In this document: in pieces, positions 1-64,000 of the stretch
Layout of the letters: every line of letters begins with the position of its first letter
Position numbering within the stretch: position 1 is the stretch's first letter
From: a virus
Taxonomy: Duplodnaviria > Caudoviricetes
IMG/VR virus record: IMGVR_UViG_3300021431_000084
Length of the DNA: 64,000 nucleotides
Strand: one strand, 5' to 3'
Position numbers and translations under genes: made by a program
The notes under the pieces: model-generated
Database searches by the model: none
The model's input: only the letters and a program-made list of their open reading frames with translations
Told to the model about the DNA's origin: nothing

Positions 1-421
1 TATAGGTGTAACTATTTCTATCGGCTCCTTGTGCTGAAAGGTTTGAAAGTGTTCCAAGTTTTGGGTTGAGAACTGCGGCGTTGGTGTTGTAACCCGCATG
101 GGCCACTAAACGATTTTCGTTTTCACAAGGCGGATAAATATTATCAGCATTTTCCGTAATAGGATTTTCAAAACACATTACTCCACCAAATAATTGTCTA
201 ATAGGAAGAAGCAAATTATTACCAAAACAGATATTACCAAAATAATTGGTTCTAAACATATTTGGAACCGCATTGGTAATCATATTGTCTTTTTCAATAA
301 TATCATTTATTTTACCCGACTTGGCATCGGTTAAAATAATTTTTGTATGTCCCTTAATTTCTGGCAAAGAGGGACCTGCATGTCCCAAAGTAGGGACAGG
401 TATATCATTACTTATTTTCAT
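1..421 (-). CDS. partial tail-associated protein (runs off window)
   Basis: ATG at 421 with GGAGG RBS; reads MKISNDIPVP...KGHTKIILTD..SGK..IIEKDNMITNAV; N-terminus resembles ORF 16358-16654. Confidence 0.6.
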   Translation of the reverse strand, partial: MKISNDIPVPTLGHAGPSLPEIKGHTKIILTDAKSGKINDIIEKDNMITNAVPNMFRTNYFGNICFGNNLLLPIRQLFGGVMCFENPITENADNIYPPCENENRLVAHAGYNTNAAVLNPKLGTLSNLSAQGADRNSYTY

Positions 422-1123
422 TTAATTCCCTCCTTGTTGTGTTAATACTATATCTATTGAACTATTATTTTCTATAAATACACTACAACCCGTGTCTTCG
501 GTTGTTGTGTAGCTAGAATCTAACAGATTAGTCAATTCCATTTCAAAATGAATACCAAGTTCGTCTATTGAATATTTATGATTTACATTGGTTGTATCAT
601 AAACTAAAGCAGAAGGGTTTAATTTCATTCCTTCATATATAGAAACTGATAAATCAATATTATCTAAAGAATCCACATCTTTTAATTGTTTATTTATTGG
701 TAAAAAGAAATGTAAAGTATAAACTCCTGTATTTTTATATTTCAAAATTCCACTATAAATTTGTTTTGATAATTCAATAGTTTCTCCATCTTGAACAAAA
801 ACATCTTCAAGAGCAGTTTTTATATTACCAATATCTGTTGTATTTGTTTCAATAGCGGGTGTAATTGCATTATTCAAATAGGTTGCAATAGTGGTAAAAG
901 TACCACCAATTCTTCCTTCCAAACCATTTAAATTAGTACAACTAATAGGTGTACCAGGACGACTTACCGTTCCATCTGAACGCTGAACATCAACTACTAA
1001 GGTCTGAACATTTAAGCCAGAACCTTCAAAATTTTGAATTGTAAGTTGTCTTCTGATAGGATTTTCCGCTATTCTTGTTTGCCATTGAAAGGGTTGCCAA
1101 CCCGGATCAAATGTACCGGCCAT
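422..1123 (-). CDS. putative tail/baseplate-associated protein
   Basis: 233 aa ORF, GGAGG RBS, in operon with structural-like genes. Confidence 0.55.
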   Translation of the reverse strand: MAGTFDPGWQPFQWQTRIAENPIRRQLTIQNFEGSGLNVQTLVVDVQRSDGTVSRPGTPISCTNLNGLEGRIGGTFTTIATYLNNAITPAIETNTTDIGNIKTALEDVFVQDGETIELSKQIYSGILKYKNTGVYTLHFFLPINKQLKDVDSLDNIDLSVSIYEGMKLNPSALVYDTTNVNHKYSIDELGIHFEMELTNLLDSSYTTTEDTGCSVFIENNSSIDIVLTQQGGN

Positions 1124-1145
1124 TTTTCGCCTTTACCTCCTTATA

Positions 1146-2030
1146 TTAAAATAATCCACAGGTTATGCAAGTTGCACCATCTGTAATCTCGTTTTCATTG
1201 TCATATAGGTCATCTCCTGCATCATAGGCACCCTCTGCCGCATTATTACCATTACATCCCCTTAAAACATAGTCCAGAGTCCAAACAGAAGGAGTGACAA
1301 GACCTGAATCCTGAATTCCTTGAAAAGTTTGTGTTTCTGAAAAATAAGGAATATTTTCATAGTAATGCCCTTTAATCGAAAGTATGTCAGCATTAACACT
1401 TGGTTGAGAAATTGCAAATGGCTTAATTGTTTGTTGGTCACTAAATCTACCAACTTCTAATTCCATTCCAATTGTACCATCCCAACGCTGTTCTTCAGAG
1501 AAACCAATTACTGTAAGAACTGTAACCGATGAGTTTCTTTCAACTACACCAGTTCCGCCTTCTAATCGAATATAAACTTCCCATCTATATTGTGTTTCAG
1601 CGACAAGAGAAGGAATATGATAACCAAGGTTTAAAGTATGATAACCATCACTTTTCCATGTTTCTATTGGTGTTCTACTCATTTCTGTACCATTCAAGCG
1701 ATAAGAAATATAAGCAACAATTTGAGTAGAACCTTCATTGAATGTCGTGTTTATTGTTGTTTCTGTCCAGTTATCTACATCAGTATCTCTATTAAGAGAA
1801 AAACTTAATTTATTAATCATCATATTTGATGTAGAAACTGGAATATCATAAGCATTAGCCTGATAGAAGAATCCTAATTGAGTATTAACACCCAAAGCCT
1901 CTCCTAACTGACCTAAACTCATTTTGTTAGAAAGTATACCCCCAAAACGAGGTTGAGAGATTTCTAACATATCACTTGTATTTAAGTCTTCAGCAGAACT
2001 TAATTCTGATATTTTAACTAAATCTGACAT
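1146..2030 (-). CDS. putative tail protein, paralog of 2035-2604
   Basis: shares KISEL.SA.DL...DM.EISQ N-terminus and GYHT.NLG...R.EGGT motif with 2035-2604. Confidence 0.55.
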   Translation of the reverse strand: MSDLVKISELSSAEDLNTSDMLEISQPRFGGILSNKMSLGQLGEALGVNTQLGFFYQANAYDIPVSTSNMMINKLSFSLNRDTDVDNWTETTINTTFNEGSTQIVAYISYRLNGTEMSRTPIETWKSDGYHTLNLGYHIPSLVAETQYRWEVYIRLEGGTGVVERNSSVTVLTVIGFSEEQRWDGTIGMELEVGRFSDQQTIKPFAISQPSVNADILSIKGHYYENIPYFSETQTFQGIQDSGLVTPSVWTLDYVLRGCNGNNAAEGAYDAGDDLYDNENEITDGATCITCGLF

Positions 2031-2034
2031 TTTA

Positions 2035-2604
2035 TCAACCTCCTACTGTTTGGCATACACAAATGCATTTATATGGATCTACTATACAGGTTCCGCCTTC
2101 CGCCCTCATATACACACCAAAAGTATATTCTTCTTCTGGTCTAAGCATTGCGGATATTGCACCTAAATTAACCGTATGATAGCCGCCAACATCAAAAGTA
2201 ACAACTGGTCGTCTACCAATAATTGCACCATTTAGTACATAAGCTACTTGTAAAGTTATTTTATCTGAACCTTCAGGCATATATGTTCTAAATTGAACTT
2301 CGCACCACGCATCCCAGTTTGTCCAATTTTCTAATTCATCATTTTTAGATTGAGGAGAAAAAGTTACATTTACAACTGGTCGTAAGATATCATCTGGATA
2401 AAAACCAATTTCAAGTTCATTAGTTCCAGTATAGTAACCTAATGAAGTCATTTTCTTATACTTGTTTTCAAGTTGCTCTAAAGTTACTTTCTTTGTAATA
2501 AAATCATACTCTGGATTTTCTGTATTTACTTGAGAGATTTCAAACATATCTTGATAAGCTAAATCATTAGCTGAATTTAAATCAGATATTTTAAGTTTAT
2601 CCAT
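2035..2604 (-). CDS. putative tail protein, paralog of 1146-2030
   Basis: KISDLNSANDL N-terminus typical of tail-fibre attachment segments; GGAGG RBS. Confidence 0.55.
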   Translation of the reverse strand: MDKLKISDLNSANDLAYQDMFEISQVNTENPEYDFITKKVTLEQLENKYKKMTSLGYYTGTNELEIGFYPDDILRPVVNVTFSPQSKNDELENWTNWDAWCEVQFRTYMPEGSDKITLQVAYVLNGAIIGRRPVVTFDVGGYHTVNLGAISAMLRPEEEYTFGVYMRAEGGTCIVDPYKCICVCQTVGG

Positions 2605-2686
2605 AACTTTCCTCCTTTATCTCAATATTTCTCTATAAAATATGAAAAAAAAGAGGGGTAGATTATAAAAATCTACCCCTATATAA

Positions 2687-2872
2687 TTAGGCTTTTTCTT
2701 CCCAAACTTTCTCAGAAGAAAGTATATAAGTTTTTGAATTTTCAATACAAAATATTTCACTACCCGGTACGATGCCTTCAGTTGGAGCTGTTTCAATATC
2801 AGAGGCATTGTCCGCGCAGAATTTTTTAATACCATGAGCAATATGATTTCCATTCTGTGTGATTGAATACAT
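2687..2872 (-). CDS. small protein homologous to N-terminal domain of 973-aa tail fibre
   Basis: GIKKFCAD..SDI....PGS.I..IE..KTY.L.S...W.E aligns with residues ~1-60 of ORF 17162-20083. Confidence 0.7.
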   Translation of the reverse strand: MYSITQNGNHIAHGIKKFCADNASDIETAPTEGIVPGSEIFCIENSKTYILSSEKVWEEKA

Positions 2873-2971
2873 TTATCATTCCTCCTTTTTGTAAATTTTA
2901 CTTTCATAGAATTTGAAATTTTATAAATATAAGTTTATACTTTCTGTCCAAATAAAAAAAGGACGGAAGGA

Positions 2972-3544
2972 TTAAACCATTCCGCCCATTATCTTATTAT
3001 ATTCTTCTGTAACTTCTCTTTCTATTTGCTCTATTGGAACCGGCTTTAAATCATGTGCATCAACCTCACAATGATATATTAAACTTTTATTAAAATCAAG
3101 AAATCTATCTTGTGTATGGCGATGACCACACAAGTTAATAATTCGTCTTTCTAATGGCTTCTCATAATCATAATTTTCTGTTATTGTTGGATAATGAGTT
3201 AACCAAAAGGAAAAACCATTATGTTTAAGAGCAATTACTGGTTTAATTTCTACAATTTGTTTTAATTTAAGATATTCTTGTATCTTCTTTTCTGAGTCAT
3301 GATTGCCTATAACTACATGGATACGACCATTTAATCTTCGTATTTTATTCAAACCATCTTGTATATCGCGTCCAAATACCAAGTCACCAAGAACATATAC
3401 ATCATCATCCCATCCAACTACCTTATTATGATTTTCTATAACTGCTTTATTCATTTCTTCCACATTGGCACAACCACGAGGGCCCCATATAAAGTTGCGG
3501 TCGTGATTAAAATGCCAATCACTTGTTACATAAATAGCACTCAC
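2972..3544 (-). CDS. calcineurin-like metallophosphoesterase
   Basis: SDWHF, GD, GNHD, THYP, GHRH motifs. Confidence 0.9.
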   Translation of the reverse strand: MSAIYVTSDWHFNHDRNFIWGPRGCANVEEMNKAVIENHNKVVGWDDDVYVLGDLVFGRDIQDGLNKIRRLNGRIHVVIGNHDSEKKIQEYLKLKQIVEIKPVIALKHNGFSFWLTHYPTITENYDYEKPLERRIINLCGHRHTQDRFLDFNKSLIYHCEVDAHDLKPVPIEQIEREVTEEYNKIMGGMV

Positions 3545-3559
3545 TTATTCTTCACCTCT

Positions 3560-3940
3560 TTACCAATACCTTGTTCCACAAAATTCACAATAATTGTCTT
3601 TTCCTATTCTGCCTCCGCAACAAGAACATATCGCGGGAGTGAGTCGAGCCTGCGGCTTACTCTTACCCTCAAGGAAGTACATAGCATCATTGTTCTTTTC
3701 TTCATATGAAAGTGCATCATAATCATCTTGTGTCTTTTCTGTTATATGAAACATTGTATTATCAAAACCAAAAGCCTTAGCAAAAGAAGAACTAAATTGT
3801 TCTGCTGTTACTGTAAAAGTAGTCGAAAAACCATCTACCGCTTTTACGAAATCATCTAAGACTCCCTCTAATTCAAAACTCGTGCGGCGCGGCGTTCCCG
3901 GGATCTTCATGACCAAGGACCGCACTCTCCCTTTAGACAT
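3560..3940 (-). CDS. hypothetical protein with C-terminal Zn ribbon
   Basis: CSCCGG...CEFCG; start trimmed to MSKGR. Confidence 0.6.
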   Translation of the reverse strand: MSKGRVRSLVMKIPGTPRRTSFELEGVLDDFVKAVDGFSTTFTVTAEQFSSSFAKAFGFDNTMFHITEKTQDDYDALSYEEKNNDAMYFLEGKSKPQARLTPAICSCCGGRIGKDNYCEFCGTRYW

Positions 3941-4384
3941 TATCTTTGTCTCCTCTCGCGAATCGTTCTTCTGTATACTCGACACTACAAATATAGCAAA
4001 GCCACGATTTACAAGGCTTATCAGTATAAGGGCATATACCCTTAAAATACTCTTGACTTCCTATATTATTCATTATCTCTCTCCTTTTGTACATTGGCAA
4101 AATATACACATCCATTAACATCACCTATTTTATCTCGGTATGGATGTGTACATCCGTGAAATGACATAAAAACGCACGGTACACATTTGTCATAATTTGC
4201 ATAAGCACCATAATTTTTATTGCTCATTCTTCACCTCTCAGCCAGCCAATACTAATTGACCATTTAATAAGATTAATAAACAGGTATGTTTCATCAAAGG
4301 AATGTGTTATACAAGAACCAATACTCCACATCTTTTCCCATTGTTTATCAATTTTAATTCTGAATTTACATTTACTTTCGGGCA

Positions 4385-4663
4385 TTATATATCTCCTCCC
4401 ATATCCGCACTACAATTGGGACAAGTTTTATAATTGTCCATACATACTCCTGTTTCGGCATCCCAACTAAACTCTGTTTGACAATTAGAACATACTACCA
4501 TATCAAATGATCTATCTTTTGCAATTACTCGTCTATGAATCCAATACCCTGTTGGTCTTCCGGATATTCTTATACCTTGATTAACTCCATCTTTAAAACC
4601 TTCGTTATAGGCTTTATATTCTGCCCTGATTAATTCGCTTTTACTAATTAAATCATCACTCAT
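4385..4663 (-). CDS. phage Zn-ribbon protein
   Basis: G.W...CS.C...CPNC.ADM motif shared with 5090 and 5760 ORFs. Confidence 0.7.
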   Translation of the reverse strand: MSDDLISKSELIRAEYKAYNEGFKDGVNQGIRISGRPTGYWIHRRVIAKDRSFDMVVCSNCQTEFSWDAETGVCMDNYKTCPNCSADMGGDI

Positions 4664-4934
4664 TTTCTGCCACTTTCGTTGCTATATAGATTAACCCCTT
4701 AGTATAATCCATATCTTTTATTTCTTCCTTATACTCCTCGTATTCTTCTGGTATATTATCATAACCAAAGCCGCACTCAACCGCCCAACTAAGTAAAAGT
4801 CTTAATCCTTCATTCTCTTTAAGTGCTTCAACAGCAAGATTATAGGCCTCTTGCTGTTTTAAATATTCGTTATATGAACGTGTACTTGTTGCGAATGGTC
4901 GAATTAAATATTTATTAGCTTCTTTACTTGTCAT
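4656..4934 (-). CDS. hypothetical phage protein
   Basis: 92 aa ORF coupled to neighbours. Confidence 0.6.
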   Translation of the reverse strand: MTSKEANKYLIRPFATSTRSYNEYLKQQEAYNLAVEALKENEGLRLLLSWAVECGFGYDNIPEEYEEYKEEIKDMDYTKGLIYIATKVAENE

Positions 4935-5133
4935 TATTTATTTCCTCTCGATTTATATGTTTTACAATCAATGGACAGTTTAATGAAGTAAATTCTAATT
5001 TACAACTAAATTTTTCATCTATATATTGTTGATTTTCAAAATATGATTTAACACATAAAGGACATTTTAAGCAGTTACCTGTTTCATAATCATCTGGAAC
5101 ATTGAGAATCGCTATTAAGGTTGCTTGTTTCAT
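4924..5133 (-). CDS. hypothetical Cys-rich protein
   Basis: CxxCPLC...C...CPL. Confidence 0.55.
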   Translation of the reverse strand: MKQATLIAILNVPDDYETGNCLKCPLCVKSYFENQQYIDEKFSCKLEFTSLNCPLIVKHINREEINNDK

Positions 5134-5509
5134 TCTTCTTCTCCTCTCTCATGTCAGCCCCGCAATTAGGACAGAAATCAGACAATAATTCGACCTCATT
5201 AACAAGAACTTGTGCTGAATCGTGGCAACAGGAACATTCGTGTCTATTAGGAGAGGCAATATAATTTCCTGCTTCTTCCCACGTTATCCACTCACCGTGA
5301 AGTCTTTCTTCCATTGGCCCCTTTTGGTGTCTTATATCATCAAACCATAAAACAGTTACACATTCATTCATTGGAATAATTTTCTGAATATGAAACATAG
5401 CTTGTTCCATATTCTTAAATGCACCGTCTTTTGTTGCTAATGCAACTTCTTGGTCAAGATTTATATCAGGATTATTAAGTAATTCAATTATCAATTCTCT
5501 TCCTGTCAT
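5090..5509 (-). CDS. phage Zn-ribbon protein
   Basis: HGEW...CSCC...FCPNCGADMR. Confidence 0.7.
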   Translation of the reverse strand: MTGRELIIELLNNPDINLDQEVALATKDGAFKNMEQAMFHIQKIIPMNECVTVLWFDDIRHQKGPMEERLHGEWITWEEAGNYIASPNRHECSCCHDSAQVLVNEVELLSDFCPNCGADMREEKKNETSNLNSDSQCSR

Positions 5510-5512
5510 TCC

Positions 5513-5725
5513 TTATTTTCCTTGCTGGTCTTGTATTAAGTTATTAAGTTCAATTAAAAGTTTAGCCTGTTCTTCTGTATATGCTTCTTTTCCTGACTCG
5601 TCCCAGTCTTCAATCAGACCATTTTCATCTAACAAGCCAAATTCACAACAACCAATAGCTTGTGGGTTGCTTTTGCGTGGTTTACATTCGTTGATATATT
5701 TACAATCTTCACAACAAAATGTCAT
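5513..5725 (-). CDS. hypothetical Cys-rich protein
   Basis: 70 aa ORF, GAGGTG RBS. Confidence 0.55.
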   Translation of the reverse strand: MTFCCEDCKYINECKPRKSNPQAIGCCEFGLLDENGLIEDWDESGKEAYTEEQAKLLIELNNLIQDQQGK

Positions 5726-5759
5726 TCTTTATCACCTCTCCAAATCTGCCCATTCCTCA

Positions 5760-6170
5760 TCACCTTATCAATAGATAAATAATAAGAATAAATTCTATTA
5801 TATTGACAACTATACTACATATTCTTAAAATTTTATCCCCATAATAATAAACTTTATTTTGAATTTCAAGTTTATATATAGTTTTTCTCTTATTCATCCG
5901 CTTATCTCTTTGTCTCATATCTGCTCCACAAGTCGGACAAAAGTCTAATATTTTATTGGGGTCTAAATATTGTCCACAATTAGAACATATCAAGTATTTA
6001 GTACCTTTACATTTCATCCAATGTCCCGTTGGTTTTGCGTGTCTTTCTTCATAAAGTTTACCATTACGAATTGCTCGGTCAATTGCTTCTCTGTCTTCCG
6101 AACTTGTTTCAACTCCATTATCAAATAATCGAGTAAATGCATTTTCATCAAGATCAATTACAATTTTCAT
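5760..6170 (-). CDS. phage Zn-ribbon protein
   Basis: GHW...CSNCG...FCPTCGADMR. Confidence 0.7.
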   Translation of the reverse strand: MKIVIDLDENAFTRLFDNGVETSSEDREAIDRAIRNGKLYEERHAKPTGHWMKCKGTKYLICSNCGQYLDPNKILDFCPTCGADMRQRDKRMNKRKTIYKLEIQNKVYYYGDKILRICSIVVNIIEFILIIYLLIR

Positions 6171-6517
6171 TTCTGTATTCCCTTCTTCTTAACAAAGTAT
6201 TTACAGTTTTGAATAGGAACACATTCTCCTGCATATTGACAGTAATCGTCTATCGCATCCTCGTATAAATCGCAATTATAGCAATTTTTGCTACCATTAC
6301 ACCCAGCACAGTGCCAGTATACATAGTCATTACAATGGTGTTTACGTTCACAAGTTTCTTCTCGATATGGTTCGTATCCAATATCTAAAGGCTTAATGGG
6401 TTTAACATCTTTACCTTCGGATAAACAGGTGAAAGCAGACAAAATATCATTACCACTATAAATGCTATGCCCGGCAACTAATCTATAAACATCATCTATA
6501 TCAATTGCTTTTTTCAT
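6167..6517 (-). CDS. hypothetical Cys-rich protein
   Basis: 116 aa ORF, GGAG RBS. Confidence 0.55.
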   Translation of the reverse strand: MKKAIDIDDVYRLVAGHSIYSGNDILSAFTCLSEGKDVKPIKPLDIGYEPYREETCERKHHCNDYVYWHCAGCNGSKNCYNCDLYEDAIDDYCQYAGECVPIQNCKYFVKKKGIQK

Positions 6518-6592
6518 TCTTTTCTCCTTCTATTGGTTCTCCGTATTACATACTCACTTGTTATTCTTATTCTATTCTATCTTCATATATAT

Positions 6593-6621
6593 ATTATAAC
6601 ATATTTTTATTTGTTTGTCAA
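6593..6621 (-). promoter_or_regulatory. sigmaA-type promoter (representative of >20 copies)
   Basis: TTGACA-17bp-TATAAT with extended TG and conserved ATATAT downstream. Confidence 0.8.
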
Positions 6622-6798
6622 GAGAAATTTTTACAAAAATTTATAAAATCATTCTTATTTGGACAATTTACTCTCAAAATTTTGAAGAGTGTTTTTTGTC
6701 TGTGAGACGATTTGTGCGCTTGGGCGCGGCGCGAGCAACCCATGAAAACTTTTTTATTAAATAAAAAAAGGGGAGATTTCAATTAAGAAATCTCCCTT

Positions 6799-6871
6799 TG
6801 GAGTGCCCCGTGGGAGTTGAACCCACCCCAACGATTTTGCAGACCGCTTGCCCTCCGCGAACATGAGGCAC
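6799..6871 (-). tRNA. tRNA-Cys(GCA), atypical architecture
   Basis: cloverleaf, U73, encoded CCA; 5-nt D-loop, 6-bp anticodon stem, 3-nt variable loop. Confidence 0.8.
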
Positions 6872-6984
6872 ATTTTGGGTAAGGATTTGCACCTTACATG
6901 AGGTCATCCATTCTTTATTTACACCGTCCTCAGACCTCTTAATGCACGGTCACGAACTGTGTCTACCTATTCCGCCACCAAAGT
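6872..6984 (-). ncRNA. tRNA-scaffold RNA copy 1 (TGCAAAT T-loop family)
   Basis: TTTGG-TG-GCGGAATAGGTAGACAC...GTAAGG-TGCAAAT-CCTTAC-CCAAA; no anticodon arm. Confidence 0.75.
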
Positions 6985-6987
6985 TTA

Positions 6988-7212
6988 TTATTCTAACTTA
7001 TCATCATAATCATCAACATAAAATCTATCATCATCATAATAAGTGCTTAACATATATCTTAAATCAAAGGCTAAATCTTGGATATGTAATTCCCGACTTT
7101 CATTTTCTATTTTAGTCAAACCACTCCAACATCTTTCTATAAGAGCATCACGATTATCAGCACCCAATTTATTGTTTAATTGATATTTAGTTCTCATAAT
7201 AATTACTCCCAA
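6988..7212 (-). CDS. hypothetical protein
   Basis: 74 aa ORF with acidic tail. Confidence 0.55.
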   Translation of the reverse strand: MGVIIMRTKYQLNNKLGADNRDALIERCWSGLTKIENESRELHIQDLAFDLRYMLSTYYDDDRFYVDDYDDKLE

Positions 7213-7712
7213 TCAATATCTTTCTTCAAAAGCTCCATAATAATTAGGTTACGATAATTACCTGTTCTATCTCTCATGTAACCTGTGAGCTGGATCTTGT
7301 TCTTCTCATAGGCGCCGGCCGCAAACTCCACTATCTTTTGGTATCCTAAGCCTGCTTTATTATCGCTTACATATCTAAATTCAATTCTACGAGGATTGAG
7401 ATATAAAATCTGTTTAATAATATCTACAATACCTAATGCCATTGTCATTTTATATTTACTATTTTGATTAAAACAAATTAAACCAAAATTACAAACTTGA
7501 TGTGAATAAAAGTCAACTCTATAACTAACATATCCAACAATCTCACCATCCTCTTGGTTTACAATAGCAAATTGATATTTTCCATCTTCTTCTTTCATGG
7601 TCCATTCATAGTTCTCAATACACCCATTATAGAAGATGATTTCATCAGTATATAAATAGTTTTTAAATAAGGCTTCAACTTCACTCTTGCGGCTTATGGC
7701 TGGAACTAACAT
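7203..7712 (-). CDS. putative GNAT-fold acetyltransferase-like protein
   Basis: FAIV....EIVGYVSY...NFGL..F pattern and C-terminal beta hairpin resemble RimL-type GNATs. Confidence 0.5.
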   Translation of the reverse strand: MLVPAISRKSEVEALFKNYLYTDEIIFYNGCIENYEWTMKEEDGKYQFAIVNQEDGEIVGYVSYRVDFYSHQVCNFGLICFNQNSKYKMTMALGIVDIIKQILYLNPRRIEFRYVSDNKAGLGYQKIVEFAAGAYEKNKIQLTGYMRDRTGNYRNLIIMELLKKDIDWE

Positions 7713-7893
7713 AAATATCTATTCTCTCCTCGACCTTCATTATCTTATCAACACAATAATCTATGTATTCATAAGGTACATCTTTTACAAAACCTCTAAA
7801 TACAAGTTCACCCGAATAATGAATTCCAATTTTATCTCCAAGTTTTGGAATTAAATTAAGTAAATCGCCAAGTTGAATTATTTTATACTCCAT
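7681..7893 (-). CDS. small phage paralog family (L..LL....F.G...DVPY)
   Basis: similar to 7903, 41234 and 46233 ORFs. Confidence 0.6.
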   Translation of the reverse strand: MEYKIIQLGDLLNLIPKLGDKIGIHYSGELVFRGFVKDVPYEYIDYCVDKIMKVEERIDIYVSSSHKPQE

Positions 7894-7902
7894 ATTTACT
7901 CC

Positions 7903-8166
7903 TTAAATTATACTAATTATTAGGCAAGGTATTGTTTGTCCTTCATATTCCATAGATTTAACCCAACACTTACTTACACTATATGGTTCTGAATATTTAA
8001 AAGGTACATCGCCTGCTTTTCCAATAAATTCTATATTATCTCTTGTTGTTTCAAAGGAATAATTAGTTGAGCAATGAGTTAACACAACCATTTCTTCCCA
8101 AGAAATTCGAGTTAATAATTCTTTTAAAGGCAAATAATCTTCTTCAATAGTTAAACAAGCCGCCAT
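7903..8166 (-). CDS. small phage paralog family
   Basis: LKELL...FIGKAGDVPF. Confidence 0.55.
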   Translation of the reverse strand: MAACLTIEEDYLPLKELLTRISWEEMVVLTHCSTNYSFETTRDNIEFIGKAGDVPFKYSEPYSVSKCWVKSMEYEGQTIPCLIISII

Positions 8167-8169
8167 AAT

Positions 8170-8421
8170 TTATTCTCCAAATACCTCGTTAAGTATATCA
8201 TATATTTCTTCTGGTGTATTGCAGACATCATATGCTCTCTGAATAGTGTACAGCTGTGTTAGCCAATCTGCTACTTGTCTGTCACGATCAGCATATCTTA
8301 GCTCTTGGGCTGCAGAACTATCAAAACTATCTCTTGCGAATCTATGAGCCTGCTCCACATGCTCCATAGCAGAATTTTGTAAATTTCCAATTTCCTTTTC
8401 TATTTCATTCATAATTTTCAC
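8170..8421 (-). CDS. hypothetical protein
   Basis: 83 aa helical ORF. Confidence 0.55.
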   Translation of the reverse strand: MKIMNEIEKEIGNLQNSAMEHVEQAHRFARDSFDSSAAQELRYADRDRQVADWLTQLYTIQRAYDVCNTPEEIYDILNEVFGE

Positions 8422-8424
8422 TCC

Positions 8425-8940
8425 TTATATAATTTCGGCTCTTTCCTTAAACTTTTCTTCAGCAAATTCTTCTGCTTTTATATCACCAGCTTTTATTATT
8501 AAACCTCTATCTTTTCCAGATTTAGTCCAATAGTAAAATGTACCCGCATAGGCATTTTCATTTATAATAACCGTGCACTCATACACTCCATCTGCTTCTG
8601 GTAAATGAGTAACATAGCACCCATCAAAACCATTTTCCTTTTCCAGTTCACCGTGAAGATAAACATAAGGAGTTGCTTTGAAGGTATAATCTTTAACTCC
8701 TATAACCTTTACATAATCTACTATGGTAACAAAATATACACTCCAAGAACCGAAGTCGCAATAAACTTCTCCCCTGTCTCCCAACCAGCTACGAGTGAAA
8801 TGAGGGTTAGAAAAACCCCATTTTTCCATTTCTTCTAAACGAGCCTTGTAATATTCTTCATAGGAGAAATATTCGCCTATTTTAGTACGACTTTTAATAC
8901 CTTCTGCTGGATATTCAAGATATAACATATATTTCTTCAT
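8425..8940 (-). CDS. hypothetical protein (RSW..Y.DFGSWS family)
   Basis: N-terminal domain similar to 20876-21091. Confidence 0.65.
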   Translation of the reverse strand: MKKYMLYLEYPAEGIKSRTKIGEYFSYEEYYKARLEEMEKWGFSNPHFTRSWLGDRGEVYCDFGSWSVYFVTIVDYVKVIGVKDYTFKATPYVYLHGELEKENGFDGCYVTHLPEADGVYECTVIINENAYAGTFYYWTKSGKDRGLIIKAGDIKAEEFAEEKFKERAEII

Positions 8941-9068
8941 AGGGCATATTTCTCCTTTATTTTATATATATATTATATCACAATTTTTTATTTTTGTCAA
9001 TAAAGAATTTTTTGACACAGTGGTGGCTCTTTTTGGTTTTACTACATAAAGAGCTTGAAAAAGTAGGG

Positions 9069-9395
9069 TTAATTACATACTTTTAGTACAATATTTATAT
9101 CTACATCTGGTTTTTGTTGAGGTGCAATAAATGTAAGCAATCCATCACAACTAAAGTTATATGTAATATAACCAAACTGCTCCATTATTTGTTTATCTTT
9201 TTCCTCATCTCCCGTAGAAACCAATCCGACTACCTGATAATCTACATTCTCCTCGGGGATATCCATTATGATACAGTACGACGATGGAACACAGTCCGCC
9301 CAATTATCCTTATTAAGCGTAAAGTAAATCTCATTTGTATCATTAGGAAATAATATAAGTTCTTTAGGTATATCAATTCTTTTAATATCTGACAT
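9069..9395 (-). CDS. putative tail fibre-associated protein
   Basis: LTF.A..KP.VDINI.L C-terminus; last gene of tail operon. Confidence 0.5.
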   Translation of the reverse strand: MSDIKRIDIPKELILFPNDTNEIYFTLNKDNWADCVPSSYCIIMDIPEENVDYQVVGLVSTGDEEKDKQIMEQFGYITYNFSCDGLLTFIAPQQKPDVDINIVLKVCN

Positions 9396-9406
9396 ATTAA
9401 CTCTCC

Positions 9407-10162
9407 TTATGATAAGTTCTTTATTCCTACTACTGAAGTTATAATATAGTTAGATGCAGAAGTATTTGGAGTAATATCTCCACGAGTAATACCACTTGTA
9501 GTTGCTGTTAATGAAATAGAATAACAGTTACTAAGCACCCATCCATAATTCCTACCCATAACGCCAGCAGCACGTGCGCCACCACCAACAGGCAACATAC
9601 AACTTCCTTGTGGCTGTTCGGGGTAATCAGCAGTAGTTTTTAAAGTCACATAAACCCATTTGTATGCAGATAAATTAACCGATATATTGCCGGTACTACT
9701 ACCACTCCATGCAGTCACACGAGAAGCCGTAGGAACGTTTACAGTAACTTTAGAAAAACCTAATTTTCCACTCGATGGTGTATATGTACCATTTGAAGTA
9801 ATAGATTTCGTTTCAGTAGCCTGATTAACGCTAACTGTTACTTTAGAGAAACCTATTTTACCTGAAGAAGGTGTGTATGTACCATTTGAGGTAATAGATT
9901 TCGTTTCAGTAGCTTGGTTGACATTAACAGTAACTTTAGAAAATCCAACTTTACCACTCGATGGGGTATAAGTACCATTTGCAGTTATTGATTTTTCTTC
10001 AGTAGAAGCATTTACATTAACAGTTACTTTAGAATATCCGTCTGCATCGTCGCTCGTGGCATTATATGTACCATTAGCCGTTATTGTTTTCTCTTTTAAA
10101 GTGGCATCTGGGCCACTTCCGAATATAAAATACTCGTGTCCATTATGTACTATTTTTGGCAT
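9407..10162 (-). CDS. tail fibre/receptor-binding protein with ~31-aa repeats
   Basis: four KSIT.NGTY.P..G..GFSKVTV.V repeats; MPKI..NG N-terminus. Confidence 0.75.
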   Translation of the reverse strand: MPKIVHNGHEYFIFGSGPDATLKEKTITANGTYNATSDDADGYSKVTVNVNASTEEKSITANGTYTPSSGKVGFSKVTVNVNQATETKSITSNGTYTPSSGKIGFSKVTVSVNQATETKSITSNGTYTPSSGKLGFSKVTVNVPTASRVTAWSGSSTGNISVNLSAYKWVYVTLKTTADYPEQPQGSCMLPVGGGARAAGVMGRNYGWVLSNCYSISLTATTSGITRGDITPNTSASNYIITSVVGIKNLS

Positions 10163-10173
10163 ATGTTACTCCT

Positions 10174-10839
10174 TTAATGTATTCGTTTCCAAGCATACTG
10201 CCCTATCGGATAGCCAAGTTCTATAACAGTACAGCAGGGTGCTTCTGTATTACCACCCTCTTGAAAATTTATTGGGCCAGAACCAACATGAACTCTAAAT
10301 TTATAAGTATGCTGACCTGCGGAAACACCTTTATCTAAATAAACAATACCACCATCGCCGTTATATGAATTTCCGCCACTGCATTGTACCGTTCGAACGG
10401 CTATTTGTGAGCCATCTCGAAATATGTATAGTGAAAACCAAACCGCCGTAGCTGATAGAGGGTTAGCATCTGCATCAAAAGCTAACAACACAGGATTTCC
10501 ATTAGTTGTTACCACAATATTTTTATCCGTATCAACCCCGCTTGCAACATTGGTTAACCCCGTAATTCTTTCACATGCATTTGCAATATTAACCGCCGTC
10601 CAAGTTGTCCCACTTAACCACGTACTCGGATTTGCGCTTGATGAACTTGTAAGAATAGACCCAACAGGATAGATAATATCAACAATAGATGGTGCATCTG
10701 TAATCACATAAAGAGTACCATTATTTTTCTGTTCAGATGGTAAAGCATCATATTCTGCTTGGGTTATTTCAATTGTTATAGTATTACCGGTGCCACCACT
10801 ACCCGCGTATTCTATACCATTAAGCATTATCTTAGGCAT
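10174..10839 (-). CDS. tail fibre/receptor-binding protein
   Basis: MPKI.LNGIEY, EITQAEYDAL..KNNGT.Y.ITD, YPVGSI...NP...GTTW, Y.WKR baseplate-type motifs. Confidence 0.75.
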   Translation of the reverse strand: MPKIMLNGIEYAGSGGTGNTITIEITQAEYDALPSEQKNNGTLYVITDAPSIVDIIYPVGSILTSSSSANPSTWLSGTTWTAVNIANACERITGLTNVASGVDTDKNIVVTTNGNPVLLAFDADANPLSATAVWFSLYIFRDGSQIAVRTVQCSGGNSYNGDGGIVYLDKGVSAGQHTYKFRVHVGSGPINFQEGGNTEAPCCTVIELGYPIGQYAWKRIH

Positions 10840-10853
10840 ATTTTATCCCCCCA

Positions 10854-11672
10854 TTAAACGTAAGTCATTGTATTTGCTATATTAAGAGTACCGGTTGCTG
10901 TACTATAATTATAAATTAAAACAGTTCCATCAGTTTTAATGTTAAACCTTATAGCCACATCATCCGCAGAAGGAACAAAAAGAGTCTCATAAACATCCAT
11001 CTGTGGTCTAAAATTAGTGGGGAGGGTAAAGTCAAGTGTTGTATACGCTTTAGCAGTTAAATTTTTTGGATCAACAATACGCACAATCTTAATTCCATTT
11101 ATTTCAGTAAAATAAAATTTTCCATAATTAGAGGTTCTTTGATCAAATACCTCTACCCATCCGTATTGAGTATAATCAACCATTCTCCAAGACGTACCAT
11201 CATAAGTAAATGATATAACTTGATTATTATTCCACGATTCATATGGATTTGTGCTAGGACTTACAGTGCCATATCTATAAATAAGTTTTGCCCCTGTACC
11301 ACTAACATTGAGTGTTGGAGAAGTAGCACTATTTGAATTGATAAATAATACTCTAATAGATACGCCTGCAATAAGATTAGTTGAAGAAAAACCCAATATA
11401 TTTACTTCCTTCTCCGCCACATCGGCATTTGTATTACAAACACCATAAAAAGCAGTATCAACAGAAGAAGAACTGTCTGTAATACAGTACATAGTACCAT
11501 TGTTTTTCTCGTCTTCACTCAAAGCATCATAATCGGCTTGAGTGATTTCTACTATCTTTCCTTCGATTTCATCTATTTTATCAGCTACAGTTTTCGTAGG
11601 ACTATATTGTACTTGATTGGCAGTAGTAGCTGTACCGCCATATTCTATTCCATTTCTTATTATTTTTGACAT
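10854..11672 (-). CDS. tail fibre/receptor-binding protein
   Basis: shared N-terminal and TQA.YDAL modules; PTLNVSGTGAK.I...FTYDGT.W; LP..FRP C-terminal fibre domain. Confidence 0.75.
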   Translation of the reverse strand: MSKIIRNGIEYGGTATTANQVQYSPTKTVADKIDEIEGKIVEITQADYDALSEDEKNNGTMYCITDSSSSVDTAFYGVCNTNADVAEKEVNILGFSSTNLIAGVSIRVLFINSNSATSPTLNVSGTGAKLIYRYGTVSPSTNPYESWNNNQVISFTYDGTSWRMVDYTQYGWVEVFDQRTSNYGKFYFTEINGIKIVRIVDPKNLTAKAYTTLDFTLPTNFRPQMDVYETLFVPSADDVAIRFNIKTDGTVLIYNYSTATGTLNIANTMTYV

Positions 11673-11749
11673 ATGATGGTCTCCTTAAATATCTGAAAGT
11701 TTCAAAACCATTGACGGAACATATAGAATCAAGTTCTTAGTTATTCTCC

Positions 11750-12265
11750 TTATTCCGAAATCCACCAACCCTGCCCCCATAGCCTCATATTTGCGGTCGG
11801 AGAATATACTTGTATAAGACCATCGGTTGTGATTCGGCATTCTGCATTATTGAAGCCTCCTGCTTCATCTACTAAATAGAACTCCATTATTCCCTTTGGT
11901 TTATGACCTTCAGGAACTGTTGCCTGAGTCACCCACCCTGAACCAGCATTTACCGTAGCGAAATAGAGTCTCAAAGAGTGAATTTTTCCGTAAATCGTAC
12001 ATTGATTGTCCCTCAGTGCCGCACTTCCTGTGGTCGTTACAAAATTATTAACAAACTGCGTCGTTAGCATTTCCGCCACACTCGTATTATCACTCGTACT
12101 CATAGCTATTTCAGTAGCTAAAGGAGCACCTGCTTGTGCATCAGTAATATAGTAGTCAACTCCATCAGTCAATTTACTTGAGGGTAAAGCATCATATTGA
12201 GCTTGTGTAAGTTCTACTGAATTATCTCCAAAGTATTTTATTCCATTTCTGATTATATATCCCAT
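11750..12265 (-). CDS. tail fibre/receptor-binding protein
   Basis: IIRNGIKY, ELTQAQYDAL module, VPEGHKP...ITTDGLI C-terminal domain. Confidence 0.7.
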   Translation of the reverse strand: MGYIIRNGIKYFGDNSVELTQAQYDALPSSKLTDGVDYYITDAQAGAPLATEIAMSTSDNTSVAEMLTTQFVNNFVTTTGSAALRDNQCTIYGKIHSLRLYFATVNAGSGWVTQATVPEGHKPKGIMEFYLVDEAGGFNNAECRITTDGLIQVYSPTANMRLWGQGWWISE

Positions 12266-12268
12266 AGA

Positions 12269-13318
12269 TTATGCATCCTTTATATATAAAACATCTAAAC
12301 GTAGTGTTGTGGTAAGACTTCCCGTGGTATTGTTCCTATAGTAAACTCTTGCAGTAGATGAATTAGCCAAATAGAAGTCAGAATATGCCAAACCTGATGT
12401 ACCACTACCTGTAATACCGACAATCCCGATTGCAGTATATCCAGCTTTTGTAATTGTAATATCCACATAGCTATTTGTCGCTGCAGCTATTACAAATTGA
12501 GCAGAAGCTACTCGCGTTACACTGAATAAATTTCTAACGATAGCAGAAACAGTATCGGAACTTGCTTTGTCTGCAACTTCATCAATAGCACCCTGAACAT
12601 TAGTAGCACTTAAACTGCTATCAGAATTATCATACATTACTTGAGAAGCGGTAGCTACATTTGGATTATTAGTATCTTTGATATAATAAGTAACATCTGA
12701 TTCTAAAGTTCCGGCTTGCTCCCAAGTATCATATTGAGCTTGTGTACACTCTATATAAGTAGTCTTGTCATCTAATGTATCGGATAATGATGTACTTCCA
12801 TTAAATGTAAGATCTCCTGCAATAGTTTCATTACCTTGCCAGTCAAGTGTACGAGCATTGGAACGAGTATTAGCAGTACCGTTACCTATGATTTCTGCGT
12901 AAGTATTATTATTGTCTGCAATATTATATCTACCACTCACATGTTGGGCAGACCCCGCTGCAATTGTATGGTTTCCTTCAGCATGAGAATAAACACCACT
13001 TGTGGTTGTATAATTTCCTTCAGCATGTGAACTACTACCAGAAGCAGTAGTTTGTGACCCTTCTGCATGAGAATAATAACCAGAAGCAGTAGTTTGTGAC
13101 CCTTCTGCATGAGAATGATTACCAGAAGCAGTAGTATTATAACCTACAGCCACAGAATCAGCACCAATAGTAGTACTAGCTTTTCTATTTAAACTCAAAC
13201 TACCACTACCTGTTGGATTAACCTTATCCATCTTGTTAGATAAATCACTACGGGCTTTAAGGTCTTTAATATCATACTCATTACCATCAGGTGTTGTTAT
13301 CTTACTAATATCAGCCAT
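12269..13318 (-). CDS. tail fibre with YadA-head-like SHAEG repeats
   Basis: 14-aa ASG..SHAEG repeats, SNARTLDWQGNE shared with 17162-20083. Confidence 0.8.
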   Translation of the reverse strand: MADISKITTPDGNEYDIKDLKARSDLSNKMDKVNPTGSGSLSLNRKASTTIGADSVAVGYNTTASGNHSHAEGSQTTASGYYSHAEGSQTTASGSSSHAEGNYTTTSGVYSHAEGNHTIAAGSAQHVSGRYNIADNNNTYAEIIGNGTANTRSNARTLDWQGNETIAGDLTFNGSTSLSDTLDDKTTYIECTQAQYDTWEQAGTLESDVTYYIKDTNNPNVATASQVMYDNSDSSLSATNVQGAIDEVADKASSDTVSAIVRNLFSVTRVASAQFVIAAATNSYVDITITKAGYTAIGIVGITGSGTSGLAYSDFYLANSSTARVYYRNNTTGSLTTTLRLDVLYIKDA

Positions 13319-13331
13319 ATTATCACCTCAT

Positions 13332-13883
13332 TTACGGAGTATATGACACAGTACCACTTGCAGGTGTGCCTGTGAATGTGGGGGCGGTTGCTTCATACTC
13401 CGCATCACCCGTTTTAGCTTGAACCGCCGTGGCAAGAGTAGGAACTGCACCAGCTGTAATAATAAGTCTCTCACCCTGTACGGTGTATGTCGGCATAGAG
13501 CCTGCATTTGTAACACCTGTAATAGGTGTCGTAGCACCTGCTGTCTTTACAGAAATACCTGGGGCGGACACATTACCTGTTGCTACTGTACTTACGGATA
13601 CGCCGTCCTTATAAGCGAGTGCCCCAAGTGCCCCAAGGTCACCAAAAGCTGCCCAAGCCGTACCATCAAATATAAATTCACTATTACCATAAAGGGCAAT
13701 GCCACCTGCTTCTGCTGTCACACTCTCCCCATTTATCGTAATGGGGTTAGTTGTTGAACCGTCGGAAAGAGGTGTTGTTGTTTTACCGAGGTACTTTGTA
13801 AAGCCCTCAAGATTGTCAACACGACTATCTCTTAAATCATATACGCTACCACTCGGCAATTCGATTTGACTTAAATTTGGCAT
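13332..13883 (-). CDS. putative tail-associated protein
   Basis: Thr/Gly-rich, EFIFDGTAW, APTFTGT motifs. Confidence 0.6.
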   Translation of the reverse strand: MPNLSQIELPSGSVYDLRDSRVDNLEGFTKYLGKTTTPLSDGSTTNPITINGESVTAEAGGIALYGNSEFIFDGTAWAAFGDLGALGALAYKDGVSVSTVATGNVSAPGISVKTAGATTPITGVTNAGSMPTYTVQGERLIITAGAVPTLATAVQAKTGDAEYEATAPTFTGTPASGTVSYTP

Positions 13884-13896
13884 AATTAAATCTCCT

Positions 13897-14394
13897 TTAC
13901 TTTGTTGTAAATATCAACCGTTTATCATTATTAGGATCTATATAACACCTAACTTTATCGTTCCAAAAATTTCTTTCTTCTTGAGTTATGTGAATGACAG
14001 TATTATTAATGTGTTCAACAATCTCATCGTCAGTAAACGGTAAATCAATTAAATATGCTTTACCATCACCGATCTTAATAGCAGGCTTTCCATCTCTATA
14101 ATCTGAATAAATATAAATAAACCCTGCTTTAGAAAGAGTTTTTGGTTTACTGTTCCATGTTGCTGTTGAAGCATACAATACTTTGCAATCTCCTCCTTCA
14201 ACAACATAAACAGTACCAAAAGATGCTTCTAATGGTAAATTTTCACCAAAGGAAATATCAAGAGTCTGATCAATACCATAATCAGCATCAATAACTTCAT
14301 TTGTCTTTAAATCAACATTTACATTAGGTGGTGATGATCCTATTTTTGTATCTAAACTTGGATTAGAATTAAAATTAATTGGGAGTTCATTCAC
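13897..14394 (-). CDS. tail-associated protein (hyaluronidase-N-like motif)
   Basis: IKIGDG....DLPF and H....HIT.EER..W motifs. Confidence 0.55.
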   Translation of the reverse strand: MNELPINFNSNPSLDTKIGSSPPNVNVDLKTNEVIDADYGIDQTLDISFGENLPLEASFGTVYVVEGGDCKVLYASTATWNSKPKTLSKAGFIYIYSDYRDGKPAIKIGDGKAYLIDLPFTDDEIVEHINNTVIHITQEERNFWNDKVRCYIDPNNDKRLIFTTK

Positions 14395-14707
14395 TTATAA
14401 CGCCTCCCTTATAAACTTCTATAATAGATATAGACTTAGCTATACAAGCCAAAGCCGTTCCATCAGTCATTAAAAGACGAATTTGAAATAACGCACCACC
14501 TTCTTTTAGTCCTAAAGTATCATTTTGACTAAGAGTAACTTTTATGGTATGTGTGTTAGCATCAATATTAACATCTTCAATCTTTTTATCAACCACAACT
14601 CGCTTGTATTGAGAAATATAAACCCAGATTTCGGCAACCTTGGTCAAGTCTATATCTGATTTTACATTTATTGTTATTGTTGGGGTTGTCCCTCGAATTA
14701 TTTCCAT
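14387..14707 (-). CDS. BppU-N-like baseplate upper protein
   Basis: IIRGTTPTI...VTLSQNDTL.L....FQIR. Confidence 0.6.
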   Translation of the reverse strand: MEIIRGTTPTITINVKSDIDLTKVAEIWVYISQYKRVVVDKKIEDVNIDANTHTIKVTLSQNDTLGLKEGGALFQIRLLMTDGTALACIAKSISIIEVYKGGVISE

Positions 14708-14732
14708 AGATTACCTCTTTTCTGAAAAATGA

Positions 14733-15404
14733 TTAAGTGAATTTATAACCTGTTAATACATACAATGATCCAGAGCCATAATGAGCAAAATTTATACCAT
14801 CATTACTTGCCCACATTGGACCATTGGTATTATTATAACCATGGCCTACAAAACTGGTTGTTGATATTAATTCATTTACGTTGGGTTTAACTAAAAATGG
14901 ACCTACTTCATCTACATTACCACTACCAGAAATGACAGATATAAAATCATAATTGTTAATATTTTCTTCTAATACTATATTACTATTGGTACTACCGGAA
15001 TGTAATATTGTTTTTGTTATTGTTTTATTCGTGCAATTAAGCCCTTCTATTTTTGAGATGAATGTATCACGATACCATCTGCGAGTAAGTGTGGTTCCAT
15101 CTGTCGGAGTTATACAACAGCCTCTAGAACTATTGGATGGACAATGTGGGAAAAATCCCATATATATATTTAAATTATTACAAAGTTCATCAAATTCTTC
15201 TGGCGAAAATATATATTCCTGATAGTTATAATATACATCACTATTGTTATATAAAGTAACTTTTAGAAAATCATAATTATGATAATCATCAGATAATGCA
15301 TAAGAAGAATCACTATAACCACTACCAGTAAATAATGTTGTTATAGAGAATATAGGCCCAGTATCTCCACCACCAGACTCTTTAACACTTCTAAAATATG
15401 CCAT
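14733..15404 (-). CDS. putative tail/receptor-binding protein
   Basis: duplicated L.....NYDF module. Confidence 0.5.
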   Translation of the reverse strand: MAYFRSVKESGGGDTGPIFSITTLFTGSGYSDSSYALSDDYHNYDFLKVTLYNNSDVYYNYQEYIFSPEEFDELCNNLNIYMGFFPHCPSNSSRGCCITPTDGTTLTRRWYRDTFISKIEGLNCTNKTITKTILHSGSTNSNIVLEENINNYDFISVISGSGNVDEVGPFLVKPNVNELISTTSFVGHGYNNTNGPMWASNDGINFAHYGSGSLYVLTGYKFT

Positions 15405-15418
15405 GTTTAGTTACCTCC

Positions 15419-16222
15419 TTAATTAAGCCATCTAAACTTAAAGGAATTGATAGTACCTCTTTGGAATCTGCTACTATCATCTTTTGTACCACCAACTGTT
15501 AATGTGTTAGAGTCGTCAAGTGTATTATCCCAAGCTACAGAATATAAAATCTCATCTTCCATATTGTAGAAAATTAAATTTTGTCCATTTTTAAGAATTC
15601 GTATTTGTAATGTTGTTAAATTAGCTAATGCAGATATTGTATTAGCGTTAAACATCCATCTTACAGAAGAACTTGTACTTTCATGAATAACACTTAATAA
15701 TTGTCGATTAGCATATTCTAAAGACCAACGGTAAACATTGTCAGTATCGTTTATTGTAGTATCTAATAACATTTCCCAATCACGAGTTCTATTAGCTTCA
15801 CTTCTTAATTTAATTCCAGTATCTACATAAGAGGAAGCATCATAATCACTTAATTCATAATCATAAATAATTGGGTCATTATCATTGAAAAATACTAATT
15901 TTACTCTCATATCAGAAGATTGAGCAGGATATGTTAGTACAGCATTACCACTATTTAATCTATTAGATGTATAATTTACTCCATCAATAGAAGTATATAC
16001 ATCAACAGTTGAATCTGGCGTAATATCTGCATTATAAATAGTTACTGATGTTTCTCCAGCGGGTAACTTGCCAAGAGCAGTTTTTCTACCTGAAGAGTTT
16101 CTATTTTCCCACTTATCTTCAGTTTCGTTATATGTTACAACTTGTCCATCTGATAAATTTGAAAAATTAACATCAGATAATTTGCTTAATTTTTCATTTT
16201 TTTCGGTTTTTGTCCAAGCCAT
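15419..16222 (-). CDS. putative tail/receptor-binding protein
   Basis: LS.LSDV....L.DGQV..Y.....W.N and L.AGET.VT modules shared with 17162-20083; YVDTGI. Confidence 0.65.
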   Translation of the reverse strand: MAWTKTEKNEKLSKLSDVNFSNLSDGQVVTYNETEDKWENRNSSGRKTALGKLPAGETSVTIYNADITPDSTVDVYTSIDGVNYTSNRLNSGNAVLTYPAQSSDMRVKLVFFNDNDPIIYDYELSDYDASSYVDTGIKLRSEANRTRDWEMLLDTTINDTDNVYRWSLEYANRQLLSVIHESTSSSVRWMFNANTISALANLTTLQIRILKNGQNLIFYNMEDEILYSVAWDNTLDDSNTLTVGGTKDDSSRFQRGTINSFKFRWLN

Positions 16223-16238
16223 TTATTTTCTCCTTTCT

Positions 16239-16302
16239 TGCGGCGAGCTGGTCCTGAGAACTTTTTAATTAGTTCTTGAGTATCTCAGGACCACCGGCCG
16301 CA
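16239..16302. other. strong intergenic inverted repeat
   Basis: TGCGGC..TGGTCCTGAGA / TCTCAGGACCA..GCCGCA. Confidence 0.65.
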
Positions 16303-16357
16303 CGTTCTTTAATAAAAAGACTTATGTAATTTCAAGATAATTATTAATTAACATGAT

Positions 16358-16654
16358 TTACGCGGAAGGTAGTCCTGTTTCTGAGCTTCCTCCACAAGCT
16401 GTGATTCCTGCATCATAGTCTATCATCGAAGTTCCAAGAGCGTTCTCCTGTTCTTTATTGAGAAGATAACATCCATCGAACCACTGCGAAAGCGGCATTA
16501 TCTTTCCCTGCTCCATCATGGAATGGAAATTACCTGCACCGATTGCATTCTGCACCCACGGTGTAATGTTGTTCTTCTTCTTGCCCGAAGAGAAGTCAAT
16601 ATGCTTGAACTTATCGTAAGAAAATTGAAGTTCTGTATATCCCTGTAAAGCCAT
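16358..16654 (-). pseudogene. probable truncated tail gene
   Basis: N-terminus resembles ORF at 1-421 but stops after 98 aa at a compositional boundary. Confidence 0.45.
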
Positions 16655-16659
16655 TCTGT

Positions 16660-17151
16660 TTATCCTCCTGTTGTAAATCCTGTCAGATTGAAAATTTCAT
16701 AGTTAGCATCGTAAAGAGTTTCTTTTGTCGCTTCGGTCTCTCCCCCAATCGCCATCGAGCCTATGAAATTCAAATAGCAATTCGTGTGCGAGCCTGTCCA
16801 TCCATAGAATATTTCTATCGTATCGCCTGCATTGAAATCAATAGCCGTGAAATCATCAAGAGTAACTGTCGAGCTTGTCGGAAGAGCCTTATTGTAAACC
16901 TCCGTTCCGTTCTTCTCTACCGATAGATATGCGTGATTGCTTCCGCAGTTCGTGATAGCGGTCGAAGCCGTATCCATCATAAAAGAACCACTCGAAGTGC
17001 AATCTATGTGTAAAAAAGGCTTGGCAGGATTTAGGTCATACAAGCCTGTCGCTCCATAAGAAAAATGAAGAGCAACCGAAGAAGCTCCGCCGCCGCTCCC
17101 CAGATGCACATTCCCGAAAATCGTCTGTCCGTTTATTATTGCTTTTGCCAT
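16660..17151 (-). CDS. putative receptor-binding protein
   Basis: MAKAIINGQTIFG N-terminal motif; higher GC than flanks. Confidence 0.6.
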   Translation of the reverse strand: MAKAIINGQTIFGNVHLGSGGGASSVALHFSYGATGLYDLNPAKPFLHIDCTSSGSFMMDTASTAITNCGSNHAYLSVEKNGTEVYNKALPTSSTVTLDDFTAIDFNAGDTIEIFYGWTGSHTNCYLNFIGSMAIGGETEATKETLYDANYEIFNLTGFTTGG

Positions 17152-17161
17152 TTTAGCCTCC

Positions 17162-20083
17162 TTATGCAAGAGTTATAATTTGTTGTTCATACATAATTTG
17201 AATTGAGCAAGGGGTATTATTTAAGTTAGATGGCGCATTAACATTTGCCTGAACAAATAAACCCATCCCGTTTGAACTCACGCTGTATGAATTAGATATC
17301 GTTGAAAACTTCGCATTATCAATAAGATAAGAACCATCTATCATTCTGATTGTCATCTTTACATCATTTAGAGATATATTCCTTATTCCCGTTTCATTAA
17401 AGGGTTTGTTAAGTGGAATATAAAATCTCAAACTTTTAGCACTTGAAGTAATGTAGCCTGCCGAGACAATTCCAGCTATTAACACATTGTCTCCAACATG
17501 ATACATAGAATTAGATAGTAATTCCGCTATCTGCCCATTTGCATCAGCAATCCCTTCATCTATTGTTCTTGTATCTGTACTCGATACTTGTATATCTTCT
17601 CCTGTCGTCTCTGCATTGGTCTGAATGTAAATAGTGCCGTTATTCTTCTCGGCTGTTGTTAGTGCTTCGTACTGTGCTGTCGTCAATTCTTTGACGGGAT
17701 GATACTCTTCATCGAGGCAATACATTTTCGCATTATCGGTTATCTTATAAATCGAACCATTCATCTTCTCAACCGATGTGAGAAGGTCATATTCAGCTTG
17801 TGTTTTTTGGATTACTATTTTACTAAGTGCTTGTGTTACTGACTGATTACCATTGATTGTCAAATCGCCAGCGAGTACCTCATTACCTTGCCAGTCAAGT
17901 GTACGAGCGTTGGAAAGATTCTTACCATCAATACCATTACCGACTATTTCTACATATGTACCCTTTTCAGTAGCAGGATTAGTAGATTCGTCTAATATAT
18001 TACATGTACCAAATACATGCTGAGCATAGTGAGTGGCAGTTGTATTGTACCCTTCAGCATGAGATAAATCACCACTTGCGGTTGTATAATTTCCTTCAGC
18101 ATGTGAATTACTACCAGAAGCAGTTGTACTTTGTCCTTCAGCATGAGAACTAATACCAGTTGCATGCGTACCATAACCTTCTGCGTGAGCATAATTTTTA
18201 GTAGCTGTGGTAGCTGCACCCTCTGCATGAGAATCAGTCCCGGAGGCAGTTGTATTAGATCCTTCAGCATGAGAAGATTCACCAGAAGCAGTGGTATAAA
18301 TGCCTTCAGCATGAGAATTAACCTGAAAGGCTTTGGTATAATATCCTTCTGCATGGGCTCTTTGATAAGTAGCCTGTGAATAATAACCTTCTGAATGAGA
18401 ATAATCTCCAGAAGCAGTGGTACCAACACCTTCTGCATGAGAACAAACACCAGAAGCAGTAGTATTATAACCTTCAGCATGAGCATTTTCCGCGTTAGCT
18501 TGAGAACTACTACCTTCTGCATGAGAGTAGTTGCCTAAAGCAATGGTATTAGCCCCTTCCGCATGAGAACCTTGACCAGAAGCTTTGGTATAATATCCTT
18601 CTGCATGGGAGCTTTGACCAGAGGCAGTAGAATTTTGACCTTCAGAGTGTGCAGCAGTTTGTGTTGTTGTAGTGTAACTTCCTTCTGCATGACTATATTG
18701 TCCTTTTGCAGTTGAATTTCCTTCAGAGTGAGAATATGTCCCTTCTGCTTTACTATAATTTTCAGCGTGAGAGGATCCTCCTAATGCTTGAGAACTACTA
18801 CCTTCTGCATGAGAGTAGTCACCCACTGCCACAGTACGATAGCCTTCTGCGTGAGAACCCTGGCCAGGAGCATTAGTTTCACAACCTTCTGCATGAGCAT
18901 AAGGTTTAGAAGCAGTTCCCTTACCCTCTGCATGGGAATAGTCACCAGCAGCTACTGAACTATTACCTTCAGCATGAGAAGAATCACCATAAGCAGTGGT
19001 ACCACTACCTTCTGCGTGAGAATTGGCCCCAATAGCTTTAGTGCTATAACCTTCTGCATGTGCATAAGAACTAGAAGCTGTGGTGCTATTACCTTCTGCA
19101 TGAGAACCAGTAGCAGAAGCTGTAGTACCGCCACCTTCTGCATGAGAGTAATAGCCAGAAGCCTCATTACCTTCACCCTCAGCTACAGAATTAAGACCAA
19201 TAGCTGTACCGGCTTTTCTATTCAAGCTCAAACTACCACTACCTGTAGGATTAATTTTATCCATCTTATTATTAACATTAGTAAAAATATCAGACAAAGA
19301 AACTTCCTGCCATTTGGTTGGGTCAAATTCCTCTCCGGGGTCAGGTATTGCAGTAATATTTATATAATACTTATCATTATGAATAGTCAAATCTCCTACA
19401 CTATAAGAAGAACTATTATCATATTCATCAGCAAATTCAGTTTTATCTACTTTCTTTTCTGATTCTTGTGCAATTTTAGTACTTGACCAAGTTGAATTAA
19501 GATTTGTTTCGTCATCATCAATTTCTACTCCAGCCGTACCAACTCCCTTAATCCAAACACGCGCCATTACTGGCATATCATTTTCTTGTTCAGGGAAAGT
19601 ATAAGTAACACTTCCATCTGTTACTTCTCTGGATATATATTCAACTCCATCAAAAGCATCATCTACATAATCTTCAATGACAGAATTAGCTGTAATATAA
19701 TCACTTGTTAAAGTGACAGTGGTTTCACCGGCCGTTAATATACCTTGTAATTCAGCATATATGTCTTTTCCGGTACCATTTTTCCACATACCAGATTCTA
19801 CATCATATACAAGATATTCTCCATCTTTGAGTTGACTAAGATTTACGTCAGTAAGTCCACTTAAGGCTGAAGCTCCACCAGAGCCACCACCAGTAATTAT
19901 CTCGACCCATTGACCTTTACTATTATACATATAGGTCTTTTTAGAATCAATAACATATACTGTACTACCCGGGGCGATTGCTTCTCCATTGTCTTCAAAT
20001 GGAATATCATCTAAGGTATCGCACAAATAATGTTTAATACCATAACTTATTTTTCCACTATTAGCAATTATAAATAAAGCCAT
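17162..20083 (-). CDS. large tail fibre/adhesin with YadA-head-like repeats
   Basis: ~27 (A/S)H(A/S)EG 13-14-aa repeats, TWSS.KI motif, two TQA.Y..L modules. Confidence 0.85.
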   Translation of the reverse strand: MALFIIANSGKISYGIKHYLCDTLDDIPFEDNGEAIAPGSTVYVIDSKKTYMYNSKGQWVEIITGGGSGGASALSGLTDVNLSQLKDGEYLVYDVESGMWKNGTGKDIYAELQGILTAGETTVTLTSDYITANSVIEDYVDDAFDGVEYISREVTDGSVTYTFPEQENDMPVMARVWIKGVGTAGVEIDDDETNLNSTWSSTKIAQESEKKVDKTEFADEYDNSSSYSVGDLTIHNDKYYINITAIPDPGEEFDPTKWQEVSLSDIFTNVNNKMDKINPTGSGSLSLNRKAGTAIGLNSVAEGEGNEASGYYSHAEGGGTTASATGSHAEGNSTTASSSYAHAEGYSTKAIGANSHAEGSGTTAYGDSSHAEGNSSVAAGDYSHAEGKGTASKPYAHAEGCETNAPGQGSHAEGYRTVAVGDYSHAEGSSSQALGGSSHAENYSKAEGTYSHSEGNSTAKGQYSHAEGSYTTTTQTAAHSEGQNSTASGQSSHAEGYYTKASGQGSHAEGANTIALGNYSHAEGSSSQANAENAHAEGYNTTASGVCSHAEGVGTTASGDYSHSEGYYSQATYQRAHAEGYYTKAFQVNSHAEGIYTTASGESSHAEGSNTTASGTDSHAEGAATTATKNYAHAEGYGTHATGISSHAEGQSTTASGSNSHAEGNYTTASGDLSHAEGYNTTATHYAQHVFGTCNILDESTNPATEKGTYVEIVGNGIDGKNLSNARTLDWQGNEVLAGDLTINGNQSVTQALSKIVIQKTQAEYDLLTSVEKMNGSIYKITDNAKMYCLDEEYHPVKELTTAQYEALTTAEKNNGTIYIQTNAETTGEDIQVSSTDTRTIDEGIADANGQIAELLSNSMYHVGDNVLIAGIVSAGYITSSAKSLRFYIPLNKPFNETGIRNISLNDVKMTIRMIDGSYLIDNAKFSTISNSYSVSSNGMGLFVQANVNAPSNLNNTPCSIQIMYEQQIITLA

Positions 20084-20106
20084 TTGTTTACCTCCTTTTA
20101 TTTTTA

Positions 20107-20159
20107 TTCTCTAATTTAATATGAAAATTATATTTTTGTTTCTATTTTATTTCGCCCAA
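20107..20159 (-). promoter_or_regulatory. candidate late/phage-sigma promoter
   Basis: TTGGGC...TTTTCATATTAAATTAGAGAA; similar motifs at ~2628-2648, ~2900-2951 and ~31602-31654. Confidence 0.45.
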
Positions 20160-20166
20160 CGAAAAA

Positions 20167-20193
20167 AGGTGGGATTGATTAAACAATCCCACC
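20167..20193 (-). terminator. intrinsic terminator
   Basis: GGTGGGATTG/CAATCCCACC hairpin flanked by A/T tracts. Confidence 0.7.
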
Positions 20194-20215
20194 CAAAAAA
20201 TTTTTTTATTTAAAT

Positions 20216-20683
20216 TTAAAAATATCTTTCTAATGTTTCTTCTGGTATTTTCAAAACCTCACCAGTTTTCTTATCTCTTCTCTCCATACTTAAAATTTTA
20301 TCTGTTCCATCTTCATCTTTTCCTATTAGGAATAAATGATTATATTTATTATTAAGAATAGTATTATTTATTATACATTTACCTTTTGTAATAAAATTAT
20401 GATTAGTAAAAAACCATTGTCCCCTATCATACCAAACCAACTGTACATCAAACAAATCCCACATTGGATCAGAATAACCCCAACATACCGGTCGCAAAGT
20501 ATTAATATCAATTACCATATCGCTTGCTTCTTCAACAAGAGGGATATTATAATCACTTTCTTGAGTTCTTGAGAATTTTACATATTTACCATTTCTAATA
20601 ATATGAAGATTATAAGGTGCCTGTCTTAAAGTTTCAAACCAATCAATATCACTTCTCATAAAATTAGCAATTAATGATTCCAT
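20216..20683 (-). CDS. degenerate T4 Rnl1-like RNA ligase N-terminal homolog
   Basis: W...L...PY.L.I.R.G.YV.F....SD...P.V.EA..........VC resembles Rnl1-like N-termini; no KxDG motif seen. Confidence 0.45.
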   Translation of the reverse strand: MESLIANFMRSDIDWFETLRQAPYNLHIIRNGKYVKFSRTQESDYNIPLVEEASDMVIDINTLRPVCWGYSDPMWDLFDVQLVWYDRGQWFFTNHNFITKGKCIINNTILNNKYNHLFLIGKDEDGTDKILSMERRDKKTGEVLKIPEETLERYF

Positions 20684-20875
20684 ACTTTTTACTCCTTTTC
20701 TATCATCTATATATATTATATCATAAAATTGAAACGTTGTCCATAGAAATTTTTTATTTTCACTATATTTGCTCTCAAAATTTTGAAGAGCAGTTTTTGT
20801 TCAGGACACGGTTCTTCGTTTGGGTGCGGTGCAAGCAAAACAAAATAAAAAAAAGGGAAGATATTACATCTTCCC

Positions 20876-21091
20876 TTAATTTATCTTCTTAACCAAATAT
20901 GTCGACCAAGAGCCAAAGTCAGAATAGGTTTCAGAAGGATCTGTTTCACTTATCCAACTTCGCCAATACTTTGATACTGTTTTAAACTTTTTTTGAATTG
21001 CTTCTTGTGCGGCCTTGTAGGCGTCCTTCTCAGTGTTGTAGTCCCCGAGATGCTCACGGCGGCCCGCACGCTCAAAATATATCGATATCAT
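20876..21091 (-). CDS. hypothetical protein (DFGSWS family)
   Basis: start trimmed to MISIYF after GGAG RBS; upstream extension overlaps an ncRNA. Confidence 0.65.
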   Translation of the reverse strand: MISIYFERAGRREHLGDYNTEKDAYKAAQEAIQKKFKTVSKYWRSWISETDPSETYSDFGSWSTYLVKKIN

Positions 21092-21134
21092 ACTTATTCT
21101 CCTTTTGGTCAAAAAGTTCCCCAATGCGGTTTTA

Positions 21135-21288
21135 ATCTTGAAGATAAGGATTTGCACCTTATATAGCAATACTATTTCAACTATGGATTCGTGTTGTCGT
21201 TTCACCAACATCGGTTTAGTTTCCTGTCTTTTCGACAATCAATAATTGCCTTACCTTTAAGCGTCTACATATTCCGCCACTTCAAGAT
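21135..21288 (-). ncRNA. tRNA-scaffold RNA copy 2
   Basis: ATCTTGAAG/CTTCAAGAT acceptor, GCGGAATATGTAGACGC D-arm, ATAAGG-TGCAAAT-CCTTAT T-arm, ~85-nt insert. Confidence 0.8.
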
Positions 21289-21291
21289 ATT

Positions 21292-21368
21292 TGGGTGGAT
21301 AGACTGGACTTGAACCAGCAACTACCGGTTCCACAGACCGGGGTTCTACCTATTGAACTACTAACCAC
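21292..21368 (-). tRNA. tRNA-His(GTG)
   Basis: cloverleaf, G-1, CCA. Confidence 0.9.
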
Positions 21369-21373
21369 ATATT

Positions 21374-21585
21374 TAGATACAGTATAACTCGGCGCGGTTT
21401 ACCACACCACAAAAGTTAAGGTTAGCAAAATACTTTGCCCATATAGAACTGGCAATTGAATTACGACACGATACATTCAGGATCAGACTCAGACACTTCC
21501 GTGCGCTTTAGCCAAATGTACGATTCAACTCTATACGAAAATCGTTCGCCTCGGTTACCAGCCATTAAACGCCATACTGTATCTA
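21374..21585 (-). ncRNA. unknown ~210-nt structured RNA
   Basis: 11-bp closing stem TAGATACAGTA/TACTGTATCTA, internal hairpins. Confidence 0.55.
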
Positions 21586-21627
21586 CTGGTGACAAGTTTT
21601 TGAAAAGATACCTGACAAACTTTATAG

Positions 21628-21772
21628 TCTTGAGGGTAAGAATTTGCATCTTACATAATACACTTTCAGCATTGGTTTTCATCACTTGCATACGGTAAGT
21701 CAATGTTATGCCCACAGGACGTTGTGTATCTTCCCATCTTCATCAGCGTTTACCTATTCCGCCACCTCAAAA
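21628..21772 (-). ncRNA. tRNA-scaffold RNA copy 3
   Basis: TTTTGAGG/CCTCAAGA acceptor, GCGGAATAGGTAAACGC D-arm, GTAAGA-TGCAAAT-TCTTAC T-arm. Confidence 0.8.
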
Positions 21773-21776
21773 TATT

Positions 21777-21868
21777 TGGCGATGGTACTCAGACTCGAAC
21801 TGAGACGTCGCTTACACGACTACTCATGGTTTAGCAAACCACTGCCTTACCATTAGGCTTATACCATC
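21777..21868 (-). tRNA. tRNA-Ser(GCT)
   Basis: long variable arm, CCA. Confidence 0.9.
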
Positions 21869-21987
21869 ATTAATGACAGCGACTGCACCTTGTACTTCGG
21901 CATCGAAACTGTTAAATGGTATCGGTGTCGTAACCCCGTCTCCATCAAACCCTTCCGGTTTTCTGCACTCTTTAATTCTCACTTCCT

Positions 21988-22063
21988 TGGCAGCCGCGAA
22001 AGGAATCGAACCTTTATCTTCTGGTTCAGAGCCAGATATACTGAGCCTTTATACGACACGGCC
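21988..22063 (-). tRNA. tRNA-Gln(CTG)
   Basis: cloverleaf, CCA. Confidence 0.9.
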
Positions 22064-22087
22064 ATTTTAGAAAGAGCAAAGCCCTTT

Positions 22088-22579
22088 CTACTTACTATAC
22101 TTATTAGCAATACCACTTGCGGTATAACTATAAGGCTTAATCAAACAAGTGTAACCGCAAGCAGTTACCCACTTTGTGATTTCATTTATTAACATAGAAG
22201 TCTTTCCATCTTGTCCAATATCACAATGAATTTGGAAAGTTAAGTCGAGATTATTTATATCAATATCGTATTCATATAAAGCCAACTCTAACTTGTCAAC
22301 CAAGCCATTAGCAATCTCAAGACTTCTTGATGTTTCGGTACTGATTTTTTGCTTCAAATTAGAAATTTTACGCATATATTCTATATTATAGAAATATATA
22401 CCACCATGACCTAATCTGTGTACCGCTATAACCTCAACCATTTTTGTTTGTCTGTGGTTTTGGCTATCAGTACCAACAGTGAACTCATAAGTTGCATTAG
22501 GTTGGTCAGCGATGTACTTAGCTATCTTGTTAATAATCTGATCTTCAGTCATTTCTTGACCAGAAGCTGACCTAAACAT
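22088..22579 (-). CDS. RNase H-like YkuK family protein
   Basis: VGTDSQ, ET.RSL, IHCDIG, KP.SY.AS..A motifs. Confidence 0.85.
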   Translation of the reverse strand: MFRSASGQEMTEDQIINKIAKYIADQPNATYEFTVGTDSQNHRQTKMVEVIAVHRLGHGGIYFYNIEYMRKISNLKQKISTETSRSLEIANGLVDKLELALYEYDIDINNLDLTFQIHCDIGQDGKTSMLINEITKWVTACGYTCLIKPYSYTASGIANKYSK

Positions 22580-22607
22580 GACAACTTATCTCCTTTCGTT
22601 TTTGTTT

Positions 22608-22684
22608 TGGCACACCGGGAGGGATTTGAACCCATTCATCGTGCGGTTTTGGAGACCGCTGTTTTACCGTTAAACTACCAGTGC
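22608..22684 (-). tRNA. tRNA-Trp(CCA)
   Basis: cloverleaf, CCA. Confidence 0.9.
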
Positions 22685-22690
22685 ATATTT

Positions 22691-22766
22691 TGGTTGGAAG
22701 TGTGAGAGTCGAACTCACCGCAACCGCTTTATAAGAACGGCCCCATAACCGCTTGGGTAACTTCCA
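22691..22766 (-). tRNA. tRNA-Ile(TAT)
   Basis: loop CTTATAA, A73, CCA. Confidence 0.85.
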
Positions 22767-22775
22767 GTAAATAAA

Positions 22776-22886
22776 TGGTGCACGAGGTAGGACTCGAACC
22801 TACACACTACCCATAGTATCTAACATATACCGCGAATCTAATATTAGACTTGTGGGTTAGCCGTCTTCCTGTTGCGGCACTCGTCC
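22776..22886 (-). ncRNA. tRNA-like RNA with branched, expanded anticodon arm
   Basis: acceptor, D, T arms and CCA intact; two hairpins replace the anticodon loop. Confidence 0.7.
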
Positions 22887-22892
22887 ATAAAA

Positions 22893-22977
22893 TGGTGGGC
22901 AGGGTGAGTGTCGATCTCACTATTCCCGAAGGAGTCGGATTTACAGTCCGATGCAGTTGCCGATTTGCTACCTACCC
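22893..22977 (-). tRNA. tRNA-Tyr(GTA)
   Basis: long variable arm, CCA. Confidence 0.9.
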
Positions 22978-22981
22978 GTAT

Positions 22982-23055
22982 TGGAGTCGCATACGAGATT
23001 TGAACTCGTACTGTCAGTTTGGAAGACTGAAGTGCTACCATTACACCAATACGAC
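22982..23055 (-). tRNA. tRNA-Gly(TCC)
   Basis: cloverleaf, U73, CCA. Confidence 0.9.
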
Positions 23056-23065
23056 TTATAATAAT

Positions 23066-23242
23066 AAAATTAACTTAATCCTTTTGTGCGGTCAGGTCTA
23101 CGATTGGTATCCGCACTTTTTGCTACCTGAATCCTGTTATTGTTTGTCGAACCATTTTTTACAACCTTGCGCCGCAAGGCGGACTCTCTCTCACTTCAAT
23201 CCGGAACTGTACATGTCAAGTGAGAGTGACATTGTTAATTTT
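23066..23242 (-). ncRNA. unknown ~175-nt structured RNA
   Basis: closing AAAATTAAC/GTTAATTTT, hairpins CTCTCACTT/AAGTGAGAG, CCTTGC/GCAAGG, GTGCGG/CCGCAC. Confidence 0.55.
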
Positions 23243-23244
23243 AA

Positions 23245-23318
23245 TGGTAGCTTCACCGAGATTCGAACTCGAATAGACAATCTTATGAGAATTGTTTGGG
23301 AACCAAACCCATGAAGCC
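23245..23318 (-). tRNA. tRNA-Met/Ile2(CAT), atypical D-arm
   Basis: loop CTCATAA, CCA. Confidence 0.75.
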
Positions 23319-23342
23319 ATATCTCTTATTTTCTATATATAT

Positions 23343-23371
23343 ATTATAACATAAAAAATTAGAGTTGTCAA
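23343..23371 (-). promoter_or_regulatory. sigmaA promoter for RNA operon
   Basis: TTGACA-17-TATAAT. Confidence 0.8.
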
Positions 23372-23411
23372 GGAAAATTTAAAGGGCCAACACTAATTGC
23401 GCGGCCCCCGT

Positions 23412-23486
23412 TGGAGTGAGTAACGGGATTTGGACCCGTGTCCCTGCCTTGGCAAGGCAGAATAATAACCACTATACGATACCCAC
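23412..23486 (-). tRNA. tRNA-Gly(GCC)
   Basis: cloverleaf, CCA. Confidence 0.9.
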
Positions 23487-23493
23487 ATTTATT

Positions 23494-23571
23494 TGGTGCT
23501 CGCACAAGGATTCGAACCTTGGACCCCTTGCTTGTAAGGCAAATGCTCTCGACCAGCTGAGCTATGCGAGC
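23494..23571 (-). tRNA. tRNA-Val(TAC)
   Basis: cloverleaf, CCA. Confidence 0.9.
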
Positions 23572-23576
23572 ATGTA

Positions 23577-23673
23577 AATGACGCTTTAAAGCCTCCCATA
23601 GGCGATTACAAATTAAATGGCTTGTAATATAAGAATCGAACTTATTGTTAATTTGATTTGCTGTAAGCGTCAT
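23577..23673 (-). ncRNA. Y-RNA-like RNA A (YrlA-like topology)
   Basis: TGACGCTTACAGCAAA...AAGCGTCATT handle enclosing T-arm, closed stem and D-like arm. Confidence 0.7.
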
Positions 23674-23684
23674 AAAAGAAGTTA

Positions 23685-23782
23685 AATGACCCGAAGTGCT
23701 ACGGGATTCGAACCCGCAATGTTTGATTAGCAGTCAAATTGTTTACCATAAACGAGCGTTTTGATTTGCTGATAAGGGTCAC
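23685..23782 (-). ncRNA. Y-RNA-like RNA B carrying tRNA-Ser(GCT)-like body
   Basis: TGACCCTTATCAGCAAA...GGGTCATT handle enclosing D-arm, TTTGA-CTGCTAA-TCAAA and GCGGG-TTCGAAT-CCCGT. Confidence 0.75.
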
Positions 23783-24058
23783 AAAAAAATAAATTGGGGG
23801 AGAGGGAAGATAGGCGTTCCCCAACGCAATAGTTCCCTCAGGTGGGCTCTTTTTTACCCGCATCACCCAAGTCCGGAGCGGTACATTGACGGCTGTCCGC
23901 AAGCCTCTGGTGGGGATTTTGAAGTATCCCTAAACTTTAGAATGAGAGAAGTTAAGTTCAAATTTGATATTACGATACTGCCCCGCACCTTTTGGATAGT
24001 ACTCTCCAAATGTTCTTCTCTATTAAACTATCACAAATTTGATACTTAAAGTCCTCGT

Positions 24059-24138
24059 TGGTGGAGGATACGGGCACCGACCCCGTCTGAATTTTCTGCT
24101 TGCAAGGCAGACGACCACTCCGAGCAGTCCCATCCCCC
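24059..24138 (-). tRNA. tRNA-Ala(TGC)
   Basis: G3.U70, CCA. Confidence 0.85.
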
Positions 24139-24144
24139 ATAATG

Positions 24145-24204
24145 AATGACGCACATAAAAAGAGATTTCAGGTCTTTTTGTTTTTGCTTTGCTGTTGGCG
24201 TCAT
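24145..24204 (-). ncRNA. Y-RNA-like RNA C (minimal)
   Basis: TGACGCCAACAGCAAA...TGCGTCATT with a single hairpin cargo. Confidence 0.7.
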
Positions 24205-24222
24205 ATAAACTAAGTAAAAGTA

Positions 24223-24298
24223 TGGTGGGCCATAGAGGACTTGAACCTCCAACCTTCAGATTAAGAATCTGCTATTCTACCGATTGAATTAATGACCC
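24223..24298 (-). tRNA. tRNA-Lys(CTT)
   Basis: cloverleaf, CCA. Confidence 0.9.
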
Positions 24299-24306
24299 AT
24301 ATAAAA

Positions 24307-24678
24307 TCAATTATCTCTAAAGTGCTTTTCTGCATGACAATTTGCACATAATAATTGGCATTTATCTATTTCTTTATACATTGGTTCTATATCATAATGA
24401 CCTCTATTGTATAAAGCCGCTATTTCAAAATCTTTTTCATTTTCATCTATATGATGAAATTGAAGTGCTCCTATACACTTATTATAACCACAAATTTCAC
24501 ATTTTCCGCCTTTGTATTTAACAAGTTGTTTTTTTATAGCATGACGAATTGCAGTAATAGAAGCCGCTCTTGATTTATTATCATTAAAAGAAGGACTACA
24601 TTCAAAGCAATATTTTCTACTTTCACCATGTGATTTAGTTTCAAAATCTGCTCCACATATTATACATTTCTTTGTCAT
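24307..24678 (-). CDS. HNH endonuclease
   Basis: GGKCEICGY..C..ALQFHH.D...LLCANCH..H. Confidence 0.85.
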   Translation of the reverse strand: MTKKCIICGADFETKSHGESRKYCFECSPSFNDNKSRAASITAIRHAIKKQLVKYKGGKCEICGYNKCIGALQFHHIDENEKDFEIAALYNRGHYDIEPMYKEIDKCQLLCANCHAEKHFRDN

Positions 24679-24692
24679 AATAATTCTCCTCT

Positions 24693-24768
24693 TGGTGGTC
24701 AGTGTTGGTTTCGATCCAACCTCCTATGCTCTTCAGGCATATGCTTTCACCAGATTAGCTTACTGACC
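24693..24768 (-). tRNA. tRNA-Phe(GAA)
   Basis: cloverleaf, CCA. Confidence 0.9.
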
Positions 24769-24775
24769 ATGATTT

Positions 24776-24852
24776 TGGTGCCCAAGACGGGAATTGAACC
24801 CGTAAAACCCTGATTTTGAAACAGATATCTATGCCAATTCGATTACTCGGGC
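24776..24852 (-). tRNA. tRNA-Leu(CAA), short variable loop
   Basis: loop TTCAAAA, A73, CCA. Confidence 0.8.
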
Positions 24853-24857
24853 ATAAC

Positions 24858-24933
24858 TGGCAGGTCGTGCAGGACTCGAACCCGCAAATACGGAGTAGAA
24901 ATCCGAGGTTTTATCCAGTTAGACTAACGACCC
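24858..24933 (-). tRNA. tRNA-Arg(TCT)
   Basis: cloverleaf, CCA. Confidence 0.9.
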
Positions 24934-24940
24934 ATATGCT

Positions 24941-25024
24941 TGGTATCCGTGGAGAGACTTGAACTCTCATGCCGCGAAGCACTAGATCCTTAGTCTAGCG
25001 TGTCTGCCATTCCACCACACGGAC
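24941..25024 (-). tRNA. tRNA-Leu(AAG)
   Basis: loop CTAAGGA, long variable arm, CCA. Confidence 0.9.
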
Positions 25025-25135
25025 ATATAATGTCATTTGCTTTCTCACTCGCAAGTGGTTTGATGCTAACTGCCAATGACTTGACGGGGAGTAGGTTTTC
25101 ATCTCCCGTGAACTCCTTGAAGTCCACCCGCTATT

Positions 25136-25211
25136 TGGTGACGCGTGCCGGACTCGAACCGACATCTCCAGCTTGAGAGGCTAGCCACCTATTCCATTAG
25201 TAGAACGCGCC
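25136..25211 (-). tRNA. tRNA-Glu(CTC)
   Basis: cloverleaf, CCA. Confidence 0.9.
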
Positions 25212-25263
25212 ATGTATTAAAGATATTTCCACTTAAAGCCATAAGCAGATCTGTATGTTTTAC

Positions 25264-25337
25264 TGGTGCGGGTAGGGAGAATCGAACTCCCATCTCAAGT
25301 CCCCAAAGCTCGAAGTCTTCCTTTGACCTATACCCAC
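25264..25337 (-). tRNA. tRNA-Pro(TGG)
   Basis: cloverleaf with a 31-39 mismatch, CCA. Confidence 0.8.
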
Positions 25338-25344
25338 ATTTTGA

Positions 25345-25503
25345 TGGTTAACATCTTGAATATCATAAGAATATTAAACTCTCGCAAGCTTGGTTAATGC
25401 ATCGTAGTAATTCGCCATAATTTTTCACTACTCTTTCATTTGGCGTCCGAACCACTACTTGTTTAATATTTCAAGCACCTTATGATACTCAAGATGCTAA
25501 CCA
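25345..25503 (-). ncRNA. ~160-nt rod-shaped RNA (6S-like shape)
   Basis: 25-bp closing stem with G.U pairs on minus strand, bulge, 10-bp stem, internal loops. Confidence 0.65.
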
Positions 25504-25510
25504 GTTTATT

Positions 25511-25586
25511 TGGCACCCCCGGAAGGACTTGAACCTTCAACCTTTCGGTTAACAGCCGCTTGCTCTACCGATTGAGCTACGAGGGT
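25511..25586 (-). tRNA. tRNA-Asn(GTT)
   Basis: cloverleaf, CCA. Confidence 0.9.
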
Positions 25587-25624
25587 ATATTCGGAGCCGT
25601 TTAACGTCATTGCTCAGGACGCGT

Positions 25625-25699
25625 TGGTTGCAGAGGTGGGAGTCGGACCCACTACTTCAAGGTTATGAGCCTTGCGAACAACCGTTGCTCTTCTCTGCT
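25625..25699 (-). tRNA. tRNA-fMet-like (CAT)
   Basis: 1:72 mismatch, ends GCAACCA. Confidence 0.85.
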
Positions 25700-25723
25700 A
25701 TATCTCTTACTTTTTACATATAT

Positions 25724-25752
25724 ATTATAACAAATTTTTTCAAGTTTGTCAA
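25724..25752 (-). promoter_or_regulatory. sigmaA promoter for RNA operon
   Basis: TTGACA-17-TATAAT. Confidence 0.8.
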
Positions 25753-25773
25753 TAACGATTTTTTTAACAAGTT

Positions 25774-25847
25774 TGGCAGCCGTAATAGGATTCGAACCTA
25801 TAACTGTGGTTCCAAAGACCATCGTGTTGCCATTACACCATACGGCC
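25774..25847 (-). tRNA. tRNA-Gln(TTG)
   Basis: cloverleaf, CCA. Confidence 0.9.
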
Positions 25848-25855
25848 ATTACAAG

Positions 25856-25932
25856 TGGTGGGTTTGAGGAGACTTGAACTCCCGCCCCTCTGATTAAAAG
25901 TCAGATGCTGCTACCAACTGAGCTACAAACCC
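25856..25932 (-). tRNA. tRNA-Lys(TTT)
   Basis: cloverleaf, CCA. Confidence 0.9.
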
Positions 25933-26029
25933 ATAAGGTATAAGTACAAACGAAGAAGAAAAAGCGTGAAAAAGAACTATCGTTTGTTGAGTTACTTTTA
26001 TGAAAAATAAGTGAGGTACGAGATATTGT

Positions 26030-26114
26030 TGGTGCGAGTAACGGGAGTTGAACCCGTATGAATTTCTTCGATGAATTTTAAGTCCATTGTGTATGCCAAT
26101 TCCACCATACTCGC
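26030..26114 (-). tRNA. tRNA-Leu(TAA)
   Basis: variable arm, CCA. Confidence 0.9.
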
Positions 26115-26138
26115 ATATTGGAGAGGGCGTGAGCCCTC

Positions 26139-26540
26139 TCAAACTTCATTTATTATTACTGTACCTGAGCCAAAGCAAATTATATGTCTTTGTCCATTTT
26201 CATCATCAAAAAGTATTTGATTTTCTTCATACTCAACATCAAACTTGCCTTGATATTCCTCAATTATATCGCCATTAGCATCATATACAATAACTTGTCT
26301 TTCAATACCACCATTGAAATTGCTGTCCTGTGTCTTTAATGCTCTTGCACCATCTTCGGTATTATGGTAATACCAAGCAGTACCTCCCCATAAAGTAGCA
26401 GTTACTATAAAAGTAACAAAGACAGAAATTATCGTTCCAATAAAACTACATTCATCATAGGCTGTATATGCAATAAAAGCCCCCAAACCTACAATACAAA
26501 ATGTAAATATTAAACAAAGAACAACTGCTCCAAGCGTCAT
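26139..26540 (-). CDS. membrane protein (two TM helices plus beta domain)
   Basis: hydrophobic N-terminus; R...VYD.NG.I...Y.GKFD. Confidence 0.7.
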   Translation of the reverse strand: MTLGAVVLCLIFTFCIVGLGAFIAYTAYDECSFIGTIISVFVTFIVTATLWGGTAWYYHNTEDGARALKTQDSNFNGGIERQVIVYDANGDIIEEYQGKFDVEYEENQILFDDENGQRHIICFGSGTVIINEV

Positions 26541-26779
26541 AGTAAGCCATTCTCTCTTTCTTCGGCAACCTGTTGAGAAACAACAGTAAACATCTGATCA
26601 AAGAAATGAACCGGATCTACACCATGCTTCTCACACCAAGTATGTACGGTTGCACAAATGGCCGCAGCCAATCCAGTATCGGTTTTATACTTTTCAATGA
26701 TTCGAGTTAATTCATCAAAATTCTCGTAATCAGGAATAAACATATTCATTAACAACTTACCAAAATCGACATCGTTCAT
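26537..26779 (-). CDS. hypothetical protein
   Basis: 80 aa ORF behind promoter at 26817-26845. Confidence 0.6.
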   Translation of the reverse strand: MNDVDFGKLLMNMFIPDYENFDELTRIIEKYKTDTGLAAAICATVHTWCEKHGVDPVHFFDQMFTVVSQQVAEERENGLL

Positions 26780-26865
26780 AGGTATTAAACCTCTTTCTTA
26801 TTTTTCTTACATATATATTATATCATTTTTTTTCTTGTTTGTCAAGAAAGATTTTTCTGTGGAGA

Positions 26866-28365
26866 TTATCTCTCCACAGAAATTTGTGCATATCTATCAC
26901 TTAAGATAGTGGCAAGCATAGCCTCATAAGGTGTCTTATCAAGATTAGCAAGCAAAGTCTTAAATGTAGTTGCAGAGTGACCAGACAAAAGCTGTACGCC
27001 CTTTCTGTTGGCATCTGCATGGAATGTGTCAGACTGGCTGTTTACATTCCAGAAGATGACGTTAGGAATATCGTAACCGTAGTTAGCGAACTTTCTTCTC
27101 CAATCATCATAGAATGTACCAGAAGCACGAACACAGCCGTTAATCTGCATATCAGAGATAATTACGAGTGCCTTAGGAAGATCCTTAGCGGCGATACGGT
27201 TGTTAACCGCAGTCTCAAGAACTACTCTGAAAGCAGCATCAAGATCTGTACTTCCAGCCCAATCTGCATTAACCATGTTACGAACTCTATCACACACAGT
27301 AGCACCTGTTACAGTAACCAACTTAGGGTTAGTAGAGAAAGTCATGAACTTATTGTGGAAAGGGCCGGTCGCACGCTCTGCGAAGTACATCGCCAAGCCA
27401 ACAGAAGATGCCATAGGCAAGTTGTTGTTGCTAGTCATAGAACCAGATACGTCTGCCATAATGAGTACGTTTGTACCGTCCTCAACATAGTTAGGAAGTG
27501 CCTTCCACTGGGCCTCAAGTACATCGTCTACTGTGCAACGAGAGTTATACCAAAAGCCATAACCACCAGCATTAAGATACTTCTGGACAATATCATAAGG
27601 GAAAAGAGTATTAGCCTTAATCTCCTTCTTACCAGACTTTACATCATCGAGATACTCAACGAATCTTGCACCGTCCTTGCGTGAGAACAAGTTACGATAC
27701 TTAGTCATAGCATTAGAAGGAACCTTATCATATGCGATAGTGCTTAACTCATTTGCAGAGATAGCAATCTCAACAATCTTAAGATACTTACGAAGTGCCT
27801 TAAGAGGTACCTTAAATGAACGAACATTCTTAAATCCCAACTTCTGGGAAGTCAAAATGCCCAACTTACGAGTTGTAGGTGAAGATGCGTCAGGTGTCTT
27901 GATCCACTTCGCAAGAAGTGAAACAGGCTTTCCGGCAAGCATTGCTGCTCTATCCTTCTCGAACTGCTCCTTCATAACTCTCCACATATCGTTCTCACAC
28001 TTAGTTCCGATAAGGAAATACAAGTCATCAAAACGACCATAGTAACCAATAAGACCAATGTTAGGTCTTACAATCTCAGGATATCTATCTGCTGCATATG
28101 CAAGCAAAGTACGGAAAGTATCTCTCTCTCCGAGACCCTCACGAACATCTCTTCCGTAGAAGAGTATCTTTGCGGCGAGCTCCTTGTCCTCTGCGCAGGC
28201 TCTGTCGAAAAGCTCGTATCTACGAGCATCAGGAGCATTACGAAGTGCTCCAATAGTAGCGAAGAGGTCTACAAGACCCTCACCTGAAGATGACAAGCAC
28301 TTTCTACCATTAGCAGTAGAAGTCCAAGAAGTCTCTCTACCAAGTAAATCTGCGAAATTAGCCAT
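26866..28365 (-). CDS. DUF2828-family TROVE/Ro60-like protein with C-terminal vWA domain
   Basis: T.NG....SS....VDLF, LFY.RD.R.G.GER, SLLAKW, V.S.AM..Y...F; MIDAS DVSGSM, FMTFS, ISDMQ, IFWNV; strongly biased codon usage. Confidence 0.85.
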   Translation of the reverse strand: MANFADLLGRETSWTSTANGRKCLSSSGEGLVDLFATIGALRNAPDARRYELFDRACAEDKELAAKILFYGRDVREGLGERDTFRTLLAYAADRYPEIVRPNIGLIGYYGRFDDLYFLIGTKCENDMWRVMKEQFEKDRAAMLAGKPVSLLAKWIKTPDASSPTTRKLGILTSQKLGFKNVRSFKVPLKALRKYLKIVEIAISANELSTIAYDKVPSNAMTKYRNLFSRKDGARFVEYLDDVKSGKKEIKANTLFPYDIVQKYLNAGGYGFWYNSRCTVDDVLEAQWKALPNYVEDGTNVLIMADVSGSMTSNNNLPMASSVGLAMYFAERATGPFHNKFMTFSTNPKLVTVTGATVCDRVRNMVNADWAGSTDLDAAFRVVLETAVNNRIAAKDLPKALVIISDMQINGCVRASGTFYDDWRRKFANYGYDIPNVIFWNVNSQSDTFHADANRKGVQLLSGHSATTFKTLLANLDKTPYEAMLATILSDRYAQISVER

Positions 28366-28397
28366 TGTCTTTTCTCCTTTATCGCTTTAGTTTTTAG

Positions 28398-28485
28398 TGG
28401 CGCTGTGGGAGAGATTCGAACTCTCAGAGCTTTCACACCCGACGGTTTTCAAGACCGCGCCTCCTCCCCACTAAGGTACCACAGC
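28398..28485 (-). tRNA. tRNA-Ser(TGA)
   Basis: long variable arm, CCA. Confidence 0.9.
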
Positions 28486-28514
28486 GTATTTATTTCTTTA
28501 ACTTTTGTATATAT

Positions 28515-28543
28515 ATTATATCAAAAATTTTCTTGTTTGTCAA
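28515..28543 (-). promoter_or_regulatory. sigmaA promoter for tRNA-Ser plus DUF2828 gene
   Basis: TTGACA-17-TATAAT. Confidence 0.8.
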
Positions 28544-28738
28544 TTAAAATTTTTTAGACAAATAAAAAATGTAGGTTTTCCGCACTTCCGTCAATTTCCA
28601 TGCTTGGTGCTTACCCACTATTGGAGATAACTCCTCAACGCGACCTACAAACCCTTTGACTCTATGCCGGTTGTGTTCAGATACCGGAAAACTTTTTGGG
28701 GACTTTGTTTTTATGACGTTGCTCCAACCCTCGTCAAG

Positions 28739-28813
28739 TGGTGCTTGCAGCAGGAATTGAACCCGCACCCTCTGTTCCGTAGACAGAAAGTCTATCCTTT
28801 AGCCTATGCAAGC
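28739..28813 (-). tRNA. tRNA-Arg(ACG)
   Basis: cloverleaf, CCA. Confidence 0.9.
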
Positions 28814-28972
28814 ATTATTTTCTTTTTTCAACTGATGTTTGGCTTCTTCAAGCCAATCACAATATTGAGTGAAAGAACATTCTGAATAAAAACAATTTGG
28901 TGAGTGTCTACGAGAACACATACAACAATGTTTTGTATAAACTATATCTTGAGCCTCCATAAACACTCTCCT

Positions 28973-29698
28973 TTATGCGTAAATAACTGTTTTATCTTCA
29001 AGGCGAATTGCCGCAAGCTTTCCTCCTGCGAATACACACCCACAATCTATATTGATACTATGTTCTCTGAAATATACATCAGACTTATTAGTATCATTCC
29101 ATACAAATTGTGTAGGTGTATGCCCATGAATAAGAATTTCCTCATGCTCAGGCACATAATCATTGGTTAATACATTCGTATAATTGTTAATATCACGATA
29201 CCAAAGAATATCATCACGATTAAGATTAGGACCATACCAAGCATGAGCAATTATATAATCTTGTTTATCTTTAATACTAACCTTTTTATATAAAGGCAAA
29301 GAAGAAAACCAATCTACTATTGGTTTTACTGAAGCAACTGTATCAAACCCAGCTTCAGACATATAAGACACAAAGTCATAAGTACAATCAAGAGCTGAAA
29401 TATCAAAATCGTCCATACTTTGTATAGATGGAGAACACCAACCTTTTAAAAATCTACGATAACAACGATTATAATCATTGATTATATTGTCCTCATGATT
29501 TCCACATATCATTTGGTATTTACCATCTTCGGTGACATGCTCCATGGCCCATTGAATCATTTTATATGACTCAACTCCACGGTCAATAATATCACCTATC
29601 AAAATGATACAATCATCTGGTTCAATATCAGGCATTGATAAGAGTTTCATAAATCTTGTATAACAACCATGAATATCACCAACAACCCAAGTAGCCAT
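28973..29698 (-). CDS. PPP-family Ser/Thr phosphatase-like metallophosphoesterase
   Basis: GDIHG, GDIIDRG, GNHE, HGHTP, IDCG; start trimmed to MATW. Confidence 0.9.
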   Translation of the reverse strand: MATWVVGDIHGCYTRFMKLLSMPDIEPDDCIILIGDIIDRGVESYKMIQWAMEHVTEDGKYQMICGNHEDNIINDYNRCYRRFLKGWCSPSIQSMDDFDISALDCTYDFVSYMSEAGFDTVASVKPIVDWFSSLPLYKKVSIKDKQDYIIAHAWYGPNLNRDDILWYRDINNYTNVLTNDYVPEHEEILIHGHTPTQFVWNDTNKSDVYFREHSINIDCGCVFAGGKLAAIRLEDKTVIYA

Positions 29699-29721
29699 AA
29701 ACATATCTCCTTTCTTTAATT

Positions 29722-29799
29722 TGGAGCTAATGGTGGGATTCGAACCCACGAAACAACAGTTTTGCAAACTGAGGGCTTAAACCACTTACCTACATTAGC
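29722..29799 (-). tRNA. tRNA-Cys(GCA)
   Basis: cloverleaf, U73, CCA. Confidence 0.9.
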
Positions 29800-29805
29800 A
29801 TTTAT

Positions 29806-29925
29806 TGGTGGAAACTGTTGGATTCGAACCAACTCCGCTGCTCCCCAAGTGCATAGAAAACAAGTTGCTGTCTTAATCATAAACATGATCGCGTCTTAAG
29901 CGTGCTACCTTTACACCAAGTTCCC
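29806..29925 (-). ncRNA. tRNA-like RNA whose anticodon arm is replaced by an ACAGCAA-containing domain
   Basis: GGGAACT/AGTTTCC-A-CCA acceptor, D and T arms intact; insert AGACGC..ACAGCAA..TGCACT. Confidence 0.7.
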
Positions 29926-29940
29926 ATATATTGTTTTAGT

Positions 29941-30017
29941 TGGTGCGTACACTTGGACTTGAACCGAGGACCTCTCGCTTATCAGACGAGTGCTCTAACC
30001 TACTGAGCTATGCACGC
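29941..30017 (-). tRNA. tRNA-Ile(GAT)
   Basis: cloverleaf, CCA. Confidence 0.9.
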
Positions 30018-30130
30018 ATAATGATTCAGTAACCACTCGCGTCCCACCACCCTGTTTCATGTGCCAAAGCCTTGTCCGTTACTGAAAGGTACTGGTTTGG
30101 TTTAACCTCCTGAAGCCAGTAAAAGGGAGG

Positions 30131-30206
30131 TGGAGCTTCCAGTGGGGCACGATCCCACGACCTAGTGATTACTAATCACTCGCTCTGCCAACTGAGCTAC
30201 GGAAGC
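30131..30206 (-). tRNA. tRNA-Thr(AGT)
   Basis: loop TTAGTAA, CCA. Confidence 0.9.
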
Positions 30207-30212
30207 ATTAGG

Positions 30213-30288
30213 TGGGGCTGGAGGTGAGACTTGAACTCACAACTTGAAACTTACAGGGTTCCCGCTCTACCATTGGAGCTACTCCAGC
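30213..30288 (-). tRNA. tRNA-Thr(TGT)
   Basis: loop CCTGTAA (C33), CCA. Confidence 0.85.
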
Positions 30289-30293
30289 GTGTA

Positions 30294-30384
30294 AATGACC
30301 CCAGACGCGGTTTCTTCAAAACCGCTTAAAAAACAATGGCGAAGAAAAAATATTTAATCAAGATTGTTTTGCGGTTGAGGTCAT
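30294..30384 (-). ncRNA. Y-RNA-like RNA D
   Basis: TGACCTCAACCGCAAA...GGGGTCATT; hairpin GCGGTT-TTGAAGA-AACCGC. Confidence 0.65.
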
Positions 30385-30391
30385 ATATAAA

Positions 30392-30569
30392 AATGACTGA
30401 TAGGGACTACTTTCTCAGATTTCTGGCGAGTCTACCCCAGTGTGCCTTTTCTGGATAAAAGTTTCATAGGAATAATTTTAGCACTTTTATCAGTCTGCAT
30501 TTCCCATATTTGCATAGTAGAATTTTATACTATAAACCATTTTAATAGAATTTGCAGTTAATCAGTCAC
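30392..30569 (-). ncRNA. Y-RNA-like RNA E (long cargo)
   Basis: TGACTGATTAACTGCAAA...ATCAGTCATT with several internal hairpins. Confidence 0.6.
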
Positions 30570-30574
30570 AAAAA

Positions 30575-30649
30575 TGGCGGTGATACGGGGAATTGAACCC
30601 CGGTCTCTCGGCTGACAACCGAGTATGATTACCACTATACCATACCACC
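30575..30649 (-). tRNA. tRNA-Asp(GTC)
   Basis: cloverleaf, CCA. Confidence 0.9.
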
Positions 30650-30860
30650 GTATAAATGCCCCGTAATATAAATCTGGTATACCAAATATAATATCTACGA
30701 GGACTTTAGGAAATTGAGTTACCTATGTACTCCGATTACGCAACGTGAATTCCCTATACGCCTGCGACATCATTTTCACACAGTACAAACTGGTCGGTTG
30801 ATGTTCACCGCTAAATTGCTAAGTTTAATGACATTGGCGGGTCAATATAATTAAAATAAA

Positions 30861-31577
30861 TTATATACTATTCCATTCTTCATCACTATAAGAGTTTATC
30901 TCTTTTTTAGTGCGAGGTAAATCAAGTTTATCACAATATTTTCTAATAGCATTATCAGAACAATTAAATTGTTTACCTATTGATGTAAAACTCTGTTTTC
31001 GTATTAACTCTTTTAACACTTCTCTTGACATAGGAGCCTCTTCAGCTCTTGCTTTACCAGCACAACTTAAACATCTTATACTGTTTTTGTCAATTTCTTT
31101 TCCACAATCTATACAATAAGTTCTCTTATCTTCTTTTTTAAGATTTTTAGAACCGGTTGTAGGTAATTGCTGATTACAATTAGGACAAACCCATCTGAGA
31201 TTTTCTAATCTATCATCATTGTTTATACCATTTATATGGTCTAAAATAAGAGTTAATTCTTTTCCTTGCCATATAGGTTCTAAATTACAAATAGAACATT
31301 TGTATTCAGAATATTGACCTTTAAGATAAAACTTTCGTAATGTACTTTGGTCAGCCGTAGAATTTAGAACAAAAACATTTTCTTCTGTTCTTTTTATTCC
31401 GGGTTTTTTAACCTTTAAATTAGATACATCTATTTCTTCTTCTTCTATTCTTTTTCTTAAAGAATTATAGCTATCTCCACTTGCTGATATACCTAATTTA
31501 CGCAAGACATCTTTATAAGAAGAACTATTTTTTATTATGTTTTGCAATTCCTCTTTTGAATATTGACTTAACTTCAT
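30861..31577 (-). CDS. HNH homing-type endonuclease
   Basis: C..C....W....L.LDHING..ND.RLENLR.VCPNC; C-terminal Zn finger and HTH. Confidence 0.9.
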   Translation of the reverse strand: MKLSQYSKEELQNIIKNSSSYKDVLRKLGISASGDSYNSLRKRIEEEEIDVSNLKVKKPGIKRTEENVFVLNSTADQSTLRKFYLKGQYSEYKCSICNLEPIWQGKELTLILDHINGINNDDRLENLRWVCPNCNQQLPTTGSKNLKKEDKRTYCIDCGKEIDKNSIRCLSCAGKARAEEAPMSREVLKELIRKQSFTSIGKQFNCSDNAIRKYCDKLDLPRTKKEINSYSDEEWNSI

Positions 31578-31666
31578 TTTATTTTTCTCCTTTTCATATT
31601 ATTCTCTAATATATTATGAAAATTCGAACTAAAGTTTTTGAAGTTTTTGTCCAAAAATTGGTTCGA

Positions 31667-31744
31667 TGGTGACGCGTAGGGGGCTTGAACCCCTAATCTT
31701 CGGGTTGAAGGCCCGATGTGTTGGACCAGTTCCACTAACGCGCC
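31667..31744 (-). tRNA. tRNA-Glu(TTC)
   Basis: cloverleaf, CCA. Confidence 0.9.
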
Positions 31745-31754
31745 ATGTAAATGG

Positions 31755-31960
31755 CTTTAAGGTCAGCCAACCACACATCATTTGCCTTAAAGTATTCAGA
31801 TTTTGTTATCTGGTCCTGTCGGGTTGTTTAAAGTCATTATTCATACTCTACCTGTCCCGACTTACAGACCACCCAAAGTGTTAGCCGTTGAATAATGACT
31901 GTATAAGTTACTGGCTTATTTAACGTCCACGACCTTTAGAAACTTATTAGAAGGACAAAC
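31755..31960 (-). ncRNA. pseudoknotted ~200-nt RNA at 5' end of tRNA operon
   Basis: interleaved stems GTCATTATTCA/TGAATAATGAC and GTCGGG/CCCGAC, closing AAGGTC/GACCTT; promoter at 31995-32023. Confidence 0.6.
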
Positions 31961-32049
31961 GCTTTATCATATCTCTTAACTTTCTTACATATATATTATA
32001 TCATATTTTTTGAAAGTTGTCAATTAAGATTTTTTGGTTAAGAATTTTT

Positions 32050-32220
32050 ATCGGCTCACACGAGGCCAGGGGGATTTGAACCCCAATCCGTTCCCATTTA
32101 AAACTGGTTCCTCTTCCGGATGAAGTGAAAGGTACTTCGCTAACGCAATACTTCTCTTTGGCTAAAGCTGATTACTCGGATGCTCCCCTGATGCATCAAT
32201 CTGGCTTCCTGTCAGCCGAT
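32050..32220 (-). ncRNA. tRNA/tmRNA-like ~170-nt RNA
   Basis: ATCGGCT/AGCCGAT and GCCAG/CTGGC stems, GGGG-TTCAAAT-CCCC T-arm; own promoter at 32245-32273. Confidence 0.6.
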
Positions 32221-32307
32221 AACCTTCTTAACTTTTGTATATATATTATAACATAAAAATTTTTCTTTGTCAAAGAAGATTTTTTTAGGGGTGTATAAGT
32301 ATATAAA

Positions 32308-33102
32308 TTATTCTAATAACTCTTTTAACATCTTTGCCCTAAGAGGATTACGCAATTTTCTATATGCTCTCAATTCTATCTGTCTAATACGCTCCTCACA
32401 TCTATGAAAAGTTTTAGCTATTTCCGCAACGGATTTCTCCTCAAAAAAGTGCATTTCTAATATCTGTGCTTCTCTATCTGAGAGAGAACCAAATATCTTC
32501 TTGATCCTGTCAATGCGATCCGCTTCCTCAGCCGCCGCACTTGGAGATTCAATAGAAGTATCTTCAATTAATGCATCAAAGCCATCATCTTCATCTTCAT
32601 TAATTTGAGCATTTAAACTTGAAGGCTCATACATTAAAATCATCAATTCCTTCACCTTATCAAGTCCAAATTTAGTCTTTTCTGCTATTTCCTCTTCTTT
32701 TGGTTCTCTCTGCAAAGTTGCATATAACTCTCTTTTGGCGTCTTTAATCTTCTTCAAGTCAGCACTTACATTTTCCGGTCTGGTAATCATATGTCCTTGT
32801 TCATATAAAGCCCTTGTTATTCTCTGTCTTATCCACCAAGTAGCATGTGTACTAAACCTGCATCCTCTTTCAGGATTGTATCTCTTTGCCGCCTCAATGA
32901 GACCTATATTTCCCTCTTGGATTAAATCCAAAAGGGAAAGACCTCTATTCATAAACTTCTTTGCAATAGAAACGACCAATCTCAAGTTACTATTTATTAA
33001 CTTTTCTGTATCTCCTGTATTTGCAGCTTCTACCTCTTCACCAAAAGTAAGAAGAGGAAACTGAGAAATTTCTTTAAGATACATCTGAACTGAATCGTCC
33101 AT
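32308..33102 (-). CDS. sigma-70 family RNA polymerase sigma factor (RpoD-like, regions 1.2-4)
   Basis: DSV.MYL.EI, NLRLVVSIAK, DLIQEGNIGL, RFST.ATWWIRQ, ERIRQIE..A..KLR. Confidence 0.95.
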   Translation of the reverse strand: MDDSVQMYLKEISQFPLLTFGEEVEAANTGDTEKLINSNLRLVVSIAKKFMNRGLSLLDLIQEGNIGLIEAAKRYNPERGCRFSTHATWWIRQRITRALYEQGHMITRPENVSADLKKIKDAKRELYATLQREPKEEEIAEKTKFGLDKVKELMILMYEPSSLNAQINEDEDDGFDALIEDTSIESPSAAAEEADRIDRIKKIFGSLSDREAQILEMHFFEEKSVAEIAKTFHRCEERIRQIELRAYRKLRNPLRAKMLKELLE

Positions 33103-33177
33103 TCAATTTCTCCTTTATTTCATTCTATGTTTATATTATATCATAAATAATAATACTTGTCAAGAGAAATTTTTTCA

Positions 33178-33507
33178 TCAAAGACCAAACTTTGCAAGCA
33201 TATTTGCCAAATTATCCAGTTCTTCCTGAGAAGGCTCTGTCGGAGTTGGTGCGGTCGTTGGCTTGGGTTCCTCTTCCCACGGCGGTGTTTCACTTGAAGT
33301 AACAAGATTAGATGTCGCTGGCGCGGCCGGGGTCGCCCCAACCATGTTCTTAACTCCGGTGAGCGAGATCGCGATCTGGACCTTTTCACCTCCATCGTCT
33401 GCCCATACATAAATCTTCTTGTCTTGGGTCGTGATGTATGCATCACCGAATGCCGCAACAATCTGCTTTTCTACTGATTCTTTTGCTTGACTGAACTTAA
33501 CTGCCAT
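33178..33507 (-). CDS. hypothetical protein with Pro-rich linker
   Basis: start trimmed to MAVKF. Confidence 0.7.
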   Translation of the reverse strand: MAVKFSQAKESVEKQIVAAFGDAYITTQDKKIYVWADDGGEKVQIAISLTGVKNMVGATPAAPATSNLVTSSETPPWEEEPKPTTAPTPTEPSQEELDNLANMLAKFGL

Positions 33508-34865
33508 TATTCTTCTCCTCTCTCTCGCATAGTGTCTCCATAACAATTAGTACATAACCACATACCATTTACCTCATACATTGATTCTGAATCATCGTCG
33601 AACCACTGATTACAACCTTCACAATATGTATGGTGTTCCATCCAACAATACTCACACCAATCATCGCCATTGTCATCAGTCCATCTTTCATCTATATCAG
33701 TTCGCTCGCCGCAGTTGCAACAATAGAAATAATGACTATCATAGTCCGCACATTTATCACAGAACATATATTCTGATTCTGTTATATATTCCTCGTTACA
33801 GCTTAAACATTTAACCTCACTTCCAATTATAAACTTGGTATTGGGGCTAACCCACAAATATTTATTAAATGTATAAACTGGATCATAACAGGTTGACTTT
33901 AACAAATCGTTATAATGTAGGCAACAACCATCATGACAAGTATCTACAACCAACTTCTTAATAGACTTTAACTTATGTCCTACTGGTATATAAGGATCAT
34001 CAAGATAAATCTCTCCTACTTCAGTATCAACAGAAGTAATCTTCTTTGAACGCCACAAGTTCTCCCAAGTTCCGAATGGGCATACCTTTCTTACAATATC
34101 GAGGCCAACTGATGATGCAAACGGGTACTGGCGGCCCGCAAACATCATATCTTCTTTGTCAGAAAAGAAGAGCAATACTCTCCACTTCTTATTATTCCAA
34201 GGTACATCACTTGGAAAACGAGGAAGTTTGGTGTTTTCATCTGACCTCAAATAGCAAACAATTGTACAAGCGTCACCCATGTATGAAAGATTTCCAGCCC
34301 TATATTCTCCATCAAGAGCATGACAAGAACGCCAGCCATGGTCATTTTCACTTGTACTCAAAAAGTCAAGAGGATGAACTGAAAAACAAAGAGTACCCTC
34401 AACTTTATTCAACTGAATAATTCTACTTGCTTCATTTATGAGATGTTCCCTCAACTCCTTATCTTTAACAAAGTGCTTAAAACATCTCATAAGTTTTGTT
34501 CCTTCCTGCACTTTCTGGTCTCCCTTATCGGTAGGAATAACTAAATCTGACCTTACTACTCTATTTTCAAAAAACCCTTTAACTCCATTAGCTTCCAGAA
34601 AATCATGTAATTCTAAAAGTCTAAAGCAATTTACTCTATTAAGATAATCAGTAAAATACTTTTCCTGAGCCTTATCATTTAAAGTAATTGCAACCTTTTC
34701 AGGATGTGTCCAAATAAGTCCACCAAAAGCTTCAATAAATTTCTGCTTATTTCGCTGCCACTTTTCAAATAAATCATCGGAATTTATACTTCCCTCATAA
34801 TCTTGAGAATAAGCAATAACCTTATTAAACTGCTCTTGGATTTCCTTATATTCTTCTTTAATCAT
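33507..34865 (-). CDS. conserved phage protein (S.HPLD..SEN...W.SC) with Cys-rich Zn-finger tail
   Basis: paralog of 38130-39914. Confidence 0.75.
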   Translation of the reverse strand: MIKEEYKEIQEQFNKVIAYSQDYEGSINSDDLFEKWQRNKQKFIEAFGGLIWTHPEKVAITLNDKAQEKYFTDYLNRVNCFRLLELHDFLEANGVKGFFENRVVRSDLVIPTDKGDQKVQEGTKLMRCFKHFVKDKELREHLINEASRIIQLNKVEGTLCFSVHPLDFLSTSENDHGWRSCHALDGEYRAGNLSYMGDACTIVCYLRSDENTKLPRFPSDVPWNNKKWRVLLFFSDKEDMMFAGRQYPFASSVGLDIVRKVCPFGTWENLWRSKKITSVDTEVGEIYLDDPYIPVGHKLKSIKKLVVDTCHDGCCLHYNDLLKSTCYDPVYTFNKYLWVSPNTKFIIGSEVKCLSCNEEYITESEYMFCDKCADYDSHYFYCCNCGERTDIDERWTDDNGDDWCEYCWMEHHTYCEGCNQWFDDDSESMYEVNGMWLCTNCYGDTMRERGEE

Positions 34866-35921
34866 TTATGTACCTTCTTTAGTAAATTTATGACCACACA
34901 CTGGACATTCATCATCATATTTAGTTTTATCAACCGCTATATCACACATAGGGCACCAAGCCACTTTTTCCAAACAACATTCAGAACAAACAATCTTTGG
35001 CTCTTCTTCTCCAAATAAGTCAAGAGGAACTACTTCATTTTCATAAAATATTCCCTTACAGAAATGACATTGATAAGTTGCTGGTTTAGTGTTAGGTGTT
35101 AACTTATGTCCCTTACCATACGTATCATACCAATCATCTTCATCGTCCCAACCGGGATATGCATATGGAGTAGAATACTTGTACCATTTTCTCGCAAGTA
35201 TAACATTTTCAATATAAATATACTTCTTCAAATCTTTAGTATTCAAGATTTTACATACCTTATCAATTGTGTCATACATATCATCTACATTGAGAATTTC
35301 TGATATAGTATGCTCTCTTATATAACCAATAGAGAGATTAACTCCGGCGATACCCCATATAGGACACAAAATACTAATATCTGTAAAACTACCAAAGTTT
35401 TCCTTGAAGCCATAACTTTCAATAAAATTTACAAATTCCCTATTATCACAATCATAGAATACACAATCATCACTACCTCTACGGTCAAGTTGAATAAGGA
35501 ACTTTAAATCAGATACAGGCTTTTTTACTTCGTCTGCTAACTGAAATGCTCCCAATCCACCTACTTCTTCATTGGTAGTAAAGATGATCGATGGACGCAG
35601 TTTAGTTTGCTGAAGTATTTTCAAGATTGCAAACACTCCTGCCCTATCATCTGCACCCAATCCCTGTGGACTCCATATTACATTTTGTCTTGTATCATAA
35701 TAAATCTCTTCCGGGGGTGCCTTAAATACTGTATCCATATGAGCCAACAAACCAATAGGAACATCACCTACCGCATAGATATAATCTTCTGTTGCTATTA
35801 TCTTCTTATACTTTCTTTTAAGATGGGCGAACAAAAGATTTCTCAACTGCTCTTGCGTCAATTCAGCCAATGCTCTAAATAACTGATAGTCGTTTTCACT
35901 CATTATTTTCTTTTTGTTCAT
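34866..35921 (-). CDS. M28/M20-family zinc peptidase with C-terminal Zn fingers
   Basis: AHMDTV, GLGADDRAG, EEVGG.GA, QLDRRG, FTDI, EHT motifs. Confidence 0.85.
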   Translation of the reverse strand: MNKKKIMSENDYQLFRALAELTQEQLRNLLFAHLKRKYKKIIATEDYIYAVGDVPIGLLAHMDTVFKAPPEEIYYDTRQNVIWSPQGLGADDRAGVFAILKILQQTKLRPSIIFTTNEEVGGLGAFQLADEVKKPVSDLKFLIQLDRRGSDDCVFYDCDNREFVNFIESYGFKENFGSFTDISILCPIWGIAGVNLSIGYIREHTISEILNVDDMYDTIDKVCKILNTKDLKKYIYIENVILARKWYKYSTPYAYPGWDDEDDWYDTYGKGHKLTPNTKPATYQCHFCKGIFYENEVVPLDLFGEEEPKIVCSECCLEKVAWCPMCDIAVDKTKYDDECPVCGHKFTKEGT

Positions 35922-35924
35922 GTG

Positions 35925-36353
35925 TCACCACCAATCTGTATACATTACTACTTCTGTATCCCAATCAACTGTTTGCAAGGCATTTTCACATATCTTTATG
36001 GTATCCTCAAGAGACTTAAAATACCAATCATCATAATGTGTATCTCCGAAGAAAAAACCAGAAGAAGTGGGAAGAAGTTCTGGGGCTTTGTCAGGATGTT
36101 TGAGGACTTCTTCACAAGTTTCTTTTAACTGTTCGATATCCTCTTTAGAAACTTCAACATATTCACAATTTCCATCTTCCGGATAACCACAAACATCTAT
36201 AAACCATTTTCTGATAGCGTTAGCTTTTCTCCAATAACCAAGTTCCATAAAAACTTCATCGCAGTCTTCCCATTCTTCTTCTCCGGGAAGGGCTTCAAGA
36301 AAATCATTCACTATTTTACGATTACCACATTTTAGGTACATATCAAGCCCCAT
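35925..36353 (-). CDS. conserved phage hypothetical protein
   Basis: MGLDMYL, YWRKANAI..WF, LLPT..GFFFG. Confidence 0.75.
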   Translation of the reverse strand: MGLDMYLKCGNRKIVNDFLEALPGEEEWEDCDEVFMELGYWRKANAIRKWFIDVCGYPEDGNCEYVEVSKEDIEQLKETCEEVLKHPDKAPELLPTSSGFFFGDTHYDDWYFKSLEDTIKICENALQTVDWDTEVVMYTDWW

Positions 36354-36425
36354 AAACATATCTCCATTCTTATTTTTTTCTATATATATTATATCATAAA
36401 ATAAGTATCTTGTCAATTAAGATTT

Positions 36426-37235
36426 TTATGGTTGAGTATCTAAAGGGTATTTTTCAAAATATTTCTTTGCTTTCTCTGGATCTGCCATGCGGAACGCCAG
36501 GTCACACATGTGACATGTACCAGTCTTAGTACATTTTTGACCGCAGAACATACGGGTTCTTGTAAATTCTGGAATTATCATTCGATTTGCGGCGTCCTTG
36601 TCCCCGAGATTATTGATGATCTGGGACAAATTTCCCGGCCACTCGTGTTCTTCTGCATAAATTCTATACAATGCTCTTTCTTTCTTGAGCCAGCTATCCA
36701 AATCCTTGTCAACTGATGGGAAGAACTCAACAACGGAAATATATTCATTATAGAGGGCCAGATCCTCCGGTCTTATCCACGGGCCGCACAATCCATCTGC
36801 TCTCGGTAACCCATCTACATTTGCTTCATTGGCATATACTCTTACTTCTGGTCTATCCGGTAAATGTTCCAAATCAAAAAAGAGAGGTGCCGTAATATAT
36901 ACATATACTACTCCAAGTTCGCGTAGGGCCTGGAGATCATAATAGTTAGAAACTGGTCGTGCGTGATAGAAGTCAATTCTTTCTTCTTTCGCCTTTAAGC
37001 AGTCTTGAATATTATCAAGACAAAGTACAAAACCTTTTTTCTTAACACTATTCAAGGCTTTAATTTCTTTCCAATCAATTTTATCATTATTTCTATCGTG
37101 TCTTAATATGATAGTTGCTTTTGGGTATTCATCAAAATAAGACTTAATACCTTTTCTATCACCATACATAAACATGATTTCATCTGCTTTAGCTAAATAT
37201 TCTTTTGTTTGCTTTGCTGATAAACAAAACTTCAT
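36426..37235 (-). CDS. U32-peptidase-like/TIM-barrel protein
   Basis: WIRPEDL..Y and R..C.Q.C....C..C C-terminus. Confidence 0.5.
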   Translation of the reverse strand: MKFCLSAKQTKEYLAKADEIMFMYGDRKGIKSYFDEYPKATIILRHDRNNDKIDWKEIKALNSVKKKGFVLCLDNIQDCLKAKEERIDFYHARPVSNYYDLQALRELGVVYVYITAPLFFDLEHLPDRPEVRVYANEANVDGLPRADGLCGPWIRPEDLALYNEYISVVEFFPSVDKDLDSWLKKERALYRIYAEEHEWPGNLSQIINNLGDKDAANRMIIPEFTRTRMFCGQKCTKTGTCHMCDLAFRMADPEKAKKYFEKYPLDTQP

Positions 37236-37462
37236 TCCTTTACCTCCTTTTCAATACGGGATTTCATTTCTTCTACCCCTCTCGTATATCCTTCAAAATA
37301 GCCTTGGTCATATGCAATCTTTCTCACAGCCTCAATATACTCTAAGGCTTCTTCTGATAAAATTTCTGTGCATATGGGGGCATTTTCAGTAACGGTTGCG
37401 GGCATACCATGATTTAATAATTCCATAACTGCTTTATATTTGTCCATATTATTCCTCCTCAT
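37232..37462 (-). CDS. hypothetical protein
   Basis: AYDQGYFEGY..G motif. Confidence 0.6.
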   Translation of the reverse strand: MRRNNMDKYKAVMELLNHGMPATVTENAPICTEILSEEALEYIEAVRKIAYDQGYFEGYTRGVEEMKSRIEKEVKE

Positions 37463-37516
37463 ACTCGAAAAGGGGTCTCAGGTGAGACCCCTCATTGATT
37501 TGATATTTAAGACCTA

Positions 37517-37939
37517 TCAAGCAATCTTGTAAGCCTTAACAGTTCTTGCTCTCTTACCCTCGCCGCCGGGGATCTTTACATCAGTCTTCTCAGCCTTGCC
37601 AGCTTCAACAAGTGCGTTCAATCTGTATGTAACCTTAGCGATTGTAGCGTTAGGGTCTTCGATCTTTGCAGCGATGTCAGCGATTGTTACGAAATCCTCT
37701 GTAAGAGCAGCAGCAACAGCCTCTGCAAGTGCATCAGGCTCAGCAGCCTTCTCAGCCTTTCTTGCCTTAGCCTTAGCAGCTGTGTTGTCGAGCAACTCGA
37801 TCTCATGCTTAGCGAATGTAGCAAGAGCCTCAGCAGGAACCTCTACCTTAGCACCCTCTGCATCTGTGTAAGCAAACTCGCCATTCTCAACATAGTTTAC
37901 GATTGCTGTAAATACGTTTCTCTTTGTGAACTTCTCCAT
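37517..37939 (-). CDS. winged-helix DNA-binding protein (divergent paralog)
   Basis: T.ADIA....T..KV..RL..LV..G...K; biased codons. Confidence 0.65.
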   Translation of the reverse strand: MEKFTKRNVFTAIVNYVENGEFAYTDAEGAKVEVPAEALATFAKHEIELLDNTAAKAKARKAEKAAEPDALAEAVAAALTEDFVTIADIAAKIEDPNATIAKVTYRLNALVEAGKAEKTDVKIPGGEGKRARTVKAYKIA

Positions 37940-38129
37940 TGTTTTTACCTTTTTAACCTTTCTTTTTTGTTTTTCTTTTATATTTATATTATATCATTTT
38001 TTTACTTCTTTGTCAATGACTTTTTTATTATCTTGTCAAAGAAGTTCACTCTTTGTAAAAAGTATATCTTTCTTACTTTTTACACTTATATTATAACATT
38101 TTTTTGTTTCTTTGTCAAGAAAGTTTTTT

Positions 38130-39914
38130 TTATGCTGCCTCTGTTTTGATAACGAAGTCAGCAAATTCCTTTCCAGCGGCTTTAACCTTAGAAGCTTGAG
38201 TATCAAGACAAGTGCTACTCAGATTCTCGGCACCATAAATTTTTACAAACTCATTATCACCGTTCAGAAGTGCTTCCCAGCAATAACTTGAGATGTAGTA
38301 AGAACGTTCAGTTCTCCAGAAGGAACAAAATTTATCTACAATTTCTCTACCCAAATCGGTCAATTCATCAGTGAATACCAAATAAGTTTCATTTAAAAGG
38401 TAATCCTGCATTGCTCTATTTATACCATAACCCTGTCTAAGTCTACCTATCGAGTGAACAGCAGTGCAGAATTTAGCCATATATTCAGATGTATTATTAT
38501 TTAACTTGTCCCAATCCAAATCAAGAGAAGTTATTTTATTATTCTCTCTATCATAGATTATAATTTTATCAGAATTGGCAAGTAATTCTCCCTCATTGAA
38601 GGGATCTTCTGGCATATCTTCATAGCAGCTATCACAATAATAACAACCATCTACATAGTGCAAATCTTCCAAATTGTATTCCCAATGTCCGCATTTTTCA
38701 CAGTAAAACTTCTCAGGAGCGCAGTCTTCACATACGAGAGAACTACCCTCTCCATCATCATCGGGGTGTCCATATTCACCACAAGCCATGCAAATGAAAT
38801 CACCAGAGTATCCACAATACAATCTATCTCCACTATGGTCTCCATTGGTTATATAGTAGAAATGACGAGTATATGCTTCTTCAATATCGTTGTACATGAA
38901 TTGTGTATCGAACTGGACACTCTCATAACCACCAAAATTATAGCCGTCATTAGGATTCCACTTGCTATACTTTTCCTTGAAATTAGTCCAACCAATATTC
39001 TTTTCTACAAGTTCTCTAATCCATCTAAGACAACCAAGAGTGAGTTCATCATTCTCATAAGGATATGACTTAATATTCATAATAAGTTCAGGATTAACAA
39101 TGAACAACTCACGCCACTTCTTGCTATTCCACTCGCCAGAAGCATCAGGCATAGGCATGCTCTCGCTCTTAGACTTAAAGTAACCGACAAGAACCATACC
39201 AGAGTTCATCATTTCAACTGTACCAGCTCTATAACAACCGCAATCCTGCCATGACATACAAGAAGACCAGTTGTTCTCATTATCACTCATTGTCATATAG
39301 TCCAAAGGGTGAATAGAAAGACAAAGTGTACCCTCAAGCTTTGAAGTATTCAAAGCCATTGAATGGTCAATTCTGAACTTCTCAAAACCCGCTTCAATTC
39401 CAAGCCACTTTACCAACTTGCCAATAAAAGGTACGACCTTAGAACCCTTTTGGACAGAGAACTTCTTAACCTCTCCTTCGGGATTGGTAACCATAAGAGT
39501 AAGAGGGCGTTCAAATCTGTTCGTAGAAAGAGTGTGAGTTCTTGTAATGTCCTCAAGATACCAACGAGGACAATTAACACAAGTTATTCTCTGATCTTCG
39601 TCTGACCAACTATCTGTAAAACTTCTAAGGGTTTCAATAAAAGGATAGTTAGAAGTAAGAACATTTACCATTCTATCTTCAGTATATTCGATAGGCTCTG
39701 AAAAAACAAAAGGCTTTTCAAGAATAAAATTATTGCCGAGCAATCTATAAAGATACTCGTCCTTCATCTCTGCCCAACCACGCATAAGATATTCAAGTGA
39801 AGCAGTTCTATCACGCCCCTGCAACGCATAGGCGTTGATATATGCATCCATCATCTTCTTCTCATTCTCAGGAATAGCTTCAAACAAATTCATATCAAAT
39901 ACCTTCTTTATCAT
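38130..39914 (-). CDS. conserved phage protein, paralog of 33507-34865
   Basis: EGTLCLSIHPLDY.TMSDN...W.SC...G.YRAG, KKWR, YP and Cys clusters. Confidence 0.75.
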   Translation of the reverse strand: MIKKVFDMNLFEAIPENEKKMMDAYINAYALQGRDRTASLEYLMRGWAEMKDEYLYRLLGNNFILEKPFVFSEPIEYTEDRMVNVLTSNYPFIETLRSFTDSWSDEDQRITCVNCPRWYLEDITRTHTLSTNRFERPLTLMVTNPEGEVKKFSVQKGSKVVPFIGKLVKWLGIEAGFEKFRIDHSMALNTSKLEGTLCLSIHPLDYMTMSDNENNWSSCMSWQDCGCYRAGTVEMMNSGMVLVGYFKSKSESMPMPDASGEWNSKKWRELFIVNPELIMNIKSYPYENDELTLGCLRWIRELVEKNIGWTNFKEKYSKWNPNDGYNFGGYESVQFDTQFMYNDIEEAYTRHFYYITNGDHSGDRLYCGYSGDFICMACGEYGHPDDDGEGSSLVCEDCAPEKFYCEKCGHWEYNLEDLHYVDGCYYCDSCYEDMPEDPFNEGELLANSDKIIIYDRENNKITSLDLDWDKLNNNTSEYMAKFCTAVHSIGRLRQGYGINRAMQDYLLNETYLVFTDELTDLGREIVDKFCSFWRTERSYYISSYCWEALLNGDNEFVKIYGAENLSSTCLDTQASKVKAAGKEFADFVIKTEAA

Positions 39915-40141
39915 TTTTCATATATATATTATATCATAAAAATTAAGAGTTGTCAATAAAGATTTAAACCGCCACTTAAAATGGCGGTTTATGATTGGTT
40001 AATCCCAAATAGGGATCCAATGGCCGCAAGCTGGGCATACAAAGTGCGGCCATGGCTCTACCCAGATCTCGTAATCTTCATATTCCCAAAGTCTTCCGCA
40101 AGTACATTCTTTTACATACTTCATTTTACTTCACCTTCTTT

Positions 40142-40852
40142 TTATTTGCACTCGCTGCATCGCGTGAGCACGGTCTGGTGCACGTTTCTATAAGTCTTAT
40201 GTTCTTTTACAGTTCCTCTTATATTCTTTTTGGAACCTACTGCCCAATCTTTAGTTGTTGTTGTCCAAACAAACACATTGCCGTCATCAGATCGCATTAC
40301 GTGCATGTGCTGGATCCCGTAGTAACCTTCAAGTGTGATATTCTTCTCAACTATTACTTCAACAACAATTCTCTCTCCAATTGTTCCAACGAACTGGGAC
40401 TCATCTTCAGGATAAAGAAGAGAATCAAGGTAAACCTTAATCTCACTTTCCTTTTTGAGAGTTTCATCATTGACAGCTACCTTTTCCCACTCAACCTTCT
40501 TGAGTGTAAGACCTTCGGGAAATGCCAACTTATCAACATCAATATCACTTATGAAATACCAGTTGAAAAGATTGTTAAATCTACCACCGTGCTCCTTGAT
40601 CCAGTCCTTGTGATCGTAGGACTCGCCGCACACTATGTTTATATATCCCTTATCAAAACCAAGAATGTTCTTCAAAGGCTTTAACTTCTTAACTACTTCT
40701 TCTTCTGGGTACATCTTAGCATACTGAGCTTCAGTATACCATCTAACCTTCTTTTTTGTATCTACATTTATATAGATATATACATAAGACTTTCCATTTT
40801 CTATGAAAGGTTCTCCTACGATTGTATACTTCTGATAAGATTTAGCTACCAT
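40142..40852 (-). CDS. putative OB-fold nucleic-acid-binding protein
   Basis: S.FVG.IGER...DGNVFVW.T...GTVKEH..Y....QT.LTRC. Confidence 0.55.
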   Translation of the reverse strand: MVAKSYQKYTIVGEPFIENGKSYVYIYINVDTKKKVRWYTEAQYAKMYPEEEVVKKLKPLKNILGFDKGYINIVCGESYDHKDWIKEHGGRFNNLFNWYFISDIDVDKLAFPEGLTLKKVEWEKVAVNDETLKKESEIKVYLDSLLYPEDESQFVGTIGERIVVEVIVEKNITLEGYYGIQHMHVMRSDDGNVFVWTTTTKDWAVGSKKNIRGTVKEHKTYRNVHQTVLTRCSECK

Positions 40853-41046
40853 ATTAAAAACCTCACTTTCATTTTCTATATATATTATAGCATAAAAAGT
40901 GAGGTTTGTCAATATAAATTTATTTAATACGACTTTTTCGTTGTCGCAAATAATCCTTGAGATAATACTTCGCCCAAGTTAAAAACTCTATTAACCCATA
41001 GAAAGCAAAACCGCCCATAAGAGCTAATATCAAAAATACAAGTAAC

Positions 41047-41241
41047 TCATTTGTTGTCATAGCTATATCTATACAAGTCTACACAAGTAATAAAAAACCA
41101 TAATCCAGTAGTTATAAACCACGCAATACCACCCTGTCCGCTAATCATATCCCGCAAAGCAGTATAGAGGTTTAACATAAATAATAAACTATCAAGTCCT
41201 AACTTTAAGCATATGAACAAATAAGTTTTAATATCATTCAC
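41047..41241 (-). CDS. small membrane protein
   Basis: two hydrophobic helices. Confidence 0.5.
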   Translation of the reverse strand: MNDIKTYLFICLKLGLDSLLFMLNLYTALRDMISGQGGIAWFITTGLWFFITCVDLYRYSYDNK

Positions 41242-41461
41242 CGTCTTTTACCTCCACTACAAGAGCTCCAAATGTTACCTCATGTTCATTAACATATTTA
41301 GTAGTACACAGATCTCCAACTATTGTCATATCCAAAAGCCAATAGGGCATATCACAAAGAAAACCTCTGTAAGCTGGCTCTTTCTCATCATCTTCTGGTT
41401 TCCACACTATGATATTAGTATCGAACATATCAAAAAGTTTAAGTAATTTTCTTAATTTCAT
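41234..41461 (-). CDS. small phage paralog family
   Basis: MKL..LL...Y.G...DMPY. Confidence 0.6.
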   Translation of the reverse strand: MKLRKLLKLFDMFDTNIIVWKPEDDEKEPAYRGFLCDMPYWLLDMTIVGDLCTTKYVNEHEVTFGALVVEVKDGE

Positions 41462-41463
41462 AT

Positions 41464-41919
41464 TTAAATCTCCTCTTCACATACCGGACACTCATGTCCA
41501 TTCTCTACAAACAACTCGGGATAATCAGCGAATAGGATCGGCTCGCCGCACTCAGGACACTCGAACCATAGATCCGCAGTAGCTACTTCATTCTCATCGT
41601 CATAGCAAGACCGCACACCATAAGTATCAATCATATACTTCACATACTCTTCTGGCGTCTTTATGTTTTCTCCTTTTAAATCTACCTCTTTTGAGATAAT
41701 TGTATAATTATGGAATTCTCTATTATTCTCATTGTCAACAAGAATAACCTCTGTTCCTTCTTCGGTTTCATTTAATTTCAGTTTTGTAGCTTCAACATTA
41801 ACATCTACCTTATCATTGATAAAGTAAAGATCAAAAGCACCATTTATTGCTTCCTCTTTTGTAGCATAAGCACCAAGATAGTCATTGTAATTGTCTACTA
41901 TAATAAAAATATAATCCAT
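41464..41919 (-). CDS. hypothetical Zn-ribbon protein
   Basis: CPECGEP...CPVC. Confidence 0.65.
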   Translation of the reverse strand: MDYIFIIVDNYNDYLGAYATKEEAINGAFDLYFINDKVDVNVEATKLKLNETEEGTEVILVDNENNREFHNYTIISKEVDLKGENIKTPEEYVKYMIDTYGVRSCYDDENEVATADLWFECPECGEPILFADYPELFVENGHECPVCEEEI

Positions 41920-42391
41920 AAAACTTTAAACCTCACTTTTATTTTCTTATATATATTATATCATAAAAACAGGGCATTGTAAAGTAAGATTTTATTGATG
42001 AACATATGCTTCACATCTTCTGGGGTAGACTGTGCCCGCACATTCCTCTCCATATCTACAAGTGCCCTTGTCATTATAATGACAGCCAACGCAAAATTGT
42101 TTTACTTTTTCATTAGTTTCCATTACACTTCTTCCTTAATTCTATCTACTACTTTGTTTGCCTTCATTTCAAACACGCGTTCTCTTCCATCAGAAGTGGT
42201 TATTACAGAATAATCAGGGTTCCTCACATAAGGACGAATGGAAGTTATTTGCGTAACATTTACATATTCATCACCACATAAAAGAAATTTCATATCCAAT
42301 TTTACCTCTTTTTCATTTTTCTATATATATTATATCATAAAAAAGAATTTTTGTCAATAAAAATCTCCGGGTTTAATCCCGGAGCTCTTAT

Positions 42392-42730
42392 CTACTTAGT
42401 AGAAGCAATTATAATTCTCTCATTTTCATCATCGGGTAGATTGATATGCCTGTAATTATATGGATCTATGAGGTTTGGGTCTACTTCCTGCCCATCTATA
42501 TAGAAAGTATATCCATGTTCAATTCCATAATCATATATTTCTTTTCGGGAAGGAATGTCAAAAACCCAATAGCCAACACCACAAATAAGCATCAAAGCTG
42601 TTGCAATACAACCAATAGTCATAGCAAAATTACTATCAAATATTAAACCAATAGCAAACACTATGAGAGCCACTACCATAAATACTAACAAACCCAAGCC
42701 AAAAAAGGCACAAATATAAGTATAAACCAT
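42392..42730 (-). CDS. membrane protein
   Basis: two TM helices. Confidence 0.6.
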   Translation of the reverse strand: MVYTYICAFFGLGLLVFMVVALIVFAIGLIFDSNFAMTIGCIATALMLICGVGYWVFDIPSRKEIYDYGIEHGYTFYIDGQEVDPNLIDPYNYRHINLPDDENERIIIASTK

Positions 42731-42739
42731 ATATCCTCC

Positions 42740-43192
42740 TTAATCCCAAAGATTTCTATAAGCGTTATCTAACATATCAAGACCGAGCGTATATTCTATA
42801 TCCGCTGCATTAGAAAGCTCTTCCAAAAGTGAAGCATTAAATGGCTCCTCGTAGTAGTCATCATACTCTTGTGCCTTCTTAAAATGATCCACTATTTTTA
42901 AAAGATACTGAGTCCACTCTTCATCATCTTTTATTTTTGTACCATCTTTAAGATAAACAGCATAACCCATATGATTTTCTGCAAGATTAGACAATGCGGC
43001 AATTATCAAATTTGTATGATAAACATCAAAATTCCACACATCTAAATCACAATAGCCACGAGTGGCTCTTTGCCATGCCCATTTTATTCTTCTGAAGAAA
43101 TCTACAATATTCTTGCCCCAATTTCTTGGGTATCTCCAATAAAGCCAATTATGCTTAAAGACATTTAAGTTATCTTCTTGTGGTATCATCAT
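42740..43192 (-). CDS. conserved phage hypothetical protein
   Basis: WQRA.RGY.D.D.W...LWD. Confidence 0.7.
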   Translation of the reverse strand: MMIPQEDNLNVFKHNWLYWRYPRNWGKNIVDFFRRIKWAWQRATRGYCDLDVWNFDVYHTNLIIAALSNLAENHMGYAVYLKDGTKIKDDEEWTQYLLKIVDHFKKAQEYDDYYEEPFNASLLEELSNAADIEYTLGLDMLDNAYRNLWD

Positions 43193-43611
43193 ACTTCTCC
43201 TAATCTATCAAAGTATTCTTCAGAGAGGTGATAATTGTCCACCCCTCTAAGTAACTTCTGCGGCACGCCGGTCTTGCGATAATCACGTACACACTCACGA
43301 GGATTTTCGGAACGCCAGACCGCACAATCAACAGTTATAAACTTGTTCATTATCTCCCATAACTTCCAATTACAATTCTTGCCATAATACTCGAAACGAT
43401 AATCCTTATAATATCCAGTTGCCTTATCAAATACTCTCATTCTGCAATATAAGATACCACCAGAATTATCGTCCCACTTCAAAAAGTGGGTTCCACCCTG
43501 TCTGATCTCAAATCTGCCGAGCCAGAGTTCATCTCTCTTTATATCTCTATTTACTCCCTTAAGAGCAGAAGCTAAATTCTTCTGATACTTCTTTCTCATT
43601 CTATTCTTCAT
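43189..43611 (-). CDS. hypothetical protein
   Basis: 140 aa basic ORF. Confidence 0.6.
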   Translation of the reverse strand: MKNRMRKKYQKNLASALKGVNRDIKRDELWLGRFEIRQGGTHFLKWDDNSGGILYCRMRVFDKATGYYKDYRFEYYGKNCNWKLWEIMNKFITVDCAVWRSENPRECVRDYRKTGVPQKLLRGVDNYHLSEEYFDRLGEV

Positions 43612-43612
43612 T

Positions 43613-43921
43613 TCAAATCATCTCCCATACATATTTATACAAAAAATTATCTACATCTTCCTTTGTCACTGGTAAACCTGTGAAGGCATTAATTCCCGGA
43701 GCACCTACCGTACCTTCAACATCATATTCATCAATCAGATTTTTAATAAGATCAGCTACAAAAGGTTTCTTCTCATTAGCAAGAGCTCTATCATAACTTA
43801 CATTTCTACCATTAACATAGTGATCTTTAAAAAGAACCTTTTTTGTATCTGTATCTTCAATCTTAACCTTGAAACTATCTGCCTTTTTACCCAAACTTAC
43901 AGTCCATGTCAATAATCTCAT
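43613..43921 (-). CDS. hypothetical protein
   Basis: 102 aa ORF with promoter. Confidence 0.6.
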   Translation of the reverse strand: MRLLTWTVSLGKKADSFKVKIEDTDTKKVLFKDHYVNGRNVSYDRALANEKKPFVADLIKNLIDEYDVEGTVGAPGINAFTGLPVTKEDVDNFLYKYVWEMI

Positions 43922-44044
43922 ATTAAAATCACCTTCTTTATCTTTTCTATGTATATTATAACATAAAATGCGGCCTTTGTCAATGAGGATTTTTTATACT
44001 AGAACAGGGGATCACATGGACCCCCTGCCGCACTTTTTCTTATT

Positions 44045-44521
44045 CTACTTTTGGTCAGTTATATCCTTAATAGTAGGATTTTCTCCAACTTCGATACCAC
44101 AGTAGAGATAAGTATCCTTACAATACTTGTCATCATATGCAATAGCGTCAAGGATTTCTTCCAAAGAACATACATAGCTACGTGCCTGCTTGAATTCGTT
44201 ACGCTGTTCAACATAATCTTCAATATCGGAGTAAACCTCGTCAATAGCGACCATCTTATCTTCAACAGAATTATTACACTCTGTAATCAACTTGATTTTC
44301 TGCTCAAGTCCTACGATTTTATCGTTATACACTTCAATGCGATTGTCGATCTTTTCTATGAGATACATCAAGTCTTTTACAGTTATTGCGGCGATCTTCT
44401 CATAGGGAGCATTAAAATACTTCTCGAAGAAGTCATAAATTGCATTGCATCTGGAAAATACTCCAATAGGAAGAAATTCATTGGAATTAGACCTTATAAA
44501 AAACTGAATATACTGTGACAT
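44045..44521 (-). CDS. coiled-coil hypothetical protein
   Basis: 158 aa ORF, GGAGG RBS. Confidence 0.65.
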   Translation of the reverse strand: MSQYIQFFIRSNSNEFLPIGVFSRCNAIYDFFEKYFNAPYEKIAAITVKDLMYLIEKIDNRIEVYNDKIVGLEQKIKLITECNNSVEDKMVAIDEVYSDIEDYVEQRNEFKQARSYVCSLEEILDAIAYDDKYCKDTYLYCGIEVGENPTIKDITDQK

Positions 44522-44548
44522 ATTTACCTCCTTAAGAGCCGCAGACTC

Positions 44549-45046
44549 TTACCAATTCTGCTTAACCTTCAGACCCCAAGTACCGCACTTCTTACAACCG
44601 CAGCGTTCAGGTTCTCTGACTGTCTTACACATTCTACTATAACCCCCGATGACACCACAATTAGGACAAATGATGTCGTACTTATTCTTAACCTCGGTGT
44701 GTCTTTCAACTTCACCTGAAGCCTTGGTAAGGGAACAACCCAACCGGCCGCACATTCTCTTGAAAACCGCGTCATGTCCATGAGATTTTTTTGTAAGTTC
44801 TGTTACGATTGCATGAGCAGCCTCGTGAAGGATTACCTCATGGATAGAGTCGTCAGTAGCAGTTTCAATGAGCTGCTTGGAAAACTCGGCTCTTTCGGGG
44901 ATAAGGTCATTACCCTTCCAGTCGCTTATAACTCTTGCGTGAGTACGAGTAAGTCTGCCATTAAGAGAAACAGGAATTTCTCTTGTCATCCCACCTTTGC
45001 GGCAAGCCTCATAAAACTCATTCTTAATTCTATCAATATCATACAT
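44549..45046 (-). CDS. SprT-like zinc metalloprotease
   Basis: RL.RT, HEAAH, HGH..FK, CPNC...C..C. Confidence 0.85.
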   Translation of the reverse strand: MYDIDRIKNEFYEACRKGGMTREIPVSLNGRLTRTHARVISDWKGNDLIPERAEFSKQLIETATDDSIHEVILHEAAHAIVTELTKKSHGHDAVFKRMCGRLGCSLTKASGEVERHTEVKNKYDIICPNCGVIGGYSRMCKTVREPERCGCKKCGTWGLKVKQNW

Positions 45047-45132
45047 ACTTAAATTTACCTCTTTTATTTTTCTTACATATATATTATACCATAAATTTAA
45101 GCTGCCGTCAATATAGATTTTTTATAAACAAT

Positions 45133-45566
45133 GATAGGGAGGTTTGCAACCCTCCCTATCCGAGCAATATTGGTTTACCAGACCTGCATTTATGAACATA
45201 TATTGCTAAATGCCCATCGACCTCCTTTTACCCACAGTCGACGCGGGGCAAATCGTTTCACCGTTGCTAAGCGTGTGATCTTCAGTAACCCTCTCGTCAC
45301 ATGGAGCGGGACCTCTTTTGGTATTAGGTTAGGCAGACCTAAATAGGTTTTTTCCCGTTTCCGCGGATGGACGAACCTATAAGAACCGAGTGGGAAGGGA
45401 GTTTTATGGATAACTCCCAACAGAAACCTCAAGTTTATTTTAGCCTCTCTAACCTACTTGTAAAGATCGAGGGTTCCATCGCATTTGTAAAGGTTTAGCG
45501 TCCACGAGCCTTGGGATGTGCGGATTAGGATCGACGGGTCGGTCTATGTGGGGGCCGCCACCCAAT
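45133..45566 (-). ncRNA. ~430-nt GC-rich structured non-coding region
   Basis: no credible ORF, many hairpins, ends in GATAGGGAGG/CCTCCCTATC hairpin. Confidence 0.5.
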
Positions 45567-45586
45567 TTGATAGGGCGTAAGCCCTA

Positions 45587-45943
45587 TCAAACCCTAGTAA
45601 ACAGAGTCTTTCTGTCCTTACCAGTAGTCTTAGTCTTCTCAATACCCTCGATAGTACGGATCAGACCAGAGAGCTTCTGAGTGGAGAAAGTCTCTCCGAT
45701 GAGCTCGTTGATGTCAGCAAGAGTGTAAGCCTTGCCGGGCTCCATAGCCTCGTAAATCTTAGTACGGAGTGCATCGTTTGCAACCTGCTCCTTAGAAGGC
45801 TTACGCTCACCAGATGCTCTACGCTCAAGGGAAGCCTTGAGAGCCTCAAGCTTTGCGATCTCGTCAGGGGAGAAACCCTCAACGCCCTTAAGGGACTCGA
45901 TACCAGAAGTAAGTGCAGAAATGTAAGTAATCTTCTCAGCCAT
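45587..45943 (-). CDS. winged-helix DNA-binding protein (paralog family)
   Basis: MAEKIT...SLE.RA...S.....N..LR..I...MEPGK.Y. Confidence 0.7.
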   Translation of the reverse strand: MAEKITYISALTSGIESLKGVEGFSPDEIAKLEALKASLERRASGERKPSKEQVANDALRTKIYEAMEPGKAYTLADINELIGETFSTQKLSGLIRTIEGIEKTKTTGKDRKTLFTRV

Positions 45944-46232
45944 AATTTTCACCTCATTTTTTTCTTTCTTTTTTATTTTTCTTACATCTATATTATACCA
46001 CAAATTTTTAAGTTTGTAAAGTATAATTTTTTGAACCTCTTTGTAAGATTTCCAACTTTGGAATTAGGGTTCTTACTAACGCCTTCTCGAACTTGTACTT
46101 AACCAACTTGATAGGAACGCATTCCTCTAACGACAAGTAGGTTTTCAGAACCTTTATTTTCTTCTTTCTTTATCTTACATATATATTATATCATAAATTT
46201 GGCTTTTTGTAAAGACAAATTTTTTGAACTGC

Positions 46233-46484
46233 TTAATCCTCTTCCTCTACGAAGATAGCAACATGCTCCTTGATTCCATCCTTGAGGGTATAACCACAAG
46301 CTTCATAACGAAGCTCAAAATAAGTTCCTTCTTCGCCTTTAATAAGTTCGTGGTTAGCAAGATACATAGGAGCATCTTCAATAAATCCCTCAAAGAGAGG
46401 AGAATTTTCATCATCTCCCCATATTCTTACCCAAGTACCAAGAGGGAGAAAGTCGAGTACATTTATTAACTTCATATTTATCAT
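46233..46484 (-). CDS. small phage paralog family
   Basis: MKL..VL...FEG..EDAP. Confidence 0.6.
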   Translation of the reverse strand: MINMKLINVLDFLPLGTWVRIWGDDENSPLFEGFIEDAPMYLANHELIKGEEGTYFELRYEACGYTLKDGIKEHVAIFVEEED

Positions 46485-47013
46485 TACCTTTCTTATCTTT
46501 CTTACATATATATTATATCATAAAAATAAGTATTTGTAAAGTTAGATTTTCCAGTCTACTTTTCTTCTCTCGGTTCCCAATCGGTATTTGATTTTCCAAA
46601 ATAGGTGCAATGTTTGTTAATATCACAAAAGAACCTATAAACAGGATAATTTTCCATTCCATATTCCTTTAGTTTTACACGCTTGCTGCAAGAGTGCTTG
46701 CAAGTCGCACAACATTTTAACGGTTTTCCATTTTTATATATATACATATTTAATTCTCTTTTCTTATCTTTTCTATATATATTATATCATAAATTTAGGT
46801 TATTGTAAAGTTAGATTTTTCAATCTACTTGACATTTGCGGGAGCCCGTCCATGCAGATCCGCAGGAGCAACCGCCGCAAGGTTTTTCTAAATCCACTTT
46901 TGGTTTTGTGAGACGAGTGATGCATGTGCCAGCGGGGCGAGCCTCACAAGGTTTGAAATCTTAAAAAATTATGTTATAATAAATATAGGTAATTTTATAG
47001 GAGGAAAATATAG

Positions 47014-47373
47014 ATGCCTTTAGATGAATTAATAGTTTATGTTAGAAACAATTTTGACAAAATACCATATACAAGAGATATTCTTAAGAGAGTTGATTTG
47101 CTTTTGGATAGTGCTGAGAAAATGAGGGAGAGTTTTGTTCAGATACCGGAAAAGTTTAATGCACTCTTGGGAGTTAAAAATGTTGGTTTTGTTTTGACAG
47201 AGTATGTAGGGTTTATTCAAGATAGACGGAGAACAATAATTTCAAGAGACGGAGATATCAGTTTATTAGAGGGAGATGATGTAACTGATATCGAAGCTAC
47301 TTATTTTTACAACAAGTATCCGTTCTTTGAGCAGGACTTTTACAATTGGTTTTTTGAGGAGTTTGGTAATTGA
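47014..47373 (+). CDS. hypothetical protein
   Basis: GGAGG RBS; TTGAAA..TATAAT promoter at 46953-46980. Confidence 0.7.
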   Translation: MPLDELIVYVRNNFDKIPYTRDILKRVDLLLDSAEKMRESFVQIPEKFNALLGVKNVGFVLTEYVGFIQDRRRTIISRDGDISLLEGDDVTDIEATYFYNKYPFFEQDFYNWFFEEFGN

Positions 47374-47576
47374 TGGAAGAAGATTTTGATATGTTCGTGC
47401 CTCAAACTGAGGTTGCAATTATATGTGCGCTATGTGATGAGGTAATAAAATCAGTTAGTTTTGATGAGTTTTGTTGCAAATATTCCAGCAACCCGTTCAT
47501 TGTGTGTCCCAGCTGCAAGGCCGCATGGAAAGCAGTCAAAAAAGAAAAGTCGGCTCGGGAAGAAAAGAAGGAGTAA
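47370..47576 (+). CDS. small Zn-finger protein
   Basis: CALC...CPSC. Confidence 0.6.
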   Translation: MMEEDFDMFVPQTEVAIICALCDEVIKSVSFDEFCCKYSSNPFIVCPSCKAAWKAVKKEKSAREEKKE

Positions 47577-47595
47577 GGAGAAAAATCTCGGAACC

Positions 47596-47799
47596 GTGTT
47601 AAAAAAATAGTAATGTTATATAGGTGTTAAAAAAGTAGTAATGTTGTAATGGTGTTAAAAAAATGTGTTAAAAAAGTAGTACAGAAGTGTTAAAAAACTA
47701 GTAATGTTGTATTAAAATAAGGGTGTTAAAAAACTAGTAATGTTTGTATTATGTGTTAAAAAAGTAGTAATATTGATGTTAAAAAAGTAGTAATGTTGA
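47596..47799 (+). repeat. iteron-like direct repeats (8 copies)
   Basis: GTGTTAAAAAA(G/C/A)TAGTAATGTTG. Confidence 0.9.
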
Positions 47800-48377
47800 A
47801 AGGAGGTATTATTTTGGGAAGAAAAAGACAGATACCTAAGATAAAAGATATATGTGCTAATAGGGGATATAATGACTTGGTTTATGGTTATCTTCAGACT
47901 ATCTCTGATAATAATGGTAGGATTAAGAAGCTTGATATGAACTTTAGAGAAATAGGAGAGAAGGTTGGTTTAACAAGACAAACTGTTGGAACGAGAGTAA
48001 AAAATCTTTTGGAAATGGAATTACTTTTTTTAGATGCAGAGAGTGGAGATTATGAATTAACTTTATTAGAGCCTTATGTAGCAGCATTAATACCGGAAGA
48101 AACTATTAGGGTATTGGTAAATACTATGAATGAGCGTAGTATATCAGTTTATGTTTATTTGTTTATTCGCTATTATGCGGCGAAAAAACCATTTTTTATT
48201 ACATATGCAGAGTTGAAAGAGTTTGTTGGATTATCATCTAGAACTAGATCGAATGATACTGTCATTCAGGATATATTAACAGTTTTGCAAAAATTGGGGT
48301 TGATTGACTATGAGTTTGTAAACATGGGATATAAGTCAAAATATCAAATAAATAAGGTTAATTTGACCTTCAATTAA
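47793..48377 (+). CDS. putative replication initiator (tandem winged-helix)
   Basis: two wHTH-like units (EIGEKVGLTRQTV...LLE; ELKEFVGLS...L..L.KLGLIDY); flanked by iterons; real start likely the TTG after GGAGG at ~47814. Confidence 0.6.
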   Translation: MLKGGIILGRKRQIPKIKDICANRGYNDLVYGYLQTISDNNGRIKKLDMNFREIGEKVGLTRQTVGTRVKNLLEMELLFLDAESGDYELTLLEPYVAALIPEETIRVLVNTMNERSISVYVYLFIRYYAAKKPFFITYAELKEFVGLSSRTRSNDTVIQDILTVLQKLGLIDYEFVNMGYKSKYQINKVNLTFN

Positions 48378-48440
48378 GCGTTAAAAAACTAGTAATGTTG
48401 TGTTAAAAAACTAGTAATGTTGGTGTTAAAAAAGTAGTAA
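48378..48440 (+). repeat. iteron-like direct repeats (3 copies)
   Basis: same unit immediately after the stop codon. Confidence 0.9.
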
Positions 48441-48549
48441 CCATATAAATATAATAGGGGGGTAAACCCCCTCGAGCACTGCTCGACCCCCAGTCGAAGT
48501 TTATAACTCGCTTCGCTCGTTATAAACTTCTCCTACGGGGGAGACTCGT

Positions 48550-48810
48550 TTGAAAGGAGGACGTAGACCAGTGGAAGAGATAGAAAGTAGGTATGTTGAG
48601 ATAGAGTTAAGTTGTGAGGATAGGGAAATTCTATATAGAGTGATAACCTATTATAAGGATGGTAGAGTAGATCAGGAAATGAGAAAGTTGGGGGAGGGTT
48701 TTGATTTGGAAGCTTTATTCCAAGTTTTAGGGGGTAGCAGTTTGAGAGATGGAATTACTTTATTAATAGGGGATAAAGTAAAAAAGATTTTGGAAGGGAA
48801 AGAACATTAG
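48550..48810 (+). CDS. hypothetical protein
   Basis: GGAGG followed by GTG start at ~48571. Confidence 0.5.
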   Translation: MKGGRRPVEEIESRYVEIELSCEDREILYRVITYYKDGRVDQEMRKLGEGFDLEALFQVLGGSSLRDGITLLIGDKVKKILEGKEH

Positions 48811-49173
48811 TATTAAGGAAGGAGAAGAAAACTGAGGATTCCGTTAGGAAGCCTCAGAGGAACAGTTTGGAAAATGAAACGAAAATTGATAGCTGAATTG
48901 GATAGTGATTTGAAGTTAAAGTAGAAACAAATAGAGAAGAAGAAATTAGATTGGTTTGGGAGAAAATGAAATAGAAGCGTTTTTTAATGCAGTAGTACAA
49001 AGTTGTTTGGGGTGGTAATAGATGATGAGTTGGAAGAAAAATATGGATATAGACTGAGATAAAGTATAGTGAGATATAGTATAGAATGGTGTATGTTGCC
49101 AGGGCGACACGCCCATGCGATATGCTCCTTCTAACCGCAAAGACGATTTCGGACATAAAAAAAGGACTCTTAT

Positions 49174-49524
49174 TCAGAGTCCAAAGAAATATCCACTATC
49201 CATCAATTTATCTATAATCTTGGCTACACCCCGGGCCGCACTCTCAGTCATTGGTTCTGTTTTACCCAACTCACTTCCATACCACTTACGTTCCCACTTA
49301 TCAAAATCCATGATGAGTTGTACCAATTCATCTTCTCTATCTGTGGATTTCTTCTGCGCCGCAGCTCGTCTCTTCTCTGCTTCTGCCTCAGCTGCTTTCT
49401 TCCGATTAGCGGCGTCCGCAATCTTATCTAATATTACTTCTGCATCCTCTTGGTCCTGTCGCATAAGTAAATCAAACATTCTATCATACCAATCATCATT
49501 TAATCTTCCCATAGTGTAATTCAC
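49174..49524 (-). CDS. hypothetical protein
   Basis: 116 aa helical ORF. Confidence 0.6.
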   Translation of the reverse strand: MNYTMGRLNDDWYDRMFDLLMRQDQEDAEVILDKIADAANRKKAAEAEAEKRRAAAQKKSTDREDELVQLIMDFDKWERKWYGSELGKTEPMTESAARGVAKIIDKLMDSGYFFGL

Positions 49525-50652
49525 CTCTTTTTATTGTTATACTTATATTATAACAAAATATTTTTTAATTTCCAAATAAGTTTGCTCGAAAATTTGAGAA
49601 CTACGGAAAGTCGTAGACTTAAAAACGGTCAATTGCTCATTGGGTATATAGAAGGTTATGTTTCTGAGAAAATTTTCAATACTGGAGCGCGAATCGAATG
49701 GAAAGAGTATGAGCAAAATTTCGACCTTCTCGGAGATATATAAAAAGTGCGGCGACCCGTCCAAAAAATCTTCCTTGACAAGACCGCAAAAATGTGATAA
49801 TATTTATATTTATATTTCCCCTTTTATTATATCATATTTTTGAAGCTTTGTCAAGTAAGATTTTTTCTTCTTACTCTTGGTTTTATTTTGGGGCTTGTTA
49901 AAGCCCCAATTTTCCAAAATTTACTTATCTTCTTTTGGTTTCCTTGCAACTTTTCATACGACTACTTTTTCTTTCACTGCAGCTCACTCTAGCTCTCTGA
50001 TGAAATGGAAAAATGGAAGGCCTGTGCGGCCTTTTTATAATGCGGTTTTCCTGTTGGCGGGATCTGAAGGACCCGGTCAACAAATCTCTCTTGACAAGGA
50101 AGGAAAAATGTGATATAATATATAGGGGGAAGTTTTTTGCTCACGAGAGAAACCGGGATTAAATAAAAAAAGGTTTTTTTATATATTGGTTTTCACGATC
50201 AATAAATTAATGTGTGGTGTCCAAAGAATTTTTTGGGCCTGTAGAAAAAATCTACCTTGACACCGCCTTGTCAATAGGGATTTTTCGGACTAGGGAATCA
50301 AGGGCGAGCGTAGCAAGCCCATATGTAAATTTTGTGCGTGTTGCGGGCGTGGAAAGTTTTGGAGACGATTTCGGGATTTGGGAGGTGTGAGTCACGTGTG
50401 AGCATATGCTCGGCCATATGTGCTGAGGGGTCGCGTTGGTGGGAAACGGGCCAGACTCGCTCGCTCACGGCCCGTCGAGCAAGCCTTGTCAATAGGCATT
50501 TTGCACAAAATTTTTATGAAGTTTTTATGCATACCACACAAATCCCCCAAATGTCAAGTAGCAGATTGCACAAATTTCGATCATTATTTTTGTGTACTAA
50601 AAAAAGGACTATCCGAAGATAGTCCCAATTTTAGGTCAGTTAGGGCTTGACA

Positions 50653-51015
50653 TCAAGCCTCAACCTTGCGGAACCAAGCAACACGCTTGACCTCAACACG
50701 CTCAACCAAGCCATCACGCTTGAGTGGAGTCAGCAAGGCGGAAACCTTGTGGCTTGAAGCCGCCTCAAGACCGGGCACAACGGCGATAAGGTCGTTAATG
50801 CGGTAGAGCTTGCCGGGCTCCATAGTTGCGAGGATAGCCTCACGCAACTTCGCGTTTTCCTTGACCTCAGCCGATACCGCACGGGGTGCGTTAGCCTTCT
50901 TTTCAAGGGACTTGATAAGGCTTTCAACCTTGTCCTTAACGTCAGTAGGCAACTGCTCGCCGTATGTAGCGATAACAAACTCAAGTGCGGACTTCTGTGT
51001 AATCTTTTCAGCCAT
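50653..51015 (-). CDS. winged-helix DNA-binding protein, paralog 1
   Basis: HKVSALLTP.KRDGLV.R.EVKRVA.F shared with 51694 and 59427. Confidence 0.75.
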   Translation of the reverse strand: MAEKITQKSALEFVIATYGEQLPTDVKDKVESLIKSLEKKANAPRAVSAEVKENAKLREAILATMEPGKLYRINDLIAVVPGLEAASSHKVSALLTPLKRDGLVERVEVKRVAWFRKVEA

Positions 51016-51693
51016 AAAAATCACCTCATAAAATTAATATTTGTAATGGACTTGTACTTGTCAGTGTAGTCAAACTGTTCTTACTTGATAGGTCGCAACC
51101 TCTAAAGACCGCTTAACTTTCCTTATCCTTTTTACACTTATATTATACATCTAAAATCTTGTTTTGTCAACAAGAATTTTATTGTCAAGTTTCAAGTGTC
51201 TATTTGGTTTGGTGTCCCTCGCCTTTCGACATTATTATTATAACATACTCATAACTAATTGCAATCCTTATTTTTTTGTGTAAAAAGTACAAAAAAACAA
51301 GAATTTTGTATAAAAAATTGTGTATTTTGCACAAAAGTAGAATATTTTTGTGCAATTTGTAGAATTTTGGGAGAAAAATTTGTGCAAAATGTACAAAAAA
51401 AGTGCTTGACAAAATTGGTGGGGCGTGGTATAATGGAATTTCGGGCCGCGCCCACCCGTTGGCGGCCCGCTCGATTATACCATATCCAGAGCCTCCTGTC
51501 AATAGGCAAATTGCACAAATTTTCAGAAAAATTTTTGTGCAAAATGTAGAATTTTTTTACTTGACAAATAACCCCCTATGTGTTATCATAGAGGGTTAAG
51601 TGTATAAAGAAAAGGAGGACAAAAATCGTCAATTAGTGGGAAAGGGTTTTTGTGAGGAACCCTATCGAAACCTCTTTAGATAGGCGGAGCCTA

Positions 51694-52053
51694 TCAAGCC
51701 TTACGGAAGTAGGCTACACGCTTAACTTCCTCACGGATTACAAGTCCGTCACGCTTCATAGGTGTAAGGAGTGCGGACACCTTGTGAGTGGAAGCCGTAG
51801 CGAGTTCGGGAACCGCAGCGATGAGGTCATTGATACGGTATGCCTTACCCTCTACCATATTGTCGAGGATAGCCTTACGGAGCTTGGCGTTTTCCTTAAC
51901 CTCTGCGGACTGGGCACGAGGGGCATTTGCCTTCTTTTCGAGGGACTTGCCGATGTCCTCAATCTTACCCTTTACATCTGCGGGGAGAGCCTCGCCGTAT
52001 GTAGCAAGTACGAACTCAATTGCCTTTGCCTGTGTCATCTTTGTTTCTGCCAT
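51694..52053 (-). CDS. winged-helix DNA-binding protein, paralog 2
   Basis: close paralog of 50653. Confidence 0.75.
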   Translation of the reverse strand: MAETKMTQAKAIEFVLATYGEALPADVKGKIEDIGKSLEKKANAPRAQSAEVKENAKLRKAILDNMVEGKAYRINDLIAAVPELATASTHKVSALLTPMKRDGLVIREEVKRVAYFRKA

Positions 52054-52456
52054 AATTAGCACCTCTTTCTTTGTTTTATTTTATGTTTTTATTATAACAT
52101 TTTCTAAAAGGTTTGTCAAGTGTTTTTTTCTTACTTGTTTAACTTTTTTCTTTAAGTTACTTTTTACTTTCCTTACCTTTTGTACTTTTATTATAACATC
52201 TTTTGTGAGGTTTGTCAAGGACTTTTTTTTGACTTCTTTTTTTTCGTCTTTCCTTTCCTTACCTTACATACTTATTATAAAGGATAAAATCGGTTTTGCA
52301 TAGTAGGCACAATGTACAAATTTTAGGAAAATTTTTGTGCAAAATTTTTCTGAAAAACCTCTTGACAAAATGCTGATTATGTGGTAAAATTTTCCGGGCG
52401 GAAAGGGTTCTCACTTCTATTATACCATAGTTAGTGTATGTTTGTCAATAGTTTTT

Positions 52457-53128
52457 TTAAGTAAAATAAAAGAAGTCTGTAATAAAACAGACTTCCTTAT
52501 TTGAATAAATACCATTCATTTTTTTATGTTTTCTGTAACAATAGGCTAAAATTTCTTTTTCTATCATTACATCTGCTAATCCTGTATGCTCTTCTACAAA
52601 GTCGGGATTGTTTGTCAAGTATCTGTAAACTATCTCGGCTTTTGTTTGTGGCTTTCCTGTTTTTGTCAAGAAATTATGTTTTTCACAAAACTTTCTATAA
52701 CTTGGTGTATCTCTTACAACTTGTTTTGTTAATGTGTTGGTGTCGTAAAATGTCAAGCCATCGGGGAAAAAGAAATCATCACCCAAAAGATACAAACTTG
52801 TTTTATTTAATGAGTTATAATCATAGGGTATGTTATGAGCAAAAGCCTTTTTAATGCCGTGTTTGTTTACAAACTCCGCAAACTTGCTTTTCATTTCCTC
52901 AAAACTTACAACTTCGCGAATACCCTCTTCAATTTCCTTTTCATACTTTGGAATTTTATTCTTATAGTGTGCGGTCTGCATTAAGTCTTTACGATCTTCA
53001 AAAATGTCACCATTTACAAGGTTGATTGTATCATAAACCTCGCCCGTGATGTCAATAGCCGCCGCACCTAAATCATAGCATAGACCGCTTCTAATTCCTT
53101 CAGTATCAAAAACTAAAACTTTGTTCAT
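52457..53128 (-). CDS. DEDDh 3'-5' exonuclease
   Basis: FDTE, AHN..YD, EHTGL.DV. Confidence 0.85.
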   Translation of the reverse strand: MNKVLVFDTEGIRSGLCYDLGAAAIDITGEVYDTINLVNGDIFEDRKDLMQTAHYKNKIPKYEKEIEEGIREVVSFEEMKSKFAEFVNKHGIKKAFAHNIPYDYNSLNKTSLYLLGDDFFFPDGLTFYDTNTLTKQVVRDTPSYRKFCEKHNFLTKTGKPQTKAEIVYRYLTNNPDFVEEHTGLADVMIEKEILAYCYRKHKKMNGIYSNKEVCFITDFFYFT

Positions 53129-53316
53129 TTATTTGTTTCCTCTTTTCTTTAACTTTTGTAATTAAAGTATAACACCAAAAGTAGTAGATGAATACTGACA
53201 GATTGCACAAATTTTAGGAATTTATTTTGTGTAATTTTTTTGAAAAAAGTGCTTGACTTTTTTGTGCTTGTGTGATATAATTTTTCGGGCGGAGGCGAGG
53301 ACATTTGCCCTCGCTT

Positions 53317-53574
53317 CTACTCCTTTAATTTGTATTCAACTATTACACTATTATTATCTACCATTGTTATTTCATCATTATAATCGAAGGCTGTAAGTTC
53401 TCCATTTTTATTTAAATTAACCGCATTAATATAATTAAGTTCATTTTTTTCATTGTAAGTCTCAACTCCAGAAATTCTTATAAATAAATCTCCCTTGTAC
53501 TCAAAATAATCTCCTATTTCTACCGCTCCAAAAATTGTTATTGGATTTTTTTCAATTCTCATTATTTTTGCCAT
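53317..53574 (-). CDS. small beta-rich paralog family
   Basis: F....GDYF...G.LF shared with 58105 and 60215. Confidence 0.6.
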   Translation of the reverse strand: MAKIMRIEKNPITIFGAVEIGDYFEYKGDLFIRISGVETYNEKNELNYINAVNLNKNGELTAFDYNDEITMVDNNSVIVEYKLKE

Positions 53575-53923
53575 TTTTGTTTACCTCACTTTTTTTTATT
53601 GTATCATACTATTTTTGTTTTGTCAAGTGTGCGGCGGCCCATTCAAGGGATCGCACGGACAACTTACCGCAACCTACAAGAAACAAGGTTTACATCACGA
53701 ATTTCAACTTTGTTTCCAGCTTCATCTTGTATTAAAACAATGCTTTCCTTGTTTGGTAATGTCTGATAAAAATCCTTGACCTCATTATCATTCTCGAAAG
53801 TCTTAAAATCAATCTTGCCTTTTCTTGTATAAAATACTGTCAACATTTTGATTACCTCATTTCTTTATTTTCTATAATTATTATAGCACCTTGTCGCACA
53901 TTAGTCAAGGAAAAAGTGTCCCA

Positions 53924-54400
53924 TTAAAGGGACTTGCTTTCACTTACAAAATACTTTGCGTTGTACTTTGTGAGAATGATTTTTGCCTTTTCACTCTCTT
54001 TTTTGGTAGGGCAGTAAATGTTAAAAATTACTCTTTCCTTTGTACTTGTGTTAAGTGTTGAATAACTTAATTTCGCATTACGAAGTGCCACTCTTGCTTT
54101 AATTGCATTATCTACGGGAAGTGTTGCTTCAACTTTCCACAATTTGTCTTTTCTAATTTTTTCCTCGATAGTCTTTACAATGAAAACACCAACGAGATTA
54201 CAAAGTGCCGTTACAAGCACCTTTTCCCAAAGTGGGAAATCCGCATTAGTGTAAACAAGAACTACTGTGTAAAGTCCGTACGCAGTCGCGTTCACGAGAG
54301 AAGCACCAACACGCCCGCACTTTACAGTTGCAAGGGACTTGAAAGTCTGAAGGATAACATTTACTACGCTCAATACGATAAACAAAATCAACAAATTCAT
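53924..54400 (-). CDS. membrane protein (DUF5698/DUF2179-like)
   Basis: three TM helices then ACT-like soluble domain. Confidence 0.55.
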   Translation of the reverse strand: MNLLILFIVLSVVNVILQTFKSLATVKCGRVGASLVNATAYGLYTVVLVYTNADFPLWEKVLVTALCNLVGVFIVKTIEEKIRKDKLWKVEATLPVDNAIKARVALRNAKLSYSTLNTSTKERVIFNIYCPTKKESEKAKIILTKYNAKYFVSESKSL

Positions 54401-54570
54401 TTTTTATTCCTCTTTTCTCTTTTCTTCTCTTAAATGATACTACTTTTCTATCCCTTTTGGTACTGACAAATTACACAAAATTTAGGATACAAAATTGTGC
54501 AAAATTTTTTCAAAAACCTCTTGACTTTTTTGCTTAGGTATGTTAAAATTTTCCGGCCGGAGGCGAAGGA

Positions 54571-54894
54571 TTACTCCTCCTCCTCATAGTCGTAAGTAGT
54601 GAGTCTTGGGGCTCCTGCGTCTTCTTCGAGTAAAGTAGGTGCAGTGCGATAAGTCCACCACTCCGAGCCGTCATACTCATCACGCTCAAGCCACCAGCTA
54701 TTACCAACAATAATCAAGTCTTCACGGATTTCAGCCGAGCCATAACCGCTGTCATAGTTGGTAACCATAGCCATCATCTTAAAGATTTCCTTATTAATGT
54801 AGCCTTCACAAGTCTGAACCTGAATTACATCCTTATCAAAATCAAAGTTAAGGCTGGCGAGCTTTCTAACTGTTTCATCCCAAAGATTTGTCAT
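54571..54894 (-). CDS. conserved phage hypothetical protein
   Basis: YDSGYG...WWLER.EYDGSEWW. Confidence 0.7.
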   Translation of the reverse strand: MTNLWDETVRKLASLNFDFDKDVIQVQTCEGYINKEIFKMMAMVTNYDSGYGSAEIREDLIIVGNSWWLERDEYDGSEWWTYRTAPTLLEEDAGAPRLTTYDYEEEE

Positions 54895-55691
54895 TTTTAT
54901 TACCTCTTTCATCTTTATTTATAAATTAATTATACCATAGGATAGACACCTTGTCAATAGGTGTCATACCCTAAAATTTCAGCCTCTTCTTCTGAAACTT
55001 CACCGCAGTTGTGGGGTTCTTCGAAATAAACACAAGCCGTCTTATTTGCCGCAGTTCTATCTTCAGCCTCTACGAAAAACTCTTCGCCACTTACTCTGTC
55101 TACAAAAAGGAAAGTCTTCATTTTGTGTACCTCTTTTATCTTTTTTACACTTATAGTATAACAGATAATTTGAGTCTTGTCAACAAGAATTTTATTTGTT
55201 TACAATTTGTTCACATTTGGGCCAAGCACATTTTGGGAGTGTTGTCAAGTGTACAGGTTGCACAAATTTGGAGCAGAATTTTTGTACAGTTTGCACAATT
55301 GACAAAACGGCCCTGCAACACTCGCAAACGGGCCGCTCTATTATACCATAGCTAACCAGCCTTGTCAAGCGTTTTTTGCAAAAATTTTTCCGAAGCACAA
55401 AAAAAAATTTTTTTGTCAATAGTGAAGTTGCACAAATTCTCATTTCTGTTTTTGTGCAACTTGTCAATTGACTTACCAATTATAAAACTTATTTACTTTA
55501 ACAACGCCCTTTTTATAGAGTTCTTTTCTAAAATAATCACAAATTTCATCAGCAACAGCATAAACATCCTCTTCAGCCTCGTCAAGCAATTTCTTGAGTT
55601 CGGGTGTAACTTCAAATTCTACACAACAATCAATGTCAACTCTGATTTTTTCTGTCATTTTTATTACCTCTCTTTTTTTTCTTTTATTATA

Positions 55692-56186
55692 TCACTTGAT
55701 AACATCTATGTTAAGGATTATTTCACGAATTTTTCCATTTAATTCCATTACTTTTGGAGTATGTTTATTAATGTATTCAACGCCCCATTTAGTCGCGGCT
55801 TTCTCAATAGGGAGATTAAAATAAGTATAAAGGTCGTACTTATCAAGCTCCTTTTTGTTTGCGAGGTAGTTTTTTACCTTTTGACCATAAAAATAATCTT
55901 CGTCGCTTATGTCCTCATAAGTTTCATGGTGTCCTAACTCATGAAAAAAAGAATTAAGAAAATTTAAGTCATAGTATCCACCTAAATCTTCTACAAACTC
56001 CCCGAAGCTTTCCTCGGTCTTTTCAGTTGTCAATAGACTAAAAGCAATAACATTTTCGTTGTGGTAATATCCGAAGTCCTGTTCAAACCTTGTTGTAAGG
56101 TCAAAGCCGTTTTCCTTGAGCCAAGTATCAAGAATGTTTGTAATTTCTGTAATTGCTTTGTTAAGTTCCATTTTTATTTGCCTCAC
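55692..56186 (-). CDS. HExxH zincin-like protein
   Basis: FHELGH...Y...P.E..A..W. Confidence 0.7.
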   Translation of the reverse strand: MRQIKMELNKAITEITNILDTWLKENGFDLTTRFEQDFGYYHNENVIAFSLLTTEKTEESFGEFVEDLGGYYDLNFLNSFFHELGHHETYEDISDEDYFYGQKVKNYLANKKELDKYDLYTYFNLPIEKAATKWGVEYINKHTPKVMELNGKIREIILNIDVIK

Positions 56187-56873
56187 TTTTATTTTCTATA
56201 ATTATTATATCATCAAATTTTAGGATTGTCAACATCACATACTAAAATAATTCCAACTTTCTTGTCATTTTTGCTTACCTCTCTTCTAATAATTCGATGT
56301 GTTTTCCGCAAGTGTCGCATTTATAAATATAAGTGGTGGTTGCTTGATACCCGACAGCCTGCTCATACTTATAATGACCACCACATTCACAATAACCATT
56401 ATTCCATTTTTTATCCTCTCGGTCATTAGAACATTTAATCCCACCATAAATCACACCAAGAATAAAAATACAACCAAGCGTTATCCGAATAAAATCTTTC
56501 ATTTTTGTTTACCTCTTTCTTTATTTTCTACATTTATTATACTATTTTTCTGATTTTTTGTCAATAGTGAAATTGTATAAATTTTTATTTTTGTTTTTAT
56601 GTAACCTCACTATTGATTTAATCAAGGCGGAATGTATCTATAAGATGTAGTTCTCCTGTCAAATCTTCTTGATAAATTTCATACCATTCAAATCTTTTAG
56701 CATAAATTTTTAACCATTCCACATAATTGTTAACAAGTACAAGGGGAGTTCTATCAGCATCGCACTCGTACTGGTCATTTAAATCTACACACCTAATTAT
56801 TAAATACTTTTTCATTTTTATTTATCTCTTTTCTTATTTTCTATAATTATTATACATCTTTTATAAAGGGTTG

Positions 56874-57134
56874 TCAAGCCCCTGTATAAAGAAGTGTTAA
56901 AAAGTAAACATTAAGTGCAACACTTGCAAAGTGCATTAAAATTCCGTTGATGTGTCTATCTGTTGCAAAATCTTTTGCAAGTCCGATAACCGCAACGGCA
57001 AGACCAAACCAAGAAATAGACAAACCGTAAGCCATTATTAAGCCAACATTCAAAATCGTAATAAGACAACGAAGGTCATTGTATTCAAACTTGTAAGGGG
57101 TTTCGATGTTAAAGAAGTTCTTAATCTTTGTCAT
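56874..57134 (-). CDS. small membrane protein
   Basis: three hydrophobic helices. Confidence 0.6.
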   Translation of the reverse strand: MTKIKNFFNIETPYKFEYNDLRCLITILNVGLIMAYGLSISWFGLAVAVIGLAKDFATDRHINGILMHFASVALNVYFLTLLYTGA

Positions 57135-57516
57135 TTGTTTTTCCTCTTTTCCTTTTCTTGATTATAGTATAGCACCAAGAGCAAGGAAATTGTATTGACA
57201 AATTGCACAAATTTTGGGAGAATTTTTTGTGCGGCCTGTCGATGAAGTTCCCCTTGACAAATTGCCTTGTATGTGGTAAAATTTTTGCGGTCGGGGACGA
57301 CTTTTATTGCCCCCTTTCTTTTATTCTTCTGTTGACTCGTTCCAGCTTTTAATTTCTTTAATAACAAGGTCAAGTGCTTGTACTTGCGAAGCGTGAAATG
57401 CTCTCATTTCTTCTAATTTTTCAAGCATTTCTTTGTTAGTCATTACTTTATCAACCATTTTATTTTCCTCTTTTCTTATTCTTACAAGTAAATTATAACA
57501 TACAAGAAAAGGGTTG

Positions 57517-57930
57517 TCAACCCTCTTCAAGAACTTTTTTCAGCTTTTTTTCAAATTTTGCGATTTTCTTCGGGTGTGTAATAATGTATTCAGCCGCCCA
57601 AGCTGTCGCTATTCTTTCATTGAACTTGTGGTAATAGTCAATTTTTACCTTTTTTTCAGTCTTGCATTTTTTGTTGGGGTGTACCATACAATGACCTACT
57701 TCATGAAGAATAGAAATTGTTATCTCGTGAGCCTTAACTTGCGGATAGCGATTTTTGAAATCTTCCATAAAATCTTTGCAATAGTAATTTTCTTCATTAC
57801 GAGGAATAGTTATCAAGTTTTCTGTATAGTATGCAAAAAAGCCATCTTCACCATCTTCTTCTTCTCTTGCGTATCTAACCTTAATACCGAGGTCTTTCAA
57901 GAACTTTTTTGTAATCTTCTTGAGTGTCAT
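57517..57930 (-). CDS. HExxH zincin-like protein, paralog of 55692
   Basis: LHEVGH...YY...NE..A..W. Confidence 0.7.
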   Translation of the reverse strand: MTLKKITKKFLKDLGIKVRYAREEEDGEDGFFAYYTENLITIPRNEENYYCKDFMEDFKNRYPQVKAHEITISILHEVGHCMVHPNKKCKTEKKVKIDYYHKFNERIATAWAAEYIITHPKKIAKFEKKLKKVLEEG

Positions 57931-58104
57931 TGTTTTGTCCTCTTTCCTCTTTTCTTGATTTAAGTATAACAGATACTAACATTAAATGCAAGTGCAGAAC
58001 GCACAAATTTTGGGAGAATTATTTGTGCAACTTTTTTGAAATTAGGTATTGACTTTTTTGGCTCGTGGGTGTAAAATTTTTCGAGCGGAGAGGGCAGTTG
58101 CCCC

Positions 58105-58350
58105 TCAACCCCTTTTTAATACTCTGATTTCAATGTCCTCATAACGTATCCAAAGAACTTCTGTATTTCTTTCAATTGCTCCATCTTCGTTGTCATTGAA
58201 ATTCCAAACCGCACGATAATCTTCATCATCTGCGTAATCGGAGGAAGAAATTGTCATAAATAACTTATCGTTCCAAAAGAAGAAAGTATTGTCAGGAAGT
58301 TCGCCAACCTTGTATCTATTTGACAGATTTTCAACAAATACTTTGCTCAT
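58105..58350 (-). CDS. small beta-rich paralog family
   Basis: start trimmed to MSKVF. Confidence 0.55.
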   Translation of the reverse strand: MSKVFVENLSNRYKVGELPDNTFFFWNDKLFMTISSSDYADDEDYRAVWNFNDNEDGAIERNTEVLWIRYEDIEIRVLKRG

Positions 58351-58537
58351 TTTTTGTACCTCACTTTTATTTTTATTTACAAGTAAATTATAACACCCGT
58401 GCGGACAGTCGTCCATGTACAGATTGCACGAAAAACAGGAACAGAATTTGTGCAGGCTGCCCGCAAATTTCCTCTTGACTTTTTGCTTCAGATGTGATAA
58501 AATTTTGCGGCCGGAGAGGGTTGTTACACCCCTCTCT

Positions 58538-58915
58538 TTAGGAACGAGGACAACTTAAAACAATTTTATACTTCTTGCCGTTCACAAAGAATGTGAAACT
58601 TGCTTGGTCGTTGATTATCTCAATGTTCTCGGCGTTGTGTTCTTCAACGACTGCCCGCAAGAAACTGTCAATCATTGCTTTTTGCTCGGGCTTTTCTTTT
58701 CTTCTACTCTTGGTTTCCTTACCCCAAGAGGACAAATTCGGCTTTCTTTCTGACCTTCTCGCCCCCTTGCTCACTTCCTTTTGGTCTTTAGACAAATCGC
58801 TTTCAACTTCCGCATTTGAGGTCATTTTGTCGATTTCCTTGTCCTCTTCCATTAAGGCTTTTGCTTCCTCAACTGTAATTCCAAGGCTATTTGCAACTCT
58901 TTCAAAATCACTCAT
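58538..58915 (-). CDS. hypothetical protein
   Basis: 125 aa ORF with RBS. Confidence 0.65.
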   Translation of the reverse strand: MSDFERVANSLGITVEEAKALMEEDKEIDKMTSNAEVESDLSKDQKEVSKGARRSERKPNLSSWGKETKSRRKEKPEQKAMIDSFLRAVVEEHNAENIEIINDQASFTFFVNGKKYKIVLSCPRS

Positions 58916-59426
58916 TTTGTCTACCTCTTTTTTCTTTTATTTTAACACAATTATTCGTCGTAGTCAAGACGCTTTTTGTGTTTCTTTTCAAGGTTTTCTT
59001 TGTGTTCCTTGAAAGTTTTTGTCTTGCGGACGTAGTAGGGTGTCCACAAAGGTCTTTCTTTTCTGTTCTTCTTCTTGTGAGCCATTACTAAAACCGCCTT
59101 TCTTATTTCTATTATTATTATACCATAAATTTTAGGGGGTGTCAATAGGAATTTTTTCAAAAAAGGTCGCTTTTGAAATACCCGTAGTTATCACGATACC
59201 ACCCAATGACTAACTTCATAACCAGCCACAAAGCACCGAGAAAGCAAAGACCGCACCCAAAAATGCAAATTGCATACGCACCCATGAAGCCAAAAGTGTT
59301 TTCCAAAAAGTTCCAAATTGTAACCATTAATTCCACCTCTTTCGTTTTTCTACAATTCTATTATACTACTTTTGGGGGGTTTTGTCAAGAGGAATTTTAG
59401 AAAAGGGGCATTTCTGCCCCCTTTCT

Positions 59427-59780
59427 TTAAGCCTTTGAGAAGTAAGCAACTCTCTTGATTTCCTTTCTTACTACAAGACCATCTCTCTTCATCGGAGTCA
59501 GAAGAGCCGAAACCTTGTGAGTAGAAGCAGTTTCAAGACCGGGAACTATTGCAATAAGGTCATTAATTCTGTAATCCTTACCGACTTCCATTGTGTCAAG
59601 AATTGCCTTTCTCAACTTTGCATTTTCCTTTACCTCGGGAGAAGGGGCTCTGTCAGCCTTTGCCTTCTTCTCAAGAGAAGTTTCGATAGCAACCAACTTC
59701 TCTCTTACATCATCGGGGAGAGAAATCTCGGGGTTGTCAAGAACGTATGTTACTGCCTTCAACTGTGTCATCTTTTCCAT
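59427..59780 (-). CDS. winged-helix DNA-binding protein, paralog 3
   Basis: close paralog of 50653 and 51694. Confidence 0.75.
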   Translation of the reverse strand: MEKMTQLKAVTYVLDNPEISLPDDVREKLVAIETSLEKKAKADRAPSPEVKENAKLRKAILDTMEVGKDYRINDLIAIVPGLETASTHKVSALLTPMKRDGLVVRKEIKRVAYFSKA

Positions 59781-60214
59781 TGTTTTTTACCTCACTTAAT
59801 TTTTATTGTAATTAGATTATAACAGATTTTGTAAGTCTTGTCAAGAGGTTTTTTATTTTTCTTGTCGACTTCTCGTTGACCTTTCTTACATTATTAGTAT
59901 AACATCATAAGGGTAATGAGTATACTGACAATTTGCACAAATTTGTGGCAAGATTTTTGTGCAATCTGTCAATTGACAGGCGAATTTTGGGACCGGGGTC
60001 AATTGTGCAACTTGCACAAAAAACTGGTGAAAAATTTGTGTAAATTACCTATTGACAAAAAACGGCCCGCAGCCAATCGCGCGCGGGCCGTCAATTATAC
60101 CACATAAAATTTTGCGTGTCAAGCACTTTTTTGCAAAAAATAAAAAAAATTTTTTGTCAAGTAGCAAATTGCACAAAGATTTTGTTCAACCTTTGTGCAA
60201 TCTGTCAATTGACT

Positions 60215-60445
60215 TTAGTCAACTTTTATAGTTACTCTATTAGAAGCAATAATCTTAACCGGAGTATCTAAGTCATAATCATCACACCAATAAAAGGAGT
60301 ACCCTTCTTCAAAATCAAAAACAAGTCCTTCTCTACTATCGTCTACAAATAGAAATAACTGACCATCAAAATCGAAATAATCACCTTCTTTAAGGTCAGA
60401 AAAAGTTGTATTTATGTTTTTTGAGTCGTAAATTACTTTAGCCAT
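60215..60445 (-). CDS. small beta-rich paralog family
   Basis: TFSDLKEGDYF...G.LF. Confidence 0.6.
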   Translation of the reverse strand: MAKVIYDSKNINTTFSDLKEGDYFDFDGQLFLFVDDSREGLVFDFEEGYSFYWCDDYDLDTPVKIIASNRVTIKVD

Positions 60446-60497
60446 TTTTAATACCTCACTTTTTTTTCTTTTATTATATCACGGTTTTTGTGGGGTG

Positions 60498-61187
60498 TCA
60501 ACCCCACAACTTGCCGTTCATAGCCTTATGCTTGCGGTAGCAATAAGCCATAATTTCCTTTTCGATGAGTACATCTTCAAGTCCTGTATGGCTTTCGTCG
60601 AAGTCATAATTACCGCTGATATACTTGTAAATGACTTCCGCCTTGAGCTGGGGCTTGCCGTTCTTGGTCATATAACCCTCACGCTCACAAAATGCCTTGT
60701 ATGTGGGTGTTGTGGCGATAACTTGTCGTGCCATCTTCATTGTATCATATATCTTTGTACCATAAGGATAGAAATATCTGTACGCACTCTTGGAAGTCCA
60801 ACGACTTGTTATATTAAGTGTACCGAGGTCAAATCTATGATTATGTGCATAAACCTCATTTACTCCGTAGGTTCTCATATCTTCACGGAAAATCTTGCAT
60901 ATTTCCGAAAAGGTTGCAACCTTGCGTGTGCCGTCGGCGATGTCCCTATAATATGAAGGCAACTTATTTGCATAGTATGCGGACTTCATAAGGTCATACT
61001 CACCAAAGAAAATATCCTCAACTACAAAAGACCTTGTAAGATATACCTTGCCATGCTTATCACATATAGCATAGCCTATGTCATAGGTAAACATATTTTC
61101 AGGCTCTACACCCTCAACAGTCTTATCTATGGGGCAAGCCTCTGTATCAATTACCATAACATAGTTAATTCTTTTGTCGATTTTCAT
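60498..61187 (-). CDS. DEDDh 3'-5' exonuclease, paralog of 52457
   Basis: IDTE, AHN..FD, SHTGLEDV, identical MAYCYRKHK-type tail. Confidence 0.85.
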   Translation of the reverse strand: MKIDKRINYVMVIDTEACPIDKTVEGVEPENMFTYDIGYAICDKHGKVYLTRSFVVEDIFFGEYDLMKSAYYANKLPSYYRDIADGTRKVATFSEICKIFREDMRTYGVNEVYAHNHRFDLGTLNITSRWTSKSAYRYFYPYGTKIYDTMKMARQVIATTPTYKAFCEREGYMTKNGKPQLKAEVIYKYISGNYDFDESHTGLEDVLIEKEIMAYCYRKHKAMNGKLWG

Positions 61188-61470
61188 TTTGTGTTCATCT
61201 CCTTAACTTTTATACTTAGATTATACGCTTGTTTTTTATCCTTTGCAATACCTTTTTATTATCGTTTACAATTTGTTCACATTTTAATAGGATTTATTTT
61301 GTAACACAATTGTAACAAAAACCTCTTGACAAAAACTGTTCAGATGTGGTATAATTTTTCGGGCGGGTGCGGCAGCTCAGTTAGATAGGTTCTCAGTTCC
61401 ATTATACCACATTTTAATTATTGTTGTCAATACTTTTTTGAAAAATTTTTTGTAAAAAAAAAGAAGTCCT

Positions 61471-61902
61471 TTATCGAAGGACTTCAAAGATTTTTGATGG
61501 TTCGTAGGCTTCGCCTGTCCAATTTATTCTATTTCTTTCTTCATCATCAAAAAGAACATCTGTTCTATTTGTGCAGTAGTTCTGTTTTGGTGTTCCGTAA
61601 GGTACAATAATGATTTCATCGAATGTTACGGAAGGCAAGTGCTTTTTGAGGTAATTTCTTTTTGAGGTTGTAACTTTTGCGTTGTATTCTTCCGTTGCGT
61701 TTTTTGCTAACCAAGAAATAATGCAAACCTTATTGCCGTTTCTTCTTGCTTTGTTCATAGCCCTTGCAAGTCTTGAAAAGTTTACAAGTGGCTTTGCTTC
61801 ATCGTAAGGTCTTGTTTTTTCGTTAATAAGGTCATCGAGCCAATTATCTACGCCGTAGAGGTCTACGAAAGTGCCATCCATGTCGAAGAAGTAAGTTTTC
61901 AT
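61471..61902 (-). CDS. HAD-superfamily 5'(3')-nucleotidase-like phosphatase
   Basis: FFDMDGT, K, LFDD motifs. Confidence 0.8.
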   Translation of the reverse strand: MKTYFFDMDGTFVDLYGVDNWLDDLINEKTRPYDEAKPLVNFSRLARAMNKARRNGNKVCIISWLAKNATEEYNAKVTTSKRNYLKKHLPSVTFDEIIIVPYGTPKQNYCTNRTDVLFDDEERNRINWTGEAYEPSKIFEVLR

Positions 61903-62083
61903 TTTTGTTTCTCCTTTTCCTTTTCTTGATTATAGTATAACACACCCACCGCAGATTACAATTGTGCAGATTGCACAAATTTTGGGATCGATTCATGTAA
62001 AATTTTGTGCAAATTATCTATTGACTTTTTTGCTCCATAGGTGTATAATTTTTGCAGTCGGAGATGGCAATTGCCCTAACTTT

Positions 62084-62308
62084 TCAATTAGGGCATTTTT
62101 GACTTTCTTTTGTCCAATACTTTGTAATGTTTCCATTTTCCGCCTTGACTTCTTGAATGATGTATTCTCCGAAGTAAAGTTTTGTTTCAAAAGTTTCGTT
62201 GTTGCGAAGTGCATTTGCAAGATTATTTGCGAGGTTTTCAATAGCTGTTGCATAGTTTTCGTATCTCGTAATGAGGTCATTTGTTTTGAGTGTGAATGTA
62301 GTTTTCAT
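62084..62308 (-). CDS. hypothetical protein
   Basis: 74 aa ORF with RBS and promoter. Confidence 0.55.
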   Translation of the reverse strand: MKTTFTLKTNDLITRYENYATAIENLANNLANALRNNETFETKLYFGEYIIQEVKAENGNITKYWTKESQKCPN

Positions 62309-62485
62309 TTTTGTTTACCTCTTTTCCTTTTCTTGATTATAGTATAACAAAACCACACCCAAACTACCACTGACACATTGTACAAAATTTCGGGATTAAA
62401 TTTGTACAATCTGACAATAAATTTGGGGTTGATTTTTTTGTTCTCGTATGATATAATTTTTCGCCCCGGAGGGCGAGGGCAAGGA

Positions 62486-62704
62486 TTACTCCTTGTCACT
62501 CATCCTCTTCAAAATCTCCATTGATGTTGCAGTATCAGTAAAAATTGAGATAGCCGCAAGAAAACCAGCTGTGTAAGCAGTTCTTTCTCTCTTGTTAGTG
62601 GTTATCCCGTCAAGAGTTGCAATCATCAGACTTTCAAGTGTTGCAATAGTCAAATTCTCAATGAGTTCATTTTCTGCTTCAACATTAACATTAGCTTCGT
62701 ACAT
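62486..62704 (-). CDS. hypothetical protein
   Basis: 72 aa ORF with RBS. Confidence 0.55.
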   Translation of the reverse strand: MYEANVNVEAENELIENLTIATLESLMIATLDGITTNKRERTAYTAGFLAAISIFTDTATSMEILKRMSDKE

Positions 62705-63355
62705 TTTTATTTACCTCACTTTTTTCTTTTATTATACTACTTTTGAAATGTGTTGTCAACCCTTTTTAGCCGAGATAGTAAAACTCGTAAATCGGCTTCA
62801 ATGCGTGGCGGTCATTGTGATACTGTTCACAAGCCCTAAAAAAACAAATTGTATTGATATTCTCGAAACCCCACTTGTTGATGATGGCGTCCTGCATTTC
62901 TCTAACTGAATTTACGATAGGCATTTTCATTTCCTCTTTTCTTATCTTTATGATTTAATTATACATACTTGACTTGACTAATACTATTGACAATTTGCAC
63001 AAAATTCGGGATCTGTTTTAGGTATAAATTTGTGCAAATTGACTATTGACTTTTTGCTCCATGTGTGGTAAAATCGTCGGTCGGAAACGACCTTTATTAT
63101 ACCAAAAGAAAAAGGGTTTGTCAACCCTCTTTTTCGATTATTGTTGCAGAACGAATTGTCCAACCACCATTTATTAAACTTGCAGTAACTTTGTTTAATC
63201 CCTCGATTGCTTCACAGTATTTGCGATTAAAACAACCTCTTGCTACTGTTTCTATTGTATTATTATACACAGCTTCAACCTTGTAATCATACTTCATTTT
63301 GTTTTTCCTCTTTTCTTATTTATTATGATTATAGTATAACAAATGGTATGTCCTT

Positions 63356-63598
63356 TTATTTGGACAATACCATTGCTACCGCCTTTTTAGCGTCAAGATA
63401 GCCGACACACTCATCACCGAAGCCGTAAGACTCAACCAAACCATCTTTGTGTCCCATAGTAATAGAATTAATAGCAAAGTCCCATCCTTCCGTGTTGTGT
63501 TCTACCTTCAAACCATCGTTGCAAGGTACAAGAGAAACATCATAACCCAAAGTATGAAGAGTAATAAAAATCATGTAAATCTGTGAGTAGTCAAACAT
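63356..63598 (-). CDS. hypothetical protein
   Basis: 80 aa ORF with GGAG RBS. Confidence 0.6.
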   Translation of the reverse strand: MFDYSQIYMIFITLHTLGYDVSLVPCNDGLKVEHNTEGWDFAINSITMGHKDGLVESYGFGDECVGYLDAKKAVAMVLSK

Positions 63599-64000
63599 TG
63601 TTTTGTTCTCCTTTTGTTTATCTTTAATGTACCTTTATTATAGCAAATAAATACTGACCTTTGGTTACAAACAGGTTACAGTTATGTTACAGAATTGTAA
63701 ACACACGACTAATTTTGTTAACAATTTGTTCACACTTTTGTAACAAAAACCCCTTAACTTTTTTGCTTAGGTGTAGTATAATTTTTCGGTCGGAAACGAT
63801 CTCTACCAAGATCGTTTGATTAGCATTAACTAACTCATGAGAAAAGCATCTCACTTCATTGTACCAAAAGAATGAATACTTGTCAATAGCAAACATTTGT
63901 TCGTTGTTTGTACTATTGTCTTTGAGTAGTGCGTGCGGCAAGGCTAACCCTCTTCAGTATCGCATCTGTCTGTGATCCTGTATCGAGTCGACCTTGCCGC

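What the first reader, a model, noticed from the sequence alone, without database searches (positions are those of the whole stretch)
23685..23782. Near-complete tRNA-Ser(GCT) body grafted into the Y-like handle
Inside the handle lie a D-like arm (GTTTATGGTAAAC), a perfect anticodon arm TTTGA-CTGCTAA-TCAAA and a canonical T-arm GCGGG-TTCGAAT-CCCGT. The acceptor stem is reduced to GCT/AGC with no CCA. It looks like a non-chargeable anticodon decoy, and a real tRNA-Ser(GCT) exists separately at 21777.
Basis: partly seen in the sequence, partly recalled or inferred. Interest (0 to 1): 0.78.

Follow-up and report, generated by a model that had tools for sequence, protein, structure and literature searches.

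The report
Phage Ro60-like protein's tRNA-shaped RNA
Among the tRNA genes of a ruminant-gut phage lies a small RNA that keeps a tRNA's anticodon arm but has a conserved 'handle' in place of the amino-acid-accepting end; the same handle marks RNAs that travel with a Ro60-like protein gene, so it is most likely a non-chargeable tRNA mimic in a viral RNA-protein particle, not a working tRNA or a dead gene.

Summary
On the minus strand at 23782-23686, a 7-bp terminal helix and an unpaired CAGCAAA leader enclose a D-like hairpin, a 5-bp/7-nt anticodon arm (GCU) and a T arm. There is no acceptor stem and no CCA, whereas all 31 other tRNAs of the array have both.

It is one of five same-strand 'stem + C-N-GCAA' RNAs around a DUF2828/vWA gene. 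That gene's AlphaFold model matches only Ro60/TROVE structures at the top of the PDB search. The RNA-gene pairing recurs in all but one or two of the ~30 related loci examined (35-88% protein identity).

Short family members carry a covarying hairpin with a CU-NNN-AA loop. Six orthologues of this element keep the handle, leader, D-like hairpin and anticodon arm. Three of them change the anticodon to GCA, erode the T stem and lose the 3-bp acceptor remnant, so it is neither a decoding tRNA-Ser nor a decaying pseudogene.

Metatranscriptome contigs from three studies cover this element joined to its neighbours.

The 'decoy' function is untested. Earlier notes of this scan report the family on at least 123 other genomes. 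I found no published description. The closest known systems are Ro60 with Y RNAs (YrlA, Yrn1) and Dictyostelium Class I RNAs.

The parts
23776..23782 (-). 5' strand of the terminal helix ('handle') of element A
   Evidence: Pairs with 23686-23692. Invariant in six orthologues. The equivalent helices of paralogues B-E and of relatives covary.
23758..23775 (-). Unpaired leader carrying the family motif (CAGCAAA at 23765-23771)
   Evidence: The motif C-N-GCAA follows the 5' helix strand in all five window copies and in relatives. It partly matches the 11-nt motif of Rfam RF01414.
23741..23753 (-). D-like hairpin with GG in its loop
   Evidence: Aligned to the D arm of the Rfam tRNA model. 100% identical in all six orthologues.
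23722..23738 (-). Anticodon-arm mimic: 5-bp stem, 7-nt loop CUGCUAA (anticodon GCU at 23729-23731)
   Evidence: Stem invariant; loop positions 36 and 38 vary among orthologues. Matches the hairpin module of covariance model R1 at 12.3 bits.
23701..23717 (-). T arm (5-bp stem, loop UUCGAAU)
   Evidence: Reduced to 3-4 bp in L026, L048 and L050; L050 shows one compensatory pair change. 65% identity to L026.
23693..23700 (-). 3' linker, including the AGC that can pair with GCU at 23755-23757
   Evidence: The 3-bp acceptor remnant is not conserved in L026, L048 or L050. 25-50% identity.
23686..23692 (-). 3' strand of the terminal helix of element A
   Evidence: 100% identical to L026.
23578..23674 (-). 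Paralogue B: 9-bp handle, ACAGCAA, T-arm-like hairpin plus two more hairpins
   Evidence: Model R1 scores 27.1 bits, E 1.3e-4 and 3.8e-6. 90% identical to L026.
24146..24204 (-). Paralogue C (59 nt)
   Evidence: R1 scores 18.7 bits.
30295..30384 (-). Paralogue D
   Evidence: R1 scores 11.2 bits.
30393..30569 (-). Paralogue E (177 nt)
   Evidence: Orthologue at L026:8888-9045.
26866..28365 (-). DUF2828 + DUF7788(vWA) protein with a predicted Ro60-like fold
   Evidence: Pfam PF11443 and PF25043. PHROG 850 'RNA-binding protein', E 3e-124. AlphaFold2 model pLDDT 89. The top 13 listed Foldseek PDB hits are all Ro60/TROVE, E 4e-8 to 1e-4, TM 0.44-0.61.
23783..23897 (-). Conserved structured region U, directly upstream of A and joined to it in RNA-library contigs
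   Evidence: 88% identical to L026. Consensus fold has 26 pairs, 2 of them with compensatory changes. RNA-library contigs span 23592-23897.
21777..21868 (-). Genuine class-II tRNA-Ser(GCU) of the same array, for comparison
   Evidence: ARAGORN. Rfam 53.4 bits. Long variable arm and CCA.

Best explanation
Element A is a member of an RNA family that accompanies Ro60-like DUF2828/vWA proteins in phages. Family members have a terminal helix followed by a single-stranded ACAGCAA-type motif. In A, the variable 'effector' part is a tRNA-derived body in which the handle stands where the acceptor stem would be.

Shown here:
- the anatomy;
- the absence of an acceptor stem and CCA;
- family membership by shared design;
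- linkage to the Ro60-like gene on the same strand;
- stronger conservation of the handle, leader, D-like hairpin and anticodon arm than of the neighbouring tRNAs;
- a change of anticodon between close relatives;
- presence in RNA libraries, joined to U and B.

Inferred:
- It is transcribed with the tRNA array and released by the tRNA-processing cuts of the flanking tRNAs, as part of a roughly 300-nt U-A-B RNA that may be cut further.
- The helix plus ACAGCAA binds the Ro60-like ring, as the Y RNA stem and its CGAA motif bind Ro60.
- The tRNA-like body presents an anticodon loop, and perhaps a D/T elbow, to a protein that recognises tRNA anticodon arms. Candidates are a host anticodon nuclease or a modification enzyme. 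That protein is thereby tethered to, or sequestered on, the particle.
- It is never aminoacylated and does not decode.

My odds: family member and non-chargeable tRNA mimic, about 0.85. Partner of the DUF2828 protein, about 0.6. Tether or decoy for an anticodon-directed enzyme, about 0.25.
For: Anatomy and lack of acceptor stem and CCA.

Five same-strand copies with covarying helices and the motif.

The same design lies beside the DUF2828 gene in relatives at 35-88% protein identity. These include handle-enclosed, CCA-less tRNA-like bodies displaying other anticodons: L019 AGG and UAG at 54 and 52 Rfam bits, and L020 GUA.

Short members carry a hairpin with a CU-NNN-AA loop. 97.8% of cells are paired, 7 of 13 pairs show double changes, and 4 of 5 pairs in the hairpin helix covary.

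All 26 hits of model R1 at E<=1 lie on the gene's strand.

tRNA-type hairpins occur in 25 of 44 family members, against 3.7 expected.

Ro60-like fold of the protein.

Orthologues keep the handle, leader, D-like hairpin and anticodon stem. They switch GCU to GCA, erode the T stem and lose the acceptor remnant.

Contigs from four RNA-library runs of three studies cover 23592-23897 with no or one difference, and not the flanks.

Precedents: YrlA and Yrn1 are tRNA-like Y RNAs encoded next to Ro60 (PMC4201824). Thermus phage phiLo Ro60 binds two RNAs encoded upstream of its gene (PMC12135203).
Against: - No binding data exist for any DUF2828 protein.
- A's internal helices are invariant among the six orthologues, so they have no covariation of their own. 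Five of the six orthologues were found with a pattern taken from the handle, so handle conservation in those five is by construction; L026 is the independent case.
- MFE and RNAalifold prefer an alternative in which the leader pairs with the 5' half of the anticodon arm.
- Model R1, built from short members, does not find A as a whole, only its hairpin.
- Rfam YrlA scores 12 bits (gathering 69) and Class I RNA scores 17 bits (gathering 41.5).
- RNA contigs give neither strand nor ends. They show A joined to U and B, not a free 97-nt RNA.
- The loop in three orthologues (CUGCAAA in two, CUGCAAU in the third) also resembles the handle motif itself, so 'anticodon mimic' is not the only reading.
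- Pfam and PHROGs searches of part of the island's ORFs found no RNA ligase.
Confidence: 0.6

Rival explanations
1. The 7-nt loop is not an anticodon mimic. It is a second, hairpin-presented copy of the protein-binding motif (C-N-GC-A/U-A-A), so A would carry two sites for the Ro60-like protein, for example to bind a dimer. The tRNA resemblance would be only a scaffold inherited from a tRNA ancestor.
For: The loop is CUGCUAA here and CUGCAAA in L026 and L048, the same letters as the leader motif of element E. Leader and loop plus 3' stem strand are near-repeats, with 2 mismatches in 12. Thermus phage Ro60 forms dimers on one of its RNAs (PMC12135203).
Against: Short family members display loops that do not fit the motif (CUUUUAA, CUGUUAA) but all fit a tRNA anticodon loop with C32, U33, A37 and A38. 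L019 and L020 display AGG, UAG and GUA. The R1 hairpin module scores the phage's real tRNA-Lys anticodon arm about as well as it scores A's.
Confidence: 0.13
2. The handles are punctuation of the tRNA operon, unrelated to the DUF2828 protein. They would be processing or stability elements for a host or phage RNase, and A would be a tRNA remnant trapped between two such sites.
For: All copies lie inside tRNA arrays on the transcribed strand. An RNase H-like YkuK-family gene and a metallophosphoesterase gene also sit in the island. RNA contigs end near conserved positions.
Against: In many relatives the RNAs sit within about 100-300 nt of the DUF2828 gene even where only four or five tRNAs are nearby (L002-L017, L022, L035, L036). 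An invariant single-stranded 7-nt motif plus a helix that covaries points to sequence-specific protein recognition. The variable parts are themselves conserved structures.
Confidence: 0.1
3. A is a working but unusual tRNA. The handle would be a precursor scaffold that is removed, CCA would be added after transcription, and the product would decode AGY (or UGY in relatives).
For: ARAGORN and Rfam both call a tRNA. M. smegmatis YrlA is cut by RNase P and receives CCA in vivo (PMC4201824). L019's handle-enclosed bodies score 52-54 bits.
Against: Only 3 pairs, or 5 of 7 with two central mismatches, can be drawn for an acceptor stem, and they are lost in relatives. Every other tRNA of the array encodes CCA. 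There is no long variable arm for Ser. The anticodon changes amino-acid identity between close relatives. The T stem falls to 3-4 bp, and the L026 copy is below the Rfam threshold. The phage already has tRNA-Ser(GCU) and two tRNA-Cys(GCA).
Confidence: 0.07
4. A is simply a decaying tRNA pseudogene with no function of its own.
For: The T arm and acceptor remnant do decay between relatives: 65% and 25-50% identity.
Against: The D-like hairpin (100%) and anticodon arm (95%) are better conserved than the neighbouring real tRNAs (69-88%). The handle and leader are retained in the independently found syntenic locus L026. The region is present in RNA libraries. The same design recurs in unrelated phages.
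Confidence: 0.05

Closest known systems
Bacterial and phage Y RNAs with tRNA-like domains: YrlA (Rfam RF02553) and Deinococcus Yrn1, partners of Ro60/Rsr (Chen et al. 2014, PMC4201824)
   Same: - A small RNA encoded on the same strand within a few kb of a Ro60-fold protein gene.
- The 5' and 3' ends pair, with a short conserved motif in or next to the 5' strand.
- The rest mimics tRNA with D- and T-like arms.
- Yrn1, like A, has the protein-binding stem where the acceptor stem would be, plus an 'anticodon arm'.
- Not generally aminoacylated.
   Different: - The protein is DUF2828/DUF7788, not Pfam TROVE. The similarity is at fold level only (14-18% identity).
- The motif is ACAGCAA, not GNCGAA(N)G.
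- Rfam YrlA scores 12 bits against a gathering score of 69.
- A carries a canonical 7-nt anticodon loop, whereas Yrn1's loop has 6 nt.
- Several differently built copies occur per genome, inside a tRNA array.
Thermus phage phiLo Ro60 with Yrl1 and Yrl2 (PMC12135203; PDB 9KOP, 9L5Y)
   Same: A phage-encoded Ro60 ring with RNAs encoded upstream of its gene, each having a 5'-3' stem flanking a bulge with a short motif. These structures are the top structural matches of the window's protein.
   Different: It has a CGAA motif and a canonical Ro60 sequence family, and no tRNA-like body is reported. Binding and PNPase recruitment were shown experimentally there; nothing has been shown here.
Dictyostelium Class I RNAs (Rfam RF01414; Kjellin et al. 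2021, PMC7919456)
   Same: A short helix joins the 5' and 3' ends. Directly after its 5' strand comes an unpaired motif, CCUUACAGCAA in the Rfam consensus. The remainder is variable, total length is about 60 nt, and GC is about 30-40%. The short phage members fit all of this. The model hits L003:9920-9983 at 22.8 bits (E 0.06), and A at 17.1 bits.
   Different: All phage hits are below the gathering score of 41.5. Class I RNAs are nuclear genes with a DUSE promoter and are reported only from dictyostelids. Their known direct binder is an RRM protein (Rnp1A). A is 97 nt, has one extra base inside the motif, and carries a tRNA-like body.
Canonical tRNA-Ser(GCU), for example window 21777-21868
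   Same: Anticodon loop with U33, GCU and A37; T loop UUCGAAU; a D-like hairpin with GG.
   Different: No acceptor stem, no discriminator or CCA, and no long variable arm. The D arm is only 13 nt. The anticodon is not conserved in orthologues.

Membership tests
tRNA (Rfam RF00005) | D arm, 5-bp anticodon stem with a 7-nt loop (U33, purine 37), and a T arm with a T-psi-C-type loop | tested here: met
   35.2 bits against a gathering score of 29, with the arms aligned. ARAGORN calls it. The L026 orthologue falls below the gathering score.
tRNA (Rfam RF00005) | 7-bp acceptor stem with a discriminator and a 3' CCA end (encoded in all other tRNAs of this array) | tested here: not met
   Four of the seven acceptor pairs are deleted in the Rfam alignment. 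ARAGORN's stem has two central mismatches. There is no CCA, whereas 31 of 31 other tRNAs have it. The 3-bp remnant is not conserved.
tRNA-Ser (bacterial type, class II) | Long variable arm, and an anticodon identity that is stable among orthologues | tested here: not met
   The variable region is 4 nt. The anticodon is GCU in three aligned orthologues (plus two identical copies) and GCA in three.
Y RNA / YrlA (Rfam RF02553) | Encoded near a Ro60 gene on the same strand | tested here: met
   A lies 3.1 kb downstream of the DUF2828 gene on the same strand. The protein is Ro60-like by predicted fold only.
Y RNA / YrlA (Rfam RF02553) | GNCGAA(N)G / CGAA motif near the 5' end, and a match to the family's covariance model | tested here: not met
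   The motif here is CAGCAAA. YrlA scores 12.2 bits against a gathering score of 69, E 9.3.
Y RNA / YrlA (Rfam RF02553) | Bound by the Ro60 protein | not testable with these tools
   Needs immunoprecipitation or EMSA.
Stem-ACAGCAA RNAs beside DUF2828 genes (no published name found) | Terminal helix conserved in pairing but not in sequence | tested here: met
   The helices of A-E and of relatives differ by compensatory changes. On short members, 96% of helix-1 cells are paired and 3 pairs show double changes.
Stem-ACAGCAA RNAs beside DUF2828 genes (no published name found) | Unpaired C-N-GCAA motif 0-4 nt after the 5' helix strand | tested here: met
   CAGCAAA lies 4 nt after the helix. Invariant in six orthologues.
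Stem-ACAGCAA RNAs beside DUF2828 genes (no published name found) | Same strand as, and close to, a DUF2828 gene across diverged genomes | tested here: met
   Seen in all but one or two of the ~30 related loci examined. 26 of 26 R1 hits lie on the gene's strand.
Stem-ACAGCAA RNAs beside DUF2828 genes (no published name found) | Global match to a covariance model of the family | tested here: inconclusive
   R1 was built from roughly 60-nt members. It finds B (27 bits) and C (19 bits), but only the hairpin of A (12.3 bits).
Dictyostelium Class I RNA (Rfam RF01414) | Short terminal helix followed by the 11-nt motif, about 60 nt long, score at or above gathering | tested here: not met
   A scores 17.1 bits against 41.5, is 97 nt long, and has one extra base in the motif. 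The best phage member scores 22.8 bits. The design is shared, but membership is not shown.

The most novel reading that the evidence does not exclude
The family is a phage toolkit of anticodon-loop displays. Each RNA would clamp onto the Ro60-like ring through the helix and ACAGCAA, and would offer a chosen anticodon arm (here GCU, or GCA in sister strains; UUU, GUU, GUA, AGG and UAG elsewhere) as bait for host enzymes that attack or modify tRNA anticodon loops. The displayed triplet would turn over between closely related phages as part of an arms race. The same handle in Dictyostelium Class I RNAs would then point to an ancient, unrecognised Ro60-like ribonucleoprotein shared by viruses and eukaryotes. 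One unexplained pull-down partner of a Class I RNA, DDB_G0281243, would be the candidate protein to check.
Probability: 0.18. Interest if true: 0.85.

Novelty: new variant of a known kind. Interest (0 to 1): 0.6.

Why it matters
Ro60 and its Y RNAs are a classic but poorly understood RNA-surveillance particle. Why bacterial Y RNAs mimic tRNA is still an open question.

This element belongs to a very large protein family of unknown function: 9,256 clusters at 50% identity. It shows a clean, conserved case in which the acceptor end of a tRNA is replaced by the protein handle while the anticodon arm is kept and its triplet varies. That gives DUF2828 proteins a concrete candidate RNA ligand. It also yields a testable idea: the particle engages anticodon-directed enzymes, a current theme in phage defence and counter-defence.

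There is a practical warning too. tRNA finders will annotate such elements as tRNA-Ser or tRNA-Cys.

This particular element is one more instance of a system this scan has already met many times. Its added value is the orthologue series, the RNA-library evidence, and the pointer to the Class I RNA pull-down protein.

Tried and rejected
- Megablast of 2 kb against the phage collection found no match. Distant blastn gave one 46-nt hit in a 634-kb uncultured phage. It is an uncalled tRNA-like gene with a normal acceptor stem, not a handle RNA.
- No whole genome is held for this window.
- An IMG/VR scan with the anticodon-arm pattern gave two matches in unrelated contexts with no handle or tRNA arms, judged chance matches.
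- Eight of the 14 metagenome hits to the handle pattern show no related sequence downstream and were discarded.
- Rfam gathering searches of the window and seven loci returned only tRNAs. The YrlA hit is noise.
- phmmer of the protein against PDB sequences found nothing. Only the fold search links it to Ro60.
- I could not learn whether Dictyostelium DDB_G0281243 is a DUF2828 protein. The 'longer' homologue search found nothing. The 150 best representatives are all about 500-aa proteins, unnamed and apparently of the same phage-type family. The 2011 pull-down paper is not held, and the supplements and a full-text search gave nothing.
- Promoter and terminator scans found nothing next to A.
- RNA-library contigs do not cover 23400-23591 (apart from two short ~33-nt tRNA-like pieces in one run) or 23898-24300. 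A part without cover is not evidence of absence.
- I saw no pairing of the leader with the anticodon-arm strand in three short members inspected by eye (L002, L003, L009), so I did not build on it.

Full report
**What is there**

The window is a phage-like contig. Identical or near-identical contigs of about 140 kb come from animal, mostly ruminant, gut samples. It holds 32 ARAGORN tRNA calls, all on the minus strand.

The finding lies between tRNA-Ala and tRNA-Val. Read on the minus strand, 23782-23776 pairs with 23692-23686 as a 7-bp helix. Inside the helix, in order:
- an 18-nt unpaired leader with CAGCAAA at 23771-23765;
- GCU;
- a 13-nt D-like hairpin with GG in its loop;
- two A's;
- a 5-bp stem with the 7-nt loop CUGCUAA;
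- a 4-nt variable region;
- a 5-bp T stem with loop UUCGAAU;
- AGC and a 5-nt linker.

Rfam's tRNA model scores 35.2 bits against a gathering score of 29, and aligns every arm except the acceptor, where four of the seven pairs are deleted. ARAGORN calls tRNA-Ser(gct), using an acceptor stem with two central mismatches.

All 31 other tRNA calls end in an encoded CCA behind a full-length acceptor stem. This element has neither, and it lacks the long variable arm of the genuine tRNA-Ser(GCU) at 21777-21868.

**It belongs to a family**

Four more same-strand elements share the design: B 23674-23578, C 24204-24146, D 30384-30295 and E 30569-30393. Each has ends that pair as R-UGAC.../...GUCAU, with inner pairs that differ by compensatory changes, followed after 1-4 nt by an unpaired C-N-GCAA.

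Between D/E and A-C lies a 499-aa gene (26866-28365, minus strand) with Pfam DUF2828 and DUF7788/vWA domains and PHROG 850 'RNA-binding protein'. Its AlphaFold2 model has pLDDT 89 and pTM 0.89. The top 13 listed PDB matches are all Ro60/TROVE structures over the full length: Thermus phage phiLo Ro60, Xenopus and human Ro60, and Deinococcus Rsr. E-values run from 4e-8 to 1e-4 and TM-scores from 0.44 to 0.61. A sequence search of the PDB found nothing, so the link to Ro60 is at fold level only.

**The RNA-gene pairing recurs**

I fetched 24 IMG/VR loci, plus ENA, JGI and Logan contigs found through further homologues, at 35-100% protein identity. Nearly all have helix + ACAGCAA elements on the gene's strand. 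Most sit within a few hundred nt of the gene, even where only four or five tRNAs are nearby.

Twelve short members of about 60 nt align as helix, ACAGCAA, GG, then a 5-bp hairpin with a 7-nt loop CU-NNN-AA, where the triplet is UUU, GUU or GCU (one member has a 6-nt loop). For that structure:
- 97.8% of cells are paired;
- 7 of 13 pairs show changes on both sides, including 4 of 5 pairs in the hairpin;
- slid controls give 22-54% paired.

A covariance model built from these members (R1) finds untrained members, including B at 27 bits and C. All 26 hits at E<=1 lie on the gene's strand.

Across 44 distinct family members, 25 carry a tRNA-type 7-nt-loop hairpin, against 3.7 expected from shuffles. 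15 carry a T-loop hairpin, against 0.4 expected. The sequences are related, so these counts are not independent.

Other phages also enclose whole tRNA-like bodies in the handle. Two L019 elements lack CCA while their neighbouring tRNAs have it: L019:11615-11726 (AGG, 54 Rfam bits) and L019:11739-11841 (UAG, 52 bits). L020:1012-1101 (GUA) also ends without CCA.

**Orthologues of element A**

The syntenic contig L026 (protein 87% identical) aligns over 900 nt at 85% identity. Its copy keeps the handle, leader, D-like hairpin and anticodon stem letter for letter. But its loop reads CUGCAAA, a 4-nt deletion leaves a T stem of about 3 bp, and the GCU/AGC pairing is gone. ARAGORN calls it tRNA-Cys, and Rfam no longer reaches the gathering score.

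A metagenome scan with the handle's 5' strand gave five more copies. Two are identical to the window. Two are window-like, with changes in the leader, the variable region or the linker. Two are L026-like with GCA: one has U at loop position 38, and one has a 4-bp T stem that differs from the window's by a compensatory G-C to C-G change.

Identity between the window and L026, feature by feature:
- D-like hairpin 100%;
- anticodon arm 95%;
- 3' handle strand 100%;
- 5' handle strand plus leader 88%;
- T arm 65%;
- linkers 25-50%;
- neighbouring tRNA-88%.

Selection therefore acts on the handle, leader, D-like hairpin and anticodon arm. It does not act on an acceptor end or on a fixed amino-acid identity. 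This excludes a decaying pseudogene and argues strongly against a decoding tRNA.

Two caveats apply. The internal helices are invariant among the orthologues, so they carry no covariation of their own. MFE folding and RNAalifold prefer a fold in which the leader pairs with the 5' half of the anticodon arm. I did not see that pairing in three short members inspected by eye, and one L026 substitution weakens it.

**RNA evidence**

Four metatranscriptome runs from three studies hold contigs of 284-301 nt, identical to the window apart from one 1-nt insertion. All of them cover about 23592-23897, that is most of B, all of A, and the conserved structured region U upstream of A. They do not cover the flanking sequence, apart from two ~33-nt pieces on tRNA-Val in one run.

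Contigs show neither strand nor ends, and DNA carry-over cannot be excluded formally. Still, the same restricted block in independent studies fits a stable RNA of about 300 nt left after the flanking tRNAs are cut out. Whether A is released on its own is unknown.

**Mechanism**

I take A to be a partner RNA of the Ro60-like protein. The helix and ACAGCAA would be the protein-binding module, by analogy with the Y RNA stem and its GNCGAA/CGAA motif (PMC4201824, PMC12135203). The tRNA-derived body would be the effector module. This is the topology described for Deinococcus Yrn1, where the protein-binding stem replaces the acceptor stem (PMC4201824).

The anticodon triplet changes between close relatives, both here and in the short members, while C32, U33, A37 and mostly A38 stay fixed. 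That fits a displayed anticodon loop offered to an anticodon-directed protein, either as a decoy or as a tether. None of this is tested, and I put it at about one in four. A serious rival is that the loop is a second copy of the binding motif.

**Comparison with known families**

The element fails membership of tRNA because it has no acceptor stem and no CCA. It fails YrlA on both motif and model score.

It shares its design and most of its 11-nt motif with Dictyostelium Class I RNAs (Rfam RF01414). A scores 17 bits and the best phage member 23 bits, against a gathering score of 41.5. Those RNAs have been reported as unique to dictyostelids (PMC7919456). One of the four proteins pulled down with a Class I RNA, DDB_G0281243, has no known function (bioRxiv 10.1101/2020.04.05.026054). 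I could not determine its family.

**Prior sightings and novelty**

Earlier notes of this scan describe the same protein-RNA pairing on at least 123 other genomes, including the Class I resemblance and anticodon display. So the system is not new to the scan. My literature searches found no published description.

I rate this a new variant of the Ro60/Y RNA kind. The specific additions here are the orthologue series showing what is and is not conserved, the RNA-library support, and the annotation warning that such elements are miscalled as tRNA-Ser or tRNA-Cys.

Noticed in passing
window 23783-23900 (-): Conserved (88% to L026), G+C-rich structured region directly upstream of element A. The consensus fold has 26 pairs, 2 of them with compensatory changes. 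It is co-assembled with A and B in RNA-library contigs and has no Rfam match.
   Followed up: partly
window 23898-24058 (-): A further 161 nt between 'tRNA-Ala' and region U is 89% identical to L026, which is more conserved than the real tRNAs. It has no ORF-based explanation and no Rfam hit, and may be another ncRNA.
   Followed up: no
window 24059-24138 (-): ARAGORN's 80-nt tRNA-Ala(tgc) gets no Rfam tRNA hit even at E<=5. It has a non-canonical T loop but ends in CCA. The 87%-identical stretch in L026 is not called by ARAGORN.
   Followed up: partly
window 29809-29925 (-); L002:8304-8420 (seen in the sequence only) and 8425-8539; L003:9640-9753; L004:9719-9836; L009:9730-9843: tRNAs with intact acceptor and T arms, interrupted around the anticodon or variable region by inserts of about 40-50 nt. 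The inserts I read (L002, L003) carry ACAGCAA. Rfam tRNA scores are 40-49 bits. This looks like a second way of fusing the handle motif to a tRNA scaffold.
   Followed up: partly
window 24299-24692 versus L026:13660-13760: Between tRNA-Phe and tRNA-Lys(ctt), L026 has a 67-nt family member with loop CUUUUAA. The window has an HNH endonuclease ORF (24307-24678) at that position, and model R1 finds no such RNA there.
   Followed up: partly
window 23343-23371 (-): A perfect sigma-70-type promoter (TTGACA, 17-nt spacer, TATAAT, with an extended-10 TG) lies inside the tRNA array, between tRNA-Gly(gcc) and tRNA-Met.
   Followed up: no
L035:13602-14045 and L036:13716-14156: Related phages (DUF2828 protein 62-65% identical) encode SmpB, the tmRNA partner protein, a few kb downstream of the Ro60-like gene.
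   Followed up: no
L001:2990-3060 (LR745206.1, 634-kb uncultured phage): An uncalled tRNA-like gene inside a tRNA array. It has a perfect 7-bp acceptor stem, a short variable region and anticodon loop CUUAAAA (a Leu anticodon without a class-II arm). It shares 83% identity with A's D and anticodon region.
   Followed up: partly
window 23722-23775 (-): The leader (CAGCAAAUCAAA) and the loop plus 3' stem strand of the anticodon arm are near-repeats, with 2 mismatches in 12. The leader could therefore compete for the 5' stem strand, giving a possible protein-dependent switch, or this could be just a trace of origin.
   Followed up: partly

What the first reader, a model, noticed from the sequence alone, without database searches (positions are those of the whole stretch)
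29806..29925. CCA-ended tRNA whose anticodon arm is replaced by the ACAGCAA handle motif
Acceptor, D and T arms and CCA are intact, but a ~65-nt insert reads AGACGC-(hairpin)-AAGACAGCAA...TGCACT, containing the family motif. This is the un-permuted equivalent of YrlA and is potentially chargeable. It could be an evolutionary intermediate between tRNA and Y RNA, or an aminoacyl carrier tethered to the Ro-like protein.
Basis: partly seen in the sequence, partly recalled or inferred. Interest (0 to 1): 0.75.

Follow-up and report, generated by a model that had tools for sequence, protein, structure and literature searches.

The report
tRNA-shaped RNA carrying Ro60-like handle
Among the tRNA genes of an uncultured phage lies a 120-base RNA that keeps a tRNA's frame and CCA end but carries an extra conserved "handle" arm, which in about 100 other phage loci lies next to a Ro60-like protein gene; it is most likely a partner RNA of that protein, not a working tRNA.

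Summary
Window 29806-29925 (minus strand) is a 120-nt tRNA-shaped RNA. It has a 7-bp acceptor stem, D and T arms, A73 and an encoded CCA. Between the D arm and the T arm lie 67 nt that contain a 6-bp hairpin, then AAG, then ACAGCAA.

"Anticodon arm replaced" is only partly right. A degenerate arm with a proline-type UUGGG remains, and several relatives keep a perfect anticodon stem-loop after ACAGCAA. The handle is therefore an extra arm inserted at the 26/27 hinge.

The refutation test fails: ACAGCAA and its hairpin are conserved. A covariance model finds about 190 such tRNA-bodied RNAs, all on the strand of a DUF2828 gene and most within about 1.5 kb of it. The DUF2828 protein folds like Ro60.

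Best reading (0.6): a non-decoding, tRNA-processed partner RNA of the phage Ro60-like protein, with the opposite topology to the stand-alone handle RNAs nearby. Charging is plausible (G3:U70, A73) but untested, and the CCA is not conserved. It is not a YrlA member and not an evolutionary intermediate.

This scan has noted the handle/DUF2828 family many times on other DNA. I found it in neither Rfam nor the searched literature.

The parts
29806..29925 (-). Whole 120-nt tRNA-shaped handle RNA, from G1 to the encoded CCA
   Evidence: Rfam tRNA 40.5 bits. Model R1 75.5 bits, E 4e-16. In three close homologues conservation stops exactly at both ends: 12 of 15 columns vary in the 5' flank and 5 of 6 in the 3' flank.
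29919..29925 (-). Acceptor stem, 5' strand GGGAACU. It pairs with 29810-29816 and includes G3:U70.
   Evidence: Read. Invariant in the 4 close homologues. Across 26 family members the acceptor stem is 100% paired and all 7 pairs show compensatory changes.
29902..29916 (-). D arm GUGU-AAAGGUA-GCAC, preceded by U8; contains A14 and G18/G19
   Evidence: The stem is invariant in the close homologues. It is 88.5% paired across the family. U8, G10, A14 and G18 are invariant columns in A2.
29875..29890 (-). Handle hairpin GAUCAU-GUUU-AUGAUU
   Evidence: Across the family the helix is 95.6% paired and 6 of 7 pairs show compensatory changes. In the close homologues the two stem changes keep pairing (G.U to A-U, U-A to U.G) while the loop varies freely.
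29865..29874 (-). AAG spacer plus the single-stranded ACAGCAA motif (29865-29871)
   Evidence: No substitution in the 4 close homologues. A55, C56, G58, C59 and A61 are invariant columns and A57 and A60 nearly invariant in 26 diverse members. In the flanks of DUF2828 genes the motif occurs 343 times on the gene strand against 16 expected.
29838..29854 (-). Degenerate anticodon-arm position: AUGCA-CUUGGGG-AGCAG, with 3 Watson-Crick pairs and a proline-type UUGGG
   Evidence: MAFFT places it in the columns that hold canonical anticodon stem-loops in L041, L103 and L040/L047. The loop is 7, 8 or 10 nt in the close homologues while UUGGG is kept. An alternative G.U-rich hairpin is predicted, but only 5 of its pairs are conserved.
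29817..29833 (-). T arm GUUGG-UUCGAAU-CCAAC
   Evidence: 100% paired across the family, with 4 of 5 pairs showing compensatory changes and the T-loop nearly invariant.
29806..29816 (-). Acceptor stem 3' strand AGUUUCC, discriminator A73, encoded CCA
   Evidence: All 31 ordinary tRNA genes of the window also encode CCA. The end reads CCA in the window and L106, and UCA in L108 and L110.
26866..28365 (-). Gene for the DUF2828 + DUF7788 (vWA) protein, the presumed partner
   Evidence: Pfam PF11443 6.5e-36 and PF25043 1.4e-41. phrog_850 'RNA-binding protein' 3e-124. AlphaFold model pLDDT 83.7, pTM 0.83. The 11 best listed Foldseek rows (ranks 1-13) are all Ro60/TROVE structures, TM up to 0.6, E down to 3e-9.
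31995..32023 (-). Consensus promoter-like site (TTGACA-17-TATAAT) upstream of the run of tRNA genes that holds the element
   Evidence: 12 of 12 consensus matches with a TG extension. A second such site lies at 28515-28543. A terminator-like hairpin at 26854-26882 closes the DUF2828 gene. These are pattern matches only.

Best explanation
The element is a non-decoding, tRNA-shaped small RNA. It belongs to an undescribed family in which a 'handle' marks RNAs that travel with a phage Ro60-like (DUF2828) protein. The handle is a 6-7-bp helix with a conserved GUGA/UCAU end, then 2-3 nt, then single-stranded ACAGCAA.

Inferred mechanism:
1. The RNA is transcribed with the tRNA cluster.
2. Its canonical acceptor, D and T arms fold into a tRNA elbow. 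RNase P and the 3'-end/CCA machinery then cut it to exact tRNA-like ends and it is stable.
3. The handle projects as a fifth arm from the hinge between the D stem and the anticodon stem (positions 26/27). It is the docking site for the ring-shaped protein: the helix lies on the surface and the single strand goes in or near the hole, as Ro60 holds its RNAs.
4. The tRNA body is the 'cargo' shown to tRNA-handling factors.
5. The anticodon arm of this copy has decayed, so it does not decode.
6. With G1:C72, G2:C71, G3:U70 and A73 it may be charged with alanine.

Shown here: the structure, the conservation, and the linkage to the gene. Inferred: protein binding, processing, and charging.
For: Structure:
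- tRNA model 40.5 bits.
- Across 26 diverse members the acceptor and T stems are 100% paired and the handle helix 95.6% paired. Compensatory changes occur in 24 of 28 pairs, and 0 of 500 shuffles reach this.

Constraint among 4 close copies:
- 0 of 32 body-stem positions vary.
- 2 of 12 handle-stem positions vary, and both changes keep pairing.
- No substitution in AAG+ACAGCAA.
- 21 of 69 loop/linker columns and 17 of 21 flank columns vary (Fisher p 4.5e-4).

Linkage to the gene:
- ACAGCAA occurs 343 times on the gene strand in the flanks of 110 distinct DUF2828 loci, against 16 expected. On the opposite strand it occurs 27 times against 12 expected. 99 of the 110 loci have at least one copy.
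- Model R1 finds 150 tRNA-bodied handle RNAs in 73 of 86 viral loci. It finds about 40 more in metagenome loci whose DUF2828 proteins share as little as 35% identity with the window's. All lie on the gene strand.

Partner fold: the 11 best listed Foldseek rows (ranks 1-13) are all Ro60/TROVE structures.

Not a decoder:
- No canonical anticodon stem-loop in any of the 4 close copies.
- The phage already has a tRNA-Pro(UGG).
- Orthologous bodies in other phages show different anticodons: GGA in L040, GGU in L047. Class I bodies show Tyr and Ser anticodons, whose bacterial tRNAs have long variable arms (established knowledge).

Same helix in both topologies: GUGAC.../...GUCAU is the helix end in the stand-alone forms and the hairpin apex in the embedded forms.

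Precedent: M. smegmatis YrlA is cut by RNase P, receives CCA and stays bound to its Ro60 (PMC4201824).
Against: - No binding, expression or processing data exist.
- The gene lies 1.4 kb away, with a phosphatase gene and three tRNA genes in between. In L110 the distance is only 450 nt.
- The folding energy of the sequence is no better than that of shuffles: z -0.40.
- Between the window and L108 the element differs at about 10% of positions, while the neighbouring tRNAs (Thr, Thr, Asp, Arg) are identical and a nearby spacer is 99% identical. This copy may be drifting, or it may have been exchanged by recombination.
- The Levitt pair A15:U48 of the three homologues reads A15.A48 here.
- The ACAGCAA handle differs from the Ro60-binding GNCGAA helix of known Y RNAs.
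Confidence: 0.6

Rival explanations
1. It is an intron-containing tRNA-Pro(UGG). The roughly 46-nt handle segment between positions 26 and 27 is cut out and the halves are joined, giving a normal tRNA.
For: Removing nt 26-71 leaves a 74-nt tRNA-like sequence with the loop CUUGGGG, a 4-nt variable loop like that of the phage's own tRNA-Pro, and A73. In L041, L103, L081, L040 and L047, removing the handle would leave a canonical cloverleaf. Another reader of this scan read the stretch this way.
Against: - The leftover anticodon stem has only 3 pairs, flanked by A.G and A.A mismatches.
- The loop is 8 or 10 nt in the three close homologues.
- A normal tRNA-Pro(UGG) is present in the window and in L110.
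- No Rfam intron family matches, and 46 nt is far too short for a group I core (established knowledge).
- The same handle occurs as the terminal helix of stand-alone RNAs that are not inside tRNAs.
- Some displayed anticodons disagree with the class of the tRNA body.
Confidence: 0.07
2. It is a working tRNA that keeps the extra arm and decodes on the ribosome. The handle recruits the Ro60-like protein, for example to shield or check the tRNA.
For: The acceptor, D and T arms, the tertiary-contact nucleotides and the CCA are intact. Some relatives keep perfect anticodon stem-loops, and a compensatory change supports one of them (A-U in L040 to G-C in L047).
Against: - This copy and its three close homologues lack a 5-bp stem with a 7-nt anticodon loop.
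- G3:U70 would, by the established identity rule, give alanine on a proline-type anticodon.
- Anticodons change on otherwise identical bodies, and Ser and Tyr anticodons sit on class I bodies.
- A helix projecting from the 26/27 hinge has no precedent in a decoding tRNA (established knowledge).
Confidence: 0.07
3. It is a dead tRNA gene: a handle module was copied into a tRNA gene and the gene is decaying without function.
For: The anticodon arm is degenerate. The window copy carries several changes of its own relative to three homologues and is more diverged from L108 than its surroundings are. The Levitt pair is lost.
Against: - Substitutions avoid all 32 body-stem positions and the motif, and the two handle-stem changes keep pairing.
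- The element is 88% identical to its L110 copy, where third codon positions of the neighbouring gene are 72% identical and a spacer is 65% identical.
- The same design is kept in about 190 copies with many different bodies, with compensatory changes.
Confidence: 0.1
4. It is a decoy or bait for host enzymes that attack tRNAs (anticodon nucleases, or enzymes that modify the acceptor end). It acts with or without the Ro60-like protein and spares the real tRNAs.
For: - It sits in a 32-tRNA array.
- Family members display anticodon loops just after ACAGCAA. Among 71 canonical ones, GUU (25), GCU (12), UUU (9) and GGU (5) dominate.
- The neighbouring metallophosphoesterase resembles the phosphoesterase part of a family annotated as RNA ligase (phrog_8238, 2.2e-15).
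- Published comparative genomics sees phage TROVE proteins as RNA-repair platforms with a tRNA-like partner (PMC7824862).
Against: Purely circumstantial. This copy shows no intact anticodon loop. No nuclease target is known. This reading overlaps with the best explanation rather than excluding it.
Confidence: 0.12

Closest known systems
YrlA and other bacterial and phage Y RNAs bound by Ro60/Rsr (Rfam RF02553; Chen et al. [quoted passage not shown]
   Same: A small RNA encoded beside a Ro60-fold protein gene. It combines a protein-binding module with a tRNA-like acceptor/D/T module. The M. smegmatis form ends up with a free, CCA-tailed acceptor end.
   Different: - The RF02553 model does not match the element. 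The only YrlA-model hit in the region, 20.2 bits against a gathering score of 69, lies on two ordinary tRNAs.
- The GNCGAA motif of the Ro60-binding helix is absent; the handle is a helix plus ACAGCAA.
- The handle is an internal hairpin, not the helix made by the RNA's ends.
- The partner protein matches DUF2828 and DUF7788 and no TROVE family in Pfam. It resembles Ro60 only by fold.
tmRNA
   Same: A tRNA-like acceptor/T module with G3:U70 and CCA, with foreign sequence where the anticodon arm should be. tmRNA is charged with alanine (established knowledge).
   Different: No tag reading frame with a stop codon, no pseudoknots, and only 120 nt. The tmRNA models score 10 bits against a gathering score of 47. 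The D arm is complete. G3:U70 is not a feature of the family: 2 of 26 members have it.
Class I RNAs of dictyostelid amoebae (Rfam RF01414; Kjellin et al. 2021, PMC7919456)
   Same: The consensus of that family is a 6-bp end-to-end stem followed directly by CUUACAGCAA. This is the same signature as the stand-alone phage handle RNAs, for example GACGCUU-ACAGCAA at window 23664.
   Different: In this element the helix is a closed hairpin and the spacer is AAG. The RF01414 model gives only 17.1 bits against a gathering score of 41.5, and on a neighbouring RNA, not on this one. The known partner there is an RRM protein. The hosts are eukaryotes.
Intron-containing tRNA genes (bacterial group I introns; archaeal bulge-helix-bulge introns)
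   Same: A tRNA gene interrupted near the anticodon arm by extra sequence.
   Different: The insert sits at 26/27, is about 46 nt long, matches no intron family, is conserved as a motif in its own right, and also occurs outside tRNAs.

Membership tests
tRNA (Rfam RF00005) | Score at or above the family's gathering score (29 bits) | tested here: met
   40.5 bits with permissive filters. Not listed in the default-filter scan of the whole window.
tRNA (Rfam RF00005) | 7-bp acceptor stem, D arm, T arm with a GTTCRANNC loop, and the conserved U8, A14, G18, G19 | tested here: met
   Read directly. These are invariant columns in A2.
tRNA (Rfam RF00005) | Anticodon arm with a 5-bp stem and a 7-nt loop (U33, purine 37), directly after position 26 | tested here: not met
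   46 extra nt follow position 26. The candidate arm has 3 pairs. Its loop is 7, 8, 10 and 10 nt in the four close copies. Default ARAGORN does not call the element. The intron-mode call (His, AUG, with C37) is forced.
YrlA (Rfam RF02553) | Covariance-model score at or above 69 bits | tested here: not met
   No YrlA hit on the element at E up to 10.
YrlA (Rfam RF02553) | Ro60-binding helix formed by the 5' and 3' ends, with the GNCGAAN0-1G motif (PMC4201824) | tested here: not met
   The motif is absent from the sequence. The ends form a tRNA acceptor stem instead.
YrlA (Rfam RF02553) | tRNA-like acceptor/D/T module | tested here: met
YrlA (Rfam RF02553) | Encoded next to, and bound by, a Ro60 orthologue | tested here: inconclusive
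   The neighbouring gene has a Ro60 fold but a different sequence family. Binding cannot be tested with these tools.
Helix + ACAGCAA 'handle' RNAs linked to DUF2828 (undescribed; defined by this scan) | A 6-7-bp covarying helix with a GUGA/UCAU end, then 2-3 nt, then ACAGCAA | tested here: met
   GAUCAU/AUGAUU + AAG + ACAGCAA. Helix covariation. Consensus of both topologies.
Helix + ACAGCAA 'handle' RNAs linked to DUF2828 (undescribed; defined by this scan) | Same strand as a DUF2828 gene and close to it | tested here: met
   1.44 kb upstream on the same strand, and 450 nt upstream in L110. Family-wide enrichment of 343 against 16 expected.
tmRNA | Tag reading frame, pseudoknots, model score | tested here: not met
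   10.1 bits against a gathering score of 47. No frame after ACAGCAA ends in a stop codon inside the RNA.
Dictyostelid Class I RNA (RF01414) | End-to-end 6-bp stem plus the 11-nt motif; model score at or above 41.5 bits | tested here: not met
   No hit on the element. 17.1 bits on the neighbouring RNA at 23731-23782.
Group I intron in a tRNA | Conserved catalytic core (P3-P8), more than 200 nt | tested here: not met
   The insert is about 46 nt and matches no intron family.
Archaeal-type tRNA intron | Bulge-helix-bulge motif at the exon-intron junctions | not tested
   No dedicated search was run. No splicing endonuclease gene turned up among the 15 ORFs I scanned against Pfam or PHROGs.

The most novel reading that the evidence does not exclude
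The RNA is really aminoacylated (with alanine, through G3:U70/A73), so the phage makes a charged, tRNA-shaped Y-like RNA. This would couple a Ro60-like ring to an aminoacyl-tRNA synthetase, EF-Tu or the ribosome. That would be a second tmRNA-like principle, or a bait for host enzymes that attack charged tRNA ends.
Probability: 0.1. Interest if true: 0.85.

Novelty: new variant of a known kind. Interest (0 to 1): 0.62.

Why it matters
Ro60 and its Y RNAs are a classic RNA-protein particle whose bacterial and phage forms mimic tRNA for reasons nobody understands. Here a second, sequence-unrelated Ro60-fold protein family is linked to RNAs with a different handle. This element shows that the handle can be plugged into a complete, end-processed tRNA frame, not only wrapped around tRNA pieces.

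That makes direct tests possible:
- Does the protein bind the handle?
- Does the tRNA body recruit RNase P, the CCA-adding enzyme, a synthetase or EF-Tu?
- Does the particle act in the contest over tRNAs between phage and host?

About 190 further copies of the design were found here, with arrays of 3-5 per locus. It may therefore be a main form of these RNAs in the phage clade that supplied most of the loci sampled here.

Tried and rejected
- Megablast of 28000-32000 against deposited phage genomes: no match.
- Exact 28-nt pattern from the insert in viral contigs: no match.
- No whole genome is held for this window.
- ARAGORN in intron mode gives tRNA-His(AUG) with a 38-nt intron at 31/32 and C37. 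I rejected this as forced.
- Single-sequence folding is not informative. The MFE is no better than shuffles (z -0.40). Four hand-built models all lie at -18 to -21 kcal/mol.
- The 10-bp G.U-rich hairpin of the constrained MFE (-29.2) loses its outer pairs in all three close homologues.
- A closing helix AAGAC/GUUUU, and an extended anticodon stem GCUU.AAG/CUU.GAGC, are not kept in the homologues either.
- ACAGCAA is not enriched window-wide.
- A profile search of the protein against PDB sequences found no Ro60. Only the fold comparison did.
- The comparison of divergence with the flanks gave mixed answers: more conserved than neutral sites against L110, about equal against L106, and less conserved than the flanks against L108.
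- The tRNA body cannot be assigned to one isotype. The 5' half is closest to tRNA-Gly(UCC) and tRNA-Gln, and the 3' half to tRNA-Phe.
- G3:U70 is not enriched in the family (2 of 26).
- A loose first scanner gave 866 mostly spurious candidates and was replaced.

Full report
**What is there**

On the minus strand, 29806-29925 reads as a tRNA with extra sequence in the middle. In order:
- acceptor 5' strand GGGAACU, then UG
- D arm GUGU-AAAGGUA-GCAC, then G
- linker CUUAAGACGC
- hairpin GAUCAU-GUUU-AUGAUU
- AAG, then ACAGCAA
- CUUGUUUUCU
- AUGCA-CUUGGGG-AGCAG, then CGGA
- T arm GUUGG-UUCGAAU-CCAAC
- acceptor 3' strand AGUUUCC, then A and CCA

The Rfam tRNA model scores it 40.5 bits (gathering score 29) and places a 59-nt insertion inside the anticodon arm. 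Default ARAGORN does not call it. In intron mode ARAGORN forces an implausible tRNA-His(AUG).

The element lies in a one-stranded array of 32 tRNA genes. It starts 15 nt after tRNA-Ile(GAU) and ends 6 nt before tRNA-Cys(GCA). All 31 ordinary tRNA genes of the window encode CCA, as this element does.

**Surroundings**

- 1.44 kb downstream on the same strand lies a 499-aa gene with DUF2828 and DUF7788/vWA domains. It matches phrog_850, 'RNA-binding protein'.
- An AlphaFold model built from ten homologues (pLDDT 83.7, pTM 0.83) matches Ro60/TROVE structures in all 11 best listed Foldseek rows (ranks 1-13). These include Thermus phage phiLo Ro60 at E 3e-9 and Xenopus Ro60 at TM about 0.6. Sequence profiles do not reach Ro60.
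- Between the gene and the element lie a metallophosphoesterase gene and three tRNA genes. That protein also matches the phosphoesterase part of a family annotated as RNA ligase.
- Consensus promoter-like sites and a terminator-like hairpin at the end of the DUF2828 gene fit rightward-to-leftward transcription through the whole block. These are pattern matches only.

**Is the motif conserved?

It is.
- In 110 distinct loci that encode a DUF2828 relative, ACAGCAA occurs 343 times on the gene strand within -1500 to +600 nt of the gene, against 16 expected. On the other strand it occurs 27 times against 12 expected. 99 of the 110 loci have at least one copy.
- Many of these copies sit inside tRNA-shaped RNAs of 107-137 nt built like the window element.
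- In an alignment of 26 diverse members (A2), the tRNA tertiary-contact nucleotides, the T-loop and ACAGCAA are invariant or nearly so.
- Pair counts on A2 give acceptor and T stems 100% paired, the D stem 88.5% and the handle hairpin 95.6%. Compensatory changes occur in 24 of 28 pairs. No shuffle out of 500, and no slid register, comes close.
- A covariance model of this design (R1) scores the window element 75.5 bits (E 4e-16), while ordinary tRNAs score 42 bits or less.
- R1 finds 150 copies in 73 of 86 viral loci. It finds about 40 more in metagenome loci whose DUF2828 proteins share as little as 35% identity with the window's. All are on the gene strand, often in tandem arrays of 3-5.

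**Close homologues**

Three contigs carry copies that are 85-88% identical by blastn: L108, L106 and L110.

| Region | Columns that vary |
|---|---|
| Body stems | 0 of 32 |
| Handle stem | 2 of 12, both keep pairing |
| AAG + ACAGCAA | no substitution (one C inserted after the motif in L110) |
| Loops and linkers | 21 of 69 |
| Flanks | 17 of 21 |

Stems plus motif against loops gives Fisher p 4.5e-4. Conservation stops exactly at G1 and at the 3' end. The neighbouring genes differ: in L110 the tRNA-Cys and phosphatase genes are missing and the element lies 450 nt from the DUF2828 gene.

Two caveats:
- The 3' end reads CCA in two copies and UCA in the other two.
- The window copy differs from the L108 copy at about 10% of positions, although the flanking tRNAs are identical and a spacer is 99% identical. 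Against L110 it is better conserved than third codon positions (72%) and a spacer (65%). The region is mosaic, so a simple rate test is ambiguous.

**Is the anticodon arm replaced?**

Not quite.
- In several lineages a canonical anticodon stem-loop follows ACAGCAA and ends 4-5 nt before the T stem:

| Locus | Anticodon shown |
|---|---|
| L041 | GUU |
| L103 | UUA |
| L081 | GUA |
| L040 | GGA |
| L047 | GGU |
| L162 | GUU |

- The handle is therefore an extra arm inserted between positions 26 and 27.
- L041 and L103 share the window's local sequence (GCGC-hairpin-AAG-ACAGCAA).
- MAFFT puts the window's AUGCA-CUUGGGG-AGCAG in the same columns as those anticodon arms.
- In the window only three pairs can form. 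In the close homologues the loop is 8 or 10 nt, although UUGGG, as in tRNA-Pro(UGG), is kept.
- Thermodynamic models do not choose among the alternatives.
- The phage has a normal tRNA-Pro(UGG) as well.

Evidence from other family members argues that the displayed loop is uncoupled from aminoacylation identity and that these RNAs are not decoders:
- Orthologous bodies carry different anticodons: GGA in L040 and GGU in L047, with a compensatory change in the stem.
- Tyr and Ser anticodons sit on class I bodies.

**Topology**

The stand-alone handle RNAs, in this window at about 23600-23790, 24140-24210 and 30300-30570 (minus strand), have the helix made by their 5' and 3' ends: GUGACRC...GYGUCAU, followed on the 5' side by 2 nt and ACAGCAA. 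In the tRNA-bodied form the same helix, with the same GUGA/UCAU end, is closed by a short loop and the tRNA's own ends are free.

A published precedent exists. M. smegmatis YrlA is cleaved by RNase P, gains CCA and remains bound to its Ro60 (PMC4201824).

**Charging**

The acceptor stem has G1:C72, G2:C71, G3:U70 and A73. In the window only tRNA-Ala shares G3:U70, and the pair is kept in all four close copies. By the established alanine identity rule this predicts alanylation. That is an inference. In the family at large G3:U70 is no more common than other G.U pairs (2 of 26).

**Comparison with known families**

- It is not YrlA by model or by motif.
- It is not tmRNA.
- The handle signature equals the stem + CUUACAGCAA consensus of dictyostelid Class I RNAs in Rfam, but the scores are far below threshold.
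- I found no paper on DUF2828 function and no Rfam family for the handle.
- Published work sees phage TROVE proteins as RNA-repair platforms with tRNA-like partners (PMC7824862). It also shows a phage Ro60 that binds Y-like RNAs and host PNPase (PMC12135203).
- Notes of this scan report the handle/DUF2828 family in over 100 other genomes. One note reads this same stretch as an interrupted tRNA-Pro. I tested that reading and find it unlikely.

**Verdict**

This is a real, conserved, tRNA-shaped member of an undescribed family of Y-RNA-like RNAs. It most likely docks the phage Ro60-like protein through its handle arm and is matured like a tRNA. Binding, charging and biological role remain untested.

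Noticed in passing
window 23578-23790, 24140-24210, 30300-30570 (minus strand): Stand-alone handle RNAs sit in the spacers between tRNA genes. Each has an end-to-end helix (AUGACGC.../...GCGUCAU), then ACAGCAA or a near variant, then cargo that looks like T arms or anticodon arms (for example UUUGA-CUGCUAA-UCAAA). They are the permuted counterparts of the element studied here.
   Followed up: partly
DUF2828 loci L001-L183: 71 canonical anticodon stem-loops lie within 40 nt after ACAGCAA. Among them GUU (25), GCU (12), UUU (9) and GGU (5) dominate. All four have U36-A37, that is, tRNAs that read codons starting with A. Canonical 5-bp/7-nt hairpins, T arms included, follow 137 of 413 motif copies, against 6.8% of random positions.
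   Followed up: partly
window 23731-23782 (minus strand) and Rfam RF01414: The Rfam consensus of dictyostelid Class I RNAs (a 6-bp terminal stem followed by CUUACAGCAA) carries the same signature as the phage handle. The model scores only 17.1 bits here, against a gathering score of 41.5.
   Followed up: partly
window 25628-25699 (minus strand): A tRNA with a CAU anticodon loop, found by Rfam at 44.4 bits but missed by ARAGORN. It is preceded by a consensus TTGACA-17-TATAAT promoter-like site at about 25723-25751.
   Followed up: no
window 22776-22886 (minus strand): A 111-nt tRNA-like RNA ending in ACCA, with a long insert and no ACAGCAA (R1 28.2 bits). It probably belongs to a different family of insert-bearing tRNA-like RNAs.
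   Followed up: no
window 24059-24138 (minus strand): An 80-nt tRNA-Ala(UGC) with G3:U70, called by ARAGORN but absent from the Rfam gathering-threshold list. Its D region is unusual.
   Followed up: no
window 28000-32000 compared with L108, L106 and L110: The tRNA array is a mosaic. Between close relatives some tRNA genes are 100% identical, while others in the same positions are only 57-76% identical (Ser-UGA, Glu-UUC, Thr-UGU, Arg-ACG). This suggests cassette exchange.
   Followed up: partly
window 30018-30130 (minus strand): A 113-nt spacer between tRNA-Thr(AGU) and tRNA-Ile, with a 9-bp inverted repeat (CAGUAAC.../...GUUACUG). Its folding energy is not better than that of shuffles (z 0.87).
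   Followed up: partly
L002 9755-9844 and many related loci: A shorter (about 90 nt) tRNA-bodied handle RNA with an ACUGCAA variant of the motif. It has no anticodon-position region at all and lies directly after the 113-nt form.
   Followed up: no
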